From NCBI GenBank assembly GCA_016866785.1, contig VGLH01000002.1, forward strand, positions 14,086 through 78,085: a DNA stretch of 64,000 bases. The letters run 5' to 3'. The position numbers and the translations under genes were made by a program. Below the pieces are notes generated by a model. That model saw only the letters and a program-made list of their open reading frames with translations. It was not told the origin of the DNA and did no database searches. Below, one piece after another: positions 1 to 64,000 of this stretch (positions are counted from its first letter, which is position 1; each line of letters starts with the position of its first letter). Source of the DNA: Candidatus Poribacteria bacterium. GTDB lineage: Bacteria > Poribacteria > WGA-4E > GCA-2687025.

Positions 1-1
1 G

Positions 2-1732
2 ATCCACTTGGTGTCCACATTCGTCGTCCTGATTCCCGGATTGCTGCACGTGGCATTCATTCTCTCCCGCGTGTGGTCGCGACCTGAGAGCCGCGCGTCG
101 CGGGGCTTCGTCCTGACCACGGTTGTCGCGACCGTCGTCGGCATGGTCGCGATGGGCGTGCTCGGAGTCGTCTACTCGGGCACCGAGTACGTCAACGAGT
201 TCCCATCGGACTACAGCTTCCTCTACGGTGAGGATCGAGCGTTCGCGCCGAGTCTAGCCCGCACGACGACCGGTGGAGCCTACGACGCTCGTTCCCTGAG
301 CGGCTCGGAGTCCTGCGGCACGTCTGGATGCCACGAAGAGATTCTGGAGGAGTGGACCCCCAGCGCCCATCGATACGCGGCGAAGGATGTCCTGTTCCAG
401 GGCATCCAGAACGTCATGGCGCAGCAGAACGGACCGGAATCGACCCGATACTGCGGTGGATGCCACGACCCCATCTCGCTGTTCTCCGGCACGAAGAACA
501 TCTTCGTGGAGGACCTCACAGGGCTTCAGGGCTATCAGGAGGGCGTGTCGTGCCTCGCGTGCCACGCGATCCGCGAGACGGACGTGCAGGGTAACGCGAA
601 CTACCTCATTGCCCAGCCCTCGGAGTACCTCTGGCAATGGAGCACGTCCGGGCTATCGCGAGTCATGCGCGACTTCCTGATCCGCACCTACCCAGCGCAG
701 CACAACACGCTCAGCAAGCGGCTCTACAAGGCTCCTGAGTACTGCGCCGCGTGCCACAAGCAGTTCATCGACCAGGAGGTGAACCGCGTCGGATGGGTGC
801 AGCTCCAGAACCAGTACGACAACTGGAAGGCGAGCCACTGGAATGCCGAGACGGAGGATCAGAAGCGCGATCCCAAGAAGTCCATCGAGTGTCGTGAGTG
901 CCACATGCCGCTCGTGGATTCCAGCGATCCGGCGGCTGGCGACACGGGCGACTACAACCGCAAAGCGAACGACGGCAAGCATCGGAGCCATCGTTTCATC
1001 GCGTCGAACCAGATGATGCCAAAGCTGCTCGAGTTGCCGGGGTGGGAGAAGCAGGTGCAGTTGACCGAGGAGTGGCTGAAAGGCAGCTTCCCGGTACCAG
1101 AGATCGCCGACAAGTGGACTGAGGGCCCCATCGTCAAGATGGCGCTCGAAGTGCCTGAGTCCGTCGCCCCTGGCGAGAAAATGCCGATCCGCGTAGTGTT
1201 CACCTCAAACAAGGTGGGACATGACTACCCGACGGGCCCGCTGGACATCATCCAGAGCTGGCTCGAAATCCAAGTGACCGACCCGGATGGGAACGTCATC
1301 TTCACCAGCGGGACGCGAGACGACAAGAACTTCATTGAGCCTGGGTCGTTCCTCTTCAAGGCGGAACCGGTGGACCAATACGGGAACCTGATCGACCGCC
1401 ACAACCTGTGGGAGATGGTCGGCGTCCGCTACCGTCGCGCGCTGTTCCCGGGTCACTCGGACGCTGTCGAATACAGTGTGACCTGCCCATCGGGCGTCGC
1501 ATTGGCGCCGAACACCAAGTTCAAGCAGCCTACAGGGGACTCCGCCGCCAAGTCGATGGATGTGGACGCCCCGGCGACCGAGGGTGTCTACCGCGTGTCG
1601 GCGAAGCTCCAGTACCGCAAGGTGGACCAGTTCCTGCTCAATTTCCTTCTCGGCGAGAAGTCGGGCGTGAGTGCCCCGACGGTCGAAATCGACCGCGCCG
1701 AGGCTGAGGTCCGCGTCCGGAGGGGCACATGA
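2..1732 (+). CDS. multiheme c-type cytochrome, 5'-truncated at window edge
   Basis: Reading frame is open to nt 1 with no upstream stop in the window. Hydrophobic N-terminal helices. Five CXXCH heme-binding motifs (CGTSGCH, CGGCH, CLACH, CAACH, CRECH). Stop overlaps the next start (ATGA at 1729-1732). Confidence 0.8.
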   Translation: MHLVSTFVVLIPGLLHVAFILSRVWSRPESRASRGFVLTTVVATVVGMVAMGVLGVVYSGTEYVNEFPSDYSFLYGEDRAFAPSLARTTTGGAYDARSLSGSESCGTSGCHEEILEEWTPSAHRYAAKDVLFQGIQNVMAQQNGPESTRYCGGCHDPISLFSGTKNIFVEDLTGLQGYQEGVSCLACHAIRETDVQGNANYLIAQPSEYLWQWSTSGLSRVMRDFLIRTYPAQHNTLSKRLYKAPEYCAACHKQFIDQEVNRVGWVQLQNQYDNWKASHWNAETEDQKRDPKKSIECRECHMPLVDSSDPAAGDTGDYNRKANDGKHRSHRFIASNQMMPKLLELPGWEKQVQLTEEWLKGSFPVPEIADKWTEGPIVKMALEVPESVAPGEKMPIRVVFTSNKVGHDYPTGPLDIIQSWLEIQVTDPDGNVIFTSGTRDDKNFIEPGSFLFKAEPVDQYGNLIDRHNLWEMVGVRYRRALFPGHSDAVEYSVTCPSGVALAPNTKFKQPTGDSAAKSMDVDAPATEGVYRVSAKLQYRKVDQFLLNFLLGEKSGVSAPTVEIDRAEAEVRVRRGT

Positions 1733-4287
1733 CCGGAGGCACTGGCGAGAATCCGTCGCGGCGCAAGCCTGGACGACGAGTCCGACGGCTACGGTGGACC
1801 CTCATCGGGCTCGCCGTAACCGCAGCGGTTGGGGGCGCTATCGGCATCGGCGCGTACTGGGCGTCGCGCCCGAAAGCGTATGAACCGGGCAGCGAGGACA
1901 AAGACATCACGTCCGTTCTCCGAAAGGACATCCCGGCGGACGCCCCCTCTCCCAAGCTCGTGGACGTCACGCGGGAAGCCGGCATCGCCGACTTCCAGAC
2001 GTTCGTTGGGGCGAGGACGTCTCAACTCCCGGAAGATATGGGTCCGGGGATGGCTTGGGGCGACTTCGACAACGACGGCGACGAGGACCTCTTCCTCGTT
2101 AGCGCAGGCGGTCCGCTGACTGCCCCGGAAACCCAACTCGCGCCGTCGTCGCTCTTTGAGAACCGGGGCGATGGCACGTTCCAGAGAGTCGTCGGCTTTG
2201 CGGAGCCGCGTATCCACGGCATGGGCGCCGCATGGGGCGACGTGGACGGCGACGGGTGGCTCGACCTACTCGTCACAGGCTACGACGCTCTCCAGCTTTA
2301 CCGGAACCGCCAAGGCAAGCTGTCGCTCGACAAAGGGTTCTCAGCCCCCAAGGGCTTCTGGGCAACGGCTTCGTTCGCCGACTACGACCAGGACGGCGAC
2401 CTCGACCTGTACGTGTGCGGCTACGTCCAGTACAAGCCCAGCGATGGCTCGCAGCGAACGTCCACGCAGTACAGCTCTTCGGTTCCCTACACGCTGAACC
2501 CGTCTTCATACGAGCCGGAACAGAATCTCCTCTTCCGCAATCGCGGCGACGGGCGGTTCGATGAGGTCGCCGAGAAAGCAGGCGTCTCGAACCCGGAGGG
2601 ACGCAGTCTGTCTGCCATCTGGCATGACTTCAACGCCGACGGATGGCTCGACCTCTACGTGGCGAACGACGTGTCCGACAACGTCCTTTGGCTGAACCGT
2701 CGAGGGAAGTTCGAGGACATCAGTCACGCAGCATGGGTCGCCGACTATCGCGGCGCGATGGGGCTCGCCGCAGCCGACTGGAACCGAGACGGCGACGACG
2801 ACCTCTTCATCACTCACTGGCTGGCGCAGGAGAACGCGCTGTACGACTCCCTGTCCAACGACATGAAGGGACAGCCCGGAGCCGGCAGCGATGGGTTGCG
2901 GTTCATGGATATTGCGGATGCGCAGGGCTTGGGACAGGTGGCGCTGCAGTCGGTCGGTTGGGGAGCCGAGTTCGTCGACCTCGACGCCGACGGTTGGCTC
3001 GACCTGGTCGTTGCGAACGGTAGCACCATCGAGACGGAGGAGACACCGAAGCGCCTTCGCCCTCAGCCCATGTTCGCGTTCTGGGGCAACCACGGAGAGC
3101 GATTCTACGACTTGGCTCCCCTCGACCCGATTCTCGCGACGCCGAGAGTTGCGCGCGGGCTGTCGATGTGCGACTACGACCGCGACGGGGACATGGATAT
3201 CCTCGTCTCGACGGCGGATGATGGCGTTCGGCTGTTCCGCAACGACATGCAATCCGGCAACTGGGCGGAGTTCCGGATCCGCACAAAGGACGGATCGGGC
3301 CCGGGACGCGATGGAACCGGCGCGACCGTCATCGTGACCGTTGGCGGCGTCCGCATCCGACGTTCGCTGTCCCCCGCGTCCTATCTCTCGCAGAGCTCGC
3401 GCGTCATTCACGTGGGATTGGGCGACGCGACTCGGATCGACCGACTGGAGCTCCTCTATCCCGGCGAGAAGCCCACGATCTACACCGACCTGGCGACGAA
3501 CACCGCGTGGGAGCTCACCGTTGGCGACACGACGGCGCGACAGGTCGGCAAGTCGGCGGCAGGCTCGTCCGCCAAATCGTCGTTGAGCCGCGAGCAGGTC
3601 GTCGAGTTCTGGCGGCTGCACCGCGCTGGCATGGACGCCATCAAGCGAGACAAGGACTTCGCAAGAGCCGTCGGGTCCTTCCGGCAGGCGTTGGAAATCG
3701 ACCCTAACCACGAAGACGCCCGGTACTACCTGGGCAACGCGCTGGCGGAGATCGGCGACATCGCCGGAGCCCTGAACCAGTTCGAGGCGTTGACGCGCGT
3801 CAATCCCAGCAGCCATCGAGGCTTCGCGCGTCACGGAACTCTTCTTGCCATCATGGCGAAGTCCCAGCGCGACCTCGATACGTCCCAATCGATCCTTGAG
3901 AAGGCGCTCGCACTCAACCCGGAGGAGACCGGCGCGCTGCTGACGCTTGGGGAAATCGCCCTGATGCGCGGCGACCTCGAGACAAGCCGACAGCGGCTCG
4001 AATGGGCTGCCCATAGCAATCCGCGAGCAACGGGGTCGTACTTCCTCCGAGCCTACATCGCGTGGAAAGCAAAGGACGCGGCTCGCTCGACGGAGCTGCT
4101 GCGCAAGGCGCGCGAGACGCTCGGGCCCGACTGGAAGCCCGAAGGAACTACCGCCGAAGGCGACGTGATCCACAAAGTGCACGACGACACGACCCCGCTC
4201 TCACCGTACTGGGACAGTTGGGATGGCAAGCCGAACCCGTCGACGGCGTTTGTGGCACTGGAGCGGGCGCTGCGCCTGCACTTCTGA
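1729..4287 (+). CDS. CRTAC1/ASPIC-UnbV family protein with FG-GAP-like Ca-binding repeats and C-terminal TPR repeats
   Basis: N-terminal membrane anchor. Repeated DxDxDGxxD loops (GDFDNDGDEDLF, GDVDGDGWLDLL, ADYDQDGDLDLY, DFNADGWLDLY, DWNRDGDDDLF, CDYDRDGDMDIL). UnbV/ASPIC-like segment (GTGATVIVTVGGVRIRR...LELLYPGEK). TPR-like helical repeats at the C-terminus. Confidence 0.8.
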   Translation: MTGGTGENPSRRKPGRRVRRLRWTLIGLAVTAAVGGAIGIGAYWASRPKAYEPGSEDKDITSVLRKDIPADAPSPKLVDVTREAGIADFQTFVGARTSQLPEDMGPGMAWGDFDNDGDEDLFLVSAGGPLTAPETQLAPSSLFENRGDGTFQRVVGFAEPRIHGMGAAWGDVDGDGWLDLLVTGYDALQLYRNRQGKLSLDKGFSAPKGFWATASFADYDQDGDLDLYVCGYVQYKPSDGSQRTSTQYSSSVPYTLNPSSYEPEQNLLFRNRGDGRFDEVAEKAGVSNPEGRSLSAIWHDFNADGWLDLYVANDVSDNVLWLNRRGKFEDISHAAWVADYRGAMGLAAADWNRDGDDDLFITHWLAQENALYDSLSNDMKGQPGAGSDGLRFMDIADAQGLGQVALQSVGWGAEFVDLDADGWLDLVVANGSTIETEETPKRLRPQPMFAFWGNHGERFYDLAPLDPILATPRVARGLSMCDYDRDGDMDILVSTADDGVRLFRNDMQSGNWAEFRIRTKDGSGPGRDGTGATVIVTVGGVRIRRSLSPASYLSQSSRVIHVGLGDATRIDRLELLYPGEKPTIYTDLATNTAWELTVGDTTARQVGKSAAGSSAKSSLSREQVVEFWRLHRAGMDAIKRDKDFARAVGSFRQALEIDPNHEDARYYLGNALAEIGDIAGALNQFEALTRVNPSSHRGFARHGTLLAIMAKSQRDLDTSQSILEKALALNPEETGALLTLGEIALMRGDLETSRQRLEWAAHSNPRATGSYFLRAYIAWKAKDAARSTELLRKARETLGPDWKPEGTTAEGDVIHKVHDDTTPLSPYWDSWDGKPNPSTAFVALERALRLHF

Positions 4288-4311
4288 CACACGCGCTCGA
4301 GGAAGGACACG

Positions 4312-6078
4312 ATGGATTCCCCTCGACTTCGTGGTTCCGACGGACCCCTCCGGTTCAGCGCCTACGTACCCGCCGAGAACGTGACGCGGCTCTTGTCAAG
4401 CGCCGAGGGACTGGACGAGGCGATCCGGCTGTGGCGCGCCAATGGCGTCACGAAGGTGTACCTCGACTGCCTTCGCGGCGGGCATTTCCCCGGCGAGCAA
4501 GTGCTCAGCACCGCGCGCGACACGATCCGACAAGCTGGGATCGGCGTCGCCGCAGGCATCACGCCGACTGCTGGCACGGGCAAGGCGTCGACGCACGGAC
4601 GCTGGTGGCTGTGCTACACGAATCGGTCCACTCAACGAGAGTTGGCGGACATCGTCACGCGGACAGCGCGTCTGTTCGATGAGCTCATCGTCGACGACTT
4701 CCTCTGCACTCAGTGCCAGTGTGACGAGTGCCGGGATGCGCGTGGCACGTCAACGTGGGTCGATTACTACGCATCGCTCATGCGTCATATCGCCGCTGAG
4801 TGCATCTTGGGTCCTGCGCGAGCCGTCAATCCGGATATCCACGTCGTCATCAAGTACCCGCAGTGGTACGACCGGTTCCACGCCTTCGGATACGATGTGA
4901 CGAGCCATCCGAGCCGCTTCGACGAGGTCTGGGTCGGAACCGAGATCCGCGATACACTGGTCGAGTATGTGCATCCGTACCAAGCCTTCGCCAACTACTC
5001 TTGGCTCGCGTCGCTGTCCGGGGAACGCATCGGCGGCGCGTGGTTCGACTTCATCAACTGCTACCCGGAGCGCTACGTCGAGCAGGCAGTGCAGAGCGTC
5101 CTCGCTGGAGCCCGCGAGTGCATCCGGTTCCACTACGATCCTGCGCTCTGGGACCCCGCCGTCGAGAACACAGCAGCGCTGTTGAGGGAGACCCTTCGCC
5201 TCGCCCGGCTCGCCGACGCACTGGGATCGCGCCGGGCGCAAGGCGTCACGTTCGTCAAGCCGACGGGCTCCGATGGCAGGGACGAGACCTACCTGCCGGA
5301 CTATCTCGGCATGCTGGGGTTGCCACTCGTGATGGCGCACGAGTTCCCGGTCGAGGCAGATGCCGTCTGCCTCGCCGTCCACGCAGCCGGCGACGCGGAT
5401 CTCTCCGAGCGGGCTCTCGCGTTCGCTCGCAGCGGCGGAACGCTCCTGCTGACGCCGGGCTACGTCGAAGCGATGGCGCACGACACGCATGTCCTCGAAG
5501 CGGCGGGACTTGCGAGCCCGCCCGTCGCTCGGAGCGACTCGTGGACGTTCCGGTTCGCCGTCGGCGGCGCACGAGCCGATGGCGAGGCGCACGTCCGGTT
5601 CAGCGCGCGTCCGGTTCCGGCAGGAGCGAACACGCTCGCATCGGCGATCTGCGCCAACGGTTCCTTCCCGGTGCTCACATCGCGTGCATATGGGCAGGGC
5701 ACGGTGCACGTGCTGAACACGACGACCTTCCAGTACGCCGAGGGATCGGGACGCGTGACGACGGGCGAGCCCGTGTCGCTCCCCCATCTGCCGCAGGCAG
5801 TCGTCGACGCGATCCGGACTGCGGCTCTCCCCAAAGCGCCGGTCAGCGTGTCGGTTCGCTCTCAGGTTGGCGTCTACCGATTCGGCGACCTGTTCGTGCT
5901 GTGCAACTTCAACGATCAGGCTGTGTCGGCGGTTCTGTCCAGCGCGACAGCAACGGATGGACCCATCGTCGATCCGACCAGCGGCGAGCGAGTCGCGAGC
6001 TGGCAGGACGGCGAGACGACAGTGCGCATACCGAGACGCGACTACGTCGTACTTCGGGTTGGTGAAGGAGCCATGTGA
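4312..6078 (+). CDS. hypothetical protein (588 aa), first gene of a translationally coupled five-gene cluster
   Basis: Long ORF with uniform GC-rich coding composition and no motif I can name. Its stop overlaps the next start (ATGTGATG at 6072-6080). Confidence 0.55.
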   Translation: MDSPRLRGSDGPLRFSAYVPAENVTRLLSSAEGLDEAIRLWRANGVTKVYLDCLRGGHFPGEQVLSTARDTIRQAGIGVAAGITPTAGTGKASTHGRWWLCYTNRSTQRELADIVTRTARLFDELIVDDFLCTQCQCDECRDARGTSTWVDYYASLMRHIAAECILGPARAVNPDIHVVIKYPQWYDRFHAFGYDVTSHPSRFDEVWVGTEIRDTLVEYVHPYQAFANYSWLASLSGERIGGAWFDFINCYPERYVEQAVQSVLAGARECIRFHYDPALWDPAVENTAALLRETLRLARLADALGSRRAQGVTFVKPTGSDGRDETYLPDYLGMLGLPLVMAHEFPVEADAVCLAVHAAGDADLSERALAFARSGGTLLLTPGYVEAMAHDTHVLEAAGLASPPVARSDSWTFRFAVGGARADGEAHVRFSARPVPAGANTLASAICANGSFPVLTSRAYGQGTVHVLNTTTFQYAEGSGRVTTGEPVSLPHLPQAVVDAIRTAALPKAPVSVSVRSQVGVYRFGDLFVLCNFNDQAVSAVLSSATATDGPIVDPTSGERVASWQDGETTVRIPRRDYVVLRVGEGAM

Positions 6079-7076
6079 TGCTGCGGATCGCCATCACGGG
6101 CGCGGGCTCGATGGGAAGGGCTCACGCGCGATCCATCGGAACCTACGGGGCCCGCGTCGGCGCCGTCCATGATGTCAACGCCGAAGCAGCCAGCGCGCTT
6201 GCCAACGAGTGCGGCGCGGAAGCGGCTACGACCCATCTCGATGAGCTCTTCACGGGGGAGCCCGACGGGTTGGTGGTCGCGACGCCGCCGGCGTCACGTA
6301 TCGAGCCGATCCGGCTGGCTTGCGAGCATGGCGTCGCATTGATGATCGAGAAGCCACCGGCGCTCACGATGCGCGATGGGCTCGCCTGCCAGCGCCTGGT
6401 CCGCGACGCAGGCGTGCTGGCGGCTGTCGGGCTGCAGCTTCGTTACCATCCGCTCTACGAACGGCTGCGCGAAATGCTCGCCGGTCAGACCATCCACCTG
6501 GCGCGGACGGTGTGCACCGTCGACTACTACCTCAGCTTCCGCATGAACCCATGGTTCCTGCAGATCGAGCACAGCGGCGGGCCCCTGCCGGAGCAGGCGG
6601 GGCACATACTCGACGCCCTGCGTTACGTCCTTGGCGACCCGAAGCCGATACGCGCCCACGCCTTCGCCGTCAAGAACATGGCGCACGACCGTGCCGAGTT
6701 CGACTCGGAGAACGCCATCCAGGTCTCCTACGAGCTCGACAACGGCGTCTTCGGGACGCACATGAACCACTGCGGGACCGAGCGATTCGCCTTCGACCTG
6801 GAGGTCACGGGTCCGCATCTGCGGCTCCAAGCCAACATCACCGAGGGTCGGATCAAGGGCTACCTGCACGGCAAGGACGTTGACGAACCAGCTCCGGCGC
6901 AGAGCTCGCTCGGGCTGGACAAGACGGCGGCGTGGCTGCGTGCCATCGAGACGGGCGATACGTCGCTTGTGCGCTCCCCGTTCGACGATGCGTTGCAGAC
7001 GCTCGCGCTCATCGACGCAGCCGTGCGCTCCCGCAACTCGGGGGTGTTCGCCGATGTGAAGGGCTCCGATGGCTAG
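6075..7076 (+). CDS. Gfo/Idh/MocA family NAD(P)-dependent oxidoreductase
   Basis: N-terminal Rossmann motif IAITGAGSMGRAHA. Typical ~330 aa length. EKP motif (LMIEKPPA). Confidence 0.85.
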   Translation: MMLRIAITGAGSMGRAHARSIGTYGARVGAVHDVNAEAASALANECGAEAATTHLDELFTGEPDGLVVATPPASRIEPIRLACEHGVALMIEKPPALTMRDGLACQRLVRDAGVLAAVGLQLRYHPLYERLREMLAGQTIHLARTVCTVDYYLSFRMNPWFLQIEHSGGPLPEQAGHILDALRYVLGDPKPIRAHAFAVKNMAHDRAEFDSENAIQVSYELDNGVFGTHMNHCGTERFAFDLEVTGPHLRLQANITEGRIKGYLHGKDVDEPAPAQSSLGLDKTAAWLRAIETGDTSLVRSPFDDALQTLALIDAAVRSRNSGVFADVKGSDG

Positions 7077-7836
7077 GGCTCGCGTGCTCATCACGGGCGG
7101 TTCCGGCTATCTTGCGGGCTCCATCGCATCGCGCCTGCGGCAATCCTGCGATCTCACGCTGATGGATCGTGTGGAACCGCCCGCCGACCGCTCCGACCTG
7201 CCGTTCAGTCGCGGGGACATCACGTCGTTCGATGACGTGCGTGCCGCCTGTCGTGATCAGGATGCTGTCGTGCACACGGTCGCGCTCGTCCGCGAGCGTT
7301 TCGGCAAGCCGCATGGGCTCTTCGCCGATGTCATGGTGAAGGGCACCTGGAACGTCGCCGAAGCGTGCGCTCAGCAGGGCGTGAGACGCATCGTCCACAT
7401 ATCGAGTGTCATCGCGTCCGGCACTCCGGCGCGTTCCGACCATCCGTACGCTGTTGGCGATCCGTGCGTCTACGCGCCCGGCGATCTTTTCTACTGCCTC
7501 GCCAAGCGACTCGCAGAGCAGGTCTTGGACGCGAGCGCACAGGCACACGGCTTTCGTGTGATCCACCTGAGACCCGGCATCATCGCCGGAGACGGGCTGA
7601 ACCGCGAGCCTGCCAAGCCCGCAGGAGACCCGCGCTATTGGTTCATGCATGTCGATCCGCGAGATGTTGCGCAGGCGGTCGAGCTGGCGCTGGTATCAGA
7701 CCTGACGTCGGGCTGCTACCACATCGTGGCAGGACGCGCCGACAGCCGGTACGAGTGGGAGAGCGCGACCCGTGATCTGGGCTACACTCCTGAGCACAAC
7801 TGGAAGCACATCCCCGTCAGTGAGGTGAACCCATGA
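7069..7836 (+). CDS. NAD-dependent epimerase/dehydratase family protein
   Basis: N-terminal VLITGGSGYLAG Rossmann motif. Start overlaps the previous stop. Confidence 0.8.
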   Translation: MARARVLITGGSGYLAGSIASRLRQSCDLTLMDRVEPPADRSDLPFSRGDITSFDDVRAACRDQDAVVHTVALVRERFGKPHGLFADVMVKGTWNVAEACAQQGVRRIVHISSVIASGTPARSDHPYAVGDPCVYAPGDLFYCLAKRLAEQVLDASAQAHGFRVIHLRPGIIAGDGLNREPAKPAGDPRYWFMHVDPRDVAQAVELALVSDLTSGCYHIVAGRADSRYEWESATRDLGYTPEHNWKHIPVSEVNP

Positions 7837-8528
7837 CCGTCAAGGGCCAGCACGTCGTCGTCACGGGTGCTAGCCGTGGTCTGGGCAGAGCGGTTGCCGA
7901 AGCGTTCCTCGCCGCCGGAGCACGCGTCTGCGGAACCGGTCGCGACCCGGAAGCGCTCGAGGAGACGCGCTCGCGGCTCGAAGCCATCGGCGGCGACTTC
8001 GAGCTCGTGACCCTCGACGTCCGTCACGAGGAATCCGTCTGCGACCTGATGCAGCGGTTGGATCGACTCGATATCGTCGTCAACAACGCCGGCATTGCTC
8101 GCATCAAGCCGCTGCTCGATACGGCAACAGAGGAGCTGTGCCAGACATTTTCCGTCAACGTCGTGGGCGCGTTCGTCGTCATGCGCGAGGCGGCGCGTCG
8201 CATGGTGGCGTCGGGCGGCGGACTAATCGTCAACATCGCGTCCGACGCGGCGATCCGGGGCATCCCACGGATGGCTCCTTACGTCGCGAGCAAACACGCG
8301 CTGCTGGGCATGGGACGCTCCGCGAGCCTCGAACTGCGCGGATCCGGGGTGCGCGTCACCACATTCTGCCCGGGGCCCATCGCCACCGACATCTTGGGGC
8401 CCGGAACCGCGAGCCCAAACGCGATGACCTGCAAGTCGCTCGCAGAACTGATCGTCAGCATCGCATCGCTGCCGCCCAACGCAGAGCTGCAGGAACTCCT
8501 GATCCAGCCGTCGCCCGTCGTCTCCTAG
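7833..8528 (+). CDS. SDR family oxidoreductase (short-chain dehydrogenase)
   Basis: TGASRGLGRAVA cofactor motif. NNAG motif. YVASKHAL catalytic YxxxK. Confidence 0.85.
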   Translation: MTVKGQHVVVTGASRGLGRAVAEAFLAAGARVCGTGRDPEALEETRSRLEAIGGDFELVTLDVRHEESVCDLMQRLDRLDIVVNNAGIARIKPLLDTATEELCQTFSVNVVGAFVVMREAARRMVASGGGLIVNIASDAAIRGIPRMAPYVASKHALLGMGRSASLELRGSGVRVTTFCPGPIATDILGPGTASPNAMTCKSLAELIVSIASLPPNAELQELLIQPSPVVS

Positions 8529-8554
8529 CCGAACACAGATGGGAGGGTCCGCCC

Positions 8555-9559
8555 ATGTCGGTTCCGCGTCTCTCGAACGATGCCATCGGTTGGCTGGCGC
8601 GTCGCGTCGCTGAAGCCTCCGCGAAGTTGCCGCGTGAGTTCGCGGACGTCGCGTCCTGGGAGGGCTGGCGCGACGACATGCGCGCTCGGCTCCGTTCCCG
8701 TATCGGCGTCCCGTATCTCGAACCGACGGAGGAAGCTGTCATTCGCAGCGACACGGTGATCGCCTCTCATGCTCGGCTTGAGCGCGTCGATATCCCCGCC
8801 GACGCCGACTACGCGATCCCTGCCTTCGTCGTGAAGCCGGCAGAACCGAAGGCAGACGGCGGACCTGGCATCGTGCTGTGCCCCGGATGGCCCCAGACGA
8901 AGTGGGAGCCGCAGTTCATGCGGTTCGGCGAACGGATGGCGAGGCACGGGTTCGTGACGGCGATTCTCGATCACGCGCCCTTCGGCGAGACGAGCCACAA
9001 CACGATGCCCGGCGCGATGACCCACGTCATGGGCATCGGGAACCTGCTGGGCATCAGTCAGCTCGCGCTCCGAGCCGCCGAGGCGATGTGCGTCGGCGAG
9101 TACCTGCGGATGCGCGACGACGTGCGGTCGGATCGGGTAGCAATTACAGGCCTGTGCCAGGGCGGGATGACGACGTGGATGGCAGGCGGGCTCGACAACC
9201 GCTTCGCCGCCGTCGCTCCGGTCGCGTCGGGAACCACGTTCACGGCGTGGGCAGTCGAGATGAGCCGCTACCGGGCGCTCGGAGACGTGTCGCCCTATCC
9301 GTTCGGGCTCATCGAGGTGTGCGACACGGAGCACCTGCACGCGGCCGTCGCGCCGAGGCCCCTGCTCGTTCAGGCGAACACGCCGGACGACTGGTGGCCC
9401 CTCAGCGGGTTCCAGCAGATCGAATCGTTCTCGCGGCAGGTGTACGAGCTCTACGGGGCGGAGGAACGCTGCGAGTTCGTCGGCGAGATGCACGAGCACG
9501 CGATCACGGGGCCCTTCGCCGACCGACTCGAAGCGTTCCTCCTCAAGCACCTGGGCTAG
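8555..9559 (+). CDS. dienelactone hydrolase family alpha/beta hydrolase
   Basis: Start chosen at the internal ATG preceded by GGGAGGG; the upstream part of the tracked ORF overlaps the SDR gene. Nucleophile elbow GLCQGG with Cys, typical of dienelactone hydrolases. Confidence 0.7.
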   Translation: MSVPRLSNDAIGWLARRVAEASAKLPREFADVASWEGWRDDMRARLRSRIGVPYLEPTEEAVIRSDTVIASHARLERVDIPADADYAIPAFVVKPAEPKADGGPGIVLCPGWPQTKWEPQFMRFGERMARHGFVTAILDHAPFGETSHNTMPGAMTHVMGIGNLLGISQLALRAAEAMCVGEYLRMRDDVRSDRVAITGLCQGGMTTWMAGGLDNRFAAVAPVASGTTFTAWAVEMSRYRALGDVSPYPFGLIEVCDTEHLHAAVAPRPLLVQANTPDDWWPLSGFQQIESFSRQVYELYGAEERCEFVGEMHEHAITGPFADRLEAFLLKHLG

Positions 9560-10431
9560 AGCAGCGCCCGCAGGTAGTCCACGGACGCCTTCGTCGCCGC
9601 CGAGTATTCCTCGTCGGTCAGAACGCCGCCACCGTGGTCTTGGATGAACTTGAGCTGCGACGCGGGACCCTCCGCCGAGTCGTCGGCGCGTGTCCCAGCG
9701 AGAATCGTCCGTTCGACGGGGTTGACGAACTCGACCGTGAGGTGCCCTTCGTAGCCGACCGACTTGAGCGTGTCCACGATGTCCCTCCAGTTCACGTGCC
9801 CCAGACCCGGAGGCTTCCGGTTGCTGTCGGCGACGTGAAAGTCGAGGAGGCGCTTGCCCAGAGAGCGGATCGTCGCCAGCGAATCCTCTTCCTCGATGTT
9901 CATGTGGAAGGCGTCGACGCAGATGCCGATGTCCTCCCCGATGGCGTCCGCGAGGGCGACCGCCTGCTCGCCACGGTTGATGAAGTAGGTCTCGAACCGG
10001 TTGATCGGCTCGATGGCGATCTGGACACCGAGCTTGCGGGCGACGTCGGCGACACGCTTCATGCCATCGACCGCCCACTCCCATTCCTGCTCGATGGAGG
10101 CGTCCGGAGCCGTCTTTCCGACCGTCGCCGGCACGGTCGTCATGATCTGACCGCCCAGACCGGCGACCATGCGGATACAGTCCTGCAGGTAGAGGATCGT
10201 TCCCTCGCGGAGGTACTTGTCAGCGAGTGTGAGTCCCCGTCCTTCCGTCATGATCGAAACGGAACCTCGGCACGTGATCCCGTGCTTTTCGAGGGTCTTG
10301 CGCGTCTCGTCGATGGGGTACAGCTCCGGTTCGCCGCTGATCTCGATGGCGTCGTAGCCGAAGCGCGCCAACCGCTCGACGGTCTGTTCGAGCGGCTCGG
10401 GTCGCATCCAGTTGTGCATCCCGATCTTCAT
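9556..10431 (-). CDS. sugar phosphate isomerase/epimerase (xylose isomerase-like TIM barrel)
   Basis: MKIGMHNW... N-terminus and xylose-isomerase-like TIM signature (FGYDAIEISGE). Start chosen at the internal ATG 10431 with an upstream GGAGGAG; the longer R-rich extension was rejected. Confidence 0.8.
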   Translation of the reverse strand: MKIGMHNWMRPEPLEQTVERLARFGYDAIEISGEPELYPIDETRKTLEKHGITCRGSVSIMTEGRGLTLADKYLREGTILYLQDCIRMVAGLGGQIMTTVPATVGKTAPDASIEQEWEWAVDGMKRVADVARKLGVQIAIEPINRFETYFINRGEQAVALADAIGEDIGICVDAFHMNIEEEDSLATIRSLGKRLLDFHVADSNRKPPGLGHVNWRDIVDTLKSVGYEGHLTVEFVNPVERTILAGTRADDSAEGPASQLKFIQDHGGGVLTDEEYSAATKASVDYLRALL

Positions 10432-10466
10432 GGTCGTCTCCTCCGTGTCGTCGGGTCTCGGACGAG

Positions 10467-11345
10467 CTAGAAGGCGCGGTCGACGAACTCGCGGTCGTGG
10501 ACGTTGACGGGCACCTTCGTCAGCTCCTGAACGCCTCGGGCGACGTGCTCCGCCAGCCGACGAAAAGCCTCTTCGCCCTTCTCCGCCGTCGCCCTCAGCG
10601 GATTCCCGATGACGCCGCTCTCGATGAACTCGTGGTGATCCATCGGGAACGTGAAATACTTGTAGCCCTCGAACTCGACGTCGGGCATACCGTCCTTCTT
10701 CTCGAAGCTCTTGGGGAGGTATTCGGGGATGTGCGCCTTCGTGAACTCCGCGCGCTCCATGCGCACGAACTCCTGGCTCCAGGCGAGGTCTTGGGACGTC
10801 TCCAACTCGCTGGCGTGCCAGCCGGGCGTCTCCTCGGGCGGGTTCTCCATGAGTCCCTTGAGGATGCCGACGTAGTTCTCCATGTAGGGCTTCACAAAGG
10901 CGATCAACGCGCCGGTTTCGTAGCGCAGCTTGCGCAGGATAGGATCGACGATCTTCACATTGGAGCCGTGTCCGTTGATGAAGATGATCCGGTTGAACCC
11001 ATGGTGGATGAGGCTCCGCGCGACGTCGTACATAAGGTTCAGCAGCGTCGTGCTGCGAACCGTGATCGTGCCTCGCCCCTCGCCCGGACGGTGCATGTGC
11101 TGGGGCGAATAGCCCATCCAGATGGGCGGCGTGTGCAGCACGGCGATCTGGCTGCAGACCCGTCGCGATATCTCGACGGCGGTCAGCGTGTCCGTCCACA
11201 GCGGCAGATGGGGCCCGTGCTGCTCCAGACTCGCCATCGGAACCAGCACCGTGTCCTTGTGCTGGAGGTACTCCTTGATGTCCGTGATCGTCAGCTCAGC
11301 CAGATTCCACGATCGGAACTTAGCTCGGAACTCCGCATCGCTCAC
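10467..11345 (-). CDS. creatininase family amidohydrolase
   Basis: ASLEQHGPHLPLWTD motif typical of the creatininase/ArfB/MftE family. ~290 aa. Start overlaps the upstream gene stop (ATGA at 11342-11345). Confidence 0.8.
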   Translation of the reverse strand: MSDAEFRAKFRSWNLAELTITDIKEYLQHKDTVLVPMASLEQHGPHLPLWTDTLTAVEISRRVCSQIAVLHTPPIWMGYSPQHMHRPGEGRGTITVRSTTLLNLMYDVARSLIHHGFNRIIFINGHGSNVKIVDPILRKLRYETGALIAFVKPYMENYVGILKGLMENPPEETPGWHASELETSQDLAWSQEFVRMERAEFTKAHIPEYLPKSFEKKDGMPDVEFEGYKYFTFPMDHHEFIESGVIGNPLRATAEKGEEAFRRLAEHVARGVQELTKVPVNVHDREFVDRAF

Positions 11346-12571
11346 GCGCGATCCTCCTTCGCCATGACGTTCAGGAACACATCCGCCACCTCCAGTCCGA
11401 ACGCCGTCTCGTTCACATGGCGGTCGAACATCATCACCGGGATGTCACTTCGCAGGTCGGCTCGCAACGCGGCAAGGAAGGCAGCGTCCGCGTCGGGATT
11501 CCAGAACGGACCCGTCGGCGTGTTCGGGATCGACAGTCCGCGTGTCGGAACCGCGATGACGACCGATCCCTTCGCAGGATTGAGCCTCTCGGCGAACAGG
11601 TGACCCAACTGGATCATCTCGTCGTGCGATGTGCGCACGAGTGTGTACTCAGGATTGTGGTCGTAGACCGGGCGGTCTCGCAACGGCTCGGGGACCGTCC
11701 CGGCGTTGAAGACGCTGAAGTCGATGCAACCGGGAACGATCACCTGCGGGAGCCCGACGGCTCCGACGCGCTTCAGGCGGTCCGGTCCGCCGTCGTGGAT
11801 GCCCCCGACCATCGGGTCGTAGACCTCGTTCGTCGTGAAGTCGATGACACCGACGAACTGCCCCGCCTCGGCGAGCTCCTCCATGGCGGGCCCGCCGACG
11901 CCGTTCGAGTGGAAGATGACCGCCTCGTACCCGTGTTCCGCGAGACGCGTCTTCAGCGACATGACTGCCGTCGTCGTGTTCCCAAGCATCGTGACGGCGA
12001 CGTACTTGCCCTCGGGCTCGGGCAGCTCGTGGCCATGCGCGAGCATCCCGGCTATCGCCGCCGCGACATTGTCGAAGACCGTGCAGGCGACGGGATTCAG
12101 CCCGAGGATGTCCACGATCGAGTGGACCGTCATGATATCGCGCGTGCCGACCAACGGCGCGAAGTAGTGCTTCCCCGACGCGATGGGCGAGACGAGCACC
12201 TTCGGCACGCCGACTGGCAGCACCATCATCGCCGCAGCGCCCATGACGGCTCCCTCGGCGCCGCCCATGCTCACCATCGCATGGCACTTCCCTTGTCGGT
12301 ATAGCTCAAGGGACAGCGTCCGAAGCGCCTCGCGCATCCCGTGGACGGCACGGCCCCGGCTCCCTGCGTTCCGAAGCTGCTCGATCGTGAAGCCGCCGTA
12401 CGTCGCGGCTTCCGCGCGGGAGATGTCCGGCTCGATGCCCAACGGCTCGCCCAGGATACCCGAATCCACGACGATGGGAGACAGCCCCAGCGACCGTAGG
12501 CGATCCCGGAGATAGGCGATCTCGGGGCCCTTCGTATCGAGTGTCCCGATGACAACGACGCTCTTGCTCAT
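11342..12571 (-). CDS. UPF0261 (Tm-1-like N-terminal domain) family protein
   Basis: N-terminus MSKSVVVIGTLDTKGPEIAYLRDRL...IVVDSGILGEP matches the UPF0261 signature. Start at internal ATG 12571; the 40-aa R-rich extension was rejected. Confidence 0.8.
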   Translation of the reverse strand: MSKSVVVIGTLDTKGPEIAYLRDRLRSLGLSPIVVDSGILGEPLGIEPDISRAEAATYGGFTIEQLRNAGSRGRAVHGMREALRTLSLELYRQGKCHAMVSMGGAEGAVMGAAAMMVLPVGVPKVLVSPIASGKHYFAPLVGTRDIMTVHSIVDILGLNPVACTVFDNVAAAIAGMLAHGHELPEPEGKYVAVTMLGNTTTAVMSLKTRLAEHGYEAVIFHSNGVGGPAMEELAEAGQFVGVIDFTTNEVYDPMVGGIHDGGPDRLKRVGAVGLPQVIVPGCIDFSVFNAGTVPEPLRDRPVYDHNPEYTLVRTSHDEMIQLGHLFAERLNPAKGSVVIAVPTRGLSIPNTPTGPFWNPDADAAFLAALRADLRSDIPVMMFDRHVNETAFGLEVADVFLNVMAKEDRA

Positions 12572-12594
12572 GCGTTGCGTCTCCTCGATTGCCG

Positions 12595-13692
12595 TCAGGC
12601 GACGTTCGCGGCGAGCAGCTCGTAGAGCCCCTGCACGCGCACGCCGAACTTCGGGGCGTGCTTGGCAAGCTGCGCCAGTGTGCCGGAGCACTCGGTCACG
12701 ACCGTCTCCGCCCCGACGTTCTTGGCGTCATCGAGACGCGAGTACGTCAGGTGGTTCGATATCTTCGGCTGCGTGAACTGCAACGCCGTGTTGCCCGACG
12801 GGTGCGCACGCTCTCGCCGCCAGAAGAGCTCGACCGGCGGACCCCCGACGACCGTACCCAAGAGCCGACGCGGGGCTTCGTGACGCGATGCGACTCGGAC
12901 AGCGTGCGTCGGATCGACATAGGCGCACTTGCCCAAACCGTCCGCCGCGCGGAGCCGCAACCGACCCGACTCCGCCGCCCCAGACAGGAACGACACGACC
13001 TCGATCACCTCGACGCCGTCAGGCAGAGCCAGCCCGAGCCGTTCGTCGTAGAGCCGCGCGAAGGCGTCGTAGTCGCCAGCCGAGAGGACGAACAGCCGCC
13101 GCGCTCCCGTTGCAGCGAGCTCCGCCAGGTTCGCCTCTGCGATGCTCTTTGCCGTTTCGTAGAGTCCGAGCGACGCCGGCAAGTAACCGCTGTTCCGCCC
13201 AACACCGATCAGGGCTGGCTTTACGCCTGCGCGTTCGAGGAGGCTGAGTGCGGCGTCGAGCGCCGAGCTCCAGGCGTGTTTCGCGTCGTCCCCCACGAAC
13301 AGGGCGTCCGCCGCCTTCGCGACGGGGTCCGAGGACGATGGTTCGCCATACGGGTTCCCGAACTGGCGAAGCCTCGCGTCCAGGTCAGCGACGACGTCAG
13401 GCATCAGACCTGCCGAGATCACCGACTGCCTTGCCAGTGCGATGGCGTCTGGCAGCGCCTGATCCGTCACGCAGTTGGCGCGGCATGTGCCGCAGTCGGC
13501 ACAAGCGTAGAGGACATCGACCGTCTTCTCGTCCCACGCGATCAGTCCGCGCTCGACCGACGCGATGAGCAGACCCCAGCCGTGGGGCGTGAGCGACTCG
13601 CGCCGCGTCACGTGCCCGACTGGGCAGACGTGCCGGCACATGAGGCAATAGCGGCAGTTGTCGCTGATCGGAGTGGAGTCGATGATCTGCAT
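12595..13692 (-). CDS. (Fe-S)-binding protein, GlcF/GlpC-like (two 4Fe-4S motifs plus CCG domains)
   Basis: CRYCLMCRHVCP and CADCGTCRANC ferredoxin motifs at the N-terminus. Cys-rich CCG-type C-terminal half. Confidence 0.8.
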   Translation of the reverse strand: MQIIDSTPISDNCRYCLMCRHVCPVGHVTRRESLTPHGWGLLIASVERGLIAWDEKTVDVLYACADCGTCRANCVTDQALPDAIALARQSVISAGLMPDVVADLDARLRQFGNPYGEPSSSDPVAKAADALFVGDDAKHAWSSALDAALSLLERAGVKPALIGVGRNSGYLPASLGLYETAKSIAEANLAELAATGARRLFVLSAGDYDAFARLYDERLGLALPDGVEVIEVVSFLSGAAESGRLRLRAADGLGKCAYVDPTHAVRVASRHEAPRRLLGTVVGGPPVELFWRRERAHPSGNTALQFTQPKISNHLTYSRLDDAKNVGAETVVTECSGTLAQLAKHAPKFGVRVQGLYELLAANVA

Positions 13693-13701
13693 GGCGGTCT
13701 C

Positions 13702-15138
13702 CTAAGCTCCGAAGCCGATCTTGCCGGGGTTCATGATGCCGTTGGGGTCGATCGCCTTCTTGAGGCTGACGAGCAGGTCCCACGCGGGCCCGTACTGCAT
13801 CCGCGCGAAGCGGCCGAGCTTCAGTCCAACCCCGTGGTGGTCATTGATCATCCCGCCGTGCTCGAAAGACGCCCGCACTGCCGTGGTCCAGACGCGGTTG
13901 TGGAGGGTGAGCGCCTCTTCGGCGTCCTCGGGCGGCTCCTCGATGATGAACCGGTCGTAGAGGCTGACACCCCAGTGGTACCAGTGCGAGAAGTGTCCGA
14001 TGTACTGGACGCCATGGTCGGCGTAGGTCTCCTCGACTGCGCGCTTCTTCGCCCAGTAAAGCGCCTCGATCTTGTCATAGGTCGTGACCGTCTCCGTCGT
14101 GCCGTACATCCACGGAAGCTTGAGGCTCTTGGGCGGGTAGTAGAAGTCGTAGCGATGGTTCCACCAGCGCTCGCCGGGCTCCCTGCCCAGGTCGCGTGCG
14201 CCGAGCTCGTCGAAGATCGCCATCGCCTTCCGTTCCTGGAGCGCGGCGATGTCCGGGTCGCCGTCGAACCCGACGACCATGTAGGAGCCCTCGAGCTCGT
14301 AGCCGAGCACGCGCTTCACCTGCGACGCCGTCGAATGTGCGTCGTAGAGCCGAATGACGAACGGATCGAGCCGCCGCGTCATCAGCCGTCGTCCCGCTTC
14401 GAGAGCCTTCGACAGGTCCTCGAACAAGAGCGCTCGGAGATACCGCGCCTCCGGGATATGATCCACCTGAACCGTCGCCTCGGTGATGATGCCCATCGTG
14501 CCCTCAGCCCCGAGGAAGATGCGTCCGAAGTCGGGACCGGACGAGTGGTTGGGGACAGCCGGCGTGCGGATGATCGTCCCGTTGGGGAGAACGACTTGCA
14601 TCGTCATGACGAGGTCTTCAGCTTTTCCGTACTTCGTGCTGATCGTACCGGTTCCTCGCGCGGCGAGAAAGCCAGCGAGCGTCGCGCAGTTGGAGGATGC
14701 GGGATAGTGAGGGAAGGTCAAGCCCTTCTCGTTGAGCGCCCACTCGAGCTGCTCGTTGATGATCCCCGCCTGCGCTGTGGCTTTGAGCGACTTCTCGTCG
14801 ATCTCGATGATCTTACTGAGCCGCTTGGTATCGACGACGATGCCTCCGTGCGTCGCCAACGCTCCGCCCTGCGTTCCCGATCCGCCGCCGTAGGGTACGA
14901 CGGGAATCCGGTACCCGTTGGCGATCTTCATGATGTCCGCGATCTCTTCCGGAGACCCCGGATGCACGATGACGTCCGGCTTCGACAGCGGCTGGCCCCT
15001 GTCGAGCCACATCTGCGCCATCCACGACCAGTCGGTCGAGTAGACGAGCCGATCCGTCTCGTCCGTCGAGACGAACGCCTCGCCGACAACGTCCTCGAGC
15101 TCGCTCCGGACCATCTGCCCGAATATGCCCAACGCCAT
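13702..15138 (-). CDS. FAD-binding oxidase (GlcD / D-lactate dehydrogenase-like)
   Basis: FAD_binding_4-type segment (VIVHPGSPEEIADIMKIANGYRIPVVPYGGGSGTQGG). Start at internal ATG 15138. Tight junction (9 nt) with the Fe-S partner. Confidence 0.85.
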   Translation of the reverse strand: MALGIFGQMVRSELEDVVGEAFVSTDETDRLVYSTDWSWMAQMWLDRGQPLSKPDVIVHPGSPEEIADIMKIANGYRIPVVPYGGGSGTQGGALATHGGIVVDTKRLSKIIEIDEKSLKATAQAGIINEQLEWALNEKGLTFPHYPASSNCATLAGFLAARGTGTISTKYGKAEDLVMTMQVVLPNGTIIRTPAVPNHSSGPDFGRIFLGAEGTMGIITEATVQVDHIPEARYLRALLFEDLSKALEAGRRLMTRRLDPFVIRLYDAHSTASQVKRVLGYELEGSYMVVGFDGDPDIAALQERKAMAIFDELGARDLGREPGERWWNHRYDFYYPPKSLKLPWMYGTTETVTTYDKIEALYWAKKRAVEETYADHGVQYIGHFSHWYHWGVSLYDRFIIEEPPEDAEEALTLHNRVWTTAVRASFEHGGMINDHHGVGLKLGRFARMQYGPAWDLLVSLKKAIDPNGIMNPGKIGFGA

Positions 15139-15218
15139 TGCTGCCCCCGATGTGACGGATTGCCTCTTCCCAATGCCCGACGTGCCGTGGATTGATGCCT
15201 TCCGCGCCTGTGTGCTAA

Positions 15219-15240
15219 GGTCGTGTCCCGCGACACGACC
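15219..15240. promoter_or_regulatory. perfect 9-4-9 palindrome (GGTCGTGTC-ccgc-GACACGACC) in divergent promoter region
   Basis: Read directly from the sequence. It sits 25 nt upstream of the esterase ATG (15265) and ~80 nt upstream of the GlcD-like operon start (15138) on the other strand. Confidence 0.5.
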
Positions 15241-15264
15241 CGCGCGCTCCGAGGAGTCCCACTC

Positions 15265-17733
15265 ATGCGTTGCCCGGCGTCGCTCATGTGCCTGCTGGCA
15301 GCAGTCGTCCTCTCGCCTTCGGCGTTGTCGCCAGTGTGTGCCGAACCGATCGTGCCGACAAGCTGTCTGATGATCGCTCGCGTCGCCCGGACCGGGCGAA
15401 CGCCTCTTCACACAGACTTCGTCGAGGCTCAGATTATCCGCGACGCCCCGCCGCCGCAAGAGGGAGACGCCATCGCCTTGGCAGACGGCGAGAGCGCCGT
15501 CTGGGAGCGGTCCGAGCTCGACGCCGACGGGAACTTCTCGGGCTCGTTCCGAGGCGGATACGCCTATGTCGCCGTGGACGTGCCGGATGCGCGTGTGATG
15601 ATCCTCGAAGCGTCAGGCACGCGGGAGGTCACGGTCAACGGAGAACCACGCGTTGGCGATCTCTATGGCACAGGGATCGTTCGGCTTCCCGTCCGTCTCC
15701 GCTCAGGCAGGAACGACCTCTATTTCGCCGCCGGGCGAGGCCGGCTGCGCGTCCGACTCGTCGAGCCCGACGCTCCGTCGATGATCCAGGCGCCCGACAT
15801 GACCCTTCCCGACCTCATTGCCGGCGAAGCCTCCGACATGTGGAGCGCTGCCGTGGTCGTCAACGCCTCATCGGCTGCGCTCACTGGCGCGCGGATCGCC
15901 GCCCAGATCGGCAACTCAGTTGTCGAGACGGACACACCGGCGATCGCGCCGCTCAGCATGCGCAAGGTCGAGTTCCGCATCGCGGCAGAGCCGATCGCTG
16001 ACCACACCGAAGTCCCGCTCCGGCTGACGCTCCTGAGCGCGTCCAGAGCCGCCCTTCACGAGCAGACGACGACCCTTCGCGTCCGCACCTCGACGCAGAC
16101 GCGAAAGGTGACGTTCGTCAGCGGTATCGACGGGAGCGTCCAGTACTACGCGGTGAATCCCTCCTACGGTGAGTCCGGCTCCCGTCCGGCGCTTGTACTG
16201 ACGCTCCACGGCGCGGGCGTCGAAGCCATCGGTCAGGCGGACGCCTACTCGCCGAAGTCGTGGGCGCACATCGTCGCGCCGACGAACCGTCGCCCCTACG
16301 GTTTCGATTGGGAGGATTGGGGCAGGATCGACGCCATCGAGGTGCTCGACTTGGCACAGTCATCGCTGCGCACCGATCCGTCGCGGACGTACTTGACGGG
16401 ACACTCCATGGGCGGGCACGGCACGTGGCAGGTGGGAGGTACGGTTCCGTCGCGCTTCGCCGCCATCGGGCCCAGCGCTGGGTGGATCAGTTTCCGCACG
16501 TACAGCGGCCGGCGCGAACCGGACTCGCCCAGCTACTTCGGCGACGGGCTCCTGACGCGTGCTGCGGCATCGAGCGACACGCTGGCGCTCGTGCCGAACT
16601 ACGAGCACTACGGCGTCTACGTCCTCCACGGCGACGCCGACGACAACGTGCCGGTCGAGCAGGCGCGACAGATGCGCGAGCAGCTCGAGCCGTTCCACAA
16701 GGACTTCCAGTACTTCGAGCAGCCGGGCGCGGGGCACTGGTGGGACGCGTCGGACGAGCCGGGCGCCGACTGTGTGGACTGGGCACCGATGTTCGATTTC
16801 TTCGCCCGCCACGCCGTGCCTTCTGACCGGGCAACACGACGCGTCCGGTTCATCACTGCGAATCCGTCGGCGTCTGCCGACTCTCACTGGCTTCGCATCG
16901 AGGCGCAACAGCGGGCGCTAGTACCGAGCTCGGCAGATGTGACCATGGACCCACACCGACGCCGGTTCCGTGGAACCACGGAAAACGTCGAGAGGCTGTC
17001 GCTCGACGCGTCGGTACTGACCGACGGAGAGATCGTCGTCGAGCTCGACGGTTCGCACCTCACGGTTCCAGCGCCAACGAACGGTCGGCTGGTCCTGGCA
17101 CGTACGCCCGATGGCTGGACTCATGCGCCGGCTGCCGATAGCTGGTCGAAGGGCCCAGTGCGCGGTGGGCTCTTCAAGGCAGCCTTCACCAACCGGTTCG
17201 TGTTCGTCGTCGGGACGCGCGGCTCGGAAGCCGAGACGACTTGGGCTCGGGCGAAGGCTCGGTACGACTCCGAACAGTGGTGGTATCGCGGAAACGGTTC
17301 TGTCGAAATCATCGACGACGCGGCTTTCTCGCCGTCGGAGTACACAGACCGGAGCGTCATTCTCTACGGGAACGCCGACACGAACGCCGCGTGGAGCGTC
17401 CTGCTTCCCGACTGCCCGGTACGTGTGACACGGGGATCGGTCGCCATCGGCGACAGGGCGGTCCAGGGGGATGACCTGGCGTGCCTATTCGTCTATCCAC
17501 GAGCTGACAGCGACACGGCAAGCGTCGGTGTCGTCAGCGGAACCGGCATCGTGGGCTCGCGCCTCACAGACCGCCTGCCCTACTTCCTCTCCGGCGTTGG
17601 GTACGCCGATGTGACCGTGATGGGTTCGGAGACGCTGACGGAACCGACGGCAGGCGTCCGGGTCACCGGCTTCTTCGGCAACGACTGGAGCGTCGAACGC
17701 GGCGAGTTCGTCTGGCGCGACGCCGCTCCGTGA
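15265..17733 (+). CDS. secreted alpha/beta-hydrolase fold esterase (large multidomain)
   Basis: Start at the ATG preceded by GAGGAG. Signal peptide MRCPASLMCLLAAVVLSPSALSPVCA. Central esterase core with nucleophile elbow GHSMGG and LHGDADDNVP. Confidence 0.7.
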   Translation: MRCPASLMCLLAAVVLSPSALSPVCAEPIVPTSCLMIARVARTGRTPLHTDFVEAQIIRDAPPPQEGDAIALADGESAVWERSELDADGNFSGSFRGGYAYVAVDVPDARVMILEASGTREVTVNGEPRVGDLYGTGIVRLPVRLRSGRNDLYFAAGRGRLRVRLVEPDAPSMIQAPDMTLPDLIAGEASDMWSAAVVVNASSAALTGARIAAQIGNSVVETDTPAIAPLSMRKVEFRIAAEPIADHTEVPLRLTLLSASRAALHEQTTTLRVRTSTQTRKVTFVSGIDGSVQYYAVNPSYGESGSRPALVLTLHGAGVEAIGQADAYSPKSWAHIVAPTNRRPYGFDWEDWGRIDAIEVLDLAQSSLRTDPSRTYLTGHSMGGHGTWQVGGTVPSRFAAIGPSAGWISFRTYSGRREPDSPSYFGDGLLTRAAASSDTLALVPNYEHYGVYVLHGDADDNVPVEQARQMREQLEPFHKDFQYFEQPGAGHWWDASDEPGADCVDWAPMFDFFARHAVPSDRATRRVRFITANPSASADSHWLRIEAQQRALVPSSADVTMDPHRRRFRGTTENVERLSLDASVLTDGEIVVELDGSHLTVPAPTNGRLVLARTPDGWTHAPAADSWSKGPVRGGLFKAAFTNRFVFVVGTRGSEAETTWARAKARYDSEQWWYRGNGSVEIIDDAAFSPSEYTDRSVILYGNADTNAAWSVLLPDCPVRVTRGSVAIGDRAVQGDDLACLFVYPRADSDTASVGVVSGTGIVGSRLTDRLPYFLSGVGYADVTVMGSETLTEPTAGVRVTGFFGNDWSVERGEFVWRDAAP

Positions 17734-17760
17734 CGCGCACGACCGCGGGAAGGACAACCC

Positions 17761-19053
17761 ATGGCTCGACCCAACATCATCTATCTGCACTCGCACGACA
17801 CAGGTCGGTACATCCAGCCCTACGGTTACGACGTGCCGACGCCCAACTTCCAGCGGCTCGCCGACGAAGGCATCGTGTTCCGCCATGCCTTCTGTGCGGC
17901 TCCGACCTGCTCTCCGAGCCGAGCCGCGCTCCTCACAGGCCAGTCCGCACACTCCAGCGGCATGTTGGGGCTCGCGCATCGCGGCTTCTCGCTGAACGAC
18001 TACCGGCAGCACATCGTCCATGTCTTGCGGGAAGCCGGCTACCGGTCAACGCTGTGCGGCGTGCAGCACGTCGCGCGAGACGCATCCGCCATCGGGTACG
18101 ACGAGATTATCCTGACCCCCGGCCGCGATATCGCCGGAGCGGCAGCGCGGTTCCTGTCGAACGCTCCGAGCCAGCCGTTCTTCCTGTCGTGCGGATTCTT
18201 CACGACGCACCGCGAGTTCCCGCAACCGGGCCCGGAAGACGATCCGCGCTACTGTCGTCCTCCTGCGCCATTGCCTGACACATCGGAGACGCGGCGAGAC
18301 ATGGCGGCGTACCGCACCTCAGCCCGGCAACTCGACACAGACATCGGAACCGTCCTCGACGCCCTCGAGGCGTCCGGACTGGCTGGGAACACGCTCGTCG
18401 TGAACACGACCGATCACGGGCTGGCGTTTCCCGGGATGAAGTGCAACCTGACCGACCACGGGATCGGCGTTCTGCTCATCATACGAGGTCCCGGAGGCTT
18501 CAGCGGAGGACGCGTCGTCGACGGGATCGTGTCGCACATCGACATCATGCCGACGCTCTGCGAAGTCGCCGGTATCGACGTTCCGTCGTGGGCGCAGGGG
18601 AAGTCGCTAATGCCGCTCGTGCGCGGCGACGCGGACGAGGTAAACGAGGACGTCTACGCCGAAGTCACCTACCACGCCGCGTACGAGCCGCAGCGCGCGG
18701 TGCGCACGAAGCGGTGGAAGTACATCCGTCGCTACGGGAACCAGCCGACGCCGGTGCTGCCGAACTGCGACGACAGCCCCAGCAAAAACGTGTGGCTAGA
18801 GAACGGATGGCGCACGCGGATCGTCGCACGCGAGCAGCTCTACGACCTGGCGTTCGACCCGAACGAGACGTCCAGCGTCGTCGCGGATCCCGCGATGGCA
18901 GACGTGCTCGCGGACATGCGCGGTCGGCTCGACCGATGGATGGAACGCACGGACGACCCGCTGCTGCGCGGCGATGTGCCCGCGCCATCCGGCGCGCAGG
19001 TGAACGACCCCCTTGGGCTGTCGCCTCGTGAGCCGACGATCCCCGTGTCCTGA
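17761..19053 (+). CDS. sulfatase (arylsulfatase family, formylglycine-dependent)
   Basis: N-terminal sulfatase signature with CxPxR motif (CAAPTCSPSRAALLTGQ). ~430 aa. Confidence 0.9.
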   Translation: MARPNIIYLHSHDTGRYIQPYGYDVPTPNFQRLADEGIVFRHAFCAAPTCSPSRAALLTGQSAHSSGMLGLAHRGFSLNDYRQHIVHVLREAGYRSTLCGVQHVARDASAIGYDEIILTPGRDIAGAAARFLSNAPSQPFFLSCGFFTTHREFPQPGPEDDPRYCRPPAPLPDTSETRRDMAAYRTSARQLDTDIGTVLDALEASGLAGNTLVVNTTDHGLAFPGMKCNLTDHGIGVLLIIRGPGGFSGGRVVDGIVSHIDIMPTLCEVAGIDVPSWAQGKSLMPLVRGDADEVNEDVYAEVTYHAAYEPQRAVRTKRWKYIRRYGNQPTPVLPNCDDSPSKNVWLENGWRTRIVAREQLYDLAFDPNETSSVVADPAMADVLADMRGRLDRWMERTDDPLLRGDVPAPSGAQVNDPLGLSPREPTIPVS

Positions 19054-19083
19054 GTTGCCTTGGCGCCTTTGGAGGCAACGTCG

Positions 19084-19635
19084 ATGGAAAACCCATCAAC
19101 TGTACCAGCACGACCCAAGAGGAGAGCGCGTCCCATGCTCCTCCCGACGCTCGTCATGGCGGCGCTTGCCGTTGTCCTGGTGTTCGTGGGCTACCGCAAC
19201 GGGACGAACCAGCACATCGCAGGGGCGAAGCTGGCAGGGAATATGCTGCTGTCGATCCTCCCGCTGCTCGTCTTCGCGTTCCTGGTGGCAGGCATGATGC
19301 AGGTGCTCATCCCCCGCGAGCTGCTCTCGAAGTGGATCGGGGCGGAATCGGGGTGGCGCGGCATCCTGATCGGAACCGTGGTCGGTGGCTTCATGCCGGG
19401 CGGGCCCTACGTCAGCCTGCCGGTCGTGCTCGGACTGTTGAAGGCTGGGGCGAGCGTCGGCACGTCCGTCGCGCTCCTCACGTCGTGGTCGCTCTGGGCG
19501 GTCGCCCGGTTGCCGATGGAGATCGGGATACTCGGCTGGCGGTTCACGCTCGTGCGGTTCGTCAGCACGTTCGCGTTCCCGCCCATCGCGGGCTGGCTTG
19601 CTCAGGCTGTCTTCGGAAACTTCCGCGTGACGTGA
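19084..19635 (+). CDS. permease-family membrane protein (DUF318/YraQ-like half-size)
   Basis: GGAGG sits 8 nt before the ATG. Multiple TM helices. Motif LIPRELLSKWIG...GFMPGGPYVSLPVV resembles predicted-permease DUF318 proteins. Confidence 0.55.
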   Translation: MENPSTVPARPKRRARPMLLPTLVMAALAVVLVFVGYRNGTNQHIAGAKLAGNMLLSILPLLVFAFLVAGMMQVLIPRELLSKWIGAESGWRGILIGTVVGGFMPGGPYVSLPVVLGLLKAGASVGTSVALLTSWSLWAVARLPMEIGILGWRFTLVRFVSTFAFPPIAGWLAQAVFGNFRVT

Positions 19636-19637
19636 GC

Positions 19638-21434
19638 CTACGCGCGGAACAAGTCGCCCATGCGCCGACCCAGTACCTTGGCGGCGACGAGCAGCGCGAC
19701 CGTGAGCAATCCCATCGCCAGGACGCCCATCGCGCTGGCGACGTACTGTCCGTCTCCGAGGCGGTTCGACAGCTCGTAGATGACCTTCGTGATCGGATCG
19801 TAGCCGACCGCGAGACCGCCCAGGATCAGACTGTCTGACACCTCCAGCATGGCGAACGAGAACGCCAGGATAGCGCCGGCGATCAGGTTCGCCGTCACGA
19901 GCGGCAGCGTAATCTTGAGCATCGTCTGCGCCGGTGTGGCGCCCAAGTTGCTCGACGCCTCTTCCAGCGTCACGCTCGTCTGTTGGAACCCCGCCACCGC
20001 CGACCTCATCATGTAGGGCAGCCGCCTGACCGAATAGGCGATGATGAGTAGCACCGTCGGGTTGATGCGCGGATTGAAGATGTCTAGCGCGTTTCCCTCG
20101 GCGAATACGCCGATCCCGAAGCTCCCGACGTAGCCGAACGCCATGACGATCCCCGGCAGCGCCAGCGGCATCATCGCGGCGGCGTCGAGCGTGTTGCGGA
20201 ACGGGATGCGTCGTCGGGTCAGCATCCACGCCAGTGCGACGCCGAGAACCAGGTCGATACCCGTGCTGGCGATGGAGTACTTGAAGCTGTTCTGGATGCT
20301 GCGAAGGGCGTCCAACGACTGCTCGCCGCCTCCGGGGGCGAAGATGCGCCGGTAGTGGTCCCCGACGAACTCGCGCGGCAGGATGCTGCCCATCCACTCC
20401 ACCTGCTCATAGAGTCCACCGGACCACGTGCCTGCCTGAGCCACCGAGGTCAGCACAACGCTGATGTGCGGCAGGATCGCGATAGCAGTCACGCCCAGTA
20501 CGACGAAGTAGACGAGCGGTATCCGCCAGCCCTCCGCCTTCACCTCCAGCGATCCGGTGTGACCTCGTGCCATCATCTCGTAGCGCCTCGACCCGGCAAG
20601 GCGCTTCGCCACGAAGAAGAAGAACGCCGTCAGCAGAATGACGATGACGACGAGTGCGTACGCTCCCTGCGAGGACGCGACCTCGCGGCTCGCGTCGAAG
20701 ATGCGCACCGGCACGACGCTCCGATAGTCGAACATGAGCGGCGTTCCGAGATCGGTGAATGCCCAGATGAAGACGAGGATGGCCCCGGCGAAGCAGCCGG
20801 GCATCATCAACGGCAGCGTGACGGTTCGGAACAGCGTGAAGCGGTCGGCTCCCATGTTCCGCGCGGCATCTTCCAGGTTCGGATCGACGTTTGCCAGGGC
20901 GGCTGCGACGTTGAGGTACATGATCGGGTAGAGGTGGAGCGTCGAGAGGATGACGACACCCCAGAACTTGTGCGCGTCGCTCCCCCCGAACCAGTCGATG
21001 GCGCTCGCCTTCGACATGAGTCCGAGCTTCATCAGCAGCGAGTTGACGCTGCCGTAGACGGCGAAGAGCTGCTTGATCCCGACGGCTCCGACGAACGGCG
21101 GCATGATCATCGGAACGAGGATGACGCCCTGGAGCAGCCCCTTGCCAGGAACCGAGTAGCGCACCAGCACATAGGCGAGAGGCAGGCTGAGCAGCGTCGT
21201 CGTCATCGTCGTCGCGGCAGCCACAACGATGCTGTTCCAGATCTCGCGCGCTTCCTGCGAGTCCAGGCGAAAGAAGCCGACGTTGAAGTTGCCGCCGAGG
21301 AAGAAGGCTTCCTTGAGGATGTAGGCGACGGGGTACACGAGGAAGGCGGCGAAGAAGACGATGACGCCCGCCAGGAGGGCGCTCGTACCCCACGTGAGGT
21401 CGAACTGCGAAGCCCAACGCCGGAGCCACGCCAT
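19638..21434 (-). CDS. ABC transporter permease, fused two-domain (FbpB/ThiP-like)
   Basis: 598 aa with about 12 predicted TM helices and two MetI-like halves containing EAA-like loops. Confidence 0.85.
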   Translation of the reverse strand: MAWLRRWASQFDLTWGTSALLAGVIVFFAAFLVYPVAYILKEAFFLGGNFNVGFFRLDSQEAREIWNSIVVAAATTMTTTLLSLPLAYVLVRYSVPGKGLLQGVILVPMIMPPFVGAVGIKQLFAVYGSVNSLLMKLGLMSKASAIDWFGGSDAHKFWGVVILSTLHLYPIMYLNVAAALANVDPNLEDAARNMGADRFTLFRTVTLPLMMPGCFAGAILVFIWAFTDLGTPLMFDYRSVVPVRIFDASREVASSQGAYALVVIVILLTAFFFFVAKRLAGSRRYEMMARGHTGSLEVKAEGWRIPLVYFVVLGVTAIAILPHISVVLTSVAQAGTWSGGLYEQVEWMGSILPREFVGDHYRRIFAPGGGEQSLDALRSIQNSFKYSIASTGIDLVLGVALAWMLTRRRIPFRNTLDAAAMMPLALPGIVMAFGYVGSFGIGVFAEGNALDIFNPRINPTVLLIIAYSVRRLPYMMRSAVAGFQQTSVTLEEASSNLGATPAQTMLKITLPLVTANLIAGAILAFSFAMLEVSDSLILGGLAVGYDPITKVIYELSNRLGDGQYVASAMGVLAMGLLTVALLVAAKVLGRRMGDLFRA

Positions 21435-21466
21435 ACAGTACCCCGACCTCGGTCAGTGGAGCTCGG

Positions 21467-22813
21467 TCACTTCGCCTTCGCGGCAGCCGCGTACTTGTCG
21501 CGCGCGAACGCCCGCCACTTCGATACGGTGTCCTTGCGGGTCAGCGCGTAGTCGTCGCTGTTCCACCGTTCGGACAGCGCGTTCGCCTCGGATTCGGTGA
21601 TGGGCATCGCGGCGAAGGCAGCGCGCGCCGATTCGGACGCCCCGGAGACGCTCTTCCAGGCGGCGGTGAGCTCCTTCGCCGAGTCGATGAGGAGCGAGCC
21701 GTAGAGATCGTTAACGAGGCTCCAGCGCCGTCCGCCCAGTTCGGCGTCGTAGTGTACCGTGTTCTGGATCTCGAACGGGTTCGCGGCGATCAGGCGCTTG
21801 TCGCCGAGCTCGTCGTAGAGCCCCGGTAGCACGCTGGACCGCGCGACGACTTCACTCTTGGGTCCTCCGGGCTCGCCGACAGGCAGCATCAGGAGCTTTT
21901 GGGCATCAGGAGTCAGGCAGTATTCGACGAACCGCTTGGCGAGCTCCATGTTCGGAGCGCCCTTGAGGATCGCGATGGCGTCCGGGTTGATGACCGAAAG
22001 CCCCTCCGGAGTGACGTAGGCGATCTTGTCTGCCCCGGTCTTCACCATCTGGGCGTAGGCGTAGAAGTCGATGACAGGTCCGTAGATGACGTTGCCGAGG
22101 GCGACCTCGTTGGGTACGTCGCTCGCCCCCGCGGTAAAGGACTTCACGTTCGCCGCCATCTCGGTCAGGACGCGCCAACCCTTCTCCCACCCGTACGCCT
22201 GCAGGATGATCTCGTAGATCATGTGCCCGCTGCCGCTATTGCGCGGGTCCGGTGCGGCGATCTTGCCCATCAGCGCCGGATTCGCCAGGTCTTCCCATGT
22301 CGCAGCGGTGGGCAGGTTGAGCTGCGTTTGGAGGAGACGGTTGTACATGATCCCGAACCCCGCGAGCGCCACTCCGTACCAGCGGTACTGCTCATCGTAG
22401 ACCGGCACGCCGGCGATCTGCCTACCGACGGCGCTCAGGATGGTACCGGGAACCGGGTACGGTTCCAGCAGATTCTGCTCGACGAGTTGCAGGTAGGAGT
22501 CGGTGCCTCCGCCGAAGAACAGGTCCATGTTGATGCCGGACGGCGAGCGCTTGTACTCTGATACGATGAAGCGCATGATCTGGGACGTGCCGCCCTGGTC
22601 GAGCCATTCGACGCCGGCATCCATGCCGTGGTTCGCCTTCATCCACGCCTGGAAGCCTGCCGTGAACTCATCGCGGAGGGCAGGCGGATGGGGCGACAGG
22701 ATGCGAACCTTCTGAACGTCCTTCTGCGCTTCCTTCTTGCCGCAGCCCGAGGATCCGAGCAGAACGACTGCCGCCGTGACTGCGAGCCAAATAGCCTGAC
22801 GCATACGCACCAT
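21467..22813 (-). CDS. ABC transporter substrate-binding lipoprotein (family 1 solute-binding protein)
   Basis: Signal peptide plus lipobox LLGSSGC. ~450 aa periplasmic-binding-protein-like sequence. Lies directly upstream of the fused permease. Confidence 0.8.
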   Translation of the reverse strand: MVRMRQAIWLAVTAAVVLLGSSGCGKKEAQKDVQKVRILSPHPPALRDEFTAGFQAWMKANHGMDAGVEWLDQGGTSQIMRFIVSEYKRSPSGINMDLFFGGGTDSYLQLVEQNLLEPYPVPGTILSAVGRQIAGVPVYDEQYRWYGVALAGFGIMYNRLLQTQLNLPTAATWEDLANPALMGKIAAPDPRNSGSGHMIYEIILQAYGWEKGWRVLTEMAANVKSFTAGASDVPNEVALGNVIYGPVIDFYAYAQMVKTGADKIAYVTPEGLSVINPDAIAILKGAPNMELAKRFVEYCLTPDAQKLLMLPVGEPGGPKSEVVARSSVLPGLYDELGDKRLIAANPFEIQNTVHYDAELGGRRWSLVNDLYGSLLIDSAKELTAAWKSVSGASESARAAFAAMPITESEANALSERWNSDDYALTRKDTVSKWRAFARDKYAAAAKAK

Positions 22814-22840
22814 GGATCGTCCTGCCTTCGCCGTCTGGGT

Positions 22841-22993
22841 TCAGCGGATGAACCGCGTCACGAGCTGGGGTTTCACGATCAAAAGGATGAAGATCACGAG
22901 CAGTATGAGATACCACACCGCGCGCCGGATCGATGCGCGAGCCCGAGCCTGCCGCTGTTCCGGCGTCTTGGGACGCGTGAGGAAGTCGAGCAT
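22841..22993 (-). CDS. small single-TM protein (50 aa), hypothetical
   Basis: Unlisted short ORF MLDFLTRPKTPEQRQARARASIRRAVWYLILLVIFILLIVKPQLVTRFIR with one clear TM helix. GGAGA sits 7 nt upstream. Immediately upstream of the SBP gene on the same strand. Confidence 0.35.
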   Translation of the reverse strand: MLDFLTRPKTPEQRQARARASIRRAVWYLILLVIFILLIVKPQLVTRFIR

Positions 22994-23054
22994 CGAAACG
23001 TCTCCACGAGCCGACGGTACACCGCGTATCGTCCAACGTCAAGCGGATGCGGCT

Positions 23055-23969
23055 CTAGCGGATGAGCCGCCAGCCGTCGGCATCGACCGCGAGCGCTCTC
23101 GCGCCAGCGTGTTCGTCGTACGCGCTGTTCATCTCGTCAATGGAGTCGAAGTAGCCGATCCCGTGAACCGCCCCGAACGACTCGCCCGCGGCGACGCGCC
23201 TCCCGCCGAGCTCGTGGATGAAGCAGACGTACCCGCGCTGGTGGCACCACGACTCGTAGACGGTCAAGGGGTCAAGCGCCATTCCCCCCAACCAAGTGCC
23301 GTTGGCGAGCTCGTAGGCGCGGATGAACCGGTCCGGTGTCGCCTCGCCGCGCTGGTACAGGAACCGCGCGTCTGGCGGGAACTCTGACTGGAACCGCGAG
23401 GCTGGGATTGTCCCGGCGTAGCTCAGGTAGATGCGGCGAAATGTGTCGCCGCCCGTGTGCTTCAGATGCCCCGGCATGTCCGTGCGAAGAATCAGTCCAT
23501 CGACCGTGTTGACGCTCTCGACGCGATCGTACGCGAGGAACCACCGGACGCCGTCCGGGAACACGAGCCACTGATGCCATCGCGAGCCCGGGCGGTACGG
23601 AGGGCGTGCTTTCGTCCACGTGAACGACAGGTGCACCGCGACGAAGCCATCTCCCCGGACCGTCTCCCAGCCGACAGAGCCGGCCTGCGTGCATATCTGG
23701 GGTGTCTCCACGTAGCGCTTCGCCAGGCTCCCGTGGTACGCGTTCCGCCATTCGTAGCGCATGTCCGAGGGCGTCGAGTCGTCGTCCTCTCCGGGCTCCA
23801 TCAGGAAGTCGACGATCATCAGCCCGAATCCTGGGTCGCGCGACCCGGACTGGCGGTCCACGAAGCTCCCCGCCATCACACCGGAGACGTACCCGGTCGT
23901 CGCGACGCGAGCCGAATAGCGGTCCGTCTCGACGTGAATGACGCCGCCGCGCGCTTCGACCTGTGCCAT
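23055..23969 (-). CDS. hypothetical protein (304 aa)
   Basis: Long ORF in coding-like composition with no recognisable motif. Confidence 0.55.
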   Translation of the reverse strand: MAQVEARGGVIHVETDRYSARVATTGYVSGVMAGSFVDRQSGSRDPGFGLMIVDFLMEPGEDDDSTPSDMRYEWRNAYHGSLAKRYVETPQICTQAGSVGWETVRGDGFVAVHLSFTWTKARPPYRPGSRWHQWLVFPDGVRWFLAYDRVESVNTVDGLILRTDMPGHLKHTGGDTFRRIYLSYAGTIPASRFQSEFPPDARFLYQRGEATPDRFIRAYELANGTWLGGMALDPLTVYESWCHQRGYVCFIHELGGRRVAAGESFGAVHGIGYFDSIDEMNSAYDEHAGARALAVDADGWRLIR

Positions 23970-24042
23970 TCGTGCGCCCCTTTGCGAGTCGATGTAGAAT
24001 CCGTGTTCGCCACTTGCCCTGCGCCGACCACACGGTGAGGAG

Positions 24043-24804
24043 TTGCCGATGACCGACGTTTCTGCCGCCGTCGAACGGTTCCATCGCGACGGATATCTCG
24101 TGCTTCGCGGCGTGCTCTCCGGCGACGAAGTCGCCGTTCTGCGCGAAGGCGTCGAGCGCGCGTTCGACGGGCCCGACAGCGGCTACGGGCCCTGCATCCG
24201 AACCGCGATGTTCGAGCGCGATCCGGCGTTCGAATCGCTGATCGACCATCCCAGCGTGATCGACATCATCGAGGCTCTGCTGGGGTCCGACTGCCATCTG
24301 ATCGCCGATAGCTCGCTCAAGACGGGACCAACGCAGAGCGTCGCGCCTGGCTTCCACGCGGATGAAACGGTTCGGTTCCCGCTGCCGGAGGGCGTCGAGC
24401 TCGACCCTCGAATCATCATGCATCCGTTCGTCGTCAACATGAACTTCTATCTCGTGGATGTCGATGAGGAGCTTGGACCAACGGAACTGGTACCCGGCAG
24501 CCACCGCAGCGGTCGGAACCCAGCGCCGGGCGCGCCCGTCGAGTACAAGGGGAACGGGCCCGTGATGGCGACCGGCAGCGCGGGAGACACCATCATGTGG
24601 CACGACCAGACGTGGCATCGCGGCGCTCCGAATCGCTCTCAGGACCGTTGGCGGTACGTGCAGCAGGGAGCCTACGGACGACGGTGGGTGTCACAGCGGT
24701 TCTACCCGTTCATCAACCGGAGCATCTCCGAGGAGATTTTGGAGCGGGCGAACCCACGCCGACGTCGACTGCTGGGCGTCCATCCACGGGGCGCGTACGG
24801 TTGA
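24043..24804 (+). CDS. phytanoyl-CoA dioxygenase (PhyH) family Fe(II)/2-oxoglutarate oxygenase
   Basis: FHRDGYLVLRGVL N-terminal motif. HADETV (HxD) and downstream His (WHDQTWHRG). Confidence 0.8.
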   Translation: MPMTDVSAAVERFHRDGYLVLRGVLSGDEVAVLREGVERAFDGPDSGYGPCIRTAMFERDPAFESLIDHPSVIDIIEALLGSDCHLIADSSLKTGPTQSVAPGFHADETVRFPLPEGVELDPRIIMHPFVVNMNFYLVDVDEELGPTELVPGSHRSGRNPAPGAPVEYKGNGPVMATGSAGDTIMWHDQTWHRGAPNRSQDRWRYVQQGAYGRRWVSQRFYPFINRSISEEILERANPRRRRLLGVHPRGAYG

Positions 24805-24811
24805 TGGCATG

Positions 24812-26233
24812 TCAGAAGATGAAGTAGATGAACGGGTTGTAGGCTTGTACGGCGAGCATGGCGAGGGACAACCAAAGCAAAGCGAGGCACGCCGCCGCCT
24901 TCAGCCACGACAGCCTCTCCGTCCAGTCCAGCGCCTGAGGAGCTGTCCAGACGACAACTCCGGCACAGGCGAACGACATGAGCAGGTAGGGCTCTCGAAG
25001 CACGGCACGGACGACATACGCGGCTGGTTGCGTCGGCGTGACTCCAACCATCGTCGACAGGTACCGCACCGAGTCGCCGAGAGAGTCCGACCGAAACACC
25101 ACCCATCCGATCAGCACGACCAGGAACGTCGCGACGACCCGTACCGGCTGAGGTAGCGCACGATGGAGGCTCCGTTTGCCCTGAGTCCGTTCCACAGCAA
25201 GCGCGATCCCGTGCAACGCGCCCCAGACGACGAAGGTCCATGCTGCGCCGTGCCAGAGCCCTCCGAGCAGCATGACGACCATCAGGTTCACGTAGGTCCT
25301 GACGGGTCCGCGACGGTTGCCTCCGAGCGGAATGTAGAGATAGTCGCGCAGCCATGTCGAAAGCGAGATGTGCCAACGCCTCCAGAACTCGGTGATCGAC
25401 GCCGACCGGTACGGCGAATCGAAGTTCTTGGGGAACCCGAATCCCAGCAACATGCCGAGCCCGATCGCCATGTCGGAATAGCCGCTGAAGTCGAAGTAGA
25501 TCTGGAACGCGTATCCGACCGCGCCATACCAAGCGTCGAGCGGTGTCAACGACGAGGCTCCGAACGCCGTGTCGGCGATCTTCCCGCACGGATTCGCCAG
25601 CAGCACCTTCTTCGACATGCCGAGAGAGAAGAGCGCGGCTCCGCGAGCGAACTTCGCGACCGTGTGACTTCGGTTCCGCAGTTGGTCGGCGACAGACGAG
25701 AACCGGATGATGGGTCCCGCCACAAGCTGCGGGAACATCGAGACGTAGCACGCGAAGTCGACGAAGTTGGTCAAAGGCTCCGCCTTGCCGCGGTACACGT
25801 CGATGGTGTAGCTCATCGACTGGAACGTGTAGAAGCTGATCCCCAGCGGAAGCGTCACGCGCAACGCGGTCTCCCAACGCGCCGCCGTTAGCCCGAGCGA
25901 TGAGACGAAAGCATTGTAGTTGTCGAGACCGAAGTTGAAATATTTGAAGAAACCCAGCAGCGACAGGTTCGTCACAACGGACACGGCGACGGCGGCGTGA
26001 CGAATCCGGCTCGAGGCAAGGCTTTCGGCTGCGCGACCGATCACCAGCCCGCACGCGTAATCGACCAGCGTCGATGCGAACATCAGGAAGACGAACTTCG
26101 GGTTCGCCCACCCGTAGAAGACGTAGCTGGCGATGGTGAGAACCAGATGACGGACGCGGCGTGGCGCGATGAAGTACGCCGCCAGCGCCGCCGGCAGGAA
26201 GTAGTAGACGAAGATGTGGGAGCTGAAGACCAT
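24812..26233 (-). CDS. MBOAT family membrane-bound O-acyltransferase (AlgI/DltB-like)
   Basis: N-terminus MVFSSHIFVYYFLPAALAAYF, multiple TM helices, conserved His region (WRRWHISLSTWLRDYLYIPLGGNR). Confidence 0.9.
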   Translation of the reverse strand: MVFSSHIFVYYFLPAALAAYFIAPRRVRHLVLTIASYVFYGWANPKFVFLMFASTLVDYACGLVIGRAAESLASSRIRHAAVAVSVVTNLSLLGFFKYFNFGLDNYNAFVSSLGLTAARWETALRVTLPLGISFYTFQSMSYTIDVYRGKAEPLTNFVDFACYVSMFPQLVAGPIIRFSSVADQLRNRSHTVAKFARGAALFSLGMSKKVLLANPCGKIADTAFGASSLTPLDAWYGAVGYAFQIYFDFSGYSDMAIGLGMLLGFGFPKNFDSPYRSASITEFWRRWHISLSTWLRDYLYIPLGGNRRGPVRTYVNLMVVMLLGGLWHGAAWTFVVWGALHGIALAVERTQGKRSLHRALPQPVRVVATFLVVLIGWVVFRSDSLGDSVRYLSTMVGVTPTQPAAYVVRAVLREPYLLMSFACAGVVVWTAPQALDWTERLSWLKAAACLALLWLSLAMLAVQAYNPFIYFIF

Positions 26234-26246
26234 CCCCGGTCACGCC

Positions 26247-28691
26247 CTACGGGACGACGTAGTAGTAGGGCACGTCCGGGTCGGGTTCCAGCGTGTCGGA
26301 CGTGTACACGCCGGAAAGCTGCGGGTTGGCGTCGAGCGGCTCCAGAACCAGCCGACGCGGATCGCCGCCAGACGGCAGACGCAGCGGGCTACTGTCGAGG
26401 ATTCCCCACTCCACGAGACGGATCCGCTCCGGAGTCGCTTCGCCTGCACCGACAACGCGGTATTCCGCTGCTACGAGCGCTTCGCGATAGGGTGCGATCT
26501 CCTGCACGGACGGAACGTCTGACCTCGCCATGAGCACCGCCTCTACGTCGATGGAGCTCCGGTGCGCGCGGCTGAAGAGGATGTTCCTGTAGGCTTCGTA
26601 GGAACCGAGGGCCTCGTTCGGCGACAGCGCCCGATCGTACACCGCGACGCCTTCCAGCGCGCCGGACCAGTCGCGCTCCCCGCTCCATTCGTCGCCGAAC
26701 AGGAAGCGGTGGGTCGACCAGTTGTCGAAGCCTCCTTGGACGACGTTCGTGTCGATGATCGTTTCGCCGTTACGGTAGGCGATCAGCCTGCCCGGAACGT
26801 AGGTCACGACCACATGCGTCGGTTCCGACGCCGGTACGTCGAAGAGCTGGACTTCAGGGCTGACGCCGTTCGTCCCGGTCTTCGGCGTCCGCAATCGGAA
26901 GACGAGTCGAGCCCCGTCCTGCCCGAGCGTGAAGTTGCGGCTTCCCGAATCGGTCGAGAAGGTGGCGATGCGCGCGGGTCCCGACTGCCGATCCGATGCG
27001 GGCATGATCGTCGCCTCCAGCGTCAGGGCGCTCGTTGCGCGAAGGCGGTCGAGTATTGCCGCCGACACGCTGTCCGGGGCGATGAACGCGCCGTTGGCGA
27101 GCCACATCGCCGATGCGCCGGTGAGTACCCCTCGTCCCCGCGGGCGCAGCACGACGTTCGTGCCGGAGTCGCGGTCGTCTGCCGTCTTCCATGCGAACAC
27201 CAGCCCATCCCTCGAAACGGGCCACGTCGGTCGGCGCACGGTCACGGCCTGCTTCTTCATGCGGTTGGGCTTCTGGGCCCGGTCGAACACGCCTTCAACC
27301 GCCAGCGTATCTTCCTTGCCCAGGTCAGCCCGAGTTCGGATGGTCAACTGCGTGCCGGAGTCATCGAGCGACCAGGACTCCACGCGTCTCCCTGAGTCGA
27401 ACCGGAGGCCAGGCTTGTTCAGCGTCACCGGTTCGTCAAACACGACGACCACCTCGCGTCGCCCTCGAAGGACGCTCCGCAGCACGCGAGGAGGCTCTGC
27501 CGGGAGGGCTTCGACTCTCCCTCGGCGTTCGATTCCGTCCACGACTGCCCTCACGACGTAGGTTCCCGGCGTCGCGTACGTGTGCCGGGCGGACTTGCCC
27601 GTGGCACCGTCTCCGTAGCCCCACGAATCCACACGTCCGCCCGGAGGTGTGGGGAACGTGATGGTCAGGGGCACTTCGCCGCGATGCCTGCCGAGCTCCA
27701 ACGGAGCGACGAACACGTTCGGGTACCGGTCGACACCTGCGTCGAACGTCATCCGAACCGGCTTGCCGACGATCTCCAACGTGGCGGGGTCCGACGGCGC
27801 GACGAACACGTCGTAGTCCGAGTTGTCGTGGTCGTGCTGGTCAGGCGATGCGGCGAATGTGAAGAGCCGACCATCTGACGAAAAGTGAGGAAAGTAGACG
27901 TAGTTGCGCTCCGGCGGAAGACGCGCGTCGTCGAGCGCCAGGATCGTCGAGGGCTCGTTCGTTGACAGTCGGACGCGATTCACGGGTCCGCCGGCTCCCG
28001 CCATCCAGTAGCCCCACACGCCGTCGTGCGAGAAGTACGCCTCGCAGCCGCCGTATGCCGGTTGCTCCGTGATCTGCCGGCTCTTGGCGTCGTAGAGAGC
28101 GAACTGCGCCGGATGCCCACGCGTCGCTCGCGTCATCGTCGCGTTGATCAGCCAGCCGTTCTCCGGGTGCCCCTGCGTCGTCAGCGGCGTTGAGGTTCCC
28201 GAGCGGACGTCGAATCTCTGCGACACTCCGTCCCCGTCGATGTAGGCGAGCGCCTCGTCACTCAGCCACACAGCGGATCGGTCGCCGCCGTAGTTCCGCG
28301 CATTCTCGACCAGGACGCGCCGCTCGCCGGTCGCCATGTCAACGAGGTAGAGGGGAGCCTTCGCGGACCGAGCCGCGAGGTGGGCAGCGTCGCCGCGTGG
28401 ATAGCTGATGTAGACGAGGCGTTTGCCATCCGGCGAGATCATGGGCGAGAAGTGGTTTCGTCCCGGTTCTTCCGGGCTGAGTTGCCTGGGCGGCGAGCCG
28501 TCCAAGTCGCGCATCCAGATGCGCCACAAGCCGGTACGGTTCGACTCCCATACGACGAAGCCGCTGCCGACAGCGGCAAGCTCTTCGAGCTCGGCGGCAG
28601 ACGGACCTGCCGCTGCCACGCCAGTACGAGCGAGCGTGATCAAGAGAAGGACTGCGGTCGCAGCCCAGCGACCGTTGGTACGTTCCGACAT
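26247..28691 (-). CDS. secreted PD40 beta-propeller / PKD / LamG (concanavalin-like) multidomain protein
   Basis: Signal peptide. TolB-like PD40 repeats (SPDGKRLVYIS...). PKD-like WGYGDGATGKSARHTYATPGTYVV. C-terminal LamG-like lectin domain. 13 nt upstream of the MBOAT gene. Confidence 0.75.
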   Translation of the reverse strand: MSERTNGRWAATAVLLLITLARTGVAAAGPSAAELEELAAVGSGFVVWESNRTGLWRIWMRDLDGSPPRQLSPEEPGRNHFSPMISPDGKRLVYISYPRGDAAHLAARSAKAPLYLVDMATGERRVLVENARNYGGDRSAVWLSDEALAYIDGDGVSQRFDVRSGTSTPLTTQGHPENGWLINATMTRATRGHPAQFALYDAKSRQITEQPAYGGCEAYFSHDGVWGYWMAGAGGPVNRVRLSTNEPSTILALDDARLPPERNYVYFPHFSSDGRLFTFAASPDQHDHDNSDYDVFVAPSDPATLEIVGKPVRMTFDAGVDRYPNVFVAPLELGRHRGEVPLTITFPTPPGGRVDSWGYGDGATGKSARHTYATPGTYVVRAVVDGIERRGRVEALPAEPPRVLRSVLRGRREVVVVFDEPVTLNKPGLRFDSGRRVESWSLDDSGTQLTIRTRADLGKEDTLAVEGVFDRAQKPNRMKKQAVTVRRPTWPVSRDGLVFAWKTADDRDSGTNVVLRPRGRGVLTGASAMWLANGAFIAPDSVSAAILDRLRATSALTLEATIMPASDRQSGPARIATFSTDSGSRNFTLGQDGARLVFRLRTPKTGTNGVSPEVQLFDVPASEPTHVVVTYVPGRLIAYRNGETIIDTNVVQGGFDNWSTHRFLFGDEWSGERDWSGALEGVAVYDRALSPNEALGSYEAYRNILFSRAHRSSIDVEAVLMARSDVPSVQEIAPYREALVAAEYRVVGAGEATPERIRLVEWGILDSSPLRLPSGGDPRRLVLEPLDANPQLSGVYTSDTLEPDPDVPYYYVVP

Positions 28692-28826
28692 GGTATTGCC
28701 TGCTTACAACTCCTGGCGGCTGGGTTCCCAATGACATGATGGGACACAAATGACAAGCGCCGATGAGCATGCTGTTAACGTGTGTGGCGCCGGATCGCGG
28801 CTACCCGGCGGTCGAATCGGTTGCGG

Positions 28827-30476
28827 TTAGCGAGGAGCCATACGGGGCCAGGCGAGCTCCATCCCCTGCGAGCGGAGCAGGCTCTGGAAGCTGGAAAGCA
28901 GCTCTTGGGATGCTCGTGTTGCGCGTGGTGACGCGTTCCGGTCGATACAGTACGCCGCCAGCGCGCCAGCAGCTTCGCCGATGTTCCACTCGACGGGGTG
29001 GAGCCGGTAGCAGCCGTTCGTGATGTGAGTGACGCCCAGGTTCTTGCAGCCGGGAATCAGGTTCTCGACGCGGACCGGAACCAGTGAGCCCAGCGGAATC
29101 TGAAACGGCAAGGAGCTCACGTCGATGTAGTTATCGCCGCCGGAGCTCGGATGCAGATCGATCCGGTAGCTGCCGACGCCCACGGAGTCCGCGAACGGCT
29201 CCGCCGAGACCTCTTCGCGCGGCCTGCCGGTCAGGGCAGCTCTCGCGTCCGTCCCGACGTGCTGCTCCACGACAGTGAACTCCGCCCGGATGCGGCGTGA
29301 CTCGCGCATGTAGGGATACTTCGCCAGTCCGTCGGGCGTGCCCACGATATCCCGCCTGAGTCGCAGACCTCGCCATCCTTCGCCGCCGTCGGACCGCGGA
29401 GCCGCAGTCTGCAGCCAGTAGAGCAGCGACAGGCTGAGCTGCTTGGCGCGCTCGACGTGCCGGTCCGCCTCTTCTGCGCTGACTCCGACCAGGTTCCCCA
29501 GCCAGTAGTCGTTCATGGGCCAGTTGACGAGACAGACGTCCGACCGCAGTGAACCGCGCTCGAAGTTGGCGGCGTGCAGGATACGTCGGTAACGCCACAG
29601 CCCGGACGCCTCACCGGAGCTCTCGCGCTCCGGATCGAACGCGTAGCCGCGCCGCTCCAGCGTGATCGGATGGCACCCAATCAACGAGAGCAGGGGTCCT
29701 GTCCATGGCGGCGTCATCGCCGGCACGTAGTCGCGCCAGAACGCCCACTCCGCCGGGGGATCGATGGTGTGATCCTCGCCGGGCAGGTAGTCCATGGCGA
29801 AACAGCAGGTGAAGGCTTGGTGATTGTCCGGCTGAGCCTCACTCGGGGCGTGCGGCTCACCGGTCTCCGCCTGCGACTCGGCTCCCGTCACGAACTCCGT
29901 GCCCGTCAACGGCAGTAGGTCGCCGAGCTCCGTCGCATCGATCACGTAGCTGGCGCGGATCGTCGTCGGATGCCCCGTTGGCGTGTGCATGACGGTCACG
30001 GCGCGTACCCGATCGCCTTCCATGTCGGCGGACACGGCGCGCGTGTCGAGGAGCAGTGCCAGGCGGCCGCTGTTCAGGTGGGGCGCGAGCATGTCGCTCA
30101 GCACGGCGAGCGCGGCGCGAGGCTCGTGACACAGCCGGGATACGTTGCCGTTGCCGGGGTTGAGGTCGGCTCGACGGGACGCTTCGCCGGTCAGCGGATA
30201 GGTGCGCCGGTAGTAGTCGCGCACCCCGTCGCGGAATGCGCGATAGGATCGAGTCGCTCCGAACTGCTCGATCCACGGATGCTCGTCGGGGGGAACGGCT
30301 TGCTGCGTGAGCTGGCCGCCGATCCAATCGGTTTCCTCGGTCAGAACCACGTTCCGGCCGGACCTCGCTGCTGCCAGCGCGGCGGCGCACCCCCCGGTTC
30401 CGCCGCCGACCACGAGTACGTCTGTGACGAGCTCGCCCGGACGCCCATTCCGCGTCGCCCATCGAGGTTCGTTCAT
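28827..30476 (-). CDS. FAD-dependent oxidoreductase (PF12831-like)
   Basis: Rossmann DVLVVGGGTGGCAAALAAARSG. Start chosen at ATG 30476; a longer form to 30686 would add a signal-peptide-like segment and an R/P/T-rich linker. Confidence 0.7.
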   Translation of the reverse strand: MNEPRWATRNGRPGELVTDVLVVGGGTGGCAAALAAARSGRNVVLTEETDWIGGQLTQQAVPPDEHPWIEQFGATRSYRAFRDGVRDYYRRTYPLTGEASRRADLNPGNGNVSRLCHEPRAALAVLSDMLAPHLNSGRLALLLDTRAVSADMEGDRVRAVTVMHTPTGHPTTIRASYVIDATELGDLLPLTGTEFVTGAESQAETGEPHAPSEAQPDNHQAFTCCFAMDYLPGEDHTIDPPAEWAFWRDYVPAMTPPWTGPLLSLIGCHPITLERRGYAFDPERESSGEASGLWRYRRILHAANFERGSLRSDVCLVNWPMNDYWLGNLVGVSAEEADRHVERAKQLSLSLLYWLQTAAPRSDGGEGWRGLRLRRDIVGTPDGLAKYPYMRESRRIRAEFTVVEQHVGTDARAALTGRPREEVSAEPFADSVGVGSYRIDLHPSSGGDNYIDVSSLPFQIPLGSLVPVRVENLIPGCKNLGVTHITNGCYRLHPVEWNIGEAAGALAAYCIDRNASPRATRASQELLSSFQSLLRSQGMELAWPRMAPR

Positions 30477-30654
30477 CTCCGGCTCCCGTGATGCCGTCGG
30501 TCGTGACAACTGTCGCGAGTTTCGCTCATCGCGGACCCATCCGCAACCTGCGCTGCGGCTCGGCTCGGTCGTTGTCGGAGTACGACCCGTGTGATACGCT
30601 CTGGCGCATCGGCACGGGCCCGATCCGTTCGACCCCACGACAAGGAGCGACGCT

Positions 30655-31665
30655 GTGGCAAGCACACCGATACGCGGCGCAGTCATCGGCTACGGGGCAG
30701 CCTTCAACATGGGCAAGCATCACGCCGTTGCCATGAACCGAACCGAGGGCATTCAGACCGTCGCGATCGTTGACGTGGACAAGGCTCGCACTGAAGCCGC
30801 CAAGGCTGACTTCCCGGATGTGCAAACGTTCAACAGCGTTGCCGACCTCATCTCGTGGGGCGAGTTCGATGTCGCGGTCAATGTCCTGCCGCACTCGCTG
30901 CACCATGGACCGACGCTCGCGTGTCTCCAAGCTGGCAAGGGAGCCATCGTCGAGAAGCCGTTCACGATCACCATCGCTGAAGCCACCGAGCTGATCGAGG
31001 CGGCGAAACAGAAGAACGTGGTATTGACGGTTCATCACAACCGACGATGGGACGCCGACTTCTGGACTCTGAAGGGACTCGTCGCCAGCGGCGTCATCGG
31101 TAAGGTCTTCAATATCGAGATGTGGGGCGGCGGCTACGGCAAGCCGAATCCCAACTGGTGGCGCAGCGTCAAGCGTGTCAGCGGCGGCGCGTTCTACGAC
31201 TGGGGAGCCCATTTCCTCGACTGGCTGCTGAACGTCATTCCCGAGAAGATGGTCAGCGTGACGGGCTTCTTCCACGATCTCGTGTGGCACGACATCAGCA
31301 ATGAGGATCACGTCCACGCCATCATCCGCTTCGCCAGCGGATGCAGCGCCGACATCCAGATGTCGCAGATCGCCAAGATCGGCAAGCCGAGATGGCGTCT
31401 GCTGGGTTCGCACGGCGCGATCATCGACGCGGGCGGGAACAAGTTCAAGGTCTACTCCGAGGTTCCCGGACAGGAGAAGGAACAGGAAGTCGCCTACTCC
31501 GGCCGACCTGGACCGTCGTTCTACGAGAACTTCGTCGCCCACGTGAACGACGGAACGCCGCTCATCGTGACCGCCGAGGAAGCGCGGCGCGTCATCGCCG
31601 TCATGGAGCTCGCCGAGAAGTCGTCGCGCACCCATCAGGCGGAGACGATCCCGTACGAGTTCTAG
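30655..31665 (+). CDS. Gfo/Idh/MocA family oxidoreductase
   Basis: GTG start 7 nt after AAGGAG. GAVIGYGAAFNMGKHHA Rossmann motif. EKP motif. Confidence 0.85.
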   Translation: MASTPIRGAVIGYGAAFNMGKHHAVAMNRTEGIQTVAIVDVDKARTEAAKADFPDVQTFNSVADLISWGEFDVAVNVLPHSLHHGPTLACLQAGKGAIVEKPFTITIAEATELIEAAKQKNVVLTVHHNRRWDADFWTLKGLVASGVIGKVFNIEMWGGGYGKPNPNWWRSVKRVSGGAFYDWGAHFLDWLLNVIPEKMVSVTGFFHDLVWHDISNEDHVHAIIRFASGCSADIQMSQIAKIGKPRWRLLGSHGAIIDAGGNKFKVYSEVPGQEKEQEVAYSGRPGPSFYENFVAHVNDGTPLIVTAEEARRVIAVMELAEKSSRTHQAETIPYEF

Positions 31666-31691
31666 CTCGAAGGCGTGCTGAGGAAGGCTCG

Positions 31692-33185
31692 ATGCGGATC
31701 GGTGTCGCGCAGTTCTATCACGAATCCAACTCGTTCTCGTCGACCTCGACGCGAGAGGTGGATTTTCGCGACACCTCCGCATCGGGACCTGCCCTTCTCG
31801 ACAGATGGCGCGATACGAACAGCGAAATCGCCGGAGTCATCGACGCAGCCGAGGAGTCGGGATCAACGTCTCAGCCCGTCGAGCTGGTTCCCCTGACGGG
31901 AGCGTGGGCATGGCCCTCCGGTCCCATCGTGGACGAGTTCTACGTCCGCTTTCGCAACGATCTGGCGCAGCGCGTTGCGAGCGCCGGTCTGGACGGGCTC
32001 CTGCTTTCGTTGCACGGAGCCGCCATCACGACGGCGCGCGCGGACGCCCAAGCAGATCTGTTGGCGGCGATCCGGGGGCGTGTCGGAGCGGCGCTCCCCA
32101 TCGTCTCGACGCTCGACTTCCACGCCAACCTGTCGCCGGAGGTCGTCTCGGCGCTCGATGCGCTCGTCGGGTATCGAACCTATCCGCATGTCGATTACCG
32201 CGAACGCGGGGCCCAGGCGCTGCGACTGACTGCGGAACTGGTCGAGACCGGGCTGAGACCCCAGACCGGCTTCACGCAGCCGCCGATGATGCCGGTCCCG
32301 CAGCGGCAAGGCACGTCGGGCAACCCGATGGCGGCAATCATGGCGCGCGCCCGCGAGATCGAGTCGGCGCCGGACGTGCTCGTCGCGAACGTGTTCGGCG
32401 GGTTTGCCTACGGCGACTCGCCAAGTGCAGGCTTGTCTGTCGCGGTCGTCTCTCGTGAGAGCCACGAAATCGCTCAGAACTACGCCGACGAACTCGCGAT
32501 GATGGCTTGGACGTCACGCGCCGAGTTCGTTCCTGACCTCCTCAGCCCGCGCGACGCCGTGCGGACCGCCTACAGCCACGACAGCGGCTTGTCCGTCCTC
32601 GTGGATGTCGGGGACAACGTGGGGGGCGGTACGCCGGCAGACGGCACGGTGCTTCTCTCGGAACTGCTGAGAGTCCGAGCGGAACGTGCCGCCGTCGTCC
32701 TATGCGACGGCAAGTCGGTGCGCGAGTGCGTGCAGGCGGGCGTTGGCGCGGAAGTCCGCCTGCGAGTCGGCGGCAAGACCGACGGCTGGCACGGCGCGCC
32801 GGTCGCTGTGACGGGACGTGTCCGCATGCTCTTCGACGGCGAGTTCACGAACGTCGGGCCCATGCGCGAGGGAATCACGGAGCGTCAGGGATTGACGACT
32901 CGCGTGACGGTCGGTGGCATCGATCTCCTGCTGACGACGCGTCGATTGCCGCCGTGGAACCTTGAGCAGCTTCGCGCCGTCGGTATTGAGCCGACGCGTC
33001 TGCGTGCGTTCGTCGCGAAGTCCGCCGTGGCGTTCCGAGCCGCATGGGAACCGATTGCGGACCGGGTCATCGAGGTGAACACACCGGGGTTGACGTCTGC
33101 CGATCTCTCCGCGTTCCCGTACAAACACGTTCGCCGACCCGTCTTCCCCCTGGACGAAGCGTGCGCGCCCGGGAGGGATCGGTAG
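31692..33185 (+). CDS. MlrC-like M81 family metallopeptidase
   Basis: Start at ATG with GAGGAAGG upstream. N-terminus MRIGVAQFYHESNSF matches the MlrC/DUF1485 family. Confidence 0.8.
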   Translation: MRIGVAQFYHESNSFSSTSTREVDFRDTSASGPALLDRWRDTNSEIAGVIDAAEESGSTSQPVELVPLTGAWAWPSGPIVDEFYVRFRNDLAQRVASAGLDGLLLSLHGAAITTARADAQADLLAAIRGRVGAALPIVSTLDFHANLSPEVVSALDALVGYRTYPHVDYRERGAQALRLTAELVETGLRPQTGFTQPPMMPVPQRQGTSGNPMAAIMARAREIESAPDVLVANVFGGFAYGDSPSAGLSVAVVSRESHEIAQNYADELAMMAWTSRAEFVPDLLSPRDAVRTAYSHDSGLSVLVDVGDNVGGGTPADGTVLLSELLRVRAERAAVVLCDGKSVRECVQAGVGAEVRLRVGGKTDGWHGAPVAVTGRVRMLFDGEFTNVGPMREGITERQGLTTRVTVGGIDLLLTTRRLPPWNLEQLRAVGIEPTRLRAFVAKSAVAFRAAWEPIADRVIEVNTPGLTSADLSAFPYKHVRRPVFPLDEACAPGRDR

Positions 33186-33763
33186 TGGGCAAGGTTCAGT
33201 CCGAGCCTTTGGTCAAGCCGATCTGCGGGGCTCTCTTCATCGACCCGATGGTCCTTGAGCAGGCGTGGGTTGCGCTCGAAGAGATGCTGGGTCCGCGACA
33301 AGATACCTCGGAGCCGGTGGCTTTCACGTACTCGACGTACTACGATGCCGAGATGGGCCCGGGAATCCGCCGCTGCTACGCTTCGTTCGCCAGCCCTGTG
33401 GACGCGGGATTCCTCGCGTCTGCCAAGCACGCGACGAACCGCATCGAGCGAACGCTGGCGCAGCCCGACGGCCGCCGACGCGTCAACCTCGACATCGGCT
33501 ATCTCGGCGCTGGGCAGGTCGTTCTCGCCACGACGAAGGGCGTCAGCCATCGTGTTGCCATCGGCAGAGGAATCTACGGCGAGCTCACCTACACGTTCGC
33601 GGAGGGCGAGTACCGACCGCTTCCGTGGACGTACCCCGACTACCGCGACGAAGGCACGCGGTCGTTCTTCCTTCAGGTGCGATCCGACTACATGAGGCAG
33701 CATCAGGCGTGGAGCAGCTCTCCCGGAGCTCGCCACTTCACGCGACGGAGAGAGAGTGCATGA
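33185..33763 (+). CDS. hypothetical protein (DUF, ~190 aa), translationally coupled
   Basis: GTG overlapping the upstream stop (TAGTG). Conserved-looking core (PICGALFIDP...NLDIGYLGAGQVVLATTKG). Start uncertain. Confidence 0.45.
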   Translation: MGKVQSEPLVKPICGALFIDPMVLEQAWVALEEMLGPRQDTSEPVAFTYSTYYDAEMGPGIRRCYASFASPVDAGFLASAKHATNRIERTLAQPDGRRRVNLDIGYLGAGQVVLATTKGVSHRVAIGRGIYGELTYTFAEGEYRPLPWTYPDYRDEGTRSFFLQVRSDYMRQHQAWSSSPGARHFTRRRESA

Positions 33764-35730
33764 ATCGCCACGGTGCAACGCGAATCCTTCTGCTCTGTGC
33801 GTTGGCAGCCTGGGGCTCCCAGGCATTCGGATGGGGGTATGAGGCGCACAAGCTGATAACGCGGAAGGCGTGCGACGCAATGCCGGAGCCGGTCCGCGGC
33901 TTCTTCATCTCGCATTCCGACGAGCTCGCCGAGCGCTCCCTCGATCCCGATTCCTGGCGCAAGACGGACAAACTGGAGCACTCCAACCACTTCCTGGATA
34001 TCGACTACAGCGGCTTCGGTCCGTACCCGTTCTCGGACCTTCCCAGGTCGTACGCCGAGGCGTCCGCGAAGTTCGGCGAGGAGGCACTCGACCAGTACGG
34101 GCGGCTTCCCTGGCGCATCGACCGCTACATGGAGGATGCCGTCCGCGCGATCAAGTCGGGGGACCCGGCGAAGGTCGTCGGCGTTCTCGGAGCTTACAGC
34201 CACTACATCGAAGACGCGCACATGCCGCTTCACGTCGTGATGAACTTCAACGGTCAGTTGACCGGGCAGCGAGGCGTCCACGGACGGTGGGAGTGGAACA
34301 TGGTTGACCGGCATCTGCCGGAGCTCAGCGCGGCAGTGCTCGCGGATCCGTCGAAGGTCGCACCGGTAGAACAGCCGTTGGAGACGGCGTTCGAGATCAT
34401 CTTCGACTCGTACGGCAAGCACTTCGCTCTGCTGGACGCCGACCGCCACGCGGCGGCTGGCATCGAGGGCGACCTGGAGGAGAGCGACGTCTACTTCGAC
34501 CGGCTGTGGCGCCGTTCCAACGAGCTTTGCATCGCGCAAATGACAAGAGCCGCTGAGTACGTGGCGAGTTTTTGGACGACCGCATGGGAGCGCGCAGGCA
34601 AGCCGAAACTCCCTGCGGACGTTCCAGCACGGCGCGAACGGGCCCGCGACCTGGGAATCCGCATCGGGTCTCGAACGCCGGGTCCTCTGAACGCGATCAC
34701 CGACGTCCTGGGCGTACGGGTCGGTCACGTCACTCATGTCCGAGGTAGCGGCAAGAACGCGGTCCGCACCGGCGTTACGGCGATCGTGCCTCGCGATGAC
34801 ATCTGGCACCGGAAAGCTCCCGCTGCTGTGTTCGCCATGAACAGCAACGGCGAAGTGATGGGTTCCCACTGGATCCGGGAAGCCGGCAGCCTCGAAGTGC
34901 CCATCGTGCTCACCACGACCCTGAACGTCCCGGCGGCGGCGGCTGGTGTAGTCGAATGGATGGTTCGTGTGCACCCGTCGATGGGCAGAGGCGACGACGT
35001 CGTGCTGCCCGTCGTCGCGGAGTGCGACGATTCTGGGCTCAACGACTCCCAGGCTCGCGCGGTCACAGCCGAGGACACCGTTCGCGCGATTGAGACATCT
35101 CGGTCGGGCCCCGCCGAGGAGGGGTCGGTCGGGGCTGGTACCGGGCTCAGGAGCTACGGGTTCAAGGGCGGCATCGGCACGGCGTCGCGCGTCATTGAGG
35201 GCGGATACACGGTGGGTGCCCTGGTCGAGGCGAACGGCGGACGTAGGTCAGAGCTTCGAGTCGATGGCGTCCCCGTCGGCGAGGAGATCGCCGACCTGCT
35301 GCCGACTCGACCGGATCCCGAGAAGTCGTTCATCGTCGTCGTGGCGACGGACGCGCCCCTCGATGCCCGTCAACTGGAGCGCGTCGCCAAGCGGGCGTCA
35401 TGGGGCATCGCCCGAACCGGAACCGTCGGTAGACACGGCAGCGGCGACTTCGTGATCGCCTTTTCCACCGCGAACCCGATGCCCCACATGCCCGACGAAC
35501 CGACGTATCCCGGTGTCTCCTTCGTCGACGCGCACATCAACGAGCTCTTCGCAGCAACCATCGAGGCGACGGAGGAAGCGATCGTCAACGCGCTCGTCGC
35601 GGCGGAGACGATGGTCGGCTACGGCGGCGCGACAGCGCACGAACTGCCGAGTGATCGGCTGCGCGCGATCCTGTACCGCCATGGCAGGCTCTTCCCGTCC
35701 TCGACCCAGCCAGTGGAGGCGGCGGAATGA
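33760..35730 (+). CDS. secreted fusion protein: N-terminal S1/P1 nuclease-like domain + C-terminal DmpA/S58 (P1 family) peptidase domain
   Basis: ATGA overlap with the upstream gene; GGAGAGAG RBS. Signal peptide, then WGYEAHKLI and HYIEDAHMPLH (S1/P1 nuclease zinc ligand motifs). Then ITDVLGVRVGHVTH...TGVTAIVP, typical of DmpA/L-aminopeptidase. Confidence 0.75.
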   Translation: MNRHGATRILLLCALAAWGSQAFGWGYEAHKLITRKACDAMPEPVRGFFISHSDELAERSLDPDSWRKTDKLEHSNHFLDIDYSGFGPYPFSDLPRSYAEASAKFGEEALDQYGRLPWRIDRYMEDAVRAIKSGDPAKVVGVLGAYSHYIEDAHMPLHVVMNFNGQLTGQRGVHGRWEWNMVDRHLPELSAAVLADPSKVAPVEQPLETAFEIIFDSYGKHFALLDADRHAAAGIEGDLEESDVYFDRLWRRSNELCIAQMTRAAEYVASFWTTAWERAGKPKLPADVPARRERARDLGIRIGSRTPGPLNAITDVLGVRVGHVTHVRGSGKNAVRTGVTAIVPRDDIWHRKAPAAVFAMNSNGEVMGSHWIREAGSLEVPIVLTTTLNVPAAAAGVVEWMVRVHPSMGRGDDVVLPVVAECDDSGLNDSQARAVTAEDTVRAIETSRSGPAEEGSVGAGTGLRSYGFKGGIGTASRVIEGGYTVGALVEANGGRRSELRVDGVPVGEEIADLLPTRPDPEKSFIVVVATDAPLDARQLERVAKRASWGIARTGTVGRHGSGDFVIAFSTANPMPHMPDEPTYPGVSFVDAHINELFAATIEATEEAIVNALVAAETMVGYGGATAHELPSDRLRAILYRHGRLFPSSTQPVEAAE

Positions 35731-36767
35731 GATTCAGAACGCTCGGCGCATTCGCACTAGTCGCGTTGGCGCTCGCCTCGGGCTGTCGGCGCGGAGACCA
35801 GACCTCGACGGAACTGCATGTGTTCGCCTGGTCCGACTACTTCACCGACGAGGCGATCCAGCGGTTCGAGAAGGAGCACAAGGCTCACGTCGTCCTCGAC
35901 ACGTACGAGAACAACGAGGACCTCGTCGCCAAGCTCCAGGCGGGCGTGAGCGGGTACGATGTGGTGGTGCCGTCGGACTACGCCGTGAAGCAACTCGCCG
36001 AGCTCGGGCTCCTGGAGCCGCTGAACCGGGGCAACGTCCCGAACCTGCGAACCCTCGATACGAACTTCCTGAACCAGTACTTCGATCCCAGCAACCGGTA
36101 CTCGGTTCCCTACCTCTGGGGCACCGCCGGGATCGGTTACGACTCGACCAAGGTCACGCCCCCGCCGGTGAGCTCCGCCGTCCTATGGGATAAGCAATAC
36201 GGCGGCAACATCAACATGCTCGACGACGTGCGCGAGTCCTTCGCCCTCGCCCTCAAGCGGCTGGGCTACTCCGTCAACACGCGTGAACCGAATGAGATCA
36301 CGGCGGCTCAGGAGCTCCTCATCCAACAGAAGCCGCTGGTGCGCAGCTACACAACCGAAACGGACGTGCTGATGCTCTCCGGTCAGGTAGTGCTGACGCA
36401 CGCGTGGAGCGGCGATGTGCTGCGCGTCGCCGAGGAAGCCCCTCACTGGAAGTACGTGATCCCCGAAGAGGGGAGCACGATCTTCATCGACAACCTGTGC
36501 ATCCCCAAAGGCGCGCCGAAGAAGGAGCTCGCCGAGGCGTTCATCAACTTCATCATCCAGCCGGACGTGATCGCCGGCGTCACCGCCTTCACGCACTACG
36601 CGAACTGCGTTCCGGCGTCGAAGGAGCATTTGCCGCCTACGCTGCGCGACAACCCAGTGATGTCGCCGCCCGAAGATATCATTCGACGGCTGGAACCGCT
36701 GCAGGACCTCGGTGAACTACAGACGCTCTACGGAGACGCCTGGACCGCCGTCAAGGCAGCCCAGTGA
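35727..36767 (+). CDS. spermidine/putrescine-type ABC transporter substrate-binding lipoprotein (PotD/PotF-like), orphan
   Basis: Lipobox LALASGC. PotD-family N-terminal signature (HVFAWSDYF...VVPSDY). No cognate permease or ATPase in the operon. Confidence 0.8.
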   Translation: MRFRTLGAFALVALALASGCRRGDQTSTELHVFAWSDYFTDEAIQRFEKEHKAHVVLDTYENNEDLVAKLQAGVSGYDVVVPSDYAVKQLAELGLLEPLNRGNVPNLRTLDTNFLNQYFDPSNRYSVPYLWGTAGIGYDSTKVTPPPVSSAVLWDKQYGGNINMLDDVRESFALALKRLGYSVNTREPNEITAAQELLIQQKPLVRSYTTETDVLMLSGQVVLTHAWSGDVLRVAEEAPHWKYVIPEEGSTIFIDNLCIPKGAPKKELAEAFINFIIQPDVIAGVTAFTHYANCVPASKEHLPPTLRDNPVMSPPEDIIRRLEPLQDLGELQTLYGDAWTAVKAAQ

Positions 36768-37192
36768 AGAATCCGCGATTGGTTTGGCTCCGCGTCCTCG
36801 TTCTCGCCGTCCTTGCCCTTGGGGCGGCGGTCGTCGTCGCGCCGCCGTTGCTCGAGTCGCGGCACGTCGCCCAGGCGATCAGCGATCTGGAACTCCTGTC
36901 CGACGCCGCCAGGCAGTACCTGCACCACACCGGCAAGACCTGCGAAGAACTCCAGGCACTCATCGACGATCCAGGCGTCGCCGGTTGGCGCGGGCCCTAC
37001 TTGGCAAGTGACGCCGTACCGCCGACGCCCTGGGGCGGCTCCTATCGGATCGATGTCGCTCGCGGGGTCGTTGGGATCGCCGCAGACGCCGCGCGCGCGC
37101 CTGAGAAGTTCCGTCTGGGAGGCATCGCCGAGCTGTCCCAGGCGGTGCGAGCGGATCCGCATTGGTGGGCGGACGACAATGGTCCACGCTGA
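36764..37192 (+). CDS. GspG-like pseudopilin-domain protein lacking canonical prepilin cleavage motif
   Basis: C-terminal region matches GspG (AISDLELLSDAARQYLHHTGK...WRGPYL...PTPWGGSY). The N-terminus is a plain hydrophobic anchor without G-F-T-L-I-E. Confidence 0.6.
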   Translation: MKNPRLVWLRVLVLAVLALGAAVVVAPPLLESRHVAQAISDLELLSDAARQYLHHTGKTCEELQALIDDPGVAGWRGPYLASDAVPPTPWGGSYRIDVARGVVGIAADAARAPEKFRLGGIAELSQAVRADPHWWADDNGPR

Positions 37193-37973
37193 GGCGGCGA
37201 TCGCTGCCGGAGTCGTCGGGATGTGCGTCGGCAGCTTCGGGAACGTCGTCGCCCACCGGATCCCCATCGGGCAAACGCCCTGGTTCCCGCAACGCTCCTA
37301 CTGCCCGCATTGCCAGTCGTCGATCCGCTTCCGCGACAACATCCCACTGCTGAGCTTCTTTCTGCTGCGGGGCAAGTGCCGGGACTGCCATGGGCCCATC
37401 TCGTGGCGCTACCCGGTGGTCGAGGCTGTGACTGCGCTCGGGTTCTCGCTGGCGTTCTTGCTGCACGGACTGTCCATGCGGGCCCTGAGCGGGTCCCTTT
37501 TTGCCGCCGTTCTTGTCGTCCTCGCAACGACGGACTCGGAGCACGGCAGACTCCCCACCGCCGTCGTGGCTTCAGGAGCCGTCCTTGCCGCGTTCGTTGC
37601 GCTCGCGCGCGCGCTGAGCGAGGGCGCTGGCAGCCTTTGGCATGTCGCATCGGCGGCGCTCACCGGGTTGGGACTGCTGGGATTGGTGCGCTGGGTCGCC
37701 TCGAGATTGGCGCGCCGGGAGGCAATGGGGTTGGGCGATGTCAGACTGGCGGGGATGATGGGACTCTACATCGCCTCGCCGTCGCACACGCTGCTGGCAA
37801 TCGTCCTGGCGTCCTTGGCAGGGGCATTGTGGGGAACCGTTCTGATCGCCATGGGACGCGCGCGGATGGGAAACCAGATGCCCTTCGGACCATTCCTCGC
37901 CGTAGGCGGGATCGTGTCGTTTCACGCCGGGGAACCGATCCTGGGCTGGTACCTCCGGCTTTTCGCCCGGTGA
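37179..37973 (+). CDS. prepilin peptidase (A24 family, PilD/GspO-like)
   Basis: N-terminal zinc-finger cysteines (CPHCQSSI...CRDCHGPI). Multiple TM helices. Conserved LGDVRLAGMMGLY aspartate region. Confidence 0.8.
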   Translation: MVHAEAAIAAGVVGMCVGSFGNVVAHRIPIGQTPWFPQRSYCPHCQSSIRFRDNIPLLSFFLLRGKCRDCHGPISWRYPVVEAVTALGFSLAFLLHGLSMRALSGSLFAAVLVVLATTDSEHGRLPTAVVASGAVLAAFVALARALSEGAGSLWHVASAALTGLGLLGLVRWVASRLARREAMGLGDVRLAGMMGLYIASPSHTLLAIVLASLAGALWGTVLIAMGRARMGNQMPFGPFLAVGGIVSFHAGEPILGWYLRLFAR

Positions 37974-37989
37974 TCCCTGCGAGGTGGCA

Positions 37990-38724
37990 ATGACTCGCCT
38001 GGCGTACGTGCTGTGCCGTATCGCTGCTTTGTGCTGCGGCTCACAGCGCCTGGGCGCTCTGTCGCGCGGCGAGCTCGAGTCGGTCATGGCGCTCTACGCG
38101 CACCAGCCTTGGCATGTCCGGGCGCATGTCGGCGCGCGCGCGGCAACGCTCTCGGACGTTCTGCGTCACATTGATGCCCTGCCCGACGATGCGAGCGTGC
38201 TTGACGTCGGATGCGGCTACGGGTTCGCGTCCCACTGGGCGGCGCGGGTTCCGACCAGGCAGGTCGTAGGCATAGACGCCTCGGCTGGACGTGTCGCCAT
38301 CGCAACCAGCGTCGCGTCGCGCGGCAATCCGTCGTTCCGGGTCGAGGTCGTCGAGAACGCCACGGGGGTGGCGACGTCGCTCGACGGCGTGCTGTGCGTC
38401 GATGTGCTCCTCTATCTGGCGCAGGTCGATCAGGAGCGGCTGCTTGCCGCGCTCCGCTGTCGGTCGACGGATCAATCCCGTCTCATCGTCAAAGATACGC
38501 TGGCGACGCCGAAATGGAAGCTGGCGTGGACGCGCGCCGAGGAGCGGATCAAGCTTCGCGCCGGTCTCTATGGCGGGTGCGCCAGAGGTACCAGCGTAAC
38601 GTACCGGACTGAGGACGATTGGCGCGACTGTCTGACACGCTGCGGCTGGCGCGTCGTCTCGTTGCACCGGCATGGACATGTGTCGCCGTACCCTGGGTTC
38701 ATCGCAGTGTGTCACGCAGGCTAG
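37990..38724 (+). CDS. class I SAM-dependent methyltransferase
   Basis: Motif I VLDVGCGYGFAS. ~245 aa. GAGGT 4 nt before the ATG. Confidence 0.7.
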   Translation: MTRLAYVLCRIAALCCGSQRLGALSRGELESVMALYAHQPWHVRAHVGARAATLSDVLRHIDALPDDASVLDVGCGYGFASHWAARVPTRQVVGIDASAGRVAIATSVASRGNPSFRVEVVENATGVATSLDGVLCVDVLLYLAQVDQERLLAALRCRSTDQSRLIVKDTLATPKWKLAWTRAEERIKLRAGLYGGCARGTSVTYRTEDDWRDCLTRCGWRVVSLHRHGHVSPYPGFIAVCHAG

Positions 38725-38891
38725 GGTTCGCGTCGGCGTGTGCCATGGTGACAACGCCATCGATGCGGGGCTGTGGTGAGAGTCGCGCCGCGTCGCGGGT
38801 CCTCGGTGGCATGGTAGTTGCGTGGAGTGCCGCGTGACGACTGTCTTCGTACGCGATGCGGCATGTCGTGTGCTGCGGATTGGCTTGGGCG

Positions 38892-39389
38892 ATGCAGAAC
38901 GCATCATTTGGCGCGGACTCAGCCTCGACACCGACGTTGCCTCCGACGGTCCTCATCGTCGATGACGATGAGGTCACGCTCGAGCTCCTGCGCCAGGTCG
39001 TCGAGAGGGACGGGTACCGCTGCCTGACCAGCGGAGACGGGCAATCCGCCCTCACGCTCTACCTGACGCACGACGTCAGCGTCGCGCTTGTCGACCTGGA
39101 GTTGCCCGATGTAAGCGGAATCGAGCTCTTGCGATTGTTCCGCGCCGAGCGGCAGTGGGTTCCCGTGATGCTAATGACTGGGAACCCGTCCCAGAAGGCG
39201 ATGATGGAAGCCGCAGAGGCTGGCGCATACACGTTCCTGACGAAGCCGCTCGACCTGCTGGGGCTTCGTCGTCTGCTCGCGAAGTCGAGGACAGCGACAC
39301 CCTCGTACCAATTGACGATGTCACGAGTCGAAGTAAAGCGTTCGTCGGTCTTCATCCGATGGAGCCGATGGATCGTCGGCAAGGACTGA
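38892..39389 (+). CDS. single-domain response regulator (CheY-like receiver)
   Basis: VLIVDDDEV, phospho-acceptor region ALVDLELPDVSG, T/K region (LMTGN...TFLTKP). Start could be 38856. Confidence 0.7.
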   Translation: MQNASFGADSASTPTLPPTVLIVDDDEVTLELLRQVVERDGYRCLTSGDGQSALTLYLTHDVSVALVDLELPDVSGIELLRLFRAERQWVPVMLMTGNPSQKAMMEAAEAGAYTFLTKPLDLLGLRRLLAKSRTATPSYQLTMSRVEVKRSSVFIRWSRWIVGKD

Positions 39390-39442
39390 GAAGCCGGCAC
39401 GTACCGGCAATGCGCACCTGACAGGAAGGGAATCCGTCACCG

Positions 39443-41350
39443 ATGGGCAAAGTCATAGGGATCGATCTGGGAACGACGAACTCGTGCGTGGCGATCATGG
39501 AGAACGGCAAGCCCGTTGTCGTCGCCAACTCGGAAGGTGCGCGCACAACGCCCTCGGTCGTGGCGTTCACCAAGGACGGTGAGCGGCTCGTGGGCCAGGC
39601 GGCGAAACGACAGGCAGTGACAAATCCCAAGAACACCGTGTTTTCGATCAAGCGATTCATGGGACGCAACTACAACGAGGTCACCAACGAACTCGCCCAG
39701 TTCCCGTACGAGGCGGTCCGCGCCGACAGCGGCGGGGTCAAAGTGCGCGCGGCCGGAAAGGAGTACACACCGCCCGAAGTCTCCGCGATGGTGCTCCAGA
39801 AGATGAAGCAGACCGCGGAGGACTACCTCGGCGAGCCGGTCACGCAGGCAGTCGTCACGGTGCCAGCCTACTTCAACGACGCGCAGCGACAGGCGACGAA
39901 GGATGCGGGCAGGATCGCCGGGCTCGACGTCCTGCGAATCATCAACGAGCCGACGGCGGCATCGCTCGCCTACGGCCTCGAGAAGAAGAAGGACGAACGC
40001 ATCGCCGTCTTCGACCTCGGCGGCGGGACGTTCGACATCTCGATCCTTGAGATCGGCGACGGCGTCTTCGAGGTGAAGTCGACCAACGGCGACACCCACC
40101 TGGGCGGCGATGATTTCGACCAGGTCATCATCAACTGGCTCGCCGACGAGTTCAAGCGCGACAACGGGATCGACCTGCGCAAGGACACGATGGCGCTTCA
40201 GCGACTCAAGGAAGCCGCTGAGAAGGCGAAGATCGAACTCTCCAGCTCGATGTCCACCGACATCAATCTGCCGTTCATCACAGCAGACGCCAGCGGACCC
40301 AAGCACCTGAACGTACCGCTGTCGCGCGCCAAGCTGGAACAACTCACCGAGGAACTGATCAACCGGACGCTCGAGCCGTGCCGCAAGGCGCTTGCCGACG
40401 CCAAGGTGACGGCAAACGGCATCGACGAGGTCGTCCTCGTCGGCGGCATGACGCGCATGCCCAAGATCCAGCAGGTGGTACGGGAGTTCTTCGGCAAGGA
40501 GGCGCACAAGGGCGTCAATCCCGACGAGGTCGTTGCGGTCGGAGCGGCTGTCCAGGGCGCGGTGCTCAGCGGTGACGAAGGCGTCAAGGACGTCCTGCTG
40601 CTCGACGTAACGCCGCTTTCGCTCGGGATCGAAACGCTTGGCGGCGTGATGACCAAACTCATCGAGCGCAACACGACGATTCCGACGCGGCGGAACCAAG
40701 TGTTCACGACCGCCGAGGATGGTCAGACGAGCGTCGATATCCACGTGCTTCAGGGCGAACGCGAGATGGCTGCCTACAACAAGACGATCGGCAGGTTCCG
40801 TCTCGACGGCATCCCACCGGCTCCTCGAGGCGTGCCGCAGGTCGATGTGACGTTCGATATCGACGCGAACGGCATCCTCAACGTCTCGGCAAAAGACACG
40901 GCGACCGGCAAGGAGCAGAAGATCACGATCACGGCTTCGTCCGGGCTCAGCGAGCAAGAGATCAATCAGATGGTCAAGGACGCCGAGTCCCACGCCGACG
41001 AAGATCGCGCCAAGCGCGAGGAAGTGGATACGCGCAATCGTGGCGAGCAGCTTGCCTATCAGACCGAGAAGCAGCTCAAGGAGTTCGAAGGCAAGCTGTC
41101 GGATGACGTGAAGGGAACCGTCGAGACGACTCTCAAGACCCTCAAGGAGACGCTCGAAGGTGGCTCGACGGCAGCCATCAAGTCGGCGACCGAGGAGCTC
41201 CAGCAGGCGTGGTATCAGGCATCGGCGACGCTCTATCAGCAGGCGGGGGCTCCGGGCGATGGCGGAGCCGAGCAGGCTGCTGGCGGCAACGGAGCCGACG
41301 ACGACGTGATCGACGCGGACTACGAAGTCGTCGACGACGACAAGAAGTAG
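39443..41350 (+). CDS. dnaK: molecular chaperone DnaK (Hsp70)
   Basis: [35 protein letters not shown] and the rest of the canonical Hsp70 signature. 635 aa. Confidence 0.97.
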
Positions 41351-41400
41351 ACCCGATCAAGGGAACGCGAACGAGGAGGGCTGGCGTCAGCGCCAGCCCT

Positions 41401-42101
41401 TCATCGCTTGAGGCGCCGCCGCCGAACGACCGCCACGATGACCAGGTACGCGACTGCAGCCATACCGGCGACCGTAGAGCCTCCGAGGAGACCGTGCCCG
41501 AACCGCGGATCAGCCGAAGCGCCTTGCGCGACCAGACGCGACGCGTACCCGAAGTACGTGTAGGCGGGACGCCGGGTACCATGGCAACCGCTGAAGCCGC
41601 AGCATAGGGCAGGAACCGTATCGGCGTCAGTCCAAAGGCGTAGTTCAGCAAGCCGAATGGAAAGAGCGGCACCAGGCGCACGACCACCACGTACTTCCAG
41701 CCGTCCTGCTCTATGCCCGACCATACGACGCGCGCGCGCGATCCCAGCGCTCGATCGAACCAGTCGCCAGCGGCATGTCGCGCGATCAGGAAGCTCACGC
41801 TGGACGCCACCATGGCGCTCGCCAGTGTCAGCGACGCACCGACCGTCACGCCGAACACGTAGCCACCGGCGAGCGTCAGCGGGATACCGGGCAGCGCCAT
41901 CGCCGCGATGAATACGTACGCAGCGCAATACGCGAGGAGCGCCCAGCTTCCCATCTTGGAGAGTCGCGCAGCCAGCGCGTCGGAACCGACCTCATGGCGT
42001 AGGAGCCAGAAGCCTCCGATGGCGACCGCCAGCCAGGCGACGACGGCCAGGGCGCGTCGCAGCGCCACACCGCGTGACGCCTGTCTCTGGCGACCTCTCA
42101 T
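41401..42101 (-). pseudogene. TVP38/TMEM64 (DedA-like) family membrane protein, apparent -1 frameshift near 41557-41570
   Basis: N-terminal ~180 aa in one frame (MRGRQRQ...RLVPLFPFGLLNYAFGLTPIRF...AMVPG). The conserved C-terminal TM segment (AYTYFGYASRLVAQGA...MAAVAYLVIVAVVRRRRLKR*) continues in another frame ending at 41401. Read-through in the first frame gives an R/P-rich junk tail that overlaps dnaK. Confidence 0.5.
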
Positions 42102-42868
42102 GAGCTCGTGGGTTTCCGCGCGGTGATGTTGATGCGGTCGGAGTTGCCGTGGTAGCGCGAGAACGTCCAGGCGTCGAACGCGCTCAGGTAGTCGAACCCG
42201 CGCTCGACCAATATGCCCTTGATCTCCGGGACTTCGAAGATCCTCTGGATGTGCGTCTCGACGTGTCGCTCGAACAATCCATCCGGGCGCGCGATGAAGA
42301 ACGTGAGCTCGGTGCAGCAGGTGGCGTCGTGGCGAGAGTAGACGTTCTTCCAGACGTAGGAGTATCTCGGCTCGTTCTCGGCGAACGTGTTCATGTGGAA
42401 GTGCTCGACGATGTTCCGCTCCGTGGTCACATCGAACGCGAACAAACCGCCTGGCTTGAGAACACGCCACACGCAATCGACCACTTGGCGGAGCTCGCGC
42501 GCGTCGCGCGCGTAGTTGATGCTGTCGTAAAGGCACAGGACGGCATCGAAGGGCTCCCCGAACGAGAAGTCACGCATGTCGCCCTGCACCCACTCGACCG
42601 TGACGCCGCGCTGGCGTGCCTTGTCCGCGCCGACATTCATCATCTCCTGAGCGCGGTCGAGCCCCACGACCTCGAATCCACGCTCAGCCAGCGGCACGGC
42701 GACCGAGCCCGTCCCGCACGCCAGGTCCAGCAGCCGTCTGGGCTTGACTTCGTAGTGCCGGAAGAGATCGATCACGTAGTCCACCCACCGACGGTAGTTG
42801 ACGTTGGACATTATCTCGTCGTAGGCGTACGCGAACCGGCTGTATGGCACGACGTCCGACACGCGCAT
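42098..42868 (-). CDS. class I SAM-dependent methyltransferase
   Basis: Motif I LLDLACGTGSVAVPLAERG and motif II region DAVLCLYDSINY. Stop overlaps the downstream TVP38 start (ATGA). Start uncertain (42868 or 42976). Confidence 0.7.
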   Translation of the reverse strand: MRVSDVVPYSRFAYAYDEIMSNVNYRRWVDYVIDLFRHYEVKPRRLLDLACGTGSVAVPLAERGFEVVGLDRAQEMMNVGADKARQRGVTVEWVQGDMRDFSFGEPFDAVLCLYDSINYARDARELRQVVDCVWRVLKPGGLFAFDVTTERNIVEHFHMNTFAENEPRYSYVWKNVYSRHDATCCTELTFFIARPDGLFERHVETHIQRIFEVPEIKGILVERGFDYLSAFDAWTFSRYHGNSDRINITARKPTSS

Positions 42869-42890
42869 CTCCGAAGGGATGGGCAGATCG

Positions 42891-43823
42891 TCAGGAACCC
42901 AAGGGAATGTCACGCAGCACCAGCCACGCCAACGATCCGCAGGCTTGGACGATGCTCGCCACAATCCCCGGCACAAGCGAGCGAGAGCGCACGAACAGGT
43001 ATCCGTTCGCCGCTCCCAGCGCTACGAGAGGCACAAACGACAGAGCCGATCCGGACGCCACCGCAAACGCCACGGCGGCTCCCCACACCGATAGATGGAC
43101 TGTGCGTTTCTGACGCAGCATCCGAAGCAGCATGCCTCGGAAGAAGATCTCGCTCCCGAGGGGTCCCAGCGCGAGCACCGTCGGGAGAATCAGCACCCAC
43201 AGCGGGTCAGATGTCTGCGTCGGAAACAGTTGAAGCACCTGTTGACGCTCCTCGCGCAGCACCGGCACGAGCGACGCCGCCAGCTCGAACAACTCCCCAA
43301 ACGCGAATACCGCCGCGCCGGCTCCGACCCCCATCACGAGTGCGCCGCGCAGATCGTCTGTGTGGAGCCCGATGTCCTCGAGCGACCAGCGGAACCTTCC
43401 GTTCAACATCCAGATGCACAGGACGGCGAAGAGCGCCGACTTCAACAGCTCGAGCGACCAGAGGATGTCCGGGGCAAGGAGCGCTTGCAGCGTGCGCGGC
43501 TCGGACGTATCGGTCGGGAGCTTGCCCATGGCCGTCAAGACGACCATCCCGACCATGAAGCTGATGACCCACGACACGAAGAAGATGGCGACGAGGTCGC
43601 GCGCGCGCCAATCGGCACGTGTTCGCCGAGGCATCTCCTCGCGAGCGATCATCAACTCGCAGTGGCTGCACTGACGAGTGTCCACGGGGTTGTGCCCGTC
43701 GCATCGCGGACACCGCCAGTAATACGGTGGCGGAACCCGCCAGACAAAGAACGGGAGACCCAGCACGCCGGCAGTCACGACGAAGAGCAAGCCCTGAAAG
43801 ATGCTTTGGGCGATCGCGTCCAT
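42891..43823 (-). CDS. CPBP family intramembrane metalloprotease (CAAX protease/Abi-like) with N-terminal zinc ribbon
   Basis: N-terminal CPRCDGHN...CSHC. Multiple TM helices. EIFFRGML (EExxFRG-type) and ANGYLF motifs. Confidence 0.7.
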   Translation of the reverse strand: MDAIAQSIFQGLLFVVTAGVLGLPFFVWRVPPPYYWRCPRCDGHNPVDTRQCSHCELMIAREEMPRRTRADWRARDLVAIFFVSWVISFMVGMVVLTAMGKLPTDTSEPRTLQALLAPDILWSLELLKSALFAVLCIWMLNGRFRWSLEDIGLHTDDLRGALVMGVGAGAAVFAFGELFELAASLVPVLREERQQVLQLFPTQTSDPLWVLILPTVLALGPLGSEIFFRGMLLRMLRQKRTVHLSVWGAAVAFAVASGSALSFVPLVALGAANGYLFVRSRSLVPGIVASIVQACGSLAWLVLRDIPLGS

Positions 43824-43916
43824 GCACCTTGCCTAGCATGCGCGCGAGACGATGGCAGACCGGACCAGCCGCGCCATGCTATCACCGCGCATGTAGACGA
43901 GTCAAAGGCTCCGAAC

Positions 43917-44834
43917 CTACGACAGACGCGCCTGGATGCCGGTCTGCTCCGCGAGACGGAGGAGGCTCGCCAGGCGCTCTGGAGACTGGGTTCCGCCGGA
44001 CACGGTGTAGGGCATTCCGAGCCATTCGTACTTGGCTCCGGCTGAGGCGTTGTAGGGCAGGAAGGAGATGGCAGTCAGACCTGTATCTCGCATGAAGTCC
44101 AGGATTCCGACTACGTTCTCGTCAGTGTCCGTCACCGATGGAATCAGCGGAACGCGAATCTCGACGTTTCGTCCCGCGAGGCGGCGCGCGTTCTCGAGGA
44201 TTCGCCGGTTCGATGCGCCGGTCCATGACCGGTGCGCCTCGTCATCGATGAGCTTGAGGTCGTAGAGCACGAGGTCGGTGTGTTCGAGCACTCGCGCCAA
44301 CGGCTCCCAGGCGGACATGCCGCATGTCTCGATGGCGGTATGGATGCCGCGCTCTCGGCAGCCTTGGGCGATCGCCGCAGCGAACGCGTGCTGCAGCGTG
44401 ACCTCGCCGCCGGTCAGTGTGATGCCGCCGCCGGAATGATGGAAGAAAGCCTTCATCCGCGACGCCTGATCGATGACCGCGCCCGCTGTGGTCTCGTACC
44501 CCTTGATGGCGACCGCCTGGTTCTGGCACACGGAGACGCACCGCCCGCAGGCGTCGCAACTCTCCCAGTGGACGTGGTGCTGCTCGTCTGCGACCTCGTG
44601 AACGTCGTTGGGGCAGACTTCGGCGCATGCCCCGCAGAACGCGCAACGGCTCCCGGCGAACACGAGCTCGGGGTCGGCGTCCTGCGACTCCGGGCTGTGG
44701 CACCATGCACACGTCAGCGGACAGCCTTTGAGATAGACCGCCATGCGCACGCCGGGACCGTCGTGCACGGCGAACGTATCGACGTCGAACACGACGCCAC
44801 GGACTTCGCCCGAGGTTCCAGACGGATCGGTCAT
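43917..44834 (-). CDS. glycyl-radical enzyme activating protein (radical SAM, PFL2-type with two extra 4Fe-4S motifs)
   Basis: CPLTCAWC (CxxxCxxC) radical-SAM motif. CAFCGACAEVCP and CDACGRCVSVC ferredoxin motifs. Start overlaps the GRE stop (ATGA at 44831-44834). Confidence 0.85.
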   Translation of the reverse strand: MTDPSGTSGEVRGVVFDVDTFAVHDGPGVRMAVYLKGCPLTCAWCHSPESQDADPELVFAGSRCAFCGACAEVCPNDVHEVADEQHHVHWESCDACGRCVSVCQNQAVAIKGYETTAGAVIDQASRMKAFFHHSGGGITLTGGEVTLQHAFAAAIAQGCRERGIHTAIETCGMSAWEPLARVLEHTDLVLYDLKLIDDEAHRSWTGASNRRILENARRLAGRNVEIRVPLIPSVTDTDENVVGILDFMRDTGLTAISFLPYNASAGAKYEWLGMPYTVSGGTQSPERLASLLRLAEQTGIQARLS

Positions 44835-47140
44835 GACCGACCCTCCTGGCGGCGGATGTGGTGATCCTGTTGCTCGCGGCTGAGCATCGTGAAGTAGGCG
44901 CACCATCCTCCCATGCGAACGCGAAGGGAGCGGTACCGGTCCGGGTCGCGTTGAGCCGCGCGGAGCTCCTCCGTGTCGGCGACGGTGAGCGTCATCATCG
45001 CGCCGCCTGCATCGACGAACCCGCGCACCAGCCCGGACATGCGCGTCGTGCCCTCCTCTCCAGCCACCAGATGCCGCGCCACTCGCAGGTCGATGGGACC
45101 GCCGGCAGGCAGGTTCTCGTGGTGCATCTTGGAGTAGGACAGGATCGCGGCGGTCAAGCCGGCAGCATCGCGTCCGAGCGCCGGTGAGAAGTTGCTCGCG
45201 ACGGGTTCCCCGGATCGACGACCATCGGGCGACGCGCCCAGTCCTTCGCCGATCCCGATGTACCACGAGAACGTGCCGACGCCGCATGGAAAGCGGATCA
45301 GCGAGGCGTGAGACACCGCGTGCCGCGCCACGGCATTGGTGAAGGCGTCGATGACCTGTCGTCCCATCGCGTCGGCGACCGGGTCATCGTTCCCGTACTT
45401 CGGCGCGGCAATGAGCTTGGCGCGCAGCGGTCCCCAGCCCTCGAAGTCCACGTCTAAAGCGTCGCACAGCTCAGTCATCGACGCCTCGCGCCGCTCGAAG
45501 ACGGTCTGTCGGATCGCCGTCAGGGAATCGATGGCGTGCGACGCGCTCTCGGCGAGCATACCGAACGTGCGATAGCGGGCTCCGCCCGCCGTGAGATCGC
45601 GGCGGCTTTCGACGGCTCCTTCGATCAGGGCGCTCAGCAGTGGCACGGGCGCGATGGTCGATCGGTTATCGACGGTCGAAGCCACGCGCTGGACGACGTA
45701 GCCGACCATCGCGTCGATCTGCTCCTCGAACGCTTGCCACACGTCGTCGAAGGACGAGAAACGACGCGGATCGCCTGGATCGGGTCCGTGCGTGCCCGGA
45801 GGCGGGTCGCCCTCGCCTCGTCGATGGTTCCCTCGGTTCAGCGCCCTCTCGAGGCATAGCATCAGGCTCAGACGCTGGAACCGGAAGTCGGTCCGCCCGG
45901 GGATGATCACTTCCCAGCAGCCGTCGTTCGTGTAGTCGCGCGCGTCGGGCTGGTCGATCCCGATGCGCATGAGAGCCGGAACTAGCGCTTCGTCGTTGAA
46001 GAACGCCGGCATTCCGCCACCGTCCTTCAGCACTTCGCACGACGCGCGGATGAGTTCCTCCGGCGACCGCCGGTGGACGCGCACCGTAAGCAGCGGATTC
46101 GTCATCCGGTTCCGTCGGTAGCTCTCCAGCAGCAAGAACGTGAGTGGATTCGTGCCGTCGTCGCCGTTCGGCGTCACGCCGCCGACGATGATGTTCTGCA
46201 GCCAGTGGTTTGTGGCATCGACGCTGTCGCGACGGGTTCCGCGCTGGGAGGATGTGTCGTGCCGCGTCTTGCTGCTTGGGCCCTTGGGCTCATCCTCGCG
46301 CGCCTCAGGGCGTTGATCGTCGGTCGTCTTGGCTCGCTCGTTGAACTTCAGCGTGAAGCAGTCGACGAGCTCCGCGCCAAAGCCGAGGTCGATGGTTCCC
46401 TGCGTGAGATCTGTCTCGAGGTAGGGAGCGGCGTACTGGTCGAGACGCCCGACGGCGTTCCCGTTCATGGTCGAGTGGAAGATCATGTGGAGCAGCCACA
46501 CGCTCTGCAGCGCCTGCCAGAACGTCTGGGCTGGTTCGCTGGGAACCTGCCGCAGATTCGCCGCCATGGTGCGAAGCTCGACGCGGCGCTCCAGCGTCAG
46601 GTCAGCGCGTTCGGCTTCGGAGTCACAGCGCTGCGACAGCCGATCGGCGAAATCGCAGACAGCGTCGCACGCGATTTCCACCGACCGAAGAAAGGCGAGT
46701 TCGTCTTGGGTCCGTGCCGACGTCGCTTGGCGCCGGGCGTCTTCGGCGATGGCGCGGAGCCCCCTGCCGAGCAGGCGAGGGTAGTCCGGGACGATGTGAC
46801 CAAAGACCGAATGGATGCTCAGTCCCCGGCTGGATGCCGCAGCCTTCTCCTCGGGAGTCACGTAGTCTGGGAACCCGCGTTCGGCGTGGATGCGTGGGTT
46901 CTCGAGCGTCATCGATCCGGCGATGAGCTGATCGTCCCACAGATCGGTCGGCATCGCCTCCAGCTTGGCGCAAATCGCGAGCGCCTTTCGGACCGCCAAT
47001 GGCTCCGACATGTGCGCCTCGTCGATGCGAGGTGGGCAGCGGAACTCGGCGGGAGGCTGCTCCATGGCGTCGCGGACGCGGCGACGCAGCGACTCCACGC
47101 GAGGCGTGCTGGGCAGCTTGCGGATCACATCGGCGTTCAT
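44831..47140 (-). CDS. glycyl radical enzyme, PFL2/glycerol-dehydratase-like family, substrate unknown
   Basis: Start at ATG 47140 with GAGGAGAG upstream. Cys loop NDGCWEV. C-terminal Gly loop RVRMGGWCAYF aligned to canonical RVAGYSAFF. ~770 aa. Confidence 0.8.
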   Translation of the reverse strand: MNADVIRKLPSTPRVESLRRRVRDAMEQPPAEFRCPPRIDEAHMSEPLAVRKALAICAKLEAMPTDLWDDQLIAGSMTLENPRIHAERGFPDYVTPEEKAAASSRGLSIHSVFGHIVPDYPRLLGRGLRAIAEDARRQATSARTQDELAFLRSVEIACDAVCDFADRLSQRCDSEAERADLTLERRVELRTMAANLRQVPSEPAQTFWQALQSVWLLHMIFHSTMNGNAVGRLDQYAAPYLETDLTQGTIDLGFGAELVDCFTLKFNERAKTTDDQRPEAREDEPKGPSSKTRHDTSSQRGTRRDSVDATNHWLQNIIVGGVTPNGDDGTNPLTFLLLESYRRNRMTNPLLTVRVHRRSPEELIRASCEVLKDGGGMPAFFNDEALVPALMRIGIDQPDARDYTNDGCWEVIIPGRTDFRFQRLSLMLCLERALNRGNHRRGEGDPPPGTHGPDPGDPRRFSSFDDVWQAFEEQIDAMVGYVVQRVASTVDNRSTIAPVPLLSALIEGAVESRRDLTAGGARYRTFGMLAESASHAIDSLTAIRQTVFERREASMTELCDALDVDFEGWGPLRAKLIAAPKYGNDDPVADAMGRQVIDAFTNAVARHAVSHASLIRFPCGVGTFSWYIGIGEGLGASPDGRRSGEPVASNFSPALGRDAAGLTAAILSYSKMHHENLPAGGPIDLRVARHLVAGEEGTTRMSGLVRGFVDAGGAMMTLTVADTEELRAAQRDPDRYRSLRVRMGGWCAYFTMLSREQQDHHIRRQEGRS

Positions 47141-47438
47141 CGTCGGACTCTCCTCTCGCCGACTCGGCTGAAAACCGAGCCCCGGGTCATCGCTCCACAG
47201 TCGCCGTCGAGCCCTTGTCGCTCCGTGTCCGGTGGCTCTCAGATGCCATGGGCCCAATCGATTCCACTGGGACAAAGGACGGAAGCGCGGGTTGGCGCGT
47301 CGCCTGCCCGCATCCGGCGCACGGCATATGGGAGCCCTTCCGGCTTCGAACCCCCTGGGCAATGAGCGCCACCACAGCCGCGCTCACCGTGGCGAACGCA
47401 GCGGCTTCCTGCCACATGAGCCGCCTCCTCTCGACCGC

Positions 47439-49634
47439 CTAGACCAGCGCCGTCGTCACCGCCTTCGCGATGAACGCTGCAGCATAGGCAAGGACAGCCA
47501 TATAGCTCCACGCGAACACGGGCCAGCGCCACGAGCCCGTCTCACGCCAGATCGTCGCCACGGTAGACATGCACTGCAGCGCGATCACATAGAACACCAG
47601 CAGCGACACGACCACCGGCAACGTGAACACGGGATTCCCGGCGTGCGGACCCAACTGCCAGGTGGCAGACCGGAGACGATCTGCCAGCGGCGAAGTGTCC
47701 TCGGTCACATCGCCGACGCTGTAGATCGTTCCGAGCGTGCTGACGAACACCTCTCTGGCGGCAAACGACGACAAGATGCCGATGCCGATCCTCCAGTCGA
47801 AGCCCAGCGGCGAGATGACCGGTTCCATCAGGCTTCCCAGTCTACCTGCGAAGCTGACGCGCAGCATGGCGGACGCCTCTTCCGCTTCCAGCGACGCGAG
47901 TTGCTCGTCTACGTCGAACGCTTGTTCGGCGGCGATCAGATCGCGACGCGACGCGTACTCGCCCGCGATGACCGGCGACTTGGGATAGGATGCCAGGAAC
48001 CACATGATCACAGACACGCTCAGGATCACGGTTCCAGCCCGTTGAAGGAACATCCGCGCGCGGTCCCACATGTTCAGCAGAACCGACCGGATGTTCGGCA
48101 GTCGATAGGGAGGCAGTTCCAGAATCAGCGCCGGTGTTTCGCTGCGGAAAAGCGTCTTCTTCAGAAGCAGCGCGACACCGATGGCGATGACGACGCCAGC
48201 CGCGTAGAGGGTTCCCAAGACCAACGCCTTCGTCATCGCAGACCCCGCGATGAAAGTCGCGATGATGAGCGTATAGACAGGCAGGCGAGCGCTGCAGGTC
48301 ATTAGCGGCGCGACGAGGATCGTGACGAACCGGTCCTTCCGGTTCTCGATGGTCCGAGTCGCCATGATGCCCGGCACGGCGCACGCGAACGAGCTCAGGA
48401 GGGGGATGAACGCCTTGCCGTGCAAGCCCACGCGCCGCATCAGCCGGTCCATCATGAACGCGGCGCGCGCCATGTAGCCGGTGTCTTCCAGCAACCCGAT
48501 GAAAAGAAACAGAAACAGAATCTGGGGCAGGAAGATGACCACGGAACCGACTCCGGCGACGACGCCATCCACGAGCAGGTCTCGGAAGGGCCCGGGACCC
48601 ATGCGAGACGACAACGCCGCTGCGAGGGCGGTCATTCCTCGGTCGATCCAATCCATCGGAACGGCAGCCCATGCGAAGATCGCCTGAAAGACCAGACCCA
48701 TCAGGATGAGAAACGTCAACGGGCCGGCGACTCGATGGGTCAGGATCGCATCGGCGCGGTCGCTGCGGCTGGGTCGGGTCGCGTCACGGCGTTGCACGCA
48801 ATCCCGGGTGATCCCCCGAATCCAGCGATATCTGGCTTCCGCCTCGAAGGCTTCCGGGTCGAACCCCTCGGCAGTCAGCGTGGAGCGTCCCGTCTCTATG
48901 GCGCTGCGTAACGCTTCCGACGTCGGACGTCCCCAGACCTCCCCGACGGACACAGCGCCTAGACACCGAATGGCTTCGGCGTCGGCCTGTGCCGTCGTGT
49001 ATCCTCGATCCGACCGGAGGAGAGCGGCGACCTCGGCGATAGCGCGTTCCGCCCCTTCGGAGAGTCTCCATCGCCTTTCGGGCGGAACCGGGGGATCGCC
49101 GGACGCCAGAAGCGACAGGAGACCGTCGATTCCGATTCCTCTGCTGGCGCACATCGGCACGACGGGAACGCCGAGCCTGCGAGACAACTCCGGGGCGTCG
49201 ATGACAACGCCTGAACGCTCCGCCACGTCGATCATGTTCAGCGCGATGATCGTCGGCGCCCCCAGGTCGAGCACCTGTCCGGCAAGATATAGGTTGCGGT
49301 CGAGGTTGCTGGCATCGACGACGACGACAACGACGGTCGTTCGCGGCGTGTCTTTCGCTTCGCCCAGGATAACGGTCCGCGCGATGCGTTCCTCGGGCGA
49401 ACGGACGGTGAGGCTGTATGTCCCCGGAAGGTCGAGGACGTCGTGGAGGGCAGTTCCGAGCTGGAGGATACCCATCTTGCGCTCGACGGTGACGCCAGGG
49501 TAGTTGCCCACCTTCTGGCGCAGCCCAGTCAGCGCGTTGAAGAGCGTGGTCTTACCGGAGTTCGGGTTGCCAGCAAGCGCGATAACGTGCTTGGAAGACG
49601 CGGCGGCGACTGCGCCCGCAGCGGCCTGCCTCAT
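47439..49634 (-). CDS. feoB: ferrous iron transport protein B
   Basis: N-terminal GTPase (ALAGNPNSGKTTLFNALTG) followed by a polytopic membrane domain. 731 aa. Confidence 0.9.
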   Translation of the reverse strand: MRQAAAGAVAAASSKHVIALAGNPNSGKTTLFNALTGLRQKVGNYPGVTVERKMGILQLGTALHDVLDLPGTYSLTVRSPEERIARTVILGEAKDTPRTTVVVVVVDASNLDRNLYLAGQVLDLGAPTIIALNMIDVAERSGVVIDAPELSRRLGVPVVPMCASRGIGIDGLLSLLASGDPPVPPERRWRLSEGAERAIAEVAALLRSDRGYTTAQADAEAIRCLGAVSVGEVWGRPTSEALRSAIETGRSTLTAEGFDPEAFEAEARYRWIRGITRDCVQRRDATRPSRSDRADAILTHRVAGPLTFLILMGLVFQAIFAWAAVPMDWIDRGMTALAAALSSRMGPGPFRDLLVDGVVAGVGSVVIFLPQILFLFLFIGLLEDTGYMARAAFMMDRLMRRVGLHGKAFIPLLSSFACAVPGIMATRTIENRKDRFVTILVAPLMTCSARLPVYTLIIATFIAGSAMTKALVLGTLYAAGVVIAIGVALLLKKTLFRSETPALILELPPYRLPNIRSVLLNMWDRARMFLQRAGTVILSVSVIMWFLASYPKSPVIAGEYASRRDLIAAEQAFDVDEQLASLEAEEASAMLRVSFAGRLGSLMEPVISPLGFDWRIGIGILSSFAAREVFVSTLGTIYSVGDVTEDTSPLADRLRSATWQLGPHAGNPVFTLPVVVSLLVFYVIALQCMSTVATIWRETGSWRWPVFAWSYMAVLAYAAAFIAKAVTTALV

Positions 49635-49652
49635 CGGATCGTTCCTCGGAAG

Positions 49653-49895
49653 CTACTGCGCTACGCGGAAGCCTTCGCGCTCGACGTCGATGTAAGAGGC
49701 TTCGTGCTTGCGCAGCGAAAGGTGGTATCCACTAACCAGCAGTTCGATCGGGTCGCCGAACGGCGCGTACTTCAGCAGCTTGACGGGCTCGCCGCGAAGG
49801 AGTCCCATCTCCATGAGCCGCGTTCTGACCGAGGGCTCTCCGCCCACTCGGACGATGGTTGCCGATTCCCCGGGCTTGAGTTGAGAGAGAGTCAT
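49653..49895 (-). CDS. feoA: FeoA family protein
   Basis: 80-aa SH3-like FeoA sequence (MTLSQLKPGESATIVRV...GDPIEL). Ends 18 nt upstream of feoB. Confidence 0.75.
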   Translation of the reverse strand: MTLSQLKPGESATIVRVGGEPSVRTRLMEMGLLRGEPVKLLKYAPFGDPIELLVSGYHLSLRKHEASYIDVEREGFRVAQ

Positions 49896-49961
49896 GTTCC
49901 GGTAGTGCCTCGCACCAGATGACCTGGTATGATGTTGCGACTCAGTCTCGCTATAGGGTCC

Positions 49962-49987
49962 AAAAAATGCGTCGGCACTCCTGCCGA
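49962..49987 (-). terminator. intrinsic-terminator-like hairpin plus T6 tract in the era/GHL10-feoA intergenic region
   Basis: Minus strand reads TCGGCA-ggag-TGCCGA (6-bp GC stem, 4-nt loop) followed by cgcaTTTTTT. A T-run this long is rare in this GC-rich sequence. Confidence 0.45.
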
Positions 49988-50001
49988 ACGTCTTCGACAC
50001 T

Positions 50002-50032
50002 AATCTAGCACTTGGGGCACATCGCTGTCAAC
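50002..50032 (-). promoter_or_regulatory. sigma70-like promoter candidate (TTGACA-18 nt-TAGATT) upstream of feoA
   Basis: Minus strand reads TTGACAgcgatgtgccccaagtgcTAGATT. It overlaps the GHL10 stop codon and lies upstream of the hairpin/T-tract. Confidence 0.35.
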
Positions 50033-51965
50033 GGTCGGTGCGGGTCGTATCAGCCGCACTCGACGAGTCGGACGTCGCTCCGAGGCGCAGCGCCGGCAGA
50101 TGGTTGGACAGCACGTCCGCGTCGTAGTTGAAGAGGACGAAGCCCTGCGCCCCGAGCTCGCGCAACGTCACGACCTGACGCACGACCTGTTCGGAGGTCA
50201 GTCCTGGCGCTGAAGCCCCGATGCCCGGGTACAGCGGCACCCTCCCGCCGACCGTCCCCAACTGCGCCTCCACGAGCCGGCGAAACCGCGCGTCGTTGTC
50301 CGTGTAGTCCATCGGGCACACGAAGTCGAGATAGCCTTCCTGAATCCATGCCGCCCAATCCTGCCCGACGGTATCGCGACACGTTGGGTAGTCCGCGAAG
50401 ACAGCAGCCGACACCTGAACCCCGGGTCGCGCTTCGCGAACGCGCTGGTTGACGGCCCGCACCAGGGCGGTGATCTGGTTTCGTCGCCAATCGGCGAACG
50501 CAGCGGCGAGGCTTCCCGTCGTGGCATCGGCGGGCCACTTGCGGACGAGCTTGCCCGTGGCTCGCTGGAACCGCTCAAGGCACCCGTCGCAGAAGCACGA
50601 ATCCGAGTCCGGGTACCGAATGTAGTCGAAATGGATTCCGTCCACCGGGTATCGTCGTACGACTTCGACCATCGACTCCGTCTCGAGCTCCAGGTTCCGT
50701 GGATCCGACGGGCAGAGCCACAGCCGTTCGGATCCATCGCGGTGTCGCTGCAGCCTCTTCTCAGCCCGCATGCGAGCGACGAAGCTGTCGGGAGCAGTGG
50801 AGAGGCCCCAGTTGACTTTCCACACGTGCACGGCGATCCCATGGCGGCGAGCGGCGTCCAGGCATTCTTGGATCTGGTCGCCTCGCTCGGAGACCTCCGC
50901 AGCAACCGGCAGGATGTCGCTCGGGTAGTAGGCGAGCCCTCCCCACAGCATGTTGGGCAGCACCGCGTTGAACCCCTGGTCCGACAAGCGACGAAGGGCT
51001 TCGTCCCACGTCAGCCCCGGCACGCCGAACGCCGAATGGCACCAGACCGCCCGGAACTCATCGGGCTTTGGCGGAACCGACGCATAGTACACCGAGAGCG
51101 ATGCGCGTCGCGCTTGGGAGGCGAGGGCAAGTGCGTCGCCCGGGCTCCCAGCGTCCAGTGCTCGCTTCGCCGCAGCCGCGAGGTTCGAGCTCTCCGATCC
51201 GTACGGCTGATCGTTGACGCCGACTGCCGAAGGCATCGCGGGCGGGAGCTCGTCGAAAGCGGGCTCAACCCATGTCTTCGACAAGCCGGGCAGCAGACGA
51301 CATAGCAGCGCGCGAACGAACTGCACCTTGGCGTCGCGATCTCCCGGCAGCAGCACGTGACCGATGAACGCTCCGTTCGCATTGACCGTCACTGCGGGGA
51401 GCCCGGTGTCCTCGCCCGATGCGCGTTCCCAGTAGCCAATCGCCTGTGCGCTCGTCGCTCTCGGCACGTTGACGTTCCACGAGCCCTGCAGCACCCGTTC
51501 CGGCGAACCCGCGAACGAGCGCTCAAACCGGATCGCCGAATACTCACCGGGCTCGCGTTCCTGCCGCCATGTCGAGCCCTCGATGCCAAGCAGCCCCGCC
51601 AACGTGCTCGGCAGCGAATAGCAGACGATGACTTTCCCGCCGGCTCTGACGAAGCGAACCAGCTCGCGCCCGGCTGCAGGCGGAAGGTCCGGCGTGTGGG
51701 CGAGCACCGCGACGCGCACGCCGTCGAGACTCCCGACGCGCACGTCGCCCGCTGTCACCACGTCCCTTGGAAGGCGGGCTGCCTCCAAGACTCGCGACCA
51801 CTCCCGCGCGAAGCGTTCCGTCTGGGAGCTGCCTGCTCGGATAATGCGGATCAGCGGCGCGTTGGACGCGGCGTGGCTGTCACGCGCTGGCGTCAGCAGG
51901 AGCGCCGTCGCAAAGGCGGTGACAATGCTCAGCAGATGGGCTGCGGGTGTGCACCTGTGGGTCAT
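50028..51965 (-). CDS. secreted GHL10 (glycoside hydrolase-like family 10, DUF187/YngK-like) protein
   Basis: Signal peptide. GIHFDYIRYPDS motif characteristic of GHL10. Start overlaps the era stop (ATGA). Confidence 0.65.
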   Translation of the reverse strand: MTHRCTPAAHLLSIVTAFATALLLTPARDSHAASNAPLIRIIRAGSSQTERFAREWSRVLEAARLPRDVVTAGDVRVGSLDGVRVAVLAHTPDLPPAAGRELVRFVRAGGKVIVCYSLPSTLAGLLGIEGSTWRQEREPGEYSAIRFERSFAGSPERVLQGSWNVNVPRATSAQAIGYWERASGEDTGLPAVTVNANGAFIGHVLLPGDRDAKVQFVRALLCRLLPGLSKTWVEPAFDELPPAMPSAVGVNDQPYGSESSNLAAAAKRALDAGSPGDALALASQARRASLSVYYASVPPKPDEFRAVWCHSAFGVPGLTWDEALRRLSDQGFNAVLPNMLWGGLAYYPSDILPVAAEVSERGDQIQECLDAARRHGIAVHVWKVNWGLSTAPDSFVARMRAEKRLQRHRDGSERLWLCPSDPRNLELETESMVEVVRRYPVDGIHFDYIRYPDSDSCFCDGCLERFQRATGKLVRKWPADATTGSLAAAFADWRRNQITALVRAVNQRVREARPGVQVSAAVFADYPTCRDTVGQDWAAWIQEGYLDFVCPMDYTDNDARFRRLVEAQLGTVGGRVPLYPGIGASAPGLTSEQVVRQVVTLRELGAQGFVLFNYDADVLSNHLPALRLGATSDSSSAADTTRTDR

Positions 51966-52894
51966 TCGTACCCGAACTCGCGCAGCATCGCGTCTTTCTC
52001 GCGCCAGCCTTCACGAACACCGACCCACAGATCGAGGAAGACCTTCGTGCCGAGGAACTGCTCAATGTCTTCTCGCGCCGACTGCCCGATGGACTTGAGC
52101 ATCTCGCCTCCCCGACCGACGACGATCATCTTCTGATTCGCACGCTCCACGTAGATTGATGCGCGGATGTAGATGCGGTTCGCGCCTTCCTCTGCCACGA
52201 ACTCCTCGATCACGACGGACGAGGCGTACGGGACCTCCTGGCGCGTGCGCAGAAACACCTTCTCGCGGATCGTCTCCGCGACGAAGAATCTCTCCGGGAG
52301 CTCGCTCATCTGGTCAGGTGGAAAGAGCATGGGGCTCTCAGGAAGGTACTTCTCCATGCAGTCGAGGAGTCGGTTCAGACCCTCGCCACGCCGGGCAGCC
52401 ACGGGCACCATCTCGGCGAAGAGGTCTCGCTTCCCGTACTCGTCGAGGATCGGTAGCAGCAGCGGCTTGGCGATGCGATCGATCTTATTCAGGACGAGCA
52501 ACACGGGTCCTCGGTGCCCAGGGAGCTGCTGGAGAATCACATCGTCTGCGCGGTGGGGCGCGGTGCTGGCGTCGATGACATAGAGGACGAGGTCTGCGTC
52601 GCGCGCGGCATCGAACGCCATCTTGACCATGCGCTGCTGGAGGCGGTATCGTGGCTCCACCACACCTGGCGTGTCGAGAAACACGAACTGCGCGCGCGAT
52701 GTCGTCAGGATCCCCGAGATCCGGTTCCGCGTCGTCTGCGGCTTGCTCGTAACGGCAGCGAGCTTGCTGCCGACCAGGGCGTTGAGCAGCGTGGACTTCC
52801 CGACGTTCGGCCTGCCGAGCAGGCTGGCGTATCCAGCCCGGAACGGCTGAGCGGACGCACCCGATTCGAGCGTCTGTGTCGAGTCATCAGACAT
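51962..52894 (-). CDS. era: GTPase Era
   Basis: GRPNVGKSTLLNAL, DTPG, NKID GTPase motifs plus C-terminal KH domain. 310 aa. Confidence 0.93.
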   Translation of the reverse strand: MSDDSTQTLESGASAQPFRAGYASLLGRPNVGKSTLLNALVGSKLAAVTSKPQTTRNRISGILTTSRAQFVFLDTPGVVEPRYRLQQRMVKMAFDAARDADLVLYVIDASTAPHRADDVILQQLPGHRGPVLLVLNKIDRIAKPLLLPILDEYGKRDLFAEMVPVAARRGEGLNRLLDCMEKYLPESPMLFPPDQMSELPERFFVAETIREKVFLRTRQEVPYASSVVIEEFVAEEGANRIYIRASIYVERANQKMIVVGRGGEMLKSIGQSAREDIEQFLGTKVFLDLWVGVREGWREKDAMLREFGYE

Positions 52895-53031
52895 GGTGAG
52901 GTCCGGAGAGTCGTCAGCGCCAGGTACTGGGGCGCGACAATCATATCACCCGGCAGTCCGTGCGGGTAGGGCGCACTACTGATTAGGTCCGCAGCCATCT
53001 CCGATTGCGTCACCGGACAGGAGGTCAACAG

Positions 53032-53985
53032 ATGAAACTCGCAAGCGCTCGAACCGCCGTCCTGCTTGGCGCTGCCTGCCTGGCGACGCTTGGGGCTCGC
53101 GCTCCAGATCGTCAGACGATCGTCTTCACATCCACCCGCGATGGTGATCGCGAAATCTACACGGTGGACACGCTGGGACGGAATCCGCGCAACCTGACGA
53201 ATCTGGTCGGGAGCGATCTCGCGCCGTTCTGGTCGCCCAAGGGAACGGCAATCGCGTTCACCTCCAAACGGTCGGGCAACGACGAGCTCTACACCATGGG
53301 TCCCGACGGCGAGGACTTGCGCAACCTCACGAACCACCCCTCGGCGGACATCTGGGCGGCCTGGTCGCCTAACGGAGCCGATATCGCGTTCGTTTCGGAT
53401 CGCCACGGCAACTACGAGATCTACGTCACCGACGCCGAAGGAACCTCGGTCCGTCGATTGACGTTCGAGGGCGCTGCCGACATCCAGCCATGTTGGTCGC
53501 CGGACGGTCGCTACATCGCGTTCGCGTCGAACCGCTTCGGCCGGTACGAAATTATGGTCATGGATCGTGACGGCGCGAACGTGGAGAACGTTTCCCGCGA
53601 TCCAGCCGTCGATGTCACGCCGCGATGGTCGCCCGACGGCAAACAGCTTCTGTTCACATCGGACCGGTCAGGGAACGACGAAGTCTGGGCAATGAATGCC
53701 GACGGGACGAAGCCCCGCAACCTGACGAACCACCCGTCGACGGACTCGCTGGGAACCTGGTCTCCGGACGGCAAGTGGATCGCCTTCGTGAGCGACCGCG
53801 AGGACGATGGCGACATCTTCGTGATAACCACCAATGGCGAAGGCATCCGCAATGTGACGAAGTCGCCCGGTGTCGACAGTTGGCCCTCGTGGTTCGACCC
53901 AGCCAAAAGGAAGCCCTCGCCCATCGCGAAGAAGCTTGAGATATGGGCGCGCCTGCTTGTCGCCGAGATGCCCAAGAGCCAGTAA
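53032..53985 (+). CDS. secreted PD40 (TolB-like) beta-propeller repeat protein
   Basis: GGAGG RBS. Signal peptide. Repeated WSPDG/WSPNG PD40 motifs. Confidence 0.75.
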   Translation: MKLASARTAVLLGAACLATLGARAPDRQTIVFTSTRDGDREIYTVDTLGRNPRNLTNLVGSDLAPFWSPKGTAIAFTSKRSGNDELYTMGPDGEDLRNLTNHPSADIWAAWSPNGADIAFVSDRHGNYEIYVTDAEGTSVRRLTFEGAADIQPCWSPDGRYIAFASNRFGRYEIMVMDRDGANVENVSRDPAVDVTPRWSPDGKQLLFTSDRSGNDEVWAMNADGTKPRNLTNHPSTDSLGTWSPDGKWIAFVSDREDDGDIFVITTNGEGIRNVTKSPGVDSWPSWFDPAKRKPSPIAKKLEIWARLLVAEMPKSQ

Positions 53986-54007
53986 ACGCTTGCGCCAAGG
54001 AGTCGTG

Positions 54008-54985
54008 GTGTCGAAGCTGAGCATTGCGATCATCGGTTCGGGCGGCATGGCGAACCACCATGCCAGGGAGCTCGCCCAGGAGAGCGATGTCACAATCGCC
54101 CTGGTGGCGTCGCGCAACCGCGAGACGGGCGAGGCTCTTGCCCACCAGCACGAAGCGCGGTACGCCCCCCAGTGGGAGGACGCCATCGCCGATGGACGCA
54201 TCGACGCCGTCGTCGTGTGTACGCACAACGCCTCTCACGGCGAGATCATCCTCGGAGCGCTCGGAGCCGGCAAGCACGTCCTCAGCGAGTACCCCCTTGC
54301 GCGGTCTATCGAGGAAGGGCGCGAGATCGTGCGCCAGAGCACCGACGGCGAGTCGATCCTGCGATTGACCCACTCCGAGACCGTGTCGGGCATGCATCGC
54401 GCTCTTCGACGCGAATCGCGGGCTCTCGGTTCTCTTCTTCTGTCTTCGTTCGTTCGGTTGACTCCCGGACGAGGTTCCCGACCCGAAGTACTGTTCAATC
54501 TGCCGGTGTCAGGTCCGCCCGCGCATTTCTTCATCTACCACGTGTATCCCGTGGTAGACCCATTCGGGCCCGCCGCGTGGGTCGATGCGTCGTGCATCTA
54601 CGAAGGACTGCAGCCGGACGGTCGCTACGACCGGTTCGTTAACGTCGTGACGGCGGGAATGGTCGGAGGCGGTATCGCGCAGTGGACGTGGGCGGGCGGC
54701 ATCGAGATCGACAGCGCGAAGCAGGAAGTGCGCTACGTGATGTCCGACGGCACGCTGCATCCGGGAGGCGATGGCTGGGTCAGCTCTCGGCGCGACGGGT
54801 CAAAGGGTGTTCACTCGGACACCGATGGGTCGGACTCGCTTTACGCCCAGTGGCTCCGAGAGATCCGAAACGGCGAGACCGCGCGAGCTCGGGCGGACGC
54901 GCTCACGGCATTCGAGGCGATCAACCTGTCTCTGTCCGCGGAGAGGGCGATGGCAGAGGGGCAGCGCGCCGTGTTGGGGCGTTGA
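54008..54985 (+). CDS. Gfo/Idh/MocA family oxidoreductase
   Basis: GTG start 5 nt after AAGGAG. IAIIGSGGMANHHA Rossmann motif. Confidence 0.8.
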   Translation: MSKLSIAIIGSGGMANHHARELAQESDVTIALVASRNRETGEALAHQHEARYAPQWEDAIADGRIDAVVVCTHNASHGEIILGALGAGKHVLSEYPLARSIEEGREIVRQSTDGESILRLTHSETVSGMHRALRRESRALGSLLLSSFVRLTPGRGSRPEVLFNLPVSGPPAHFFIYHVYPVVDPFGPAAWVDASCIYEGLQPDGRYDRFVNVVTAGMVGGGIAQWTWAGGIEIDSAKQEVRYVMSDGTLHPGGDGWVSSRRDGSKGVHSDTDGSDSLYAQWLREIRNGETARARADALTAFEAINLSLSAERAMAEGQRAVLGR

Positions 54986-55101
54986 GCCTCGTGAGTCAGG
55001 ACTTCGCGTTGCTCCCGGTGCACTCGCAGAGGTATCCTCCCTGGCACATGCAACGCACAGCATTCTGAGAGCTACCGACGCACAACGGTCAGAGGGAGAC
55101 G

Positions 55102-55848
55102 ATGAAGACTGCGGCAATAGCACTGACGGCGGTGCTCGCGGCGGCGACGCTCACGGCATCCGCCGCTCCGATCAAGATCAACTGGGAAGACGGCAAGCTC
55201 GACGCCTGGTCTGCGGTCGACGAAAAGGACCTGGGAGACAAGGGCCCCTCCAACTGGGTCATCGCAGCCGGGCCCATCGACGGCAAGGCGCTGAACCAGA
55301 CCTCCAACATCTGGGGAGACGCGACAGACACGGTCGCGATCGGCACGTTCTTCATCTACAACGCGGCGGAGTTCGTCAGCTTCACGCTGGACGCGGACGT
55401 CGTCGCACAGGACAACGACGGTGTCGGCATCGTCTGGGCGTACAAGAGCCCGGAGGAACACTACCGCATGTTCATGATGCTGGACGCCAGCAATCCGCCC
55501 AACGGCGAGAAGGGTCCGTGGCGCAAGTTGGAGAAGCGGCTCGGACCCGGCACAGGCTCGAAGCTGCCCTTCTACGACAAGCCGATGGACATCAACAAGG
55601 GAGAAGCCTACTCCCAAGGCGCCAAGATGCACTGGCGACTCGAGGTCAACGCTGGCGAGTTCAAGTTCGCGCTCGACGGCAAGGATGTCCTCAAGGGCAA
55701 GGACACGACCTACTCGAAGGGCAAGATCGGGTTCCAGCTCTACGCCGAGAGCAACATCTTCATCGACAACATCGCCATCGAGGACTTGGGTCTCGCTGTC
55801 TCGCCAGCCGGTAGGCTTGCCTCCGCCTGGGCTGACCTGAAGCGATAG
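55102..55848 (+). CDS. secreted DUF1080 (3-keto-disaccharide hydrolase-like, concanavalin-type) protein
   Basis: Signal peptide. NWEDGKLDAWS start and C-terminal GKIGFQLYAESNIFIDNIAIE match the DUF1080 pattern. Confidence 0.7.
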   Translation: MKTAAIALTAVLAAATLTASAAPIKINWEDGKLDAWSAVDEKDLGDKGPSNWVIAAGPIDGKALNQTSNIWGDATDTVAIGTFFIYNAAEFVSFTLDADVVAQDNDGVGIVWAYKSPEEHYRMFMMLDASNPPNGEKGPWRKLEKRLGPGTGSKLPFYDKPMDINKGEAYSQGAKMHWRLEVNAGEFKFALDGKDVLKGKDTTYSKGKIGFQLYAESNIFIDNIAIEDLGLAVSPAGRLASAWADLKR

Positions 55849-55870
55849 CCGTCCCGGAACACACAGCCCA

Positions 55871-56926
55871 TCAGATGGCGTGCCGCACCTCGTAGATCGC
55901 GGCACGCCGTCCCAGCAGTTCGATCTGCCAGCGACGGCGCAACTTCCAGACCGACGTCCCTTCCAGCGCGCGCTCTAAGAGCCGGCTTCGGCTTGTCAGC
56001 AGTATCATTCTGCCCTCTGGAGCCAGGACCCGAGCGGCTTCGCGCAGGAACGCCGGATAGAGCGCGGCGTTCGACTCCTCCGACCCGACTTTGATGCCGA
56101 ACGGCAGGTTCGTCACGAGCGCCGAGACGGAACCCGACCCGAGCGGCAGAGCTCCGGCGTCCCATTGATGCAGCCCGATGGGCTGGAACCGTGGACCAAC
56201 GTTGGCTCGCGTCGCGGCAACAGCAGAGGCTGCGTGATCGCCGCCGATCAGCAGGCGGTATCGGGCGTCATCCCCACGCTCGATGAGGATCGTCCCTGCT
56301 CCGCACATCGGATCGAGGAACACGTCGTCCGGGCTCGGTTCAGACAAGTGGACCATGCACCGAGCTACGACGGGGCGCAGCGACGCTTCCACATGCGCCG
56401 ACTTGTAGGAGCGATGCCGCATGGTCCGGTCGGATAGCCGGACGCCGCACAGGAGCTCGTCCCCATCCTGCCGCGCCCAGACCTCGATGTGGGCATCGTC
56501 TTCGACTTCGCGCCAGCGAGGGAACCTCGACCCGATGGCAGCGCCGATCCGCGTCTGGAGATCGACGCGACGGTACGCGTGAGCGTCGTGGACGCGCTGG
56601 CAGACGACACGGTAGGTGATCCGGTGGGCGCGCGACCGGCGCAGTCCGCGCAGAACCGCAACCGCTGCGTCGAATCGGTCGCGTCGCATGACGAGGGCTT
56701 CCGCTTGTCGCAGCCCATCGCGCTCTCGTGAGATGGTCCCGGAACCGACCAGCGCGAAGACGTCCTCCGTCGTCCTGAGACGGAGGAGCCGGGCAGCGTC
56801 GCCGCCGTACTCGAAGTGGACGATACCCCGCGACGTCGGCGACGAGGTAGCGCTGTCGAGGCGACGAGCGATCTCTCGGCTCGTCAGCTCCTCGAGACCG
56901 ATCGTCGTGAAGGCGTAGAACCTCAT
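55871..56926 (-). CDS. THUMP-domain class I SAM-dependent RNA methyltransferase
   Basis: THUMP-like N-terminus. Motif I DPMCGAGTILIE. NLPFG (NPPY-like) motif. Confidence 0.7.
   Translation of the reverse strand: MRFYAFTTIGLEELTSREIARRLDSATSSPTSRGIVHFEYGGDAARLLRLRTTEDVFALVGSGTISRERDGLRQAEALVMRRDRFDAAVAVLRGLRRSRAHRITYRVVCQRVHDAHAYRRVDLQTRIGAAIGSRFPRWREVEDDAHIEVWARQDGDELLCGVRLSDRTMRHRSYKSAHVEASLRPVVARCMVHLSEPSPDDVFLDPMCGAGTILIERGDDARYRLLIGGDHAASAVAATRANVGPRFQPIGLHQWDAGALPLGSGSVSALVTNLPFGIKVGSEESNAALYPAFLREAARVLAPEGRMILLTSRSRLLERALEGTSVWKLRRRWQIELLGRRAAIYEVRHAI
55877..55908. repeat. perfect 10-bp inverted repeat (GGCGTGCCGC-12 nt-GCGGCACGCC) at convergent gene junction
   Basis: Read directly. 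It lies inside the last codons of the THUMP methyltransferase gene, 29 nt past the DUF1080 stop. No T-tract follows. Confidence 0.4.
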
Positions 56927-57762
56927 GCGAGGTCGTTGAGGGCAGCCGCCAGCCCGTCTTCGTCGTTTCCGCCGGTGATGCGAAACCCCAGACGATGGAG
57001 CTCAGGAGCCGCGTTCCCCATCAGGACGCCATGGCCGGCGTACCGGAGCATGTCAAGATCGTTCAGATTGTCTCCGACCGCCATAATCTCGTCGGCTGTC
57101 AGCCCGCGCTCGGCTGCGATCTGCTGGAGCGGCAGAGCCTTCGTCACGTCGTGATGGGCGATCCCGATATACCCGATGCGCCCGCCGTGTGCCGGAATGA
57201 CGCTCACGCGCGAACCGAGCCGTTCGGCAACCGCGCCAGCGAGCTCGCCCGTACGCGCCTTCGGAGCCGTGAGCATGACCTCCAGCGCGTTGCCGGAGAA
57301 TCCGGTCAGGTCATCGACAAGGGTGACGTAGGCGGCGTTCCGCTGAACGTAATCGCGGAAGTAGGGCGCCAGACTCTCATCCGCGCGCTCAGGAGCCATG
57401 CAGAAGATGCGCGTGAACGGATCTCCGGAGTCGTCTTGGAAGGCGAGCGGATAGGCGTCGAGCTCGTCGGCGAGCCGTCCGGCGGCGTGGATGATGTCTT
57501 CAGACACGCGGCGCGCGTAGAGGTAAGAACCGTCGCGGCGACGCAGAGCGGCTCCGTTGTGGAGCCCGTACAGGGCTGGCACGTAAAGGTCGCCCGCGAC
57601 CGCCATCGCGGACTCGAAGCGCCTGCCCGACACAATGGCGATCTCAATGCCCAGTCGGTGCGCGCGGTCCAGGGCTCGGTGTGTCGCATCGGTGATGCGC
57701 CCCGACGGATCAAGGAGCGTCCCGTCGATGTCGATGCCGACGAGCCGCACTCCGCGCGTCAC
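56923..57762 (-). CDS. Cof-type HAD-IIB family hydrolase
   Basis: GIDIDGTLL motif I. GDNLNDLDML motif. ~280 aa. Confidence 0.8.
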   Translation of the reverse strand: MTRGVRLVGIDIDGTLLDPSGRITDATHRALDRAHRLGIEIAIVSGRRFESAMAVAGDLYVPALYGLHNGAALRRRDGSYLYARRVSEDIIHAAGRLADELDAYPLAFQDDSGDPFTRIFCMAPERADESLAPYFRDYVQRNAAYVTLVDDLTGFSGNALEVMLTAPKARTGELAGAVAERLGSRVSVIPAHGGRIGYIGIAHHDVTKALPLQQIAAERGLTADEIMAVGDNLNDLDMLRYAGHGVLMGNAAPELHRLGFRITGGNDEDGLAAALNDLA

Positions 57763-59312
57763 GTCGCCGCGCCTTCATGGTGCTGCTCGACGAGCCGCGA
57801 CACGACGTCGAACGAGGGCTTGAGCGCCGGATACAGGGCTCGATAGACGCCGTAGTAGTCCTCGTACCGCCGGACGTTTTCGGCGACAGGGGTCGTCTCG
57901 GTCTGCTTGCGGACGAGTGCGTCCGCCGCCGCTTCGCAGGACTCATAGACTCCCGCGCCCACGCCTGCGAGGATCGCAGCGCCGAACGCCGGGCCCTCGG
58001 CGATGTTGATCGTCACGACGGGAGCGTTGTAGATATCCGCCTGCATTTGTCGCCAGACCGCGCTGCGCGCTCCGCCGCCGGTCGCGGTGATCTCCGTGAC
58101 CGCCAGCCCCTGCGCTCGGATGATCTCCAGCGAATCGCGCATGCCGAACGTGATGCCCTCCATCGTCGCGCGGATGATCTCAGGCTTCGCGTGCCGCAGC
58201 GTCAGCCCGAAGTAGACGCCCTTGGCGTTGGCGTCGGCGTGCGGCGTCCGCTCGCCGGTCAGGTAGGGCAGAAAGACGAGACCCTCGCTCCCGACCGGAG
58301 CGTCTGCCACCGCTTGGGTCAACACGTCGTAAGGATCGGCTCCGACTGCGAGCGCGTGCTCTTTCTCGGCGACTGCAAGCGCATCGCGGAACCAGCGGAA
58401 CGCGCCGCCCGCCGAGAGCATCACGCCCATCGTGTACCATCGGTTCGGGACGGCGTGGCAGAAGGTGTGCGCCCGCAGGTTCGGATCGACCAGCACTTCG
58501 TCCGTGTGCGCCAAGACGACGCCGGATGTGCCGAGGCTGGCGCTGACCCGTCCCTCCCGGACGATGCCATTGCCCACCGCGCTGCACGCGTTGTCCGCGC
58601 CGCCAGCCATCACGGGGGTTCCCTTGGCGAGGCCGGTCTTTTCGGCAGCGTCCGCCGTGATGCGCCCGGCGACATCCACGGACTCGCAGATCGGCGGCAT
58701 CCAGTCCGATGGAATCCCCAGAGCGGACAGAACCCGGTCCGACCACCGACGTTCGCGGACGTTGAACAGAAGCGTTCCGGCGGCGTCGGACACCTCCATC
58801 GCGAGCTCGCCCGTCAGTCGGAGCCGCACGTAGTCCTTTGGCAGCAGGATGCGCTTCACCTGCTCGAACACGCGGGGTTCATGCCGACGCATCCACAGCA
58901 CCTTGGGAGCCGTGAATCCTTCGAGAGCCGGGTTACACGTCTCCGACAAGAGCGTTTCTCTGCCGACAGTGTCCGTGATCTCGCGGCATTGCTCCGTCGT
59001 GCGGACGTCACACCAGAGGATGGCAGGACGCAACGGCGTGTGATTGCTGTCGAGCAACACCAGTCCGTGCATCTGTCCCGAGAAGCTCAGCCCGCGGATG
59101 TCGGACGGCTTGGCGCCGGAGTCGTGGATGACCCGCCGGATGGTCTTGACGGTCGCCTCGTACCAGTGGTTCGGGTCCTGTTCCGCCCACTTGGGTCGGG
59201 GTGTGGAGAGGGGATACTCCTCCAGCGCACTCGCCACCAAGTCGCCGTCTTCGGAGACGAGGATCGTCTTAGCCCCGGTCGTGCCGACGTCGATGCCCAA
59301 CAGGTATGCCAC
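57759..59312 (-). CDS. xylB: FGGY-family carbohydrate kinase, xylulokinase-like
   Basis: AYLLGIDVGTTGAKTIL N-terminus. FGGY N- and C-domains. 517 aa. The xylB assignment is by family resemblance only. Confidence 0.7.
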   Translation of the reverse strand: MAYLLGIDVGTTGAKTILVSEDGDLVASALEEYPLSTPRPKWAEQDPNHWYEATVKTIRRVIHDSGAKPSDIRGLSFSGQMHGLVLLDSNHTPLRPAILWCDVRTTEQCREITDTVGRETLLSETCNPALEGFTAPKVLWMRRHEPRVFEQVKRILLPKDYVRLRLTGELAMEVSDAAGTLLFNVRERRWSDRVLSALGIPSDWMPPICESVDVAGRITADAAEKTGLAKGTPVMAGGADNACSAVGNGIVREGRVSASLGTSGVVLAHTDEVLVDPNLRAHTFCHAVPNRWYTMGVMLSAGGAFRWFRDALAVAEKEHALAVGADPYDVLTQAVADAPVGSEGLVFLPYLTGERTPHADANAKGVYFGLTLRHAKPEIIRATMEGITFGMRDSLEIIRAQGLAVTEITATGGGARSAVWRQMQADIYNAPVVTINIAEGPAFGAAILAGVGAGVYESCEAAADALVRKQTETTPVAENVRRYEDYYGVYRALYPALKPSFDVVSRLVEQHHEGAAT

Positions 59313-59402
59313 AGTGCCGCCCTTTCGTGACGATGGGTCCCTGAAGTGACGCCATTGTGCCGCGCGGATGCGTGTCCGGCAACGGGATCGACGGGCAGCG
59401 GC

Positions 59403-60089
59403 TCAGAGCGCCCGCAGATATGCCAGCAGGATGTCGGGTCGGTTCGTGCTGATGCCGCTCACACCCAGCCCGATCATCGCCTTCTGCTCGCGCAGCGTGT
59501 CCGGGTTCCATGCGCGGATCTCCAGCCCGGCGGATAGCGCCCGTTCGACGATCCCGAGACGGACGTTCTTGTATTGCACGCCGACCGCACTCGCGCCGAT
59601 GTCAACCGCCCGCGCGATGTCGGAATCCGATGGGTTCGAGATGATCGCGCCGATCCGCAGGTCATCGGACATCTGCCGGACACGCTCGACCCGGTCGAGG
59701 GCAAAGGACGTGAACACGACCTCTCCCTCCATCTCCCGCGTCCGGACGCACTCGACCGCCGCATCCTCGACGCCCTCACCCTTGAGCTCGCACAGGAGCC
59801 GAATCCTGCCCTGTGTCACGGCGAGCACCTCGTCGAGCGTCGGAACCTGGTTCCCGTCGCCCGCGTCGAGCGCGCGGATCTCGTCAAACGTCAAGTCGCG
59901 GATCGCGCCGGAACCGTTCGTCGTGCGGTTGACAGTCGCGTCGTGCATGACAACCAGCCGGTCGTCACGGGTAAGGTGGACATCGCATTCCGTGTAGGTG
60001 CACCCGAGCCGAATGGCGTACTCGAACCCCGGTACCGTGTTCTCCGGCAGAACGCCCGCCGCTCCCCGATGCCCGACGACGTAGACCAT
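59403..60089 (-). CDS. glycerophosphodiester phosphodiesterase (GDPD) family protein
   Basis: VVGHRGAAGVLPENT and ECDVHLTRD GDPD motifs. Confidence 0.8.
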   Translation of the reverse strand: MVYVVGHRGAAGVLPENTVPGFEYAIRLGCTYTECDVHLTRDDRLVVMHDATVNRTTNGSGAIRDLTFDEIRALDAGDGNQVPTLDEVLAVTQGRIRLLCELKGEGVEDAAVECVRTREMEGEVVFTSFALDRVERVRQMSDDLRIGAIISNPSDSDIARAVDIGASAVGVQYKNVRLGIVERALSAGLEIRAWNPDTLREQKAMIGLGVSGISTNRPDILLAYLRAL

Positions 60090-60201
60090 TCGTTAGCCTC
60101 CCAAAGCTCGCTGAATACCTGACGCTCAATCGGCTAGCCCGAAGCACGAGCCAGCGGTAGAATGCCGCGCGTAGCTGATCGCGTCACCGAGGAACCGCAC
60201 C

Positions 60202-61695
60202 ATGTCCGAGCACCACCTGTCCGAGCCGGTCGTCCTGGCAATCGACATCGGTTCGTCATCGACGCGCGCGATCCCTTTCGACGCCAGCGGCAACGCCTTC
60301 GCCGACACGACAGCGACCCGGAGCCATGCGGTCCGCGCGACTCAGGACGGCGGAGCGACCCTCGACGCCCTCGAGGTCGTCGAAGGCGTGGTCGCCTGTG
60401 CTTCGGAGTCGTACGCTCGACTTGGTGACCGAGCTGCGTCGCTCCGAGGCGTCGGCATTTCCATTTTCATGCATTCTTGGCTCGGAGTCGATGCCCAGGG
60501 TGAACCGACCACGCCCGTTATCATGTGGTCGGACACCCGTAGCACCGCCGAAGTGACATTCCTTGCGCGCGAGTACGGAGCGGATCGGTTCCACCGTGAA
60601 AGCGGTTGCCCTCCGCACACGTCTTACGCTCCACCGAAGTACCTCTGGCTCAAGAAGCACGACCCGGGCGCCGTCCGGCGGACGCGACGCTGGATGAACA
60701 TCGGCGACTTCGTGCTCTACCGGCTCTTCGGCAGCGAAGGCAGTAGCCGGTCGTTGGCGTCGTCTTTGGGGCTCCTCAGAGCCGACACCGGAGACTGGAA
60801 CCGCGACCTCCTCGACTTCCTGGGCATCGCCGCCGAATCGATTCCCGAGTTGGTTCCACATGACACCCGCTTCGAAGGTGCGTCGGGCCCGTACCACCAA
60901 GCCCTGGGACCCGCAGGGCTGCTGCCGTGGTTCCCCGCAAGCGGCGACGGCTCCTGTAGCAACGTCGGCAGCGGAGGCTTCGACGCGTCCACGTACGCGC
61001 TGAACCTGGGAACCAGCGGGGCTCTGCGAGTGCTCGACCGCTCGCTGCCGCGTCACGCTCCCGAAGGGCTGTGGTGCTACCTGACAAACGACGACCGTCC
61101 CTTCATCGGGGGCGCGATCACGAATGCCGGAAGCCTGTTCGCCTGGCTGTGCGACCGACTGAGGCTCGAGCCCGGCGACAAACTGGAAGCGGCATTGGCG
61201 ACTATGGAGCCCGACAGCCACGGGCTGACGATGCTGCCGTTCCTCATGGGCGAGCGCAGCGTCGGGTGGCGGGGAGACGCCACGGCGGCAATCGTCGGGC
61301 TACGCGGCAACACGTCGAGTCTGGATATCCTGCGCGCGGGCTTGGAGACGGTCGCCCTGCGCATCGGGCTCATCCTGGAGCGCCTTCGCCCGGTCTCTCC
61401 GAACACCGATCGCATCGTCGCGGGAGGCGGAGTCACGAAGTCGGCGGCGTGGATGCAGATCATGTCGGACGTTCTGGAGGTTCCCTTGTATGAGAGCGAG
61501 GAGCTTGAGGCGTCCGCGCGGGGGGCTGCCGTCTTCGCCCTGCACGCTCTCGGCGACATCCCCGACTTGAGCGCGGTCCCTGCACGGCTCGGGCGTTGCT
61601 ACGAGCCCCGTCCTTGGGCGTCCGAGCGCTACCGCGCAGCCCGAGCGCGCCACGCGGACCTCTACGGCAAACTGGTTGGCGGCATCGACGCCTAG
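60202..61695 (+). CDS. FGGY-family carbohydrate kinase (gluconokinase-like)
   Basis: LAIDIGSSSTRAI N-terminus. FGGY architecture. 497 aa. Confidence 0.75.
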   Translation: MSEHHLSEPVVLAIDIGSSSTRAIPFDASGNAFADTTATRSHAVRATQDGGATLDALEVVEGVVACASESYARLGDRAASLRGVGISIFMHSWLGVDAQGEPTTPVIMWSDTRSTAEVTFLAREYGADRFHRESGCPPHTSYAPPKYLWLKKHDPGAVRRTRRWMNIGDFVLYRLFGSEGSSRSLASSLGLLRADTGDWNRDLLDFLGIAAESIPELVPHDTRFEGASGPYHQALGPAGLLPWFPASGDGSCSNVGSGGFDASTYALNLGTSGALRVLDRSLPRHAPEGLWCYLTNDDRPFIGGAITNAGSLFAWLCDRLRLEPGDKLEAALATMEPDSHGLTMLPFLMGERSVGWRGDATAAIVGLRGNTSSLDILRAGLETVALRIGLILERLRPVSPNTDRIVAGGGVTKSAAWMQIMSDVLEVPLYESEELEASARGAAVFALHALGDIPDLSAVPARLGRCYEPRPWASERYRAARARHADLYGKLVGGIDA

Positions 61696-61750
61696 GTTCT
61701 ATCATTGGCGAGATGCGTTGCTGCTCTCTCGCCGGATGGGACCCTGACGC

Positions 61751-62806
61751 ATGTTCCGCAACCTGTTCCGCAAGGGCGACAAGCCCGCCACGCCAACGAC
61801 CGAAGCACGACCAGCGAGCCCGAGCCCCATTCCTGCCGAGACGCCAGCCGAGCCCGCGCCGAAGAAGACGGGCTTCTTCCAGCGGCTCCGCGAAGGCTTA
61901 TCCAAGACGCGGGCGAACCTCACCGACCAGCTCGCCGGTCTGCTCCGTATGGGACGCCGCATCGACGATGACTTGATCGACGAGATCGAGGAACTGCTCA
62001 TCCGCGCGGACGTCGGCGTCAACACGACGATGGAGCTCATCGAACGCGTCCGCGAGACGGTGAAAGCCAAGGGACTGAGCGACGCCGGCGATCTGCACGG
62101 CGTCCTGAGGGACGAAGTCCTGAGAGTCCTCGGTGACCAAGCAGCGACAATCGACACGACCACGGCGAAGCCCTTTGTCATGCTCGTGGTCGGCGTGAAC
62201 GGAGTCGGCAAGACGACCACAATCGGCAAGCTGGCTTCGCGGTACCGGAGCGAGGGCAAGCGCGTGCTGGTCGCCGCCGCAGACACGTTCCGAGCGGCAG
62301 CCATCGATCAGCTCGAGGTGTGGTGCCAGCGAGCCTGCGTCGAGATCATCAAGCAGGCGGAGGGGTCTGACGCCGCCGCCGTCGTCTTCGACGCGATCGC
62401 CGCGTCGCGTTCGCGCGGAACGGACGTGCTGATCGTCGACACGGCGGGTCGGCTCCACACGAAGACGAATCTGATGCAGGAGTTGGCGAAGATCAGCCGC
62501 GTCGCTTCGCGGGAAGTGCCGGACGCTCCGCACGAAGTGCTGTTGGTTCTCGACGCGACGACGGGACAGAACGCGGTGAGCCAGGCGCAGAAGTTCCGCG
62601 AGATCGTGCCGGTCTCGGGGATCGCCTTGACGAAGCTCGACAGCACGGCGAAGGGCGGCATCGTGATCGCCGTGAAGCACGAGCTCGATATCCCGGTGAA
62701 GCTGATCGGGATCGGCGAAAGCATCGAGGACCTGCGCGACTTCGTTCCGAGCGACTTCGTCTCCGCGCTCTTCACGCTCTCGAGCGACGAGGAGTCCCAG
62801 GGATGA
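61751..62806 (+). CDS. ftsY: signal recognition particle-docking protein FtsY
   Basis: Pro/Ala-rich N-terminus, then NG domain (GVNGVGKTTTIGKLA, DTAGR, TKLD). Confidence 0.93.
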   Translation: MFRNLFRKGDKPATPTTEARPASPSPIPAETPAEPAPKKTGFFQRLREGLSKTRANLTDQLAGLLRMGRRIDDDLIDEIEELLIRADVGVNTTMELIERVRETVKAKGLSDAGDLHGVLRDEVLRVLGDQAATIDTTTAKPFVMLVVGVNGVGKTTTIGKLASRYRSEGKRVLVAAADTFRAAAIDQLEVWCQRACVEIIKQAEGSDAAAVVFDAIAASRSRGTDVLIVDTAGRLHTKTNLMQELAKISRVASREVPDAPHEVLLVLDATTGQNAVSQAQKFREIVPVSGIALTKLDSTAKGGIVIAVKHELDIPVKLIGIGESIEDLRDFVPSDFVSALFTLSSDEESQG

Positions 62807-63960
62807 AGTCTCATCTCCGCTGGACGAAGCACGAGGACCTCGCCATCCGCAAGACGCCGACCGTCGGGCGCGAGGAATACCTCGACCACATGACCTTCCA
62901 GGCGAACGTACGCCCTCTGTTCACCGAGATCTTCGGACCCATCATTGGTCTGAAGGAGGAATGGCTCGAACAGGGCGCGACGCCCGATGAGTTGGACTTT
63001 TCCGCGTTCCGGTACCGTTGCACCAGCCACGGCGGCGTACCGGTCAACACCGGATGGATCGGCGGCGACCGGGAAGTGATCCTCGAGGAGACCGACGACT
63101 ACCGGATCACTCGCGACCGCATGGGCAGGCGCATGAAGCTGCACAAGAACGTCGCGACCCTCGCTCTGCCGATGGATCACCCGGTCTCGACGATGGACGA
63201 TTGGCGGCGCATCAAGCACCACTACGAGTTCTCCGAAGCGCGCTTCGGAGACGGATGGGAAGAGATCGCGAGGCGACACTACGAAGCCGGTCGCGTCGTT
63301 ACCGTCGGCATCCCGGGTGGCTTCGACGAACCCCGGCAGCTCATGGGCGAGGAGGGGGTTTGCATCGCGTTTCACGAGAACCCCGAGCTCATCCACGACA
63401 TCCTCGCGACCATCGGCGACACGGCGTTTCGCGTGCTCGAGCACGTCAGTTCGGCGGTCCGAATCGACCAACTGAGCGTTCACGAGGACATGGCGGGCAA
63501 GAGCGGACCTCTCGCCGGTCCCGCTCAGATCCGCGAGTTCATCGCGCCGTACTACCGGCGCATCTGGGACCTGTTGAGCGATCGCGGAGCCCGGCTGTTC
63601 GACCAAGACTCAGACGGAGACATGAACGCCGTCATCCCGGCGTTCCTCGATGCGGGTGTCAACGTCATGCACCCCTTCGAAGCCGGCGCGGGAATGGATG
63701 TCGTTCAGGTACGAGAACGCTTCGGCAACCGGCTCGCGTTCTACGGCGGCATCGACAAGCACATCATCCGCCGGACTCAGGGCGAGATCGTCGCAGAACT
63801 CGAATACAAGATTCCACCGCTCGTACGCTCCGGCGGATGCGTTCTCGCTCTCGACCATCGCATTCCCAACGGCACGCCGCTCGCCAACTACCGCTTCTAC
63901 CTGCAGAAGGCGTGGGAGATCATCGAGCGCGAAGCCTCCACGACCGGCATCGCCTCCTAG
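62803..63960 (+). CDS. uroporphyrinogen decarboxylase (URO-D) family protein
   Basis: URO-D/MtaA-like TIM-barrel sequence (~385 aa). Start overlaps the ftsY stop (ATGA). Confidence 0.65.
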   Translation: MKSHLRWTKHEDLAIRKTPTVGREEYLDHMTFQANVRPLFTEIFGPIIGLKEEWLEQGATPDELDFSAFRYRCTSHGGVPVNTGWIGGDREVILEETDDYRITRDRMGRRMKLHKNVATLALPMDHPVSTMDDWRRIKHHYEFSEARFGDGWEEIARRHYEAGRVVTVGIPGGFDEPRQLMGEEGVCIAFHENPELIHDILATIGDTAFRVLEHVSSAVRIDQLSVHEDMAGKSGPLAGPAQIREFIAPYYRRIWDLLSDRGARLFDQDSDGDMNAVIPAFLDAGVNVMHPFEAGAGMDVVQVRERFGNRLAFYGGIDKHIIRRTQGEIVAELEYKIPPLVRSGGCVLALDHRIPNGTPLANYRFYLQKAWEIIEREASTTGIAS

Positions 63961-64000
63961 CCCCCGTTCTCGCCCATCACATTCGTGCTCTTTGGCGTGC

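Follow-up and report, generated by a model that had tools for sequence, protein, structure and literature searches.

Described glycyl radical enzymes of the eliminase and isomerase type

Glycyl radical enzymes (GREs) carry out difficult anaerobic chemistry, and every clade characterized to date has uncovered new metabolism, with choline conversion to TMA and hydroxyproline, sulfonate and anhydro-sugar metabolism as examples. The CXE motif, which comprises the thiyl-radical cysteine and a glutamate, has a described role in GRE 1,2-eliminases and isomerases, as has His164 in glycerol dehydratase (GD) (PMC13450708). A role has likewise been described for His160 of HypD, whose residues Ser334 on the short beta2-beta3 helix, Asp339 and Phe340 contact the substrate or are essential (PMC7077986). 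The literature on solved GREs describes a cap helix, placed between strands beta2 and beta3, that lines the substrate channel. The C-S lyases IslA, IseG and HpsG and the isomerases YbiW, PflD and HplG apply CXE chemistry to hydroxylated anionic substrates, and the sulfonate group is anchored by two arginines and one glutamine (PMC13450708). The Archaeoglobus fulgidus PFL2 (2f3o) is a solved GRE whose function is disputed (PMC13450708).

Here we analyzed a window of 64,000 nucleotides from a Candidatus Poribacteria genome, which encodes a GRE next to its activating enzyme. Our main reading, to which we assign a probability of roughly 60%, is that this protein is a functional GRE of the PFL2 or 1,2-eliminase/isomerase class and belongs to a large, uncharacterized subfamily, in which the C-terminal half of an insertion most likely reshapes the pocket, probably for an anionic hydroxylated substrate.

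The GRE gene, its activase and the predicted fold

44831..47140, minus strand: GRE coding sequence, 769 aa, start codon ATG at 47140
43917..44834, minus strand: GRE-activating radical SAM enzyme, 305 aa (TIGR02494)

ATG 47140 is the most likely start of the GRE gene, because it is preceded by AGGAG and homologues also begin there. The mechanically called open reading frame (44831..47362, minus strand) reaches TTG 47362 and adds 74 aa at the N-terminus, which are probably not translated. The 769 codons contain no interruption, and the product is 100% identical to NCBI FJZ36_00660 from Candidatus Poribacteria bacterium. It is a member of the GRE superfamily, with both the PFL-like barrel domain and the C-terminal glycine radical domain present (Pfam PF02901, 427.8 bits with a cutoff of 24.3, 1.1e-127; PF01228, 52.8 bits with a cutoff of 22.2, 6.5e-14). 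An AF2 model of the protein (pLDDT 87, pTM 0.91) matched propanediol dehydratase (PD), GD, CutC, HypD and HplG with a TM score of ~0.8.

The activase scored 299.7 bits against TIGR02494 (cutoff 174) and contains the Fe-S motif CPLTCAWC (CX3CX2C) together with two ferredoxin-like CX2CX2CX3C motifs. The stop codon of the GRE and the ATG of the activase share nucleotides (ATGA), which indicates translational coupling, and an adjacent activase was found in 73 of the 84 loci examined. The order of genes in the window is FeoA-FeoB, a 76-aa ORF, the GRE, the activase, an Rce1-like protease and a methyltransferase. Apart from the activase, none of these genes is conserved beside GRE homologues, and the 76-aa ORF occurs in the same genome only. 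Scans of the window for tRNAs, Rfam families and tandem repeats gave empty or trivial results.

Catalytic residues

45911..45928, minus strand: Cys loop N405-D-G-C408-W-E410, aligned to GCVE of GD and CutC
46796..46798, minus strand: H115, counterpart of GD His164 (GHIVPDY aligned to GHVSVDY)
44906-44908, minus strand: radical glycine G745, aligned to GD G763

C408 aligns to C433 and E410 to E435 of GD, and the NDGCWE motif is kept in 119 of 120 homologues as well as throughout the superclade described below. The GRE thus carries, as G-C408-W-E410, the CXE motif of the eliminase/isomerase class, which by itself is no proof of eliminase chemistry. H115 is invariant across the clade and, judged from family-wide conservation, probably also corresponds to His160 of HypD. 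The catalytic apparatus is intact, as the glycine, cysteine, glutamate and histidine are all present.

An expanded segment ahead of strand beta3

46271..46330, minus strand: N-terminal half of the insertion, K271-S290, an acidic variable linker after the cap-helix region
46202..46270, minus strand: C-terminal half of the insertion, K291-W313, [RK]TRHxTSSQxGxxRDxxDATNHW, leading into beta3

The motif FTLKFNE (46357-46337) is followed by KTTDDQ, with its first nucleotide at 46330, and by WLQNIIVGG (46204-46178). The initial annotation had described the loop between FTLKFNE and WLQNIIVGG as longer than expected by 15-20 residues. The extra length is real, but amounts to 27 residues, as the segment ahead of beta3 comprises 46 aa in this GRE versus 19 aa in canonical GD/CutC/HypD-like representatives. 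The loop is indeed highly charged (9 acidic and 9 basic residues and 2 His among 42), whereas the term low-complexity is misleading for a segment with a mild compositional bias (3.48 bits, the 8th percentile among 42-aa windows of the GRE protein) and a conserved C-terminal half. The 46-aa spacing was found in 110 of the 120 homologues.

The two halves of the insertion differ in their conservation. The mean conservation of the N-terminal half is 0.68, compared to 0.81 for the whole protein, and the length variants among homologues map to this half, which is probably a surface linker and has a pLDDT of ~60-70 in the AF2 model. The C-terminal half has a mean conservation of 0.90 and includes 11 of the 12 residues of the whole insertion that are invariant among the closest homologues (H294, S297, S298, Q299, R304, D305, D308, T310, N311, H312 and W313). 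Codon-position divergence in this half was 0.24/0.17/0.49, with third positions far above second positions, and this pattern indicates that the insertion itself is under purifying selection. L314 matches Phe340 of HypD and residue 339 of GD, all of which are located 94 residues ahead of the catalytic cysteine. HypD (6vxc) shares the fold and the CXE motif with the GRE studied here, and the HypD element that helps to bind the substrate, which consists of the beta2-beta3 region and the start of beta3, is the one expanded in this protein. HypD differs in that the counterpart of its Asp339 by spacing is W313 here, so that the Asp is not kept, and in that no proline-metabolism genes are located near this GRE.

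While its conservation and its position in the sequence are observed, the role that we infer for the insertion draws on comparison with these relatives: the C-terminal half most likely remodels the pocket, or the mouth of the channel, to accommodate a substrate with an anionic group. The C-S lyases and isomerases IslA, IseG, HpsG, YbiW, PflD and HplG may serve as a model for such a role of an insertion rich in Arg, His and Gln, although their anchoring residues are located on other strands and their matches to this GRE (E 1e-65 to 1e-79) are no better than those of other eliminases.

Alternatively, the insertion could be a surface element that functions in oligomerization, activase docking, partner binding or solubility, with specificity being set elsewhere in the protein. 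This would agree with the variable, acidic and length-tolerant N-terminal half, with the moderate pLDDT (58-72) and mostly coil structure of the insertion in the AF2 model, and with the insertions of outer superclade members, which are similar in length but unrelated in sequence. We consider this explanation rather unlikely, since it does not account for a C-terminal half that is conserved above the protein average with 11 invariant residues and leads into the beta3 residues matching the essential Asp339 and Phe340 of HypD. Furthermore, the insertion sequence does not vary on its own: in the superclade, it changes in step with pocket positions elsewhere in the protein, and the specificity positions 228/229 and 422/423 co-vary with it.

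Comparison with characterized enzymes

The GRE scored below the cutoffs of all functional models and of the PFL2 subfamily model: TIGR01774 (PFL2; 427.4 versus 678.2 bits), NF043068 (HypD; 332.8 versus 1100), the equivalog models of CutC (316.9 versus 1050), HpsG (339.6 versus 1000) and HpfG (318.1 versus 1000), NF007437 (E. coli PflD-type; 293.5 versus 1109) and TIGR01255 (pyruvate formate-lyase, PFL; 75 versus 994.2). Its identity to every solved GRE is ~22-27%, without a favorite among them.

The best Foldseek matches were propanediol and glycerol dehydratases. GD from C. butyricum (1r8w) and 1,2-propanediol dehydratase (9rco, 5i2g) have the same 10-stranded barrel (TM ~0.8), the same arrangement of the glycine and the Cys loop, the CXE motif, the His164 match and an adjoining activase with a ferredoxin domain. 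They differ from the protein studied here by an identity of only ~26%, by a segment of 19 instead of 46 aa ahead of beta3, and by the motifs RVAGYSA and GCVE in place of RMGGWCA and GCWE. GD positions 281, 282, 447 and 640 (H, S, D and Y), which we take to be substrate-binding positions, align to N228, A229, Q422 and G622. Hence, the catalytic pair His164/Glu435 of GD is kept (H115, E410), whereas the residues at these four positions are not.

That the protein is an ordinary known eliminase, such as a glycerol or propanediol dehydratase, or a PFL, and that its differences are neutral decoration, appears improbable to us. Databases use the names "pyruvate formate lyase family protein" and "formate C-acetyltransferase", and the Foldseek results together with the retained CXE motif and His164 counterpart would fit a known dehydratase. 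However, all the models listed above were missed by a wide margin, no solved GRE is favored by identity, and the GD residues H, S, D and Y are replaced by N, A, Q and G. PFL carries a Cys-Cys pair and not CXE; the Cys loop of this protein is GCWE, without such an adjacent pair.

A clade-specific version of the glycyl radical loop

44849..44917, minus strand: glycyl radical fingerprint R742-R764, RMGGWCAYFTMLSREQQDHHIRR, aligned to RVAGYSAQF...R of GD, CutC and 2f3o

The loop of this GRE reads RMGGWCAYF, compared to the canonical PFL2-type RVAGYSAFF. In the HMMER alignments to solved GREs, R-V-A-G-Y-S-A aligns to R742-M743-G744-G745-W746-C747-A748, corresponding to the changes V to M, A to G, Y to W and S to C. 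The exchanges of Y by W and S by C and the Gly-Gly at the radical position, which had been noticed in the initial annotation, are all seen in this alignment, with G745 as the radical glycine. The strings and coordinates given there are exact (RVRMGGW is at 44923-44903) and its residue numbers fit a start at ATG 47140, but the canonical arginine is R742 and not R740. A canonical RV[SA]GY motif, which in the terms of the initial annotation would speak against a divergent loop, is absent from the rest of the protein and from all reading frames of the window.

The published GRE fingerprint is RVxG[FWY]x6-8[FL]x4Qx2[IV]x2R (PMC13450708). A strict match is absent from this protein, which keeps six of the eight specified positions (R, G, W, L, Q and R) and deviates by M743 in place of V and H761 in place of [IV]. 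The divergence of the loop is modest. A tryptophan after the glycine is permitted by RVxG[FWY] (PMC11528403, PMC13450708), and each of GG, W and C is also seen here and there among GREs of other lineages, so that only their combination is clade-specific. The solved A. fulgidus enzyme 2f3o also has a tryptophan after the radical glycine (RVAGWSAYF); it differs in lacking the insertion (the HMMER alignment breaks at query positions 271-315) and in having GCVE and Ala-Gly instead of Gly-Gly. Of the 120 closest homologues, 117 contain RVRMGGWCAYF, and the mean conservation of the loop proper (residues 738-753) across the 120 sequences is 0.997. The pLDDT of the loop in the AF2 model is only moderate (58-72). 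Judged from this conservation pattern, RMGGWC represents the clade's own version of the fingerprint and no defect. A comparable case are the aminoacyl radical enzymes (AAREs; Fu et al. 2024, PMC11528403), which also have a non-canonical radical loop, mostly originate from MAGs and are encoded next to an activase, but carry Ala, Ser or Thr at the radical position, whereas G745 is retained here and only its flanks are changed.

A decaying or non-functional relic with a radical loop that can no longer be activated, as considered in the initial annotation, is hardly credible: the unmatched strict RVxG fingerprint and PROSITE-style pattern and the modest Pfam Gly_radical score (52.8 bits) stand against an intact 769-codon reading frame with all catalytic residues, an intact and coupled activase, a loop that is essentially invariant in 120 homologues from several phyla, codon-position evidence of purifying selection that extends to the insertion, and relatives in which even Ala, Ser or Thr at the radical position still allows a radical (PMC11528403).

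Clade and distribution

Relatives of the GRE are encoded in 146 GTDB species genomes, and hundreds of metagenomic clusters belong to the clade. All 80 retrieved loci are from MAGs and span Poribacteria, Chloroflexota, Armatimonadota, Planctomycetota, Latescibacterota, Sumerlaeota and Bacillota; as far as sampled, the clade is known only from uncultured environmental lineages. In the 120 closest homologues, the radical loop, the GCWE Cys loop and the insertion are found together and are conserved. These features also appear in a deeper "GG / GCWE / long-loop" superclade, for which clustering at 50% gave ~25 representatives. We found no characterized member of this superclade, and literature searches on GREs in the phyla of the clade, on GREs combined with aminotransferases or phosphonates, and on recently described GREs did not bring up the clade.

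The suggestion of a distinct GRE subfamily is borne out by the conservation of the three features in 120 homologues and by the scores below TIGR01774 and all equivalog cutoffs. Both the GGWCAYF loop and the 46-aa spacing, which had been proposed for checking in other genomes, are shared by the large majority of homologues (117 and 110 of 120, respectively). The insertion is therefore common to a large clade, but this clade is not a characterized one. The signature R-M-G-G-W-C, N-D-G-C-W-E and RTRHxTSSQ...NHW could serve to annotate these proteins apart from "pyruvate formate-lyase", the name under which databases list them at present. The clade also offers a natural test of how far the radical-loop fingerprint can vary and of whether a new specificity can arise by expansion of the element located between cap helix and beta3.

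Proposed reaction

For a functional eliminase or isomerase with a rebuilt pocket, we propose a mechanism that follows the GRE family paradigm. The co-translated activase would install the radical on G745, from where it would move to C408. The C408 thiyl radical would then take a hydrogen from the carbon that bears the hydroxyl group, or from a carbon next to it, while E410, the glutamate of CXE, would handle the hydroxyl proton with the help of H115. The vicinal leaving group (C-O, C-N or C-S) would depart and C408 would give the hydrogen back. The pocket would be rebuilt by R/K291, R293, H294, S297, S298, Q299, R304, D305, N311, H312 and W313. That the substrate is probably anionic is suggested by the conservation of Arg, His, Ser and Gln and by analogy to the sulfonate-binding Arg and Gln of IslA and HpsG. 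Any practical payoff hinges on the identification of this substrate.

Genomic context of the homologues

An AGXT-type aminotransferase is encoded immediately upstream of the GRE in 12 loci. Its copies share 75-93% identity among the core loci and 50-54% identity with the Bacillota copies, which mirrors the divergence of the GRE, and match 1vjo at 3e-117. Other recurrent neighbors are an enolase-superfamily enzyme, a PF12831 flavoprotein, for which no solved relative was found, and MBL genes. A literature search by PDB code for the closest enolase-superfamily structures retrieved nothing relevant, and the context tables of the loci contain no bacterial microcompartment shell proteins. While this gene linkage is directly observed, the reaction class and the nature of the substrate are what we infer: the co-diverging aminotransferase and the enolase-superfamily and PF12831 neighbors suggest that the substrate originates from carbohydrate breakdown and is a small hydroxy, amino or sugar acid. 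We also considered a C-P lyase acting on 2-aminoethylphosphonate or hydroxyethylphosphonate, and rejected it, as the aminotransferase is of the alanine-glyoxylate type (395 bits) rather than PhnW (~125 bits) and no conserved reductase is located nearby.

More tentatively, it is possible that the clade performs an undescribed radical elimination or isomerization of a small anionic metabolite of the hydroxy-acid, amino-acid or sugar-acid type, bound via the insertion rich in Arg, His, Ser and Gln, that the GRE belongs to a mobile catabolic module of polysaccharide degraders, and that its superclade is a new class. If so, the module would combine the GRE with the co-diverging AGXT-type aminotransferase, an enolase-superfamily enzyme and PF12831 flavoproteins, would be passed on horizontally, and would serve uncultured Poribacteria, Planctomycetota, Armatimonadota and Chloroflexota in low-oxygen niches. 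The members of the "GG / GCWE / long-loop" superclade would then together make up a functional class of GREs that is new.

The context says little on the Poribacteria genome itself, since any recurrent neighbor was found in only ~30% of the well-flanked loci and none lies within the 64 kb around the GRE studied here, where tblastn searches with the aminotransferase, flavoprotein, enolase-superfamily and MBL queries gave nothing significant. The same searches returned weak matches to common GFO-type dehydrogenases, and a TIM-barrel/AP_endonuc_2 neighbor from other loci (c25) matched weakly at 9688-10392.

Gene, activase and flanking features

One long open reading frame (ORF) covers the region containing the glycyl radical enzyme (GRE) under study, hereafter the query GRE. 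The features of its surroundings are:

39443-41350, plus strand, DnaK (Hsp70)
about 42098-42862, SAM methyltransferase, following the CPBP protease
42891-43823, minus strand, Rce1-like CPBP intramembrane protease, downstream of the activase
43917-44834, radical SAM activase (305 aa), directly downstream of the GRE, its own ATG overlapping the GRE stop codon (ATGA)
44831-47362, minus strand, query GRE (mechanical ORF)
47187-47417, minus strand, 76-aa ORF separating the GRE from FeoB, annotated as a gene in public assemblies
47439-49634, minus strand, FeoB, ferrous-iron transport, upstream of the GRE
about 49653-49895, minus strand, FeoA, ferrous-iron transport, paired with FeoB

The start codon of the query GRE is probably ATG 47140, giving a protein of 769 aa, because AGGAG precedes it and all close homologues begin there. 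In NCBI it has a match of 100% identity, ‘hypothetical protein FJZ36_00660 [Candidatus Poribacteria bacterium]’, and Pfam recognizes PFL-like (1.1e-127) and glycine radical (6.5e-14) domains in it. The activase scored above the TIGR02494 cutoff (299.7 vs 174 bits), and carries CPLTCAWC and two CX2CX2CX3C motifs; an activase adjoins the GRE in 73 of 84 loci. Mechanical ORF calls were overlong for both genes (window 47141-47362 and 44835-45287, minus strand): the GRE ORF runs to a TTG 74 codons 5' of the likely ATG, and the activase ORF runs 151 codons further 5', into the GRE. Many long spurious ORFs occur on both strands across the region because of its high G+C content, and the DnaK gene explains why AT skew is high in the 40-42 kb composition bin.

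GRE activases and Feo are both tied to anaerobic iron use, and the FeoA/FeoB pair is the immediate upstream neighbor of the GRE and shares its strand. However, Feo is absent from the recurrent neighbor clusters of the other loci, and its adjacency is therefore probably coincidental. The 76-aa ORF was recovered by tblastn only from contigs of the same genome (L001 and L002) and from none of 85 related loci, and is possibly spurious or lineage-specific. The N-terminus of the CPBP protease contains a zinc-ribbon-like CxxC...CxxC motif (CPRCDGHNPVDTRQCSHC).

The glycyl radical loop

Every string quoted in the initial annotation was found in its place in the window, and the divergence described for the radical loop (Y to W, S to C, and a Gly-Gly) was confirmed, whereas its register had to be shifted, as the canonical Arg-Val comes two residues after the ‘RV’ chosen there. 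In HMMER alignments to CutC, A. fulgidus PFL2 and B12-independent glycerol dehydratase (GD), canonical R-V-A-G-Y-S-A is opposite R742-M743-G744-G745-W746-C747-A748, and the radical glycine is therefore G745. No canonical radical motif was found outside the aligned Gly loop. The query GRE keeps six of the eight specified positions of the published fingerprint RVxG[FWY]x6-8[FL]x4Qx2[IV]x2R (PMC13450708; PMC11528403), the exceptions being M743 for V and H761 for [IV]. A Trp next to the radical Gly is permitted by this fingerprint and present in the solved structure 2f3o of A. fulgidus PFL2 (RVAGWSAYF). In the family alignment, unrelated GRE lineages sporadically show Gly-Gly, Trp or Cys individually, and the loop diverges mainly through their combination. 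This combination is strongly kept: RVRMGGWCAYF occurs in 117 of the 120 closest homologues (66-74% identical), and mean conservation is 0.997 in the loop versus 0.81 for the whole protein.

The insertion before strand beta3

The expanded loop also proved real and was larger than first estimated. When 128 full-length family representatives were aligned, the segment (query residues 269-314) comprised 46 residues in the query versus 19 in canonical GD/CutC/HypD-like sequences, an insertion of 27 residues, and 3-24 residues in other lineages outside the wider group defined below. It is highly charged as described (9 acidic, 9 basic and 2 His among 42 residues), but ‘low-complexity’ was misleading, since its composition is only mildly biased. 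The spacing is exactly 46 residues in 110 of the 120 closest homologues, which share 12 invariant residues within the insertion. Mean conservation is 0.68 for residues 271-290 and 0.90 for residues 291-313, compared to 0.81 for the protein. One homologue (P0032) carries a partial internal duplication within the insertion, with two NHWLQ motifs and a spacing across the insertion of 61 aa, and another (P0027) is eight residues longer in its variable half, so changes in length are tolerated only in or beside the variable part.

A distinct, probably functional GRE clade

The suggestion that the gene might be a non-functional relic is rejected on homologue conservation, codon-position divergence, species spread and the adjoining activase. 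The TNDGCWE-type Cys loop is present in 119 of the 120 closest homologues. Divergence at codon positions 1/2/3 against 65 loci was 0.25/0.21/0.54 for the whole gene and 0.24/0.17/0.49 for residues 291-313, the signature of purifying selection. With one genome scanned per species, relatives are encoded in 146 species genomes. The 80 loci retrieved, all from MAGs, represent Poribacteria, Anaerolineae/Chloroflexota, Armatimonadota, Planctomycetota (Phycisphaerae, Brocadiia), Latescibacterota, Sumerlaeota and Hebobacteria, and include Bacillota relatives at 42-50% identity. A single Anaerolineae MAG (contig JAXGPZ010000001.1) harbors two GRE copies of the core clade defined below (L056 and L058) ~380 kb apart, 64% and 63% identical to the query GRE.

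The alternative proposal of a distinct subfamily was correct, as loop and insertion are kept across homologues and the protein falls below the PFL2 and functional model cutoffs. An exhaustive HMMER search over 1.84 billion representatives yielded 6158 GRE relatives. Clustering at 50% reduced the query GRE and its close homologues (core clade) to one representative, surrounded by ~25 representatives at 29-46% identity. This superclade shares R-[VML]-G-G-[WFL], N-D-G-C-W-E and a pre-beta3 segment of 31-73 residues, into whose following strand an N-H-W-[LG]-Q-N motif usually leads; further features of the core clade are Cys747, N228-A229, Q422-R423 and the motif [RK]TRHxTSSQ. Canonical RVAGY/GCVE enzymes start at ~34-36% identity. 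Ten sampled superclade representatives, including that of the core clade, were environmental and bore only generic names. The query scored 427 against the TIGR01774 PFL2 subfamily (cutoff 678) and far under all functional equivalogs (HypD, CutC, HpsG, HpfG, PflD-type, PFL, decarboxylases). Its AF2 model (pLDDT 87, pTM 0.91) could be superposed on all solved PFL2-type enzymes with TM ~0.8 at 22-27% identity and no clear favorite. A 2026 review lists characterized eliminases, isomerases, decarboxylases, succinate synthases and lyases, with entire clades still unvalidated (PMC13450708), and no description of the core clade was found in the GRE literature searched. The query GRE is a well-defined, uncharacterized variant of a known enzyme kind, and its clade is mainly worth pursuing to discover its function and to improve annotation.

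Putative catalysis and role of the insertion

The CXE motif, here C408 and E410, is a hallmark of GRE 1,2-eliminases/isomerases, in which the Glu forms a hydrogen bond to the hydroxyl of the substrate or takes its proton (PMC13450708). H115 aligned with GD His164, which is proposed to serve as the acid when the hydroxyl departs (PMC13450708), and is probably also the counterpart of the essential His160 of trans-4-hydroxy-L-proline dehydratase (HypD; PMC7077986). The insertion follows the helices between beta2 and beta3, where a conserved cap helix forms part of the substrate channel. It ends at L314, 94 residues before the catalytic Cys, the same relative position as HypD Phe340 and GD residue 339. 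In HypD, substrate contact or an essential role is documented for Asp339, Phe340 and Ser334, the last on a short beta2-beta3 helix (PMC7077986), and a short helix (303-306) with invariant R304-D305 is kept in the AF2 model, whose confidence in the insertion is only moderate. Based on these positions, the conserved C-half would remodel the pocket that holds the substrate or the mouth of its channel. By analogy with IslA and HpsG, where two Arg and a Gln anchor the sulfonate (PMC13450708), the Arg, His, Ser and Gln residues of this half, along with invariant R416 and R423 close to the Cys loop, suggest that the substrate is anionic. The acidic N-half, which is variable, probably serves as a linker on the surface.

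Gene neighborhood and substrate clues

The neighbors of the query GRE (Feo iron transport, CPBP protease, methyltransferase) are uninformative on the substrate, and none of the recurrent neighbors of other loci occurs within the 64-kb window. Most GRE-activase pairs stand alone; in a minority of the 84 loci we found a shared module of a same-strand class-V aminotransferase as the next gene upstream (12 loci), PF12831 FAD oxidoreductases singly or in pairs (13), an enolase-superfamily orthogroup (8) and an MBL-fold hydrolase (6). The aminotransferases are AGXT-type (alanine-glyoxylate aminotransferase 1vjo, 3e-117, vs only 4.5e-35 for PhnW). They are true orthologues: identity is 75-93% between phyla and 50-54% against the Bacillota copies, in parallel with the divergence of the GREs. 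Bacillota loci additionally encode an AraC regulator, an MFS transporter, a sugar ABC transporter and a GH95 fucosidase. Together, these neighbors are a weak pointer to carbohydrate catabolism as the source of the substrate, which would be a small hydroxy, keto, amino or sugar acid.

At four loci (L004, 11240-11833; L031; L048; L083) a hemerythrin-domain gene lies just downstream of the GRE-activase pair on the opposite strand, which may relate to sensing oxygen or to shielding an O2-sensitive enzyme in organisms other than strict anaerobes. In the outer superclade, two GRE paralogues flank one activase at L087 (5606-11693), an atypical arrangement described for threonyl radical enzymes (PMC11528403). 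Another outer-superclade GRE (L086, 10332-15004; 45% identical) lies beside an IclR regulator, an aldehyde dehydrogenase and Dak1/Dak2 dihydroxyacetone kinase subunits, suggesting that the reaction of this branch produces an aldehyde or a triose.
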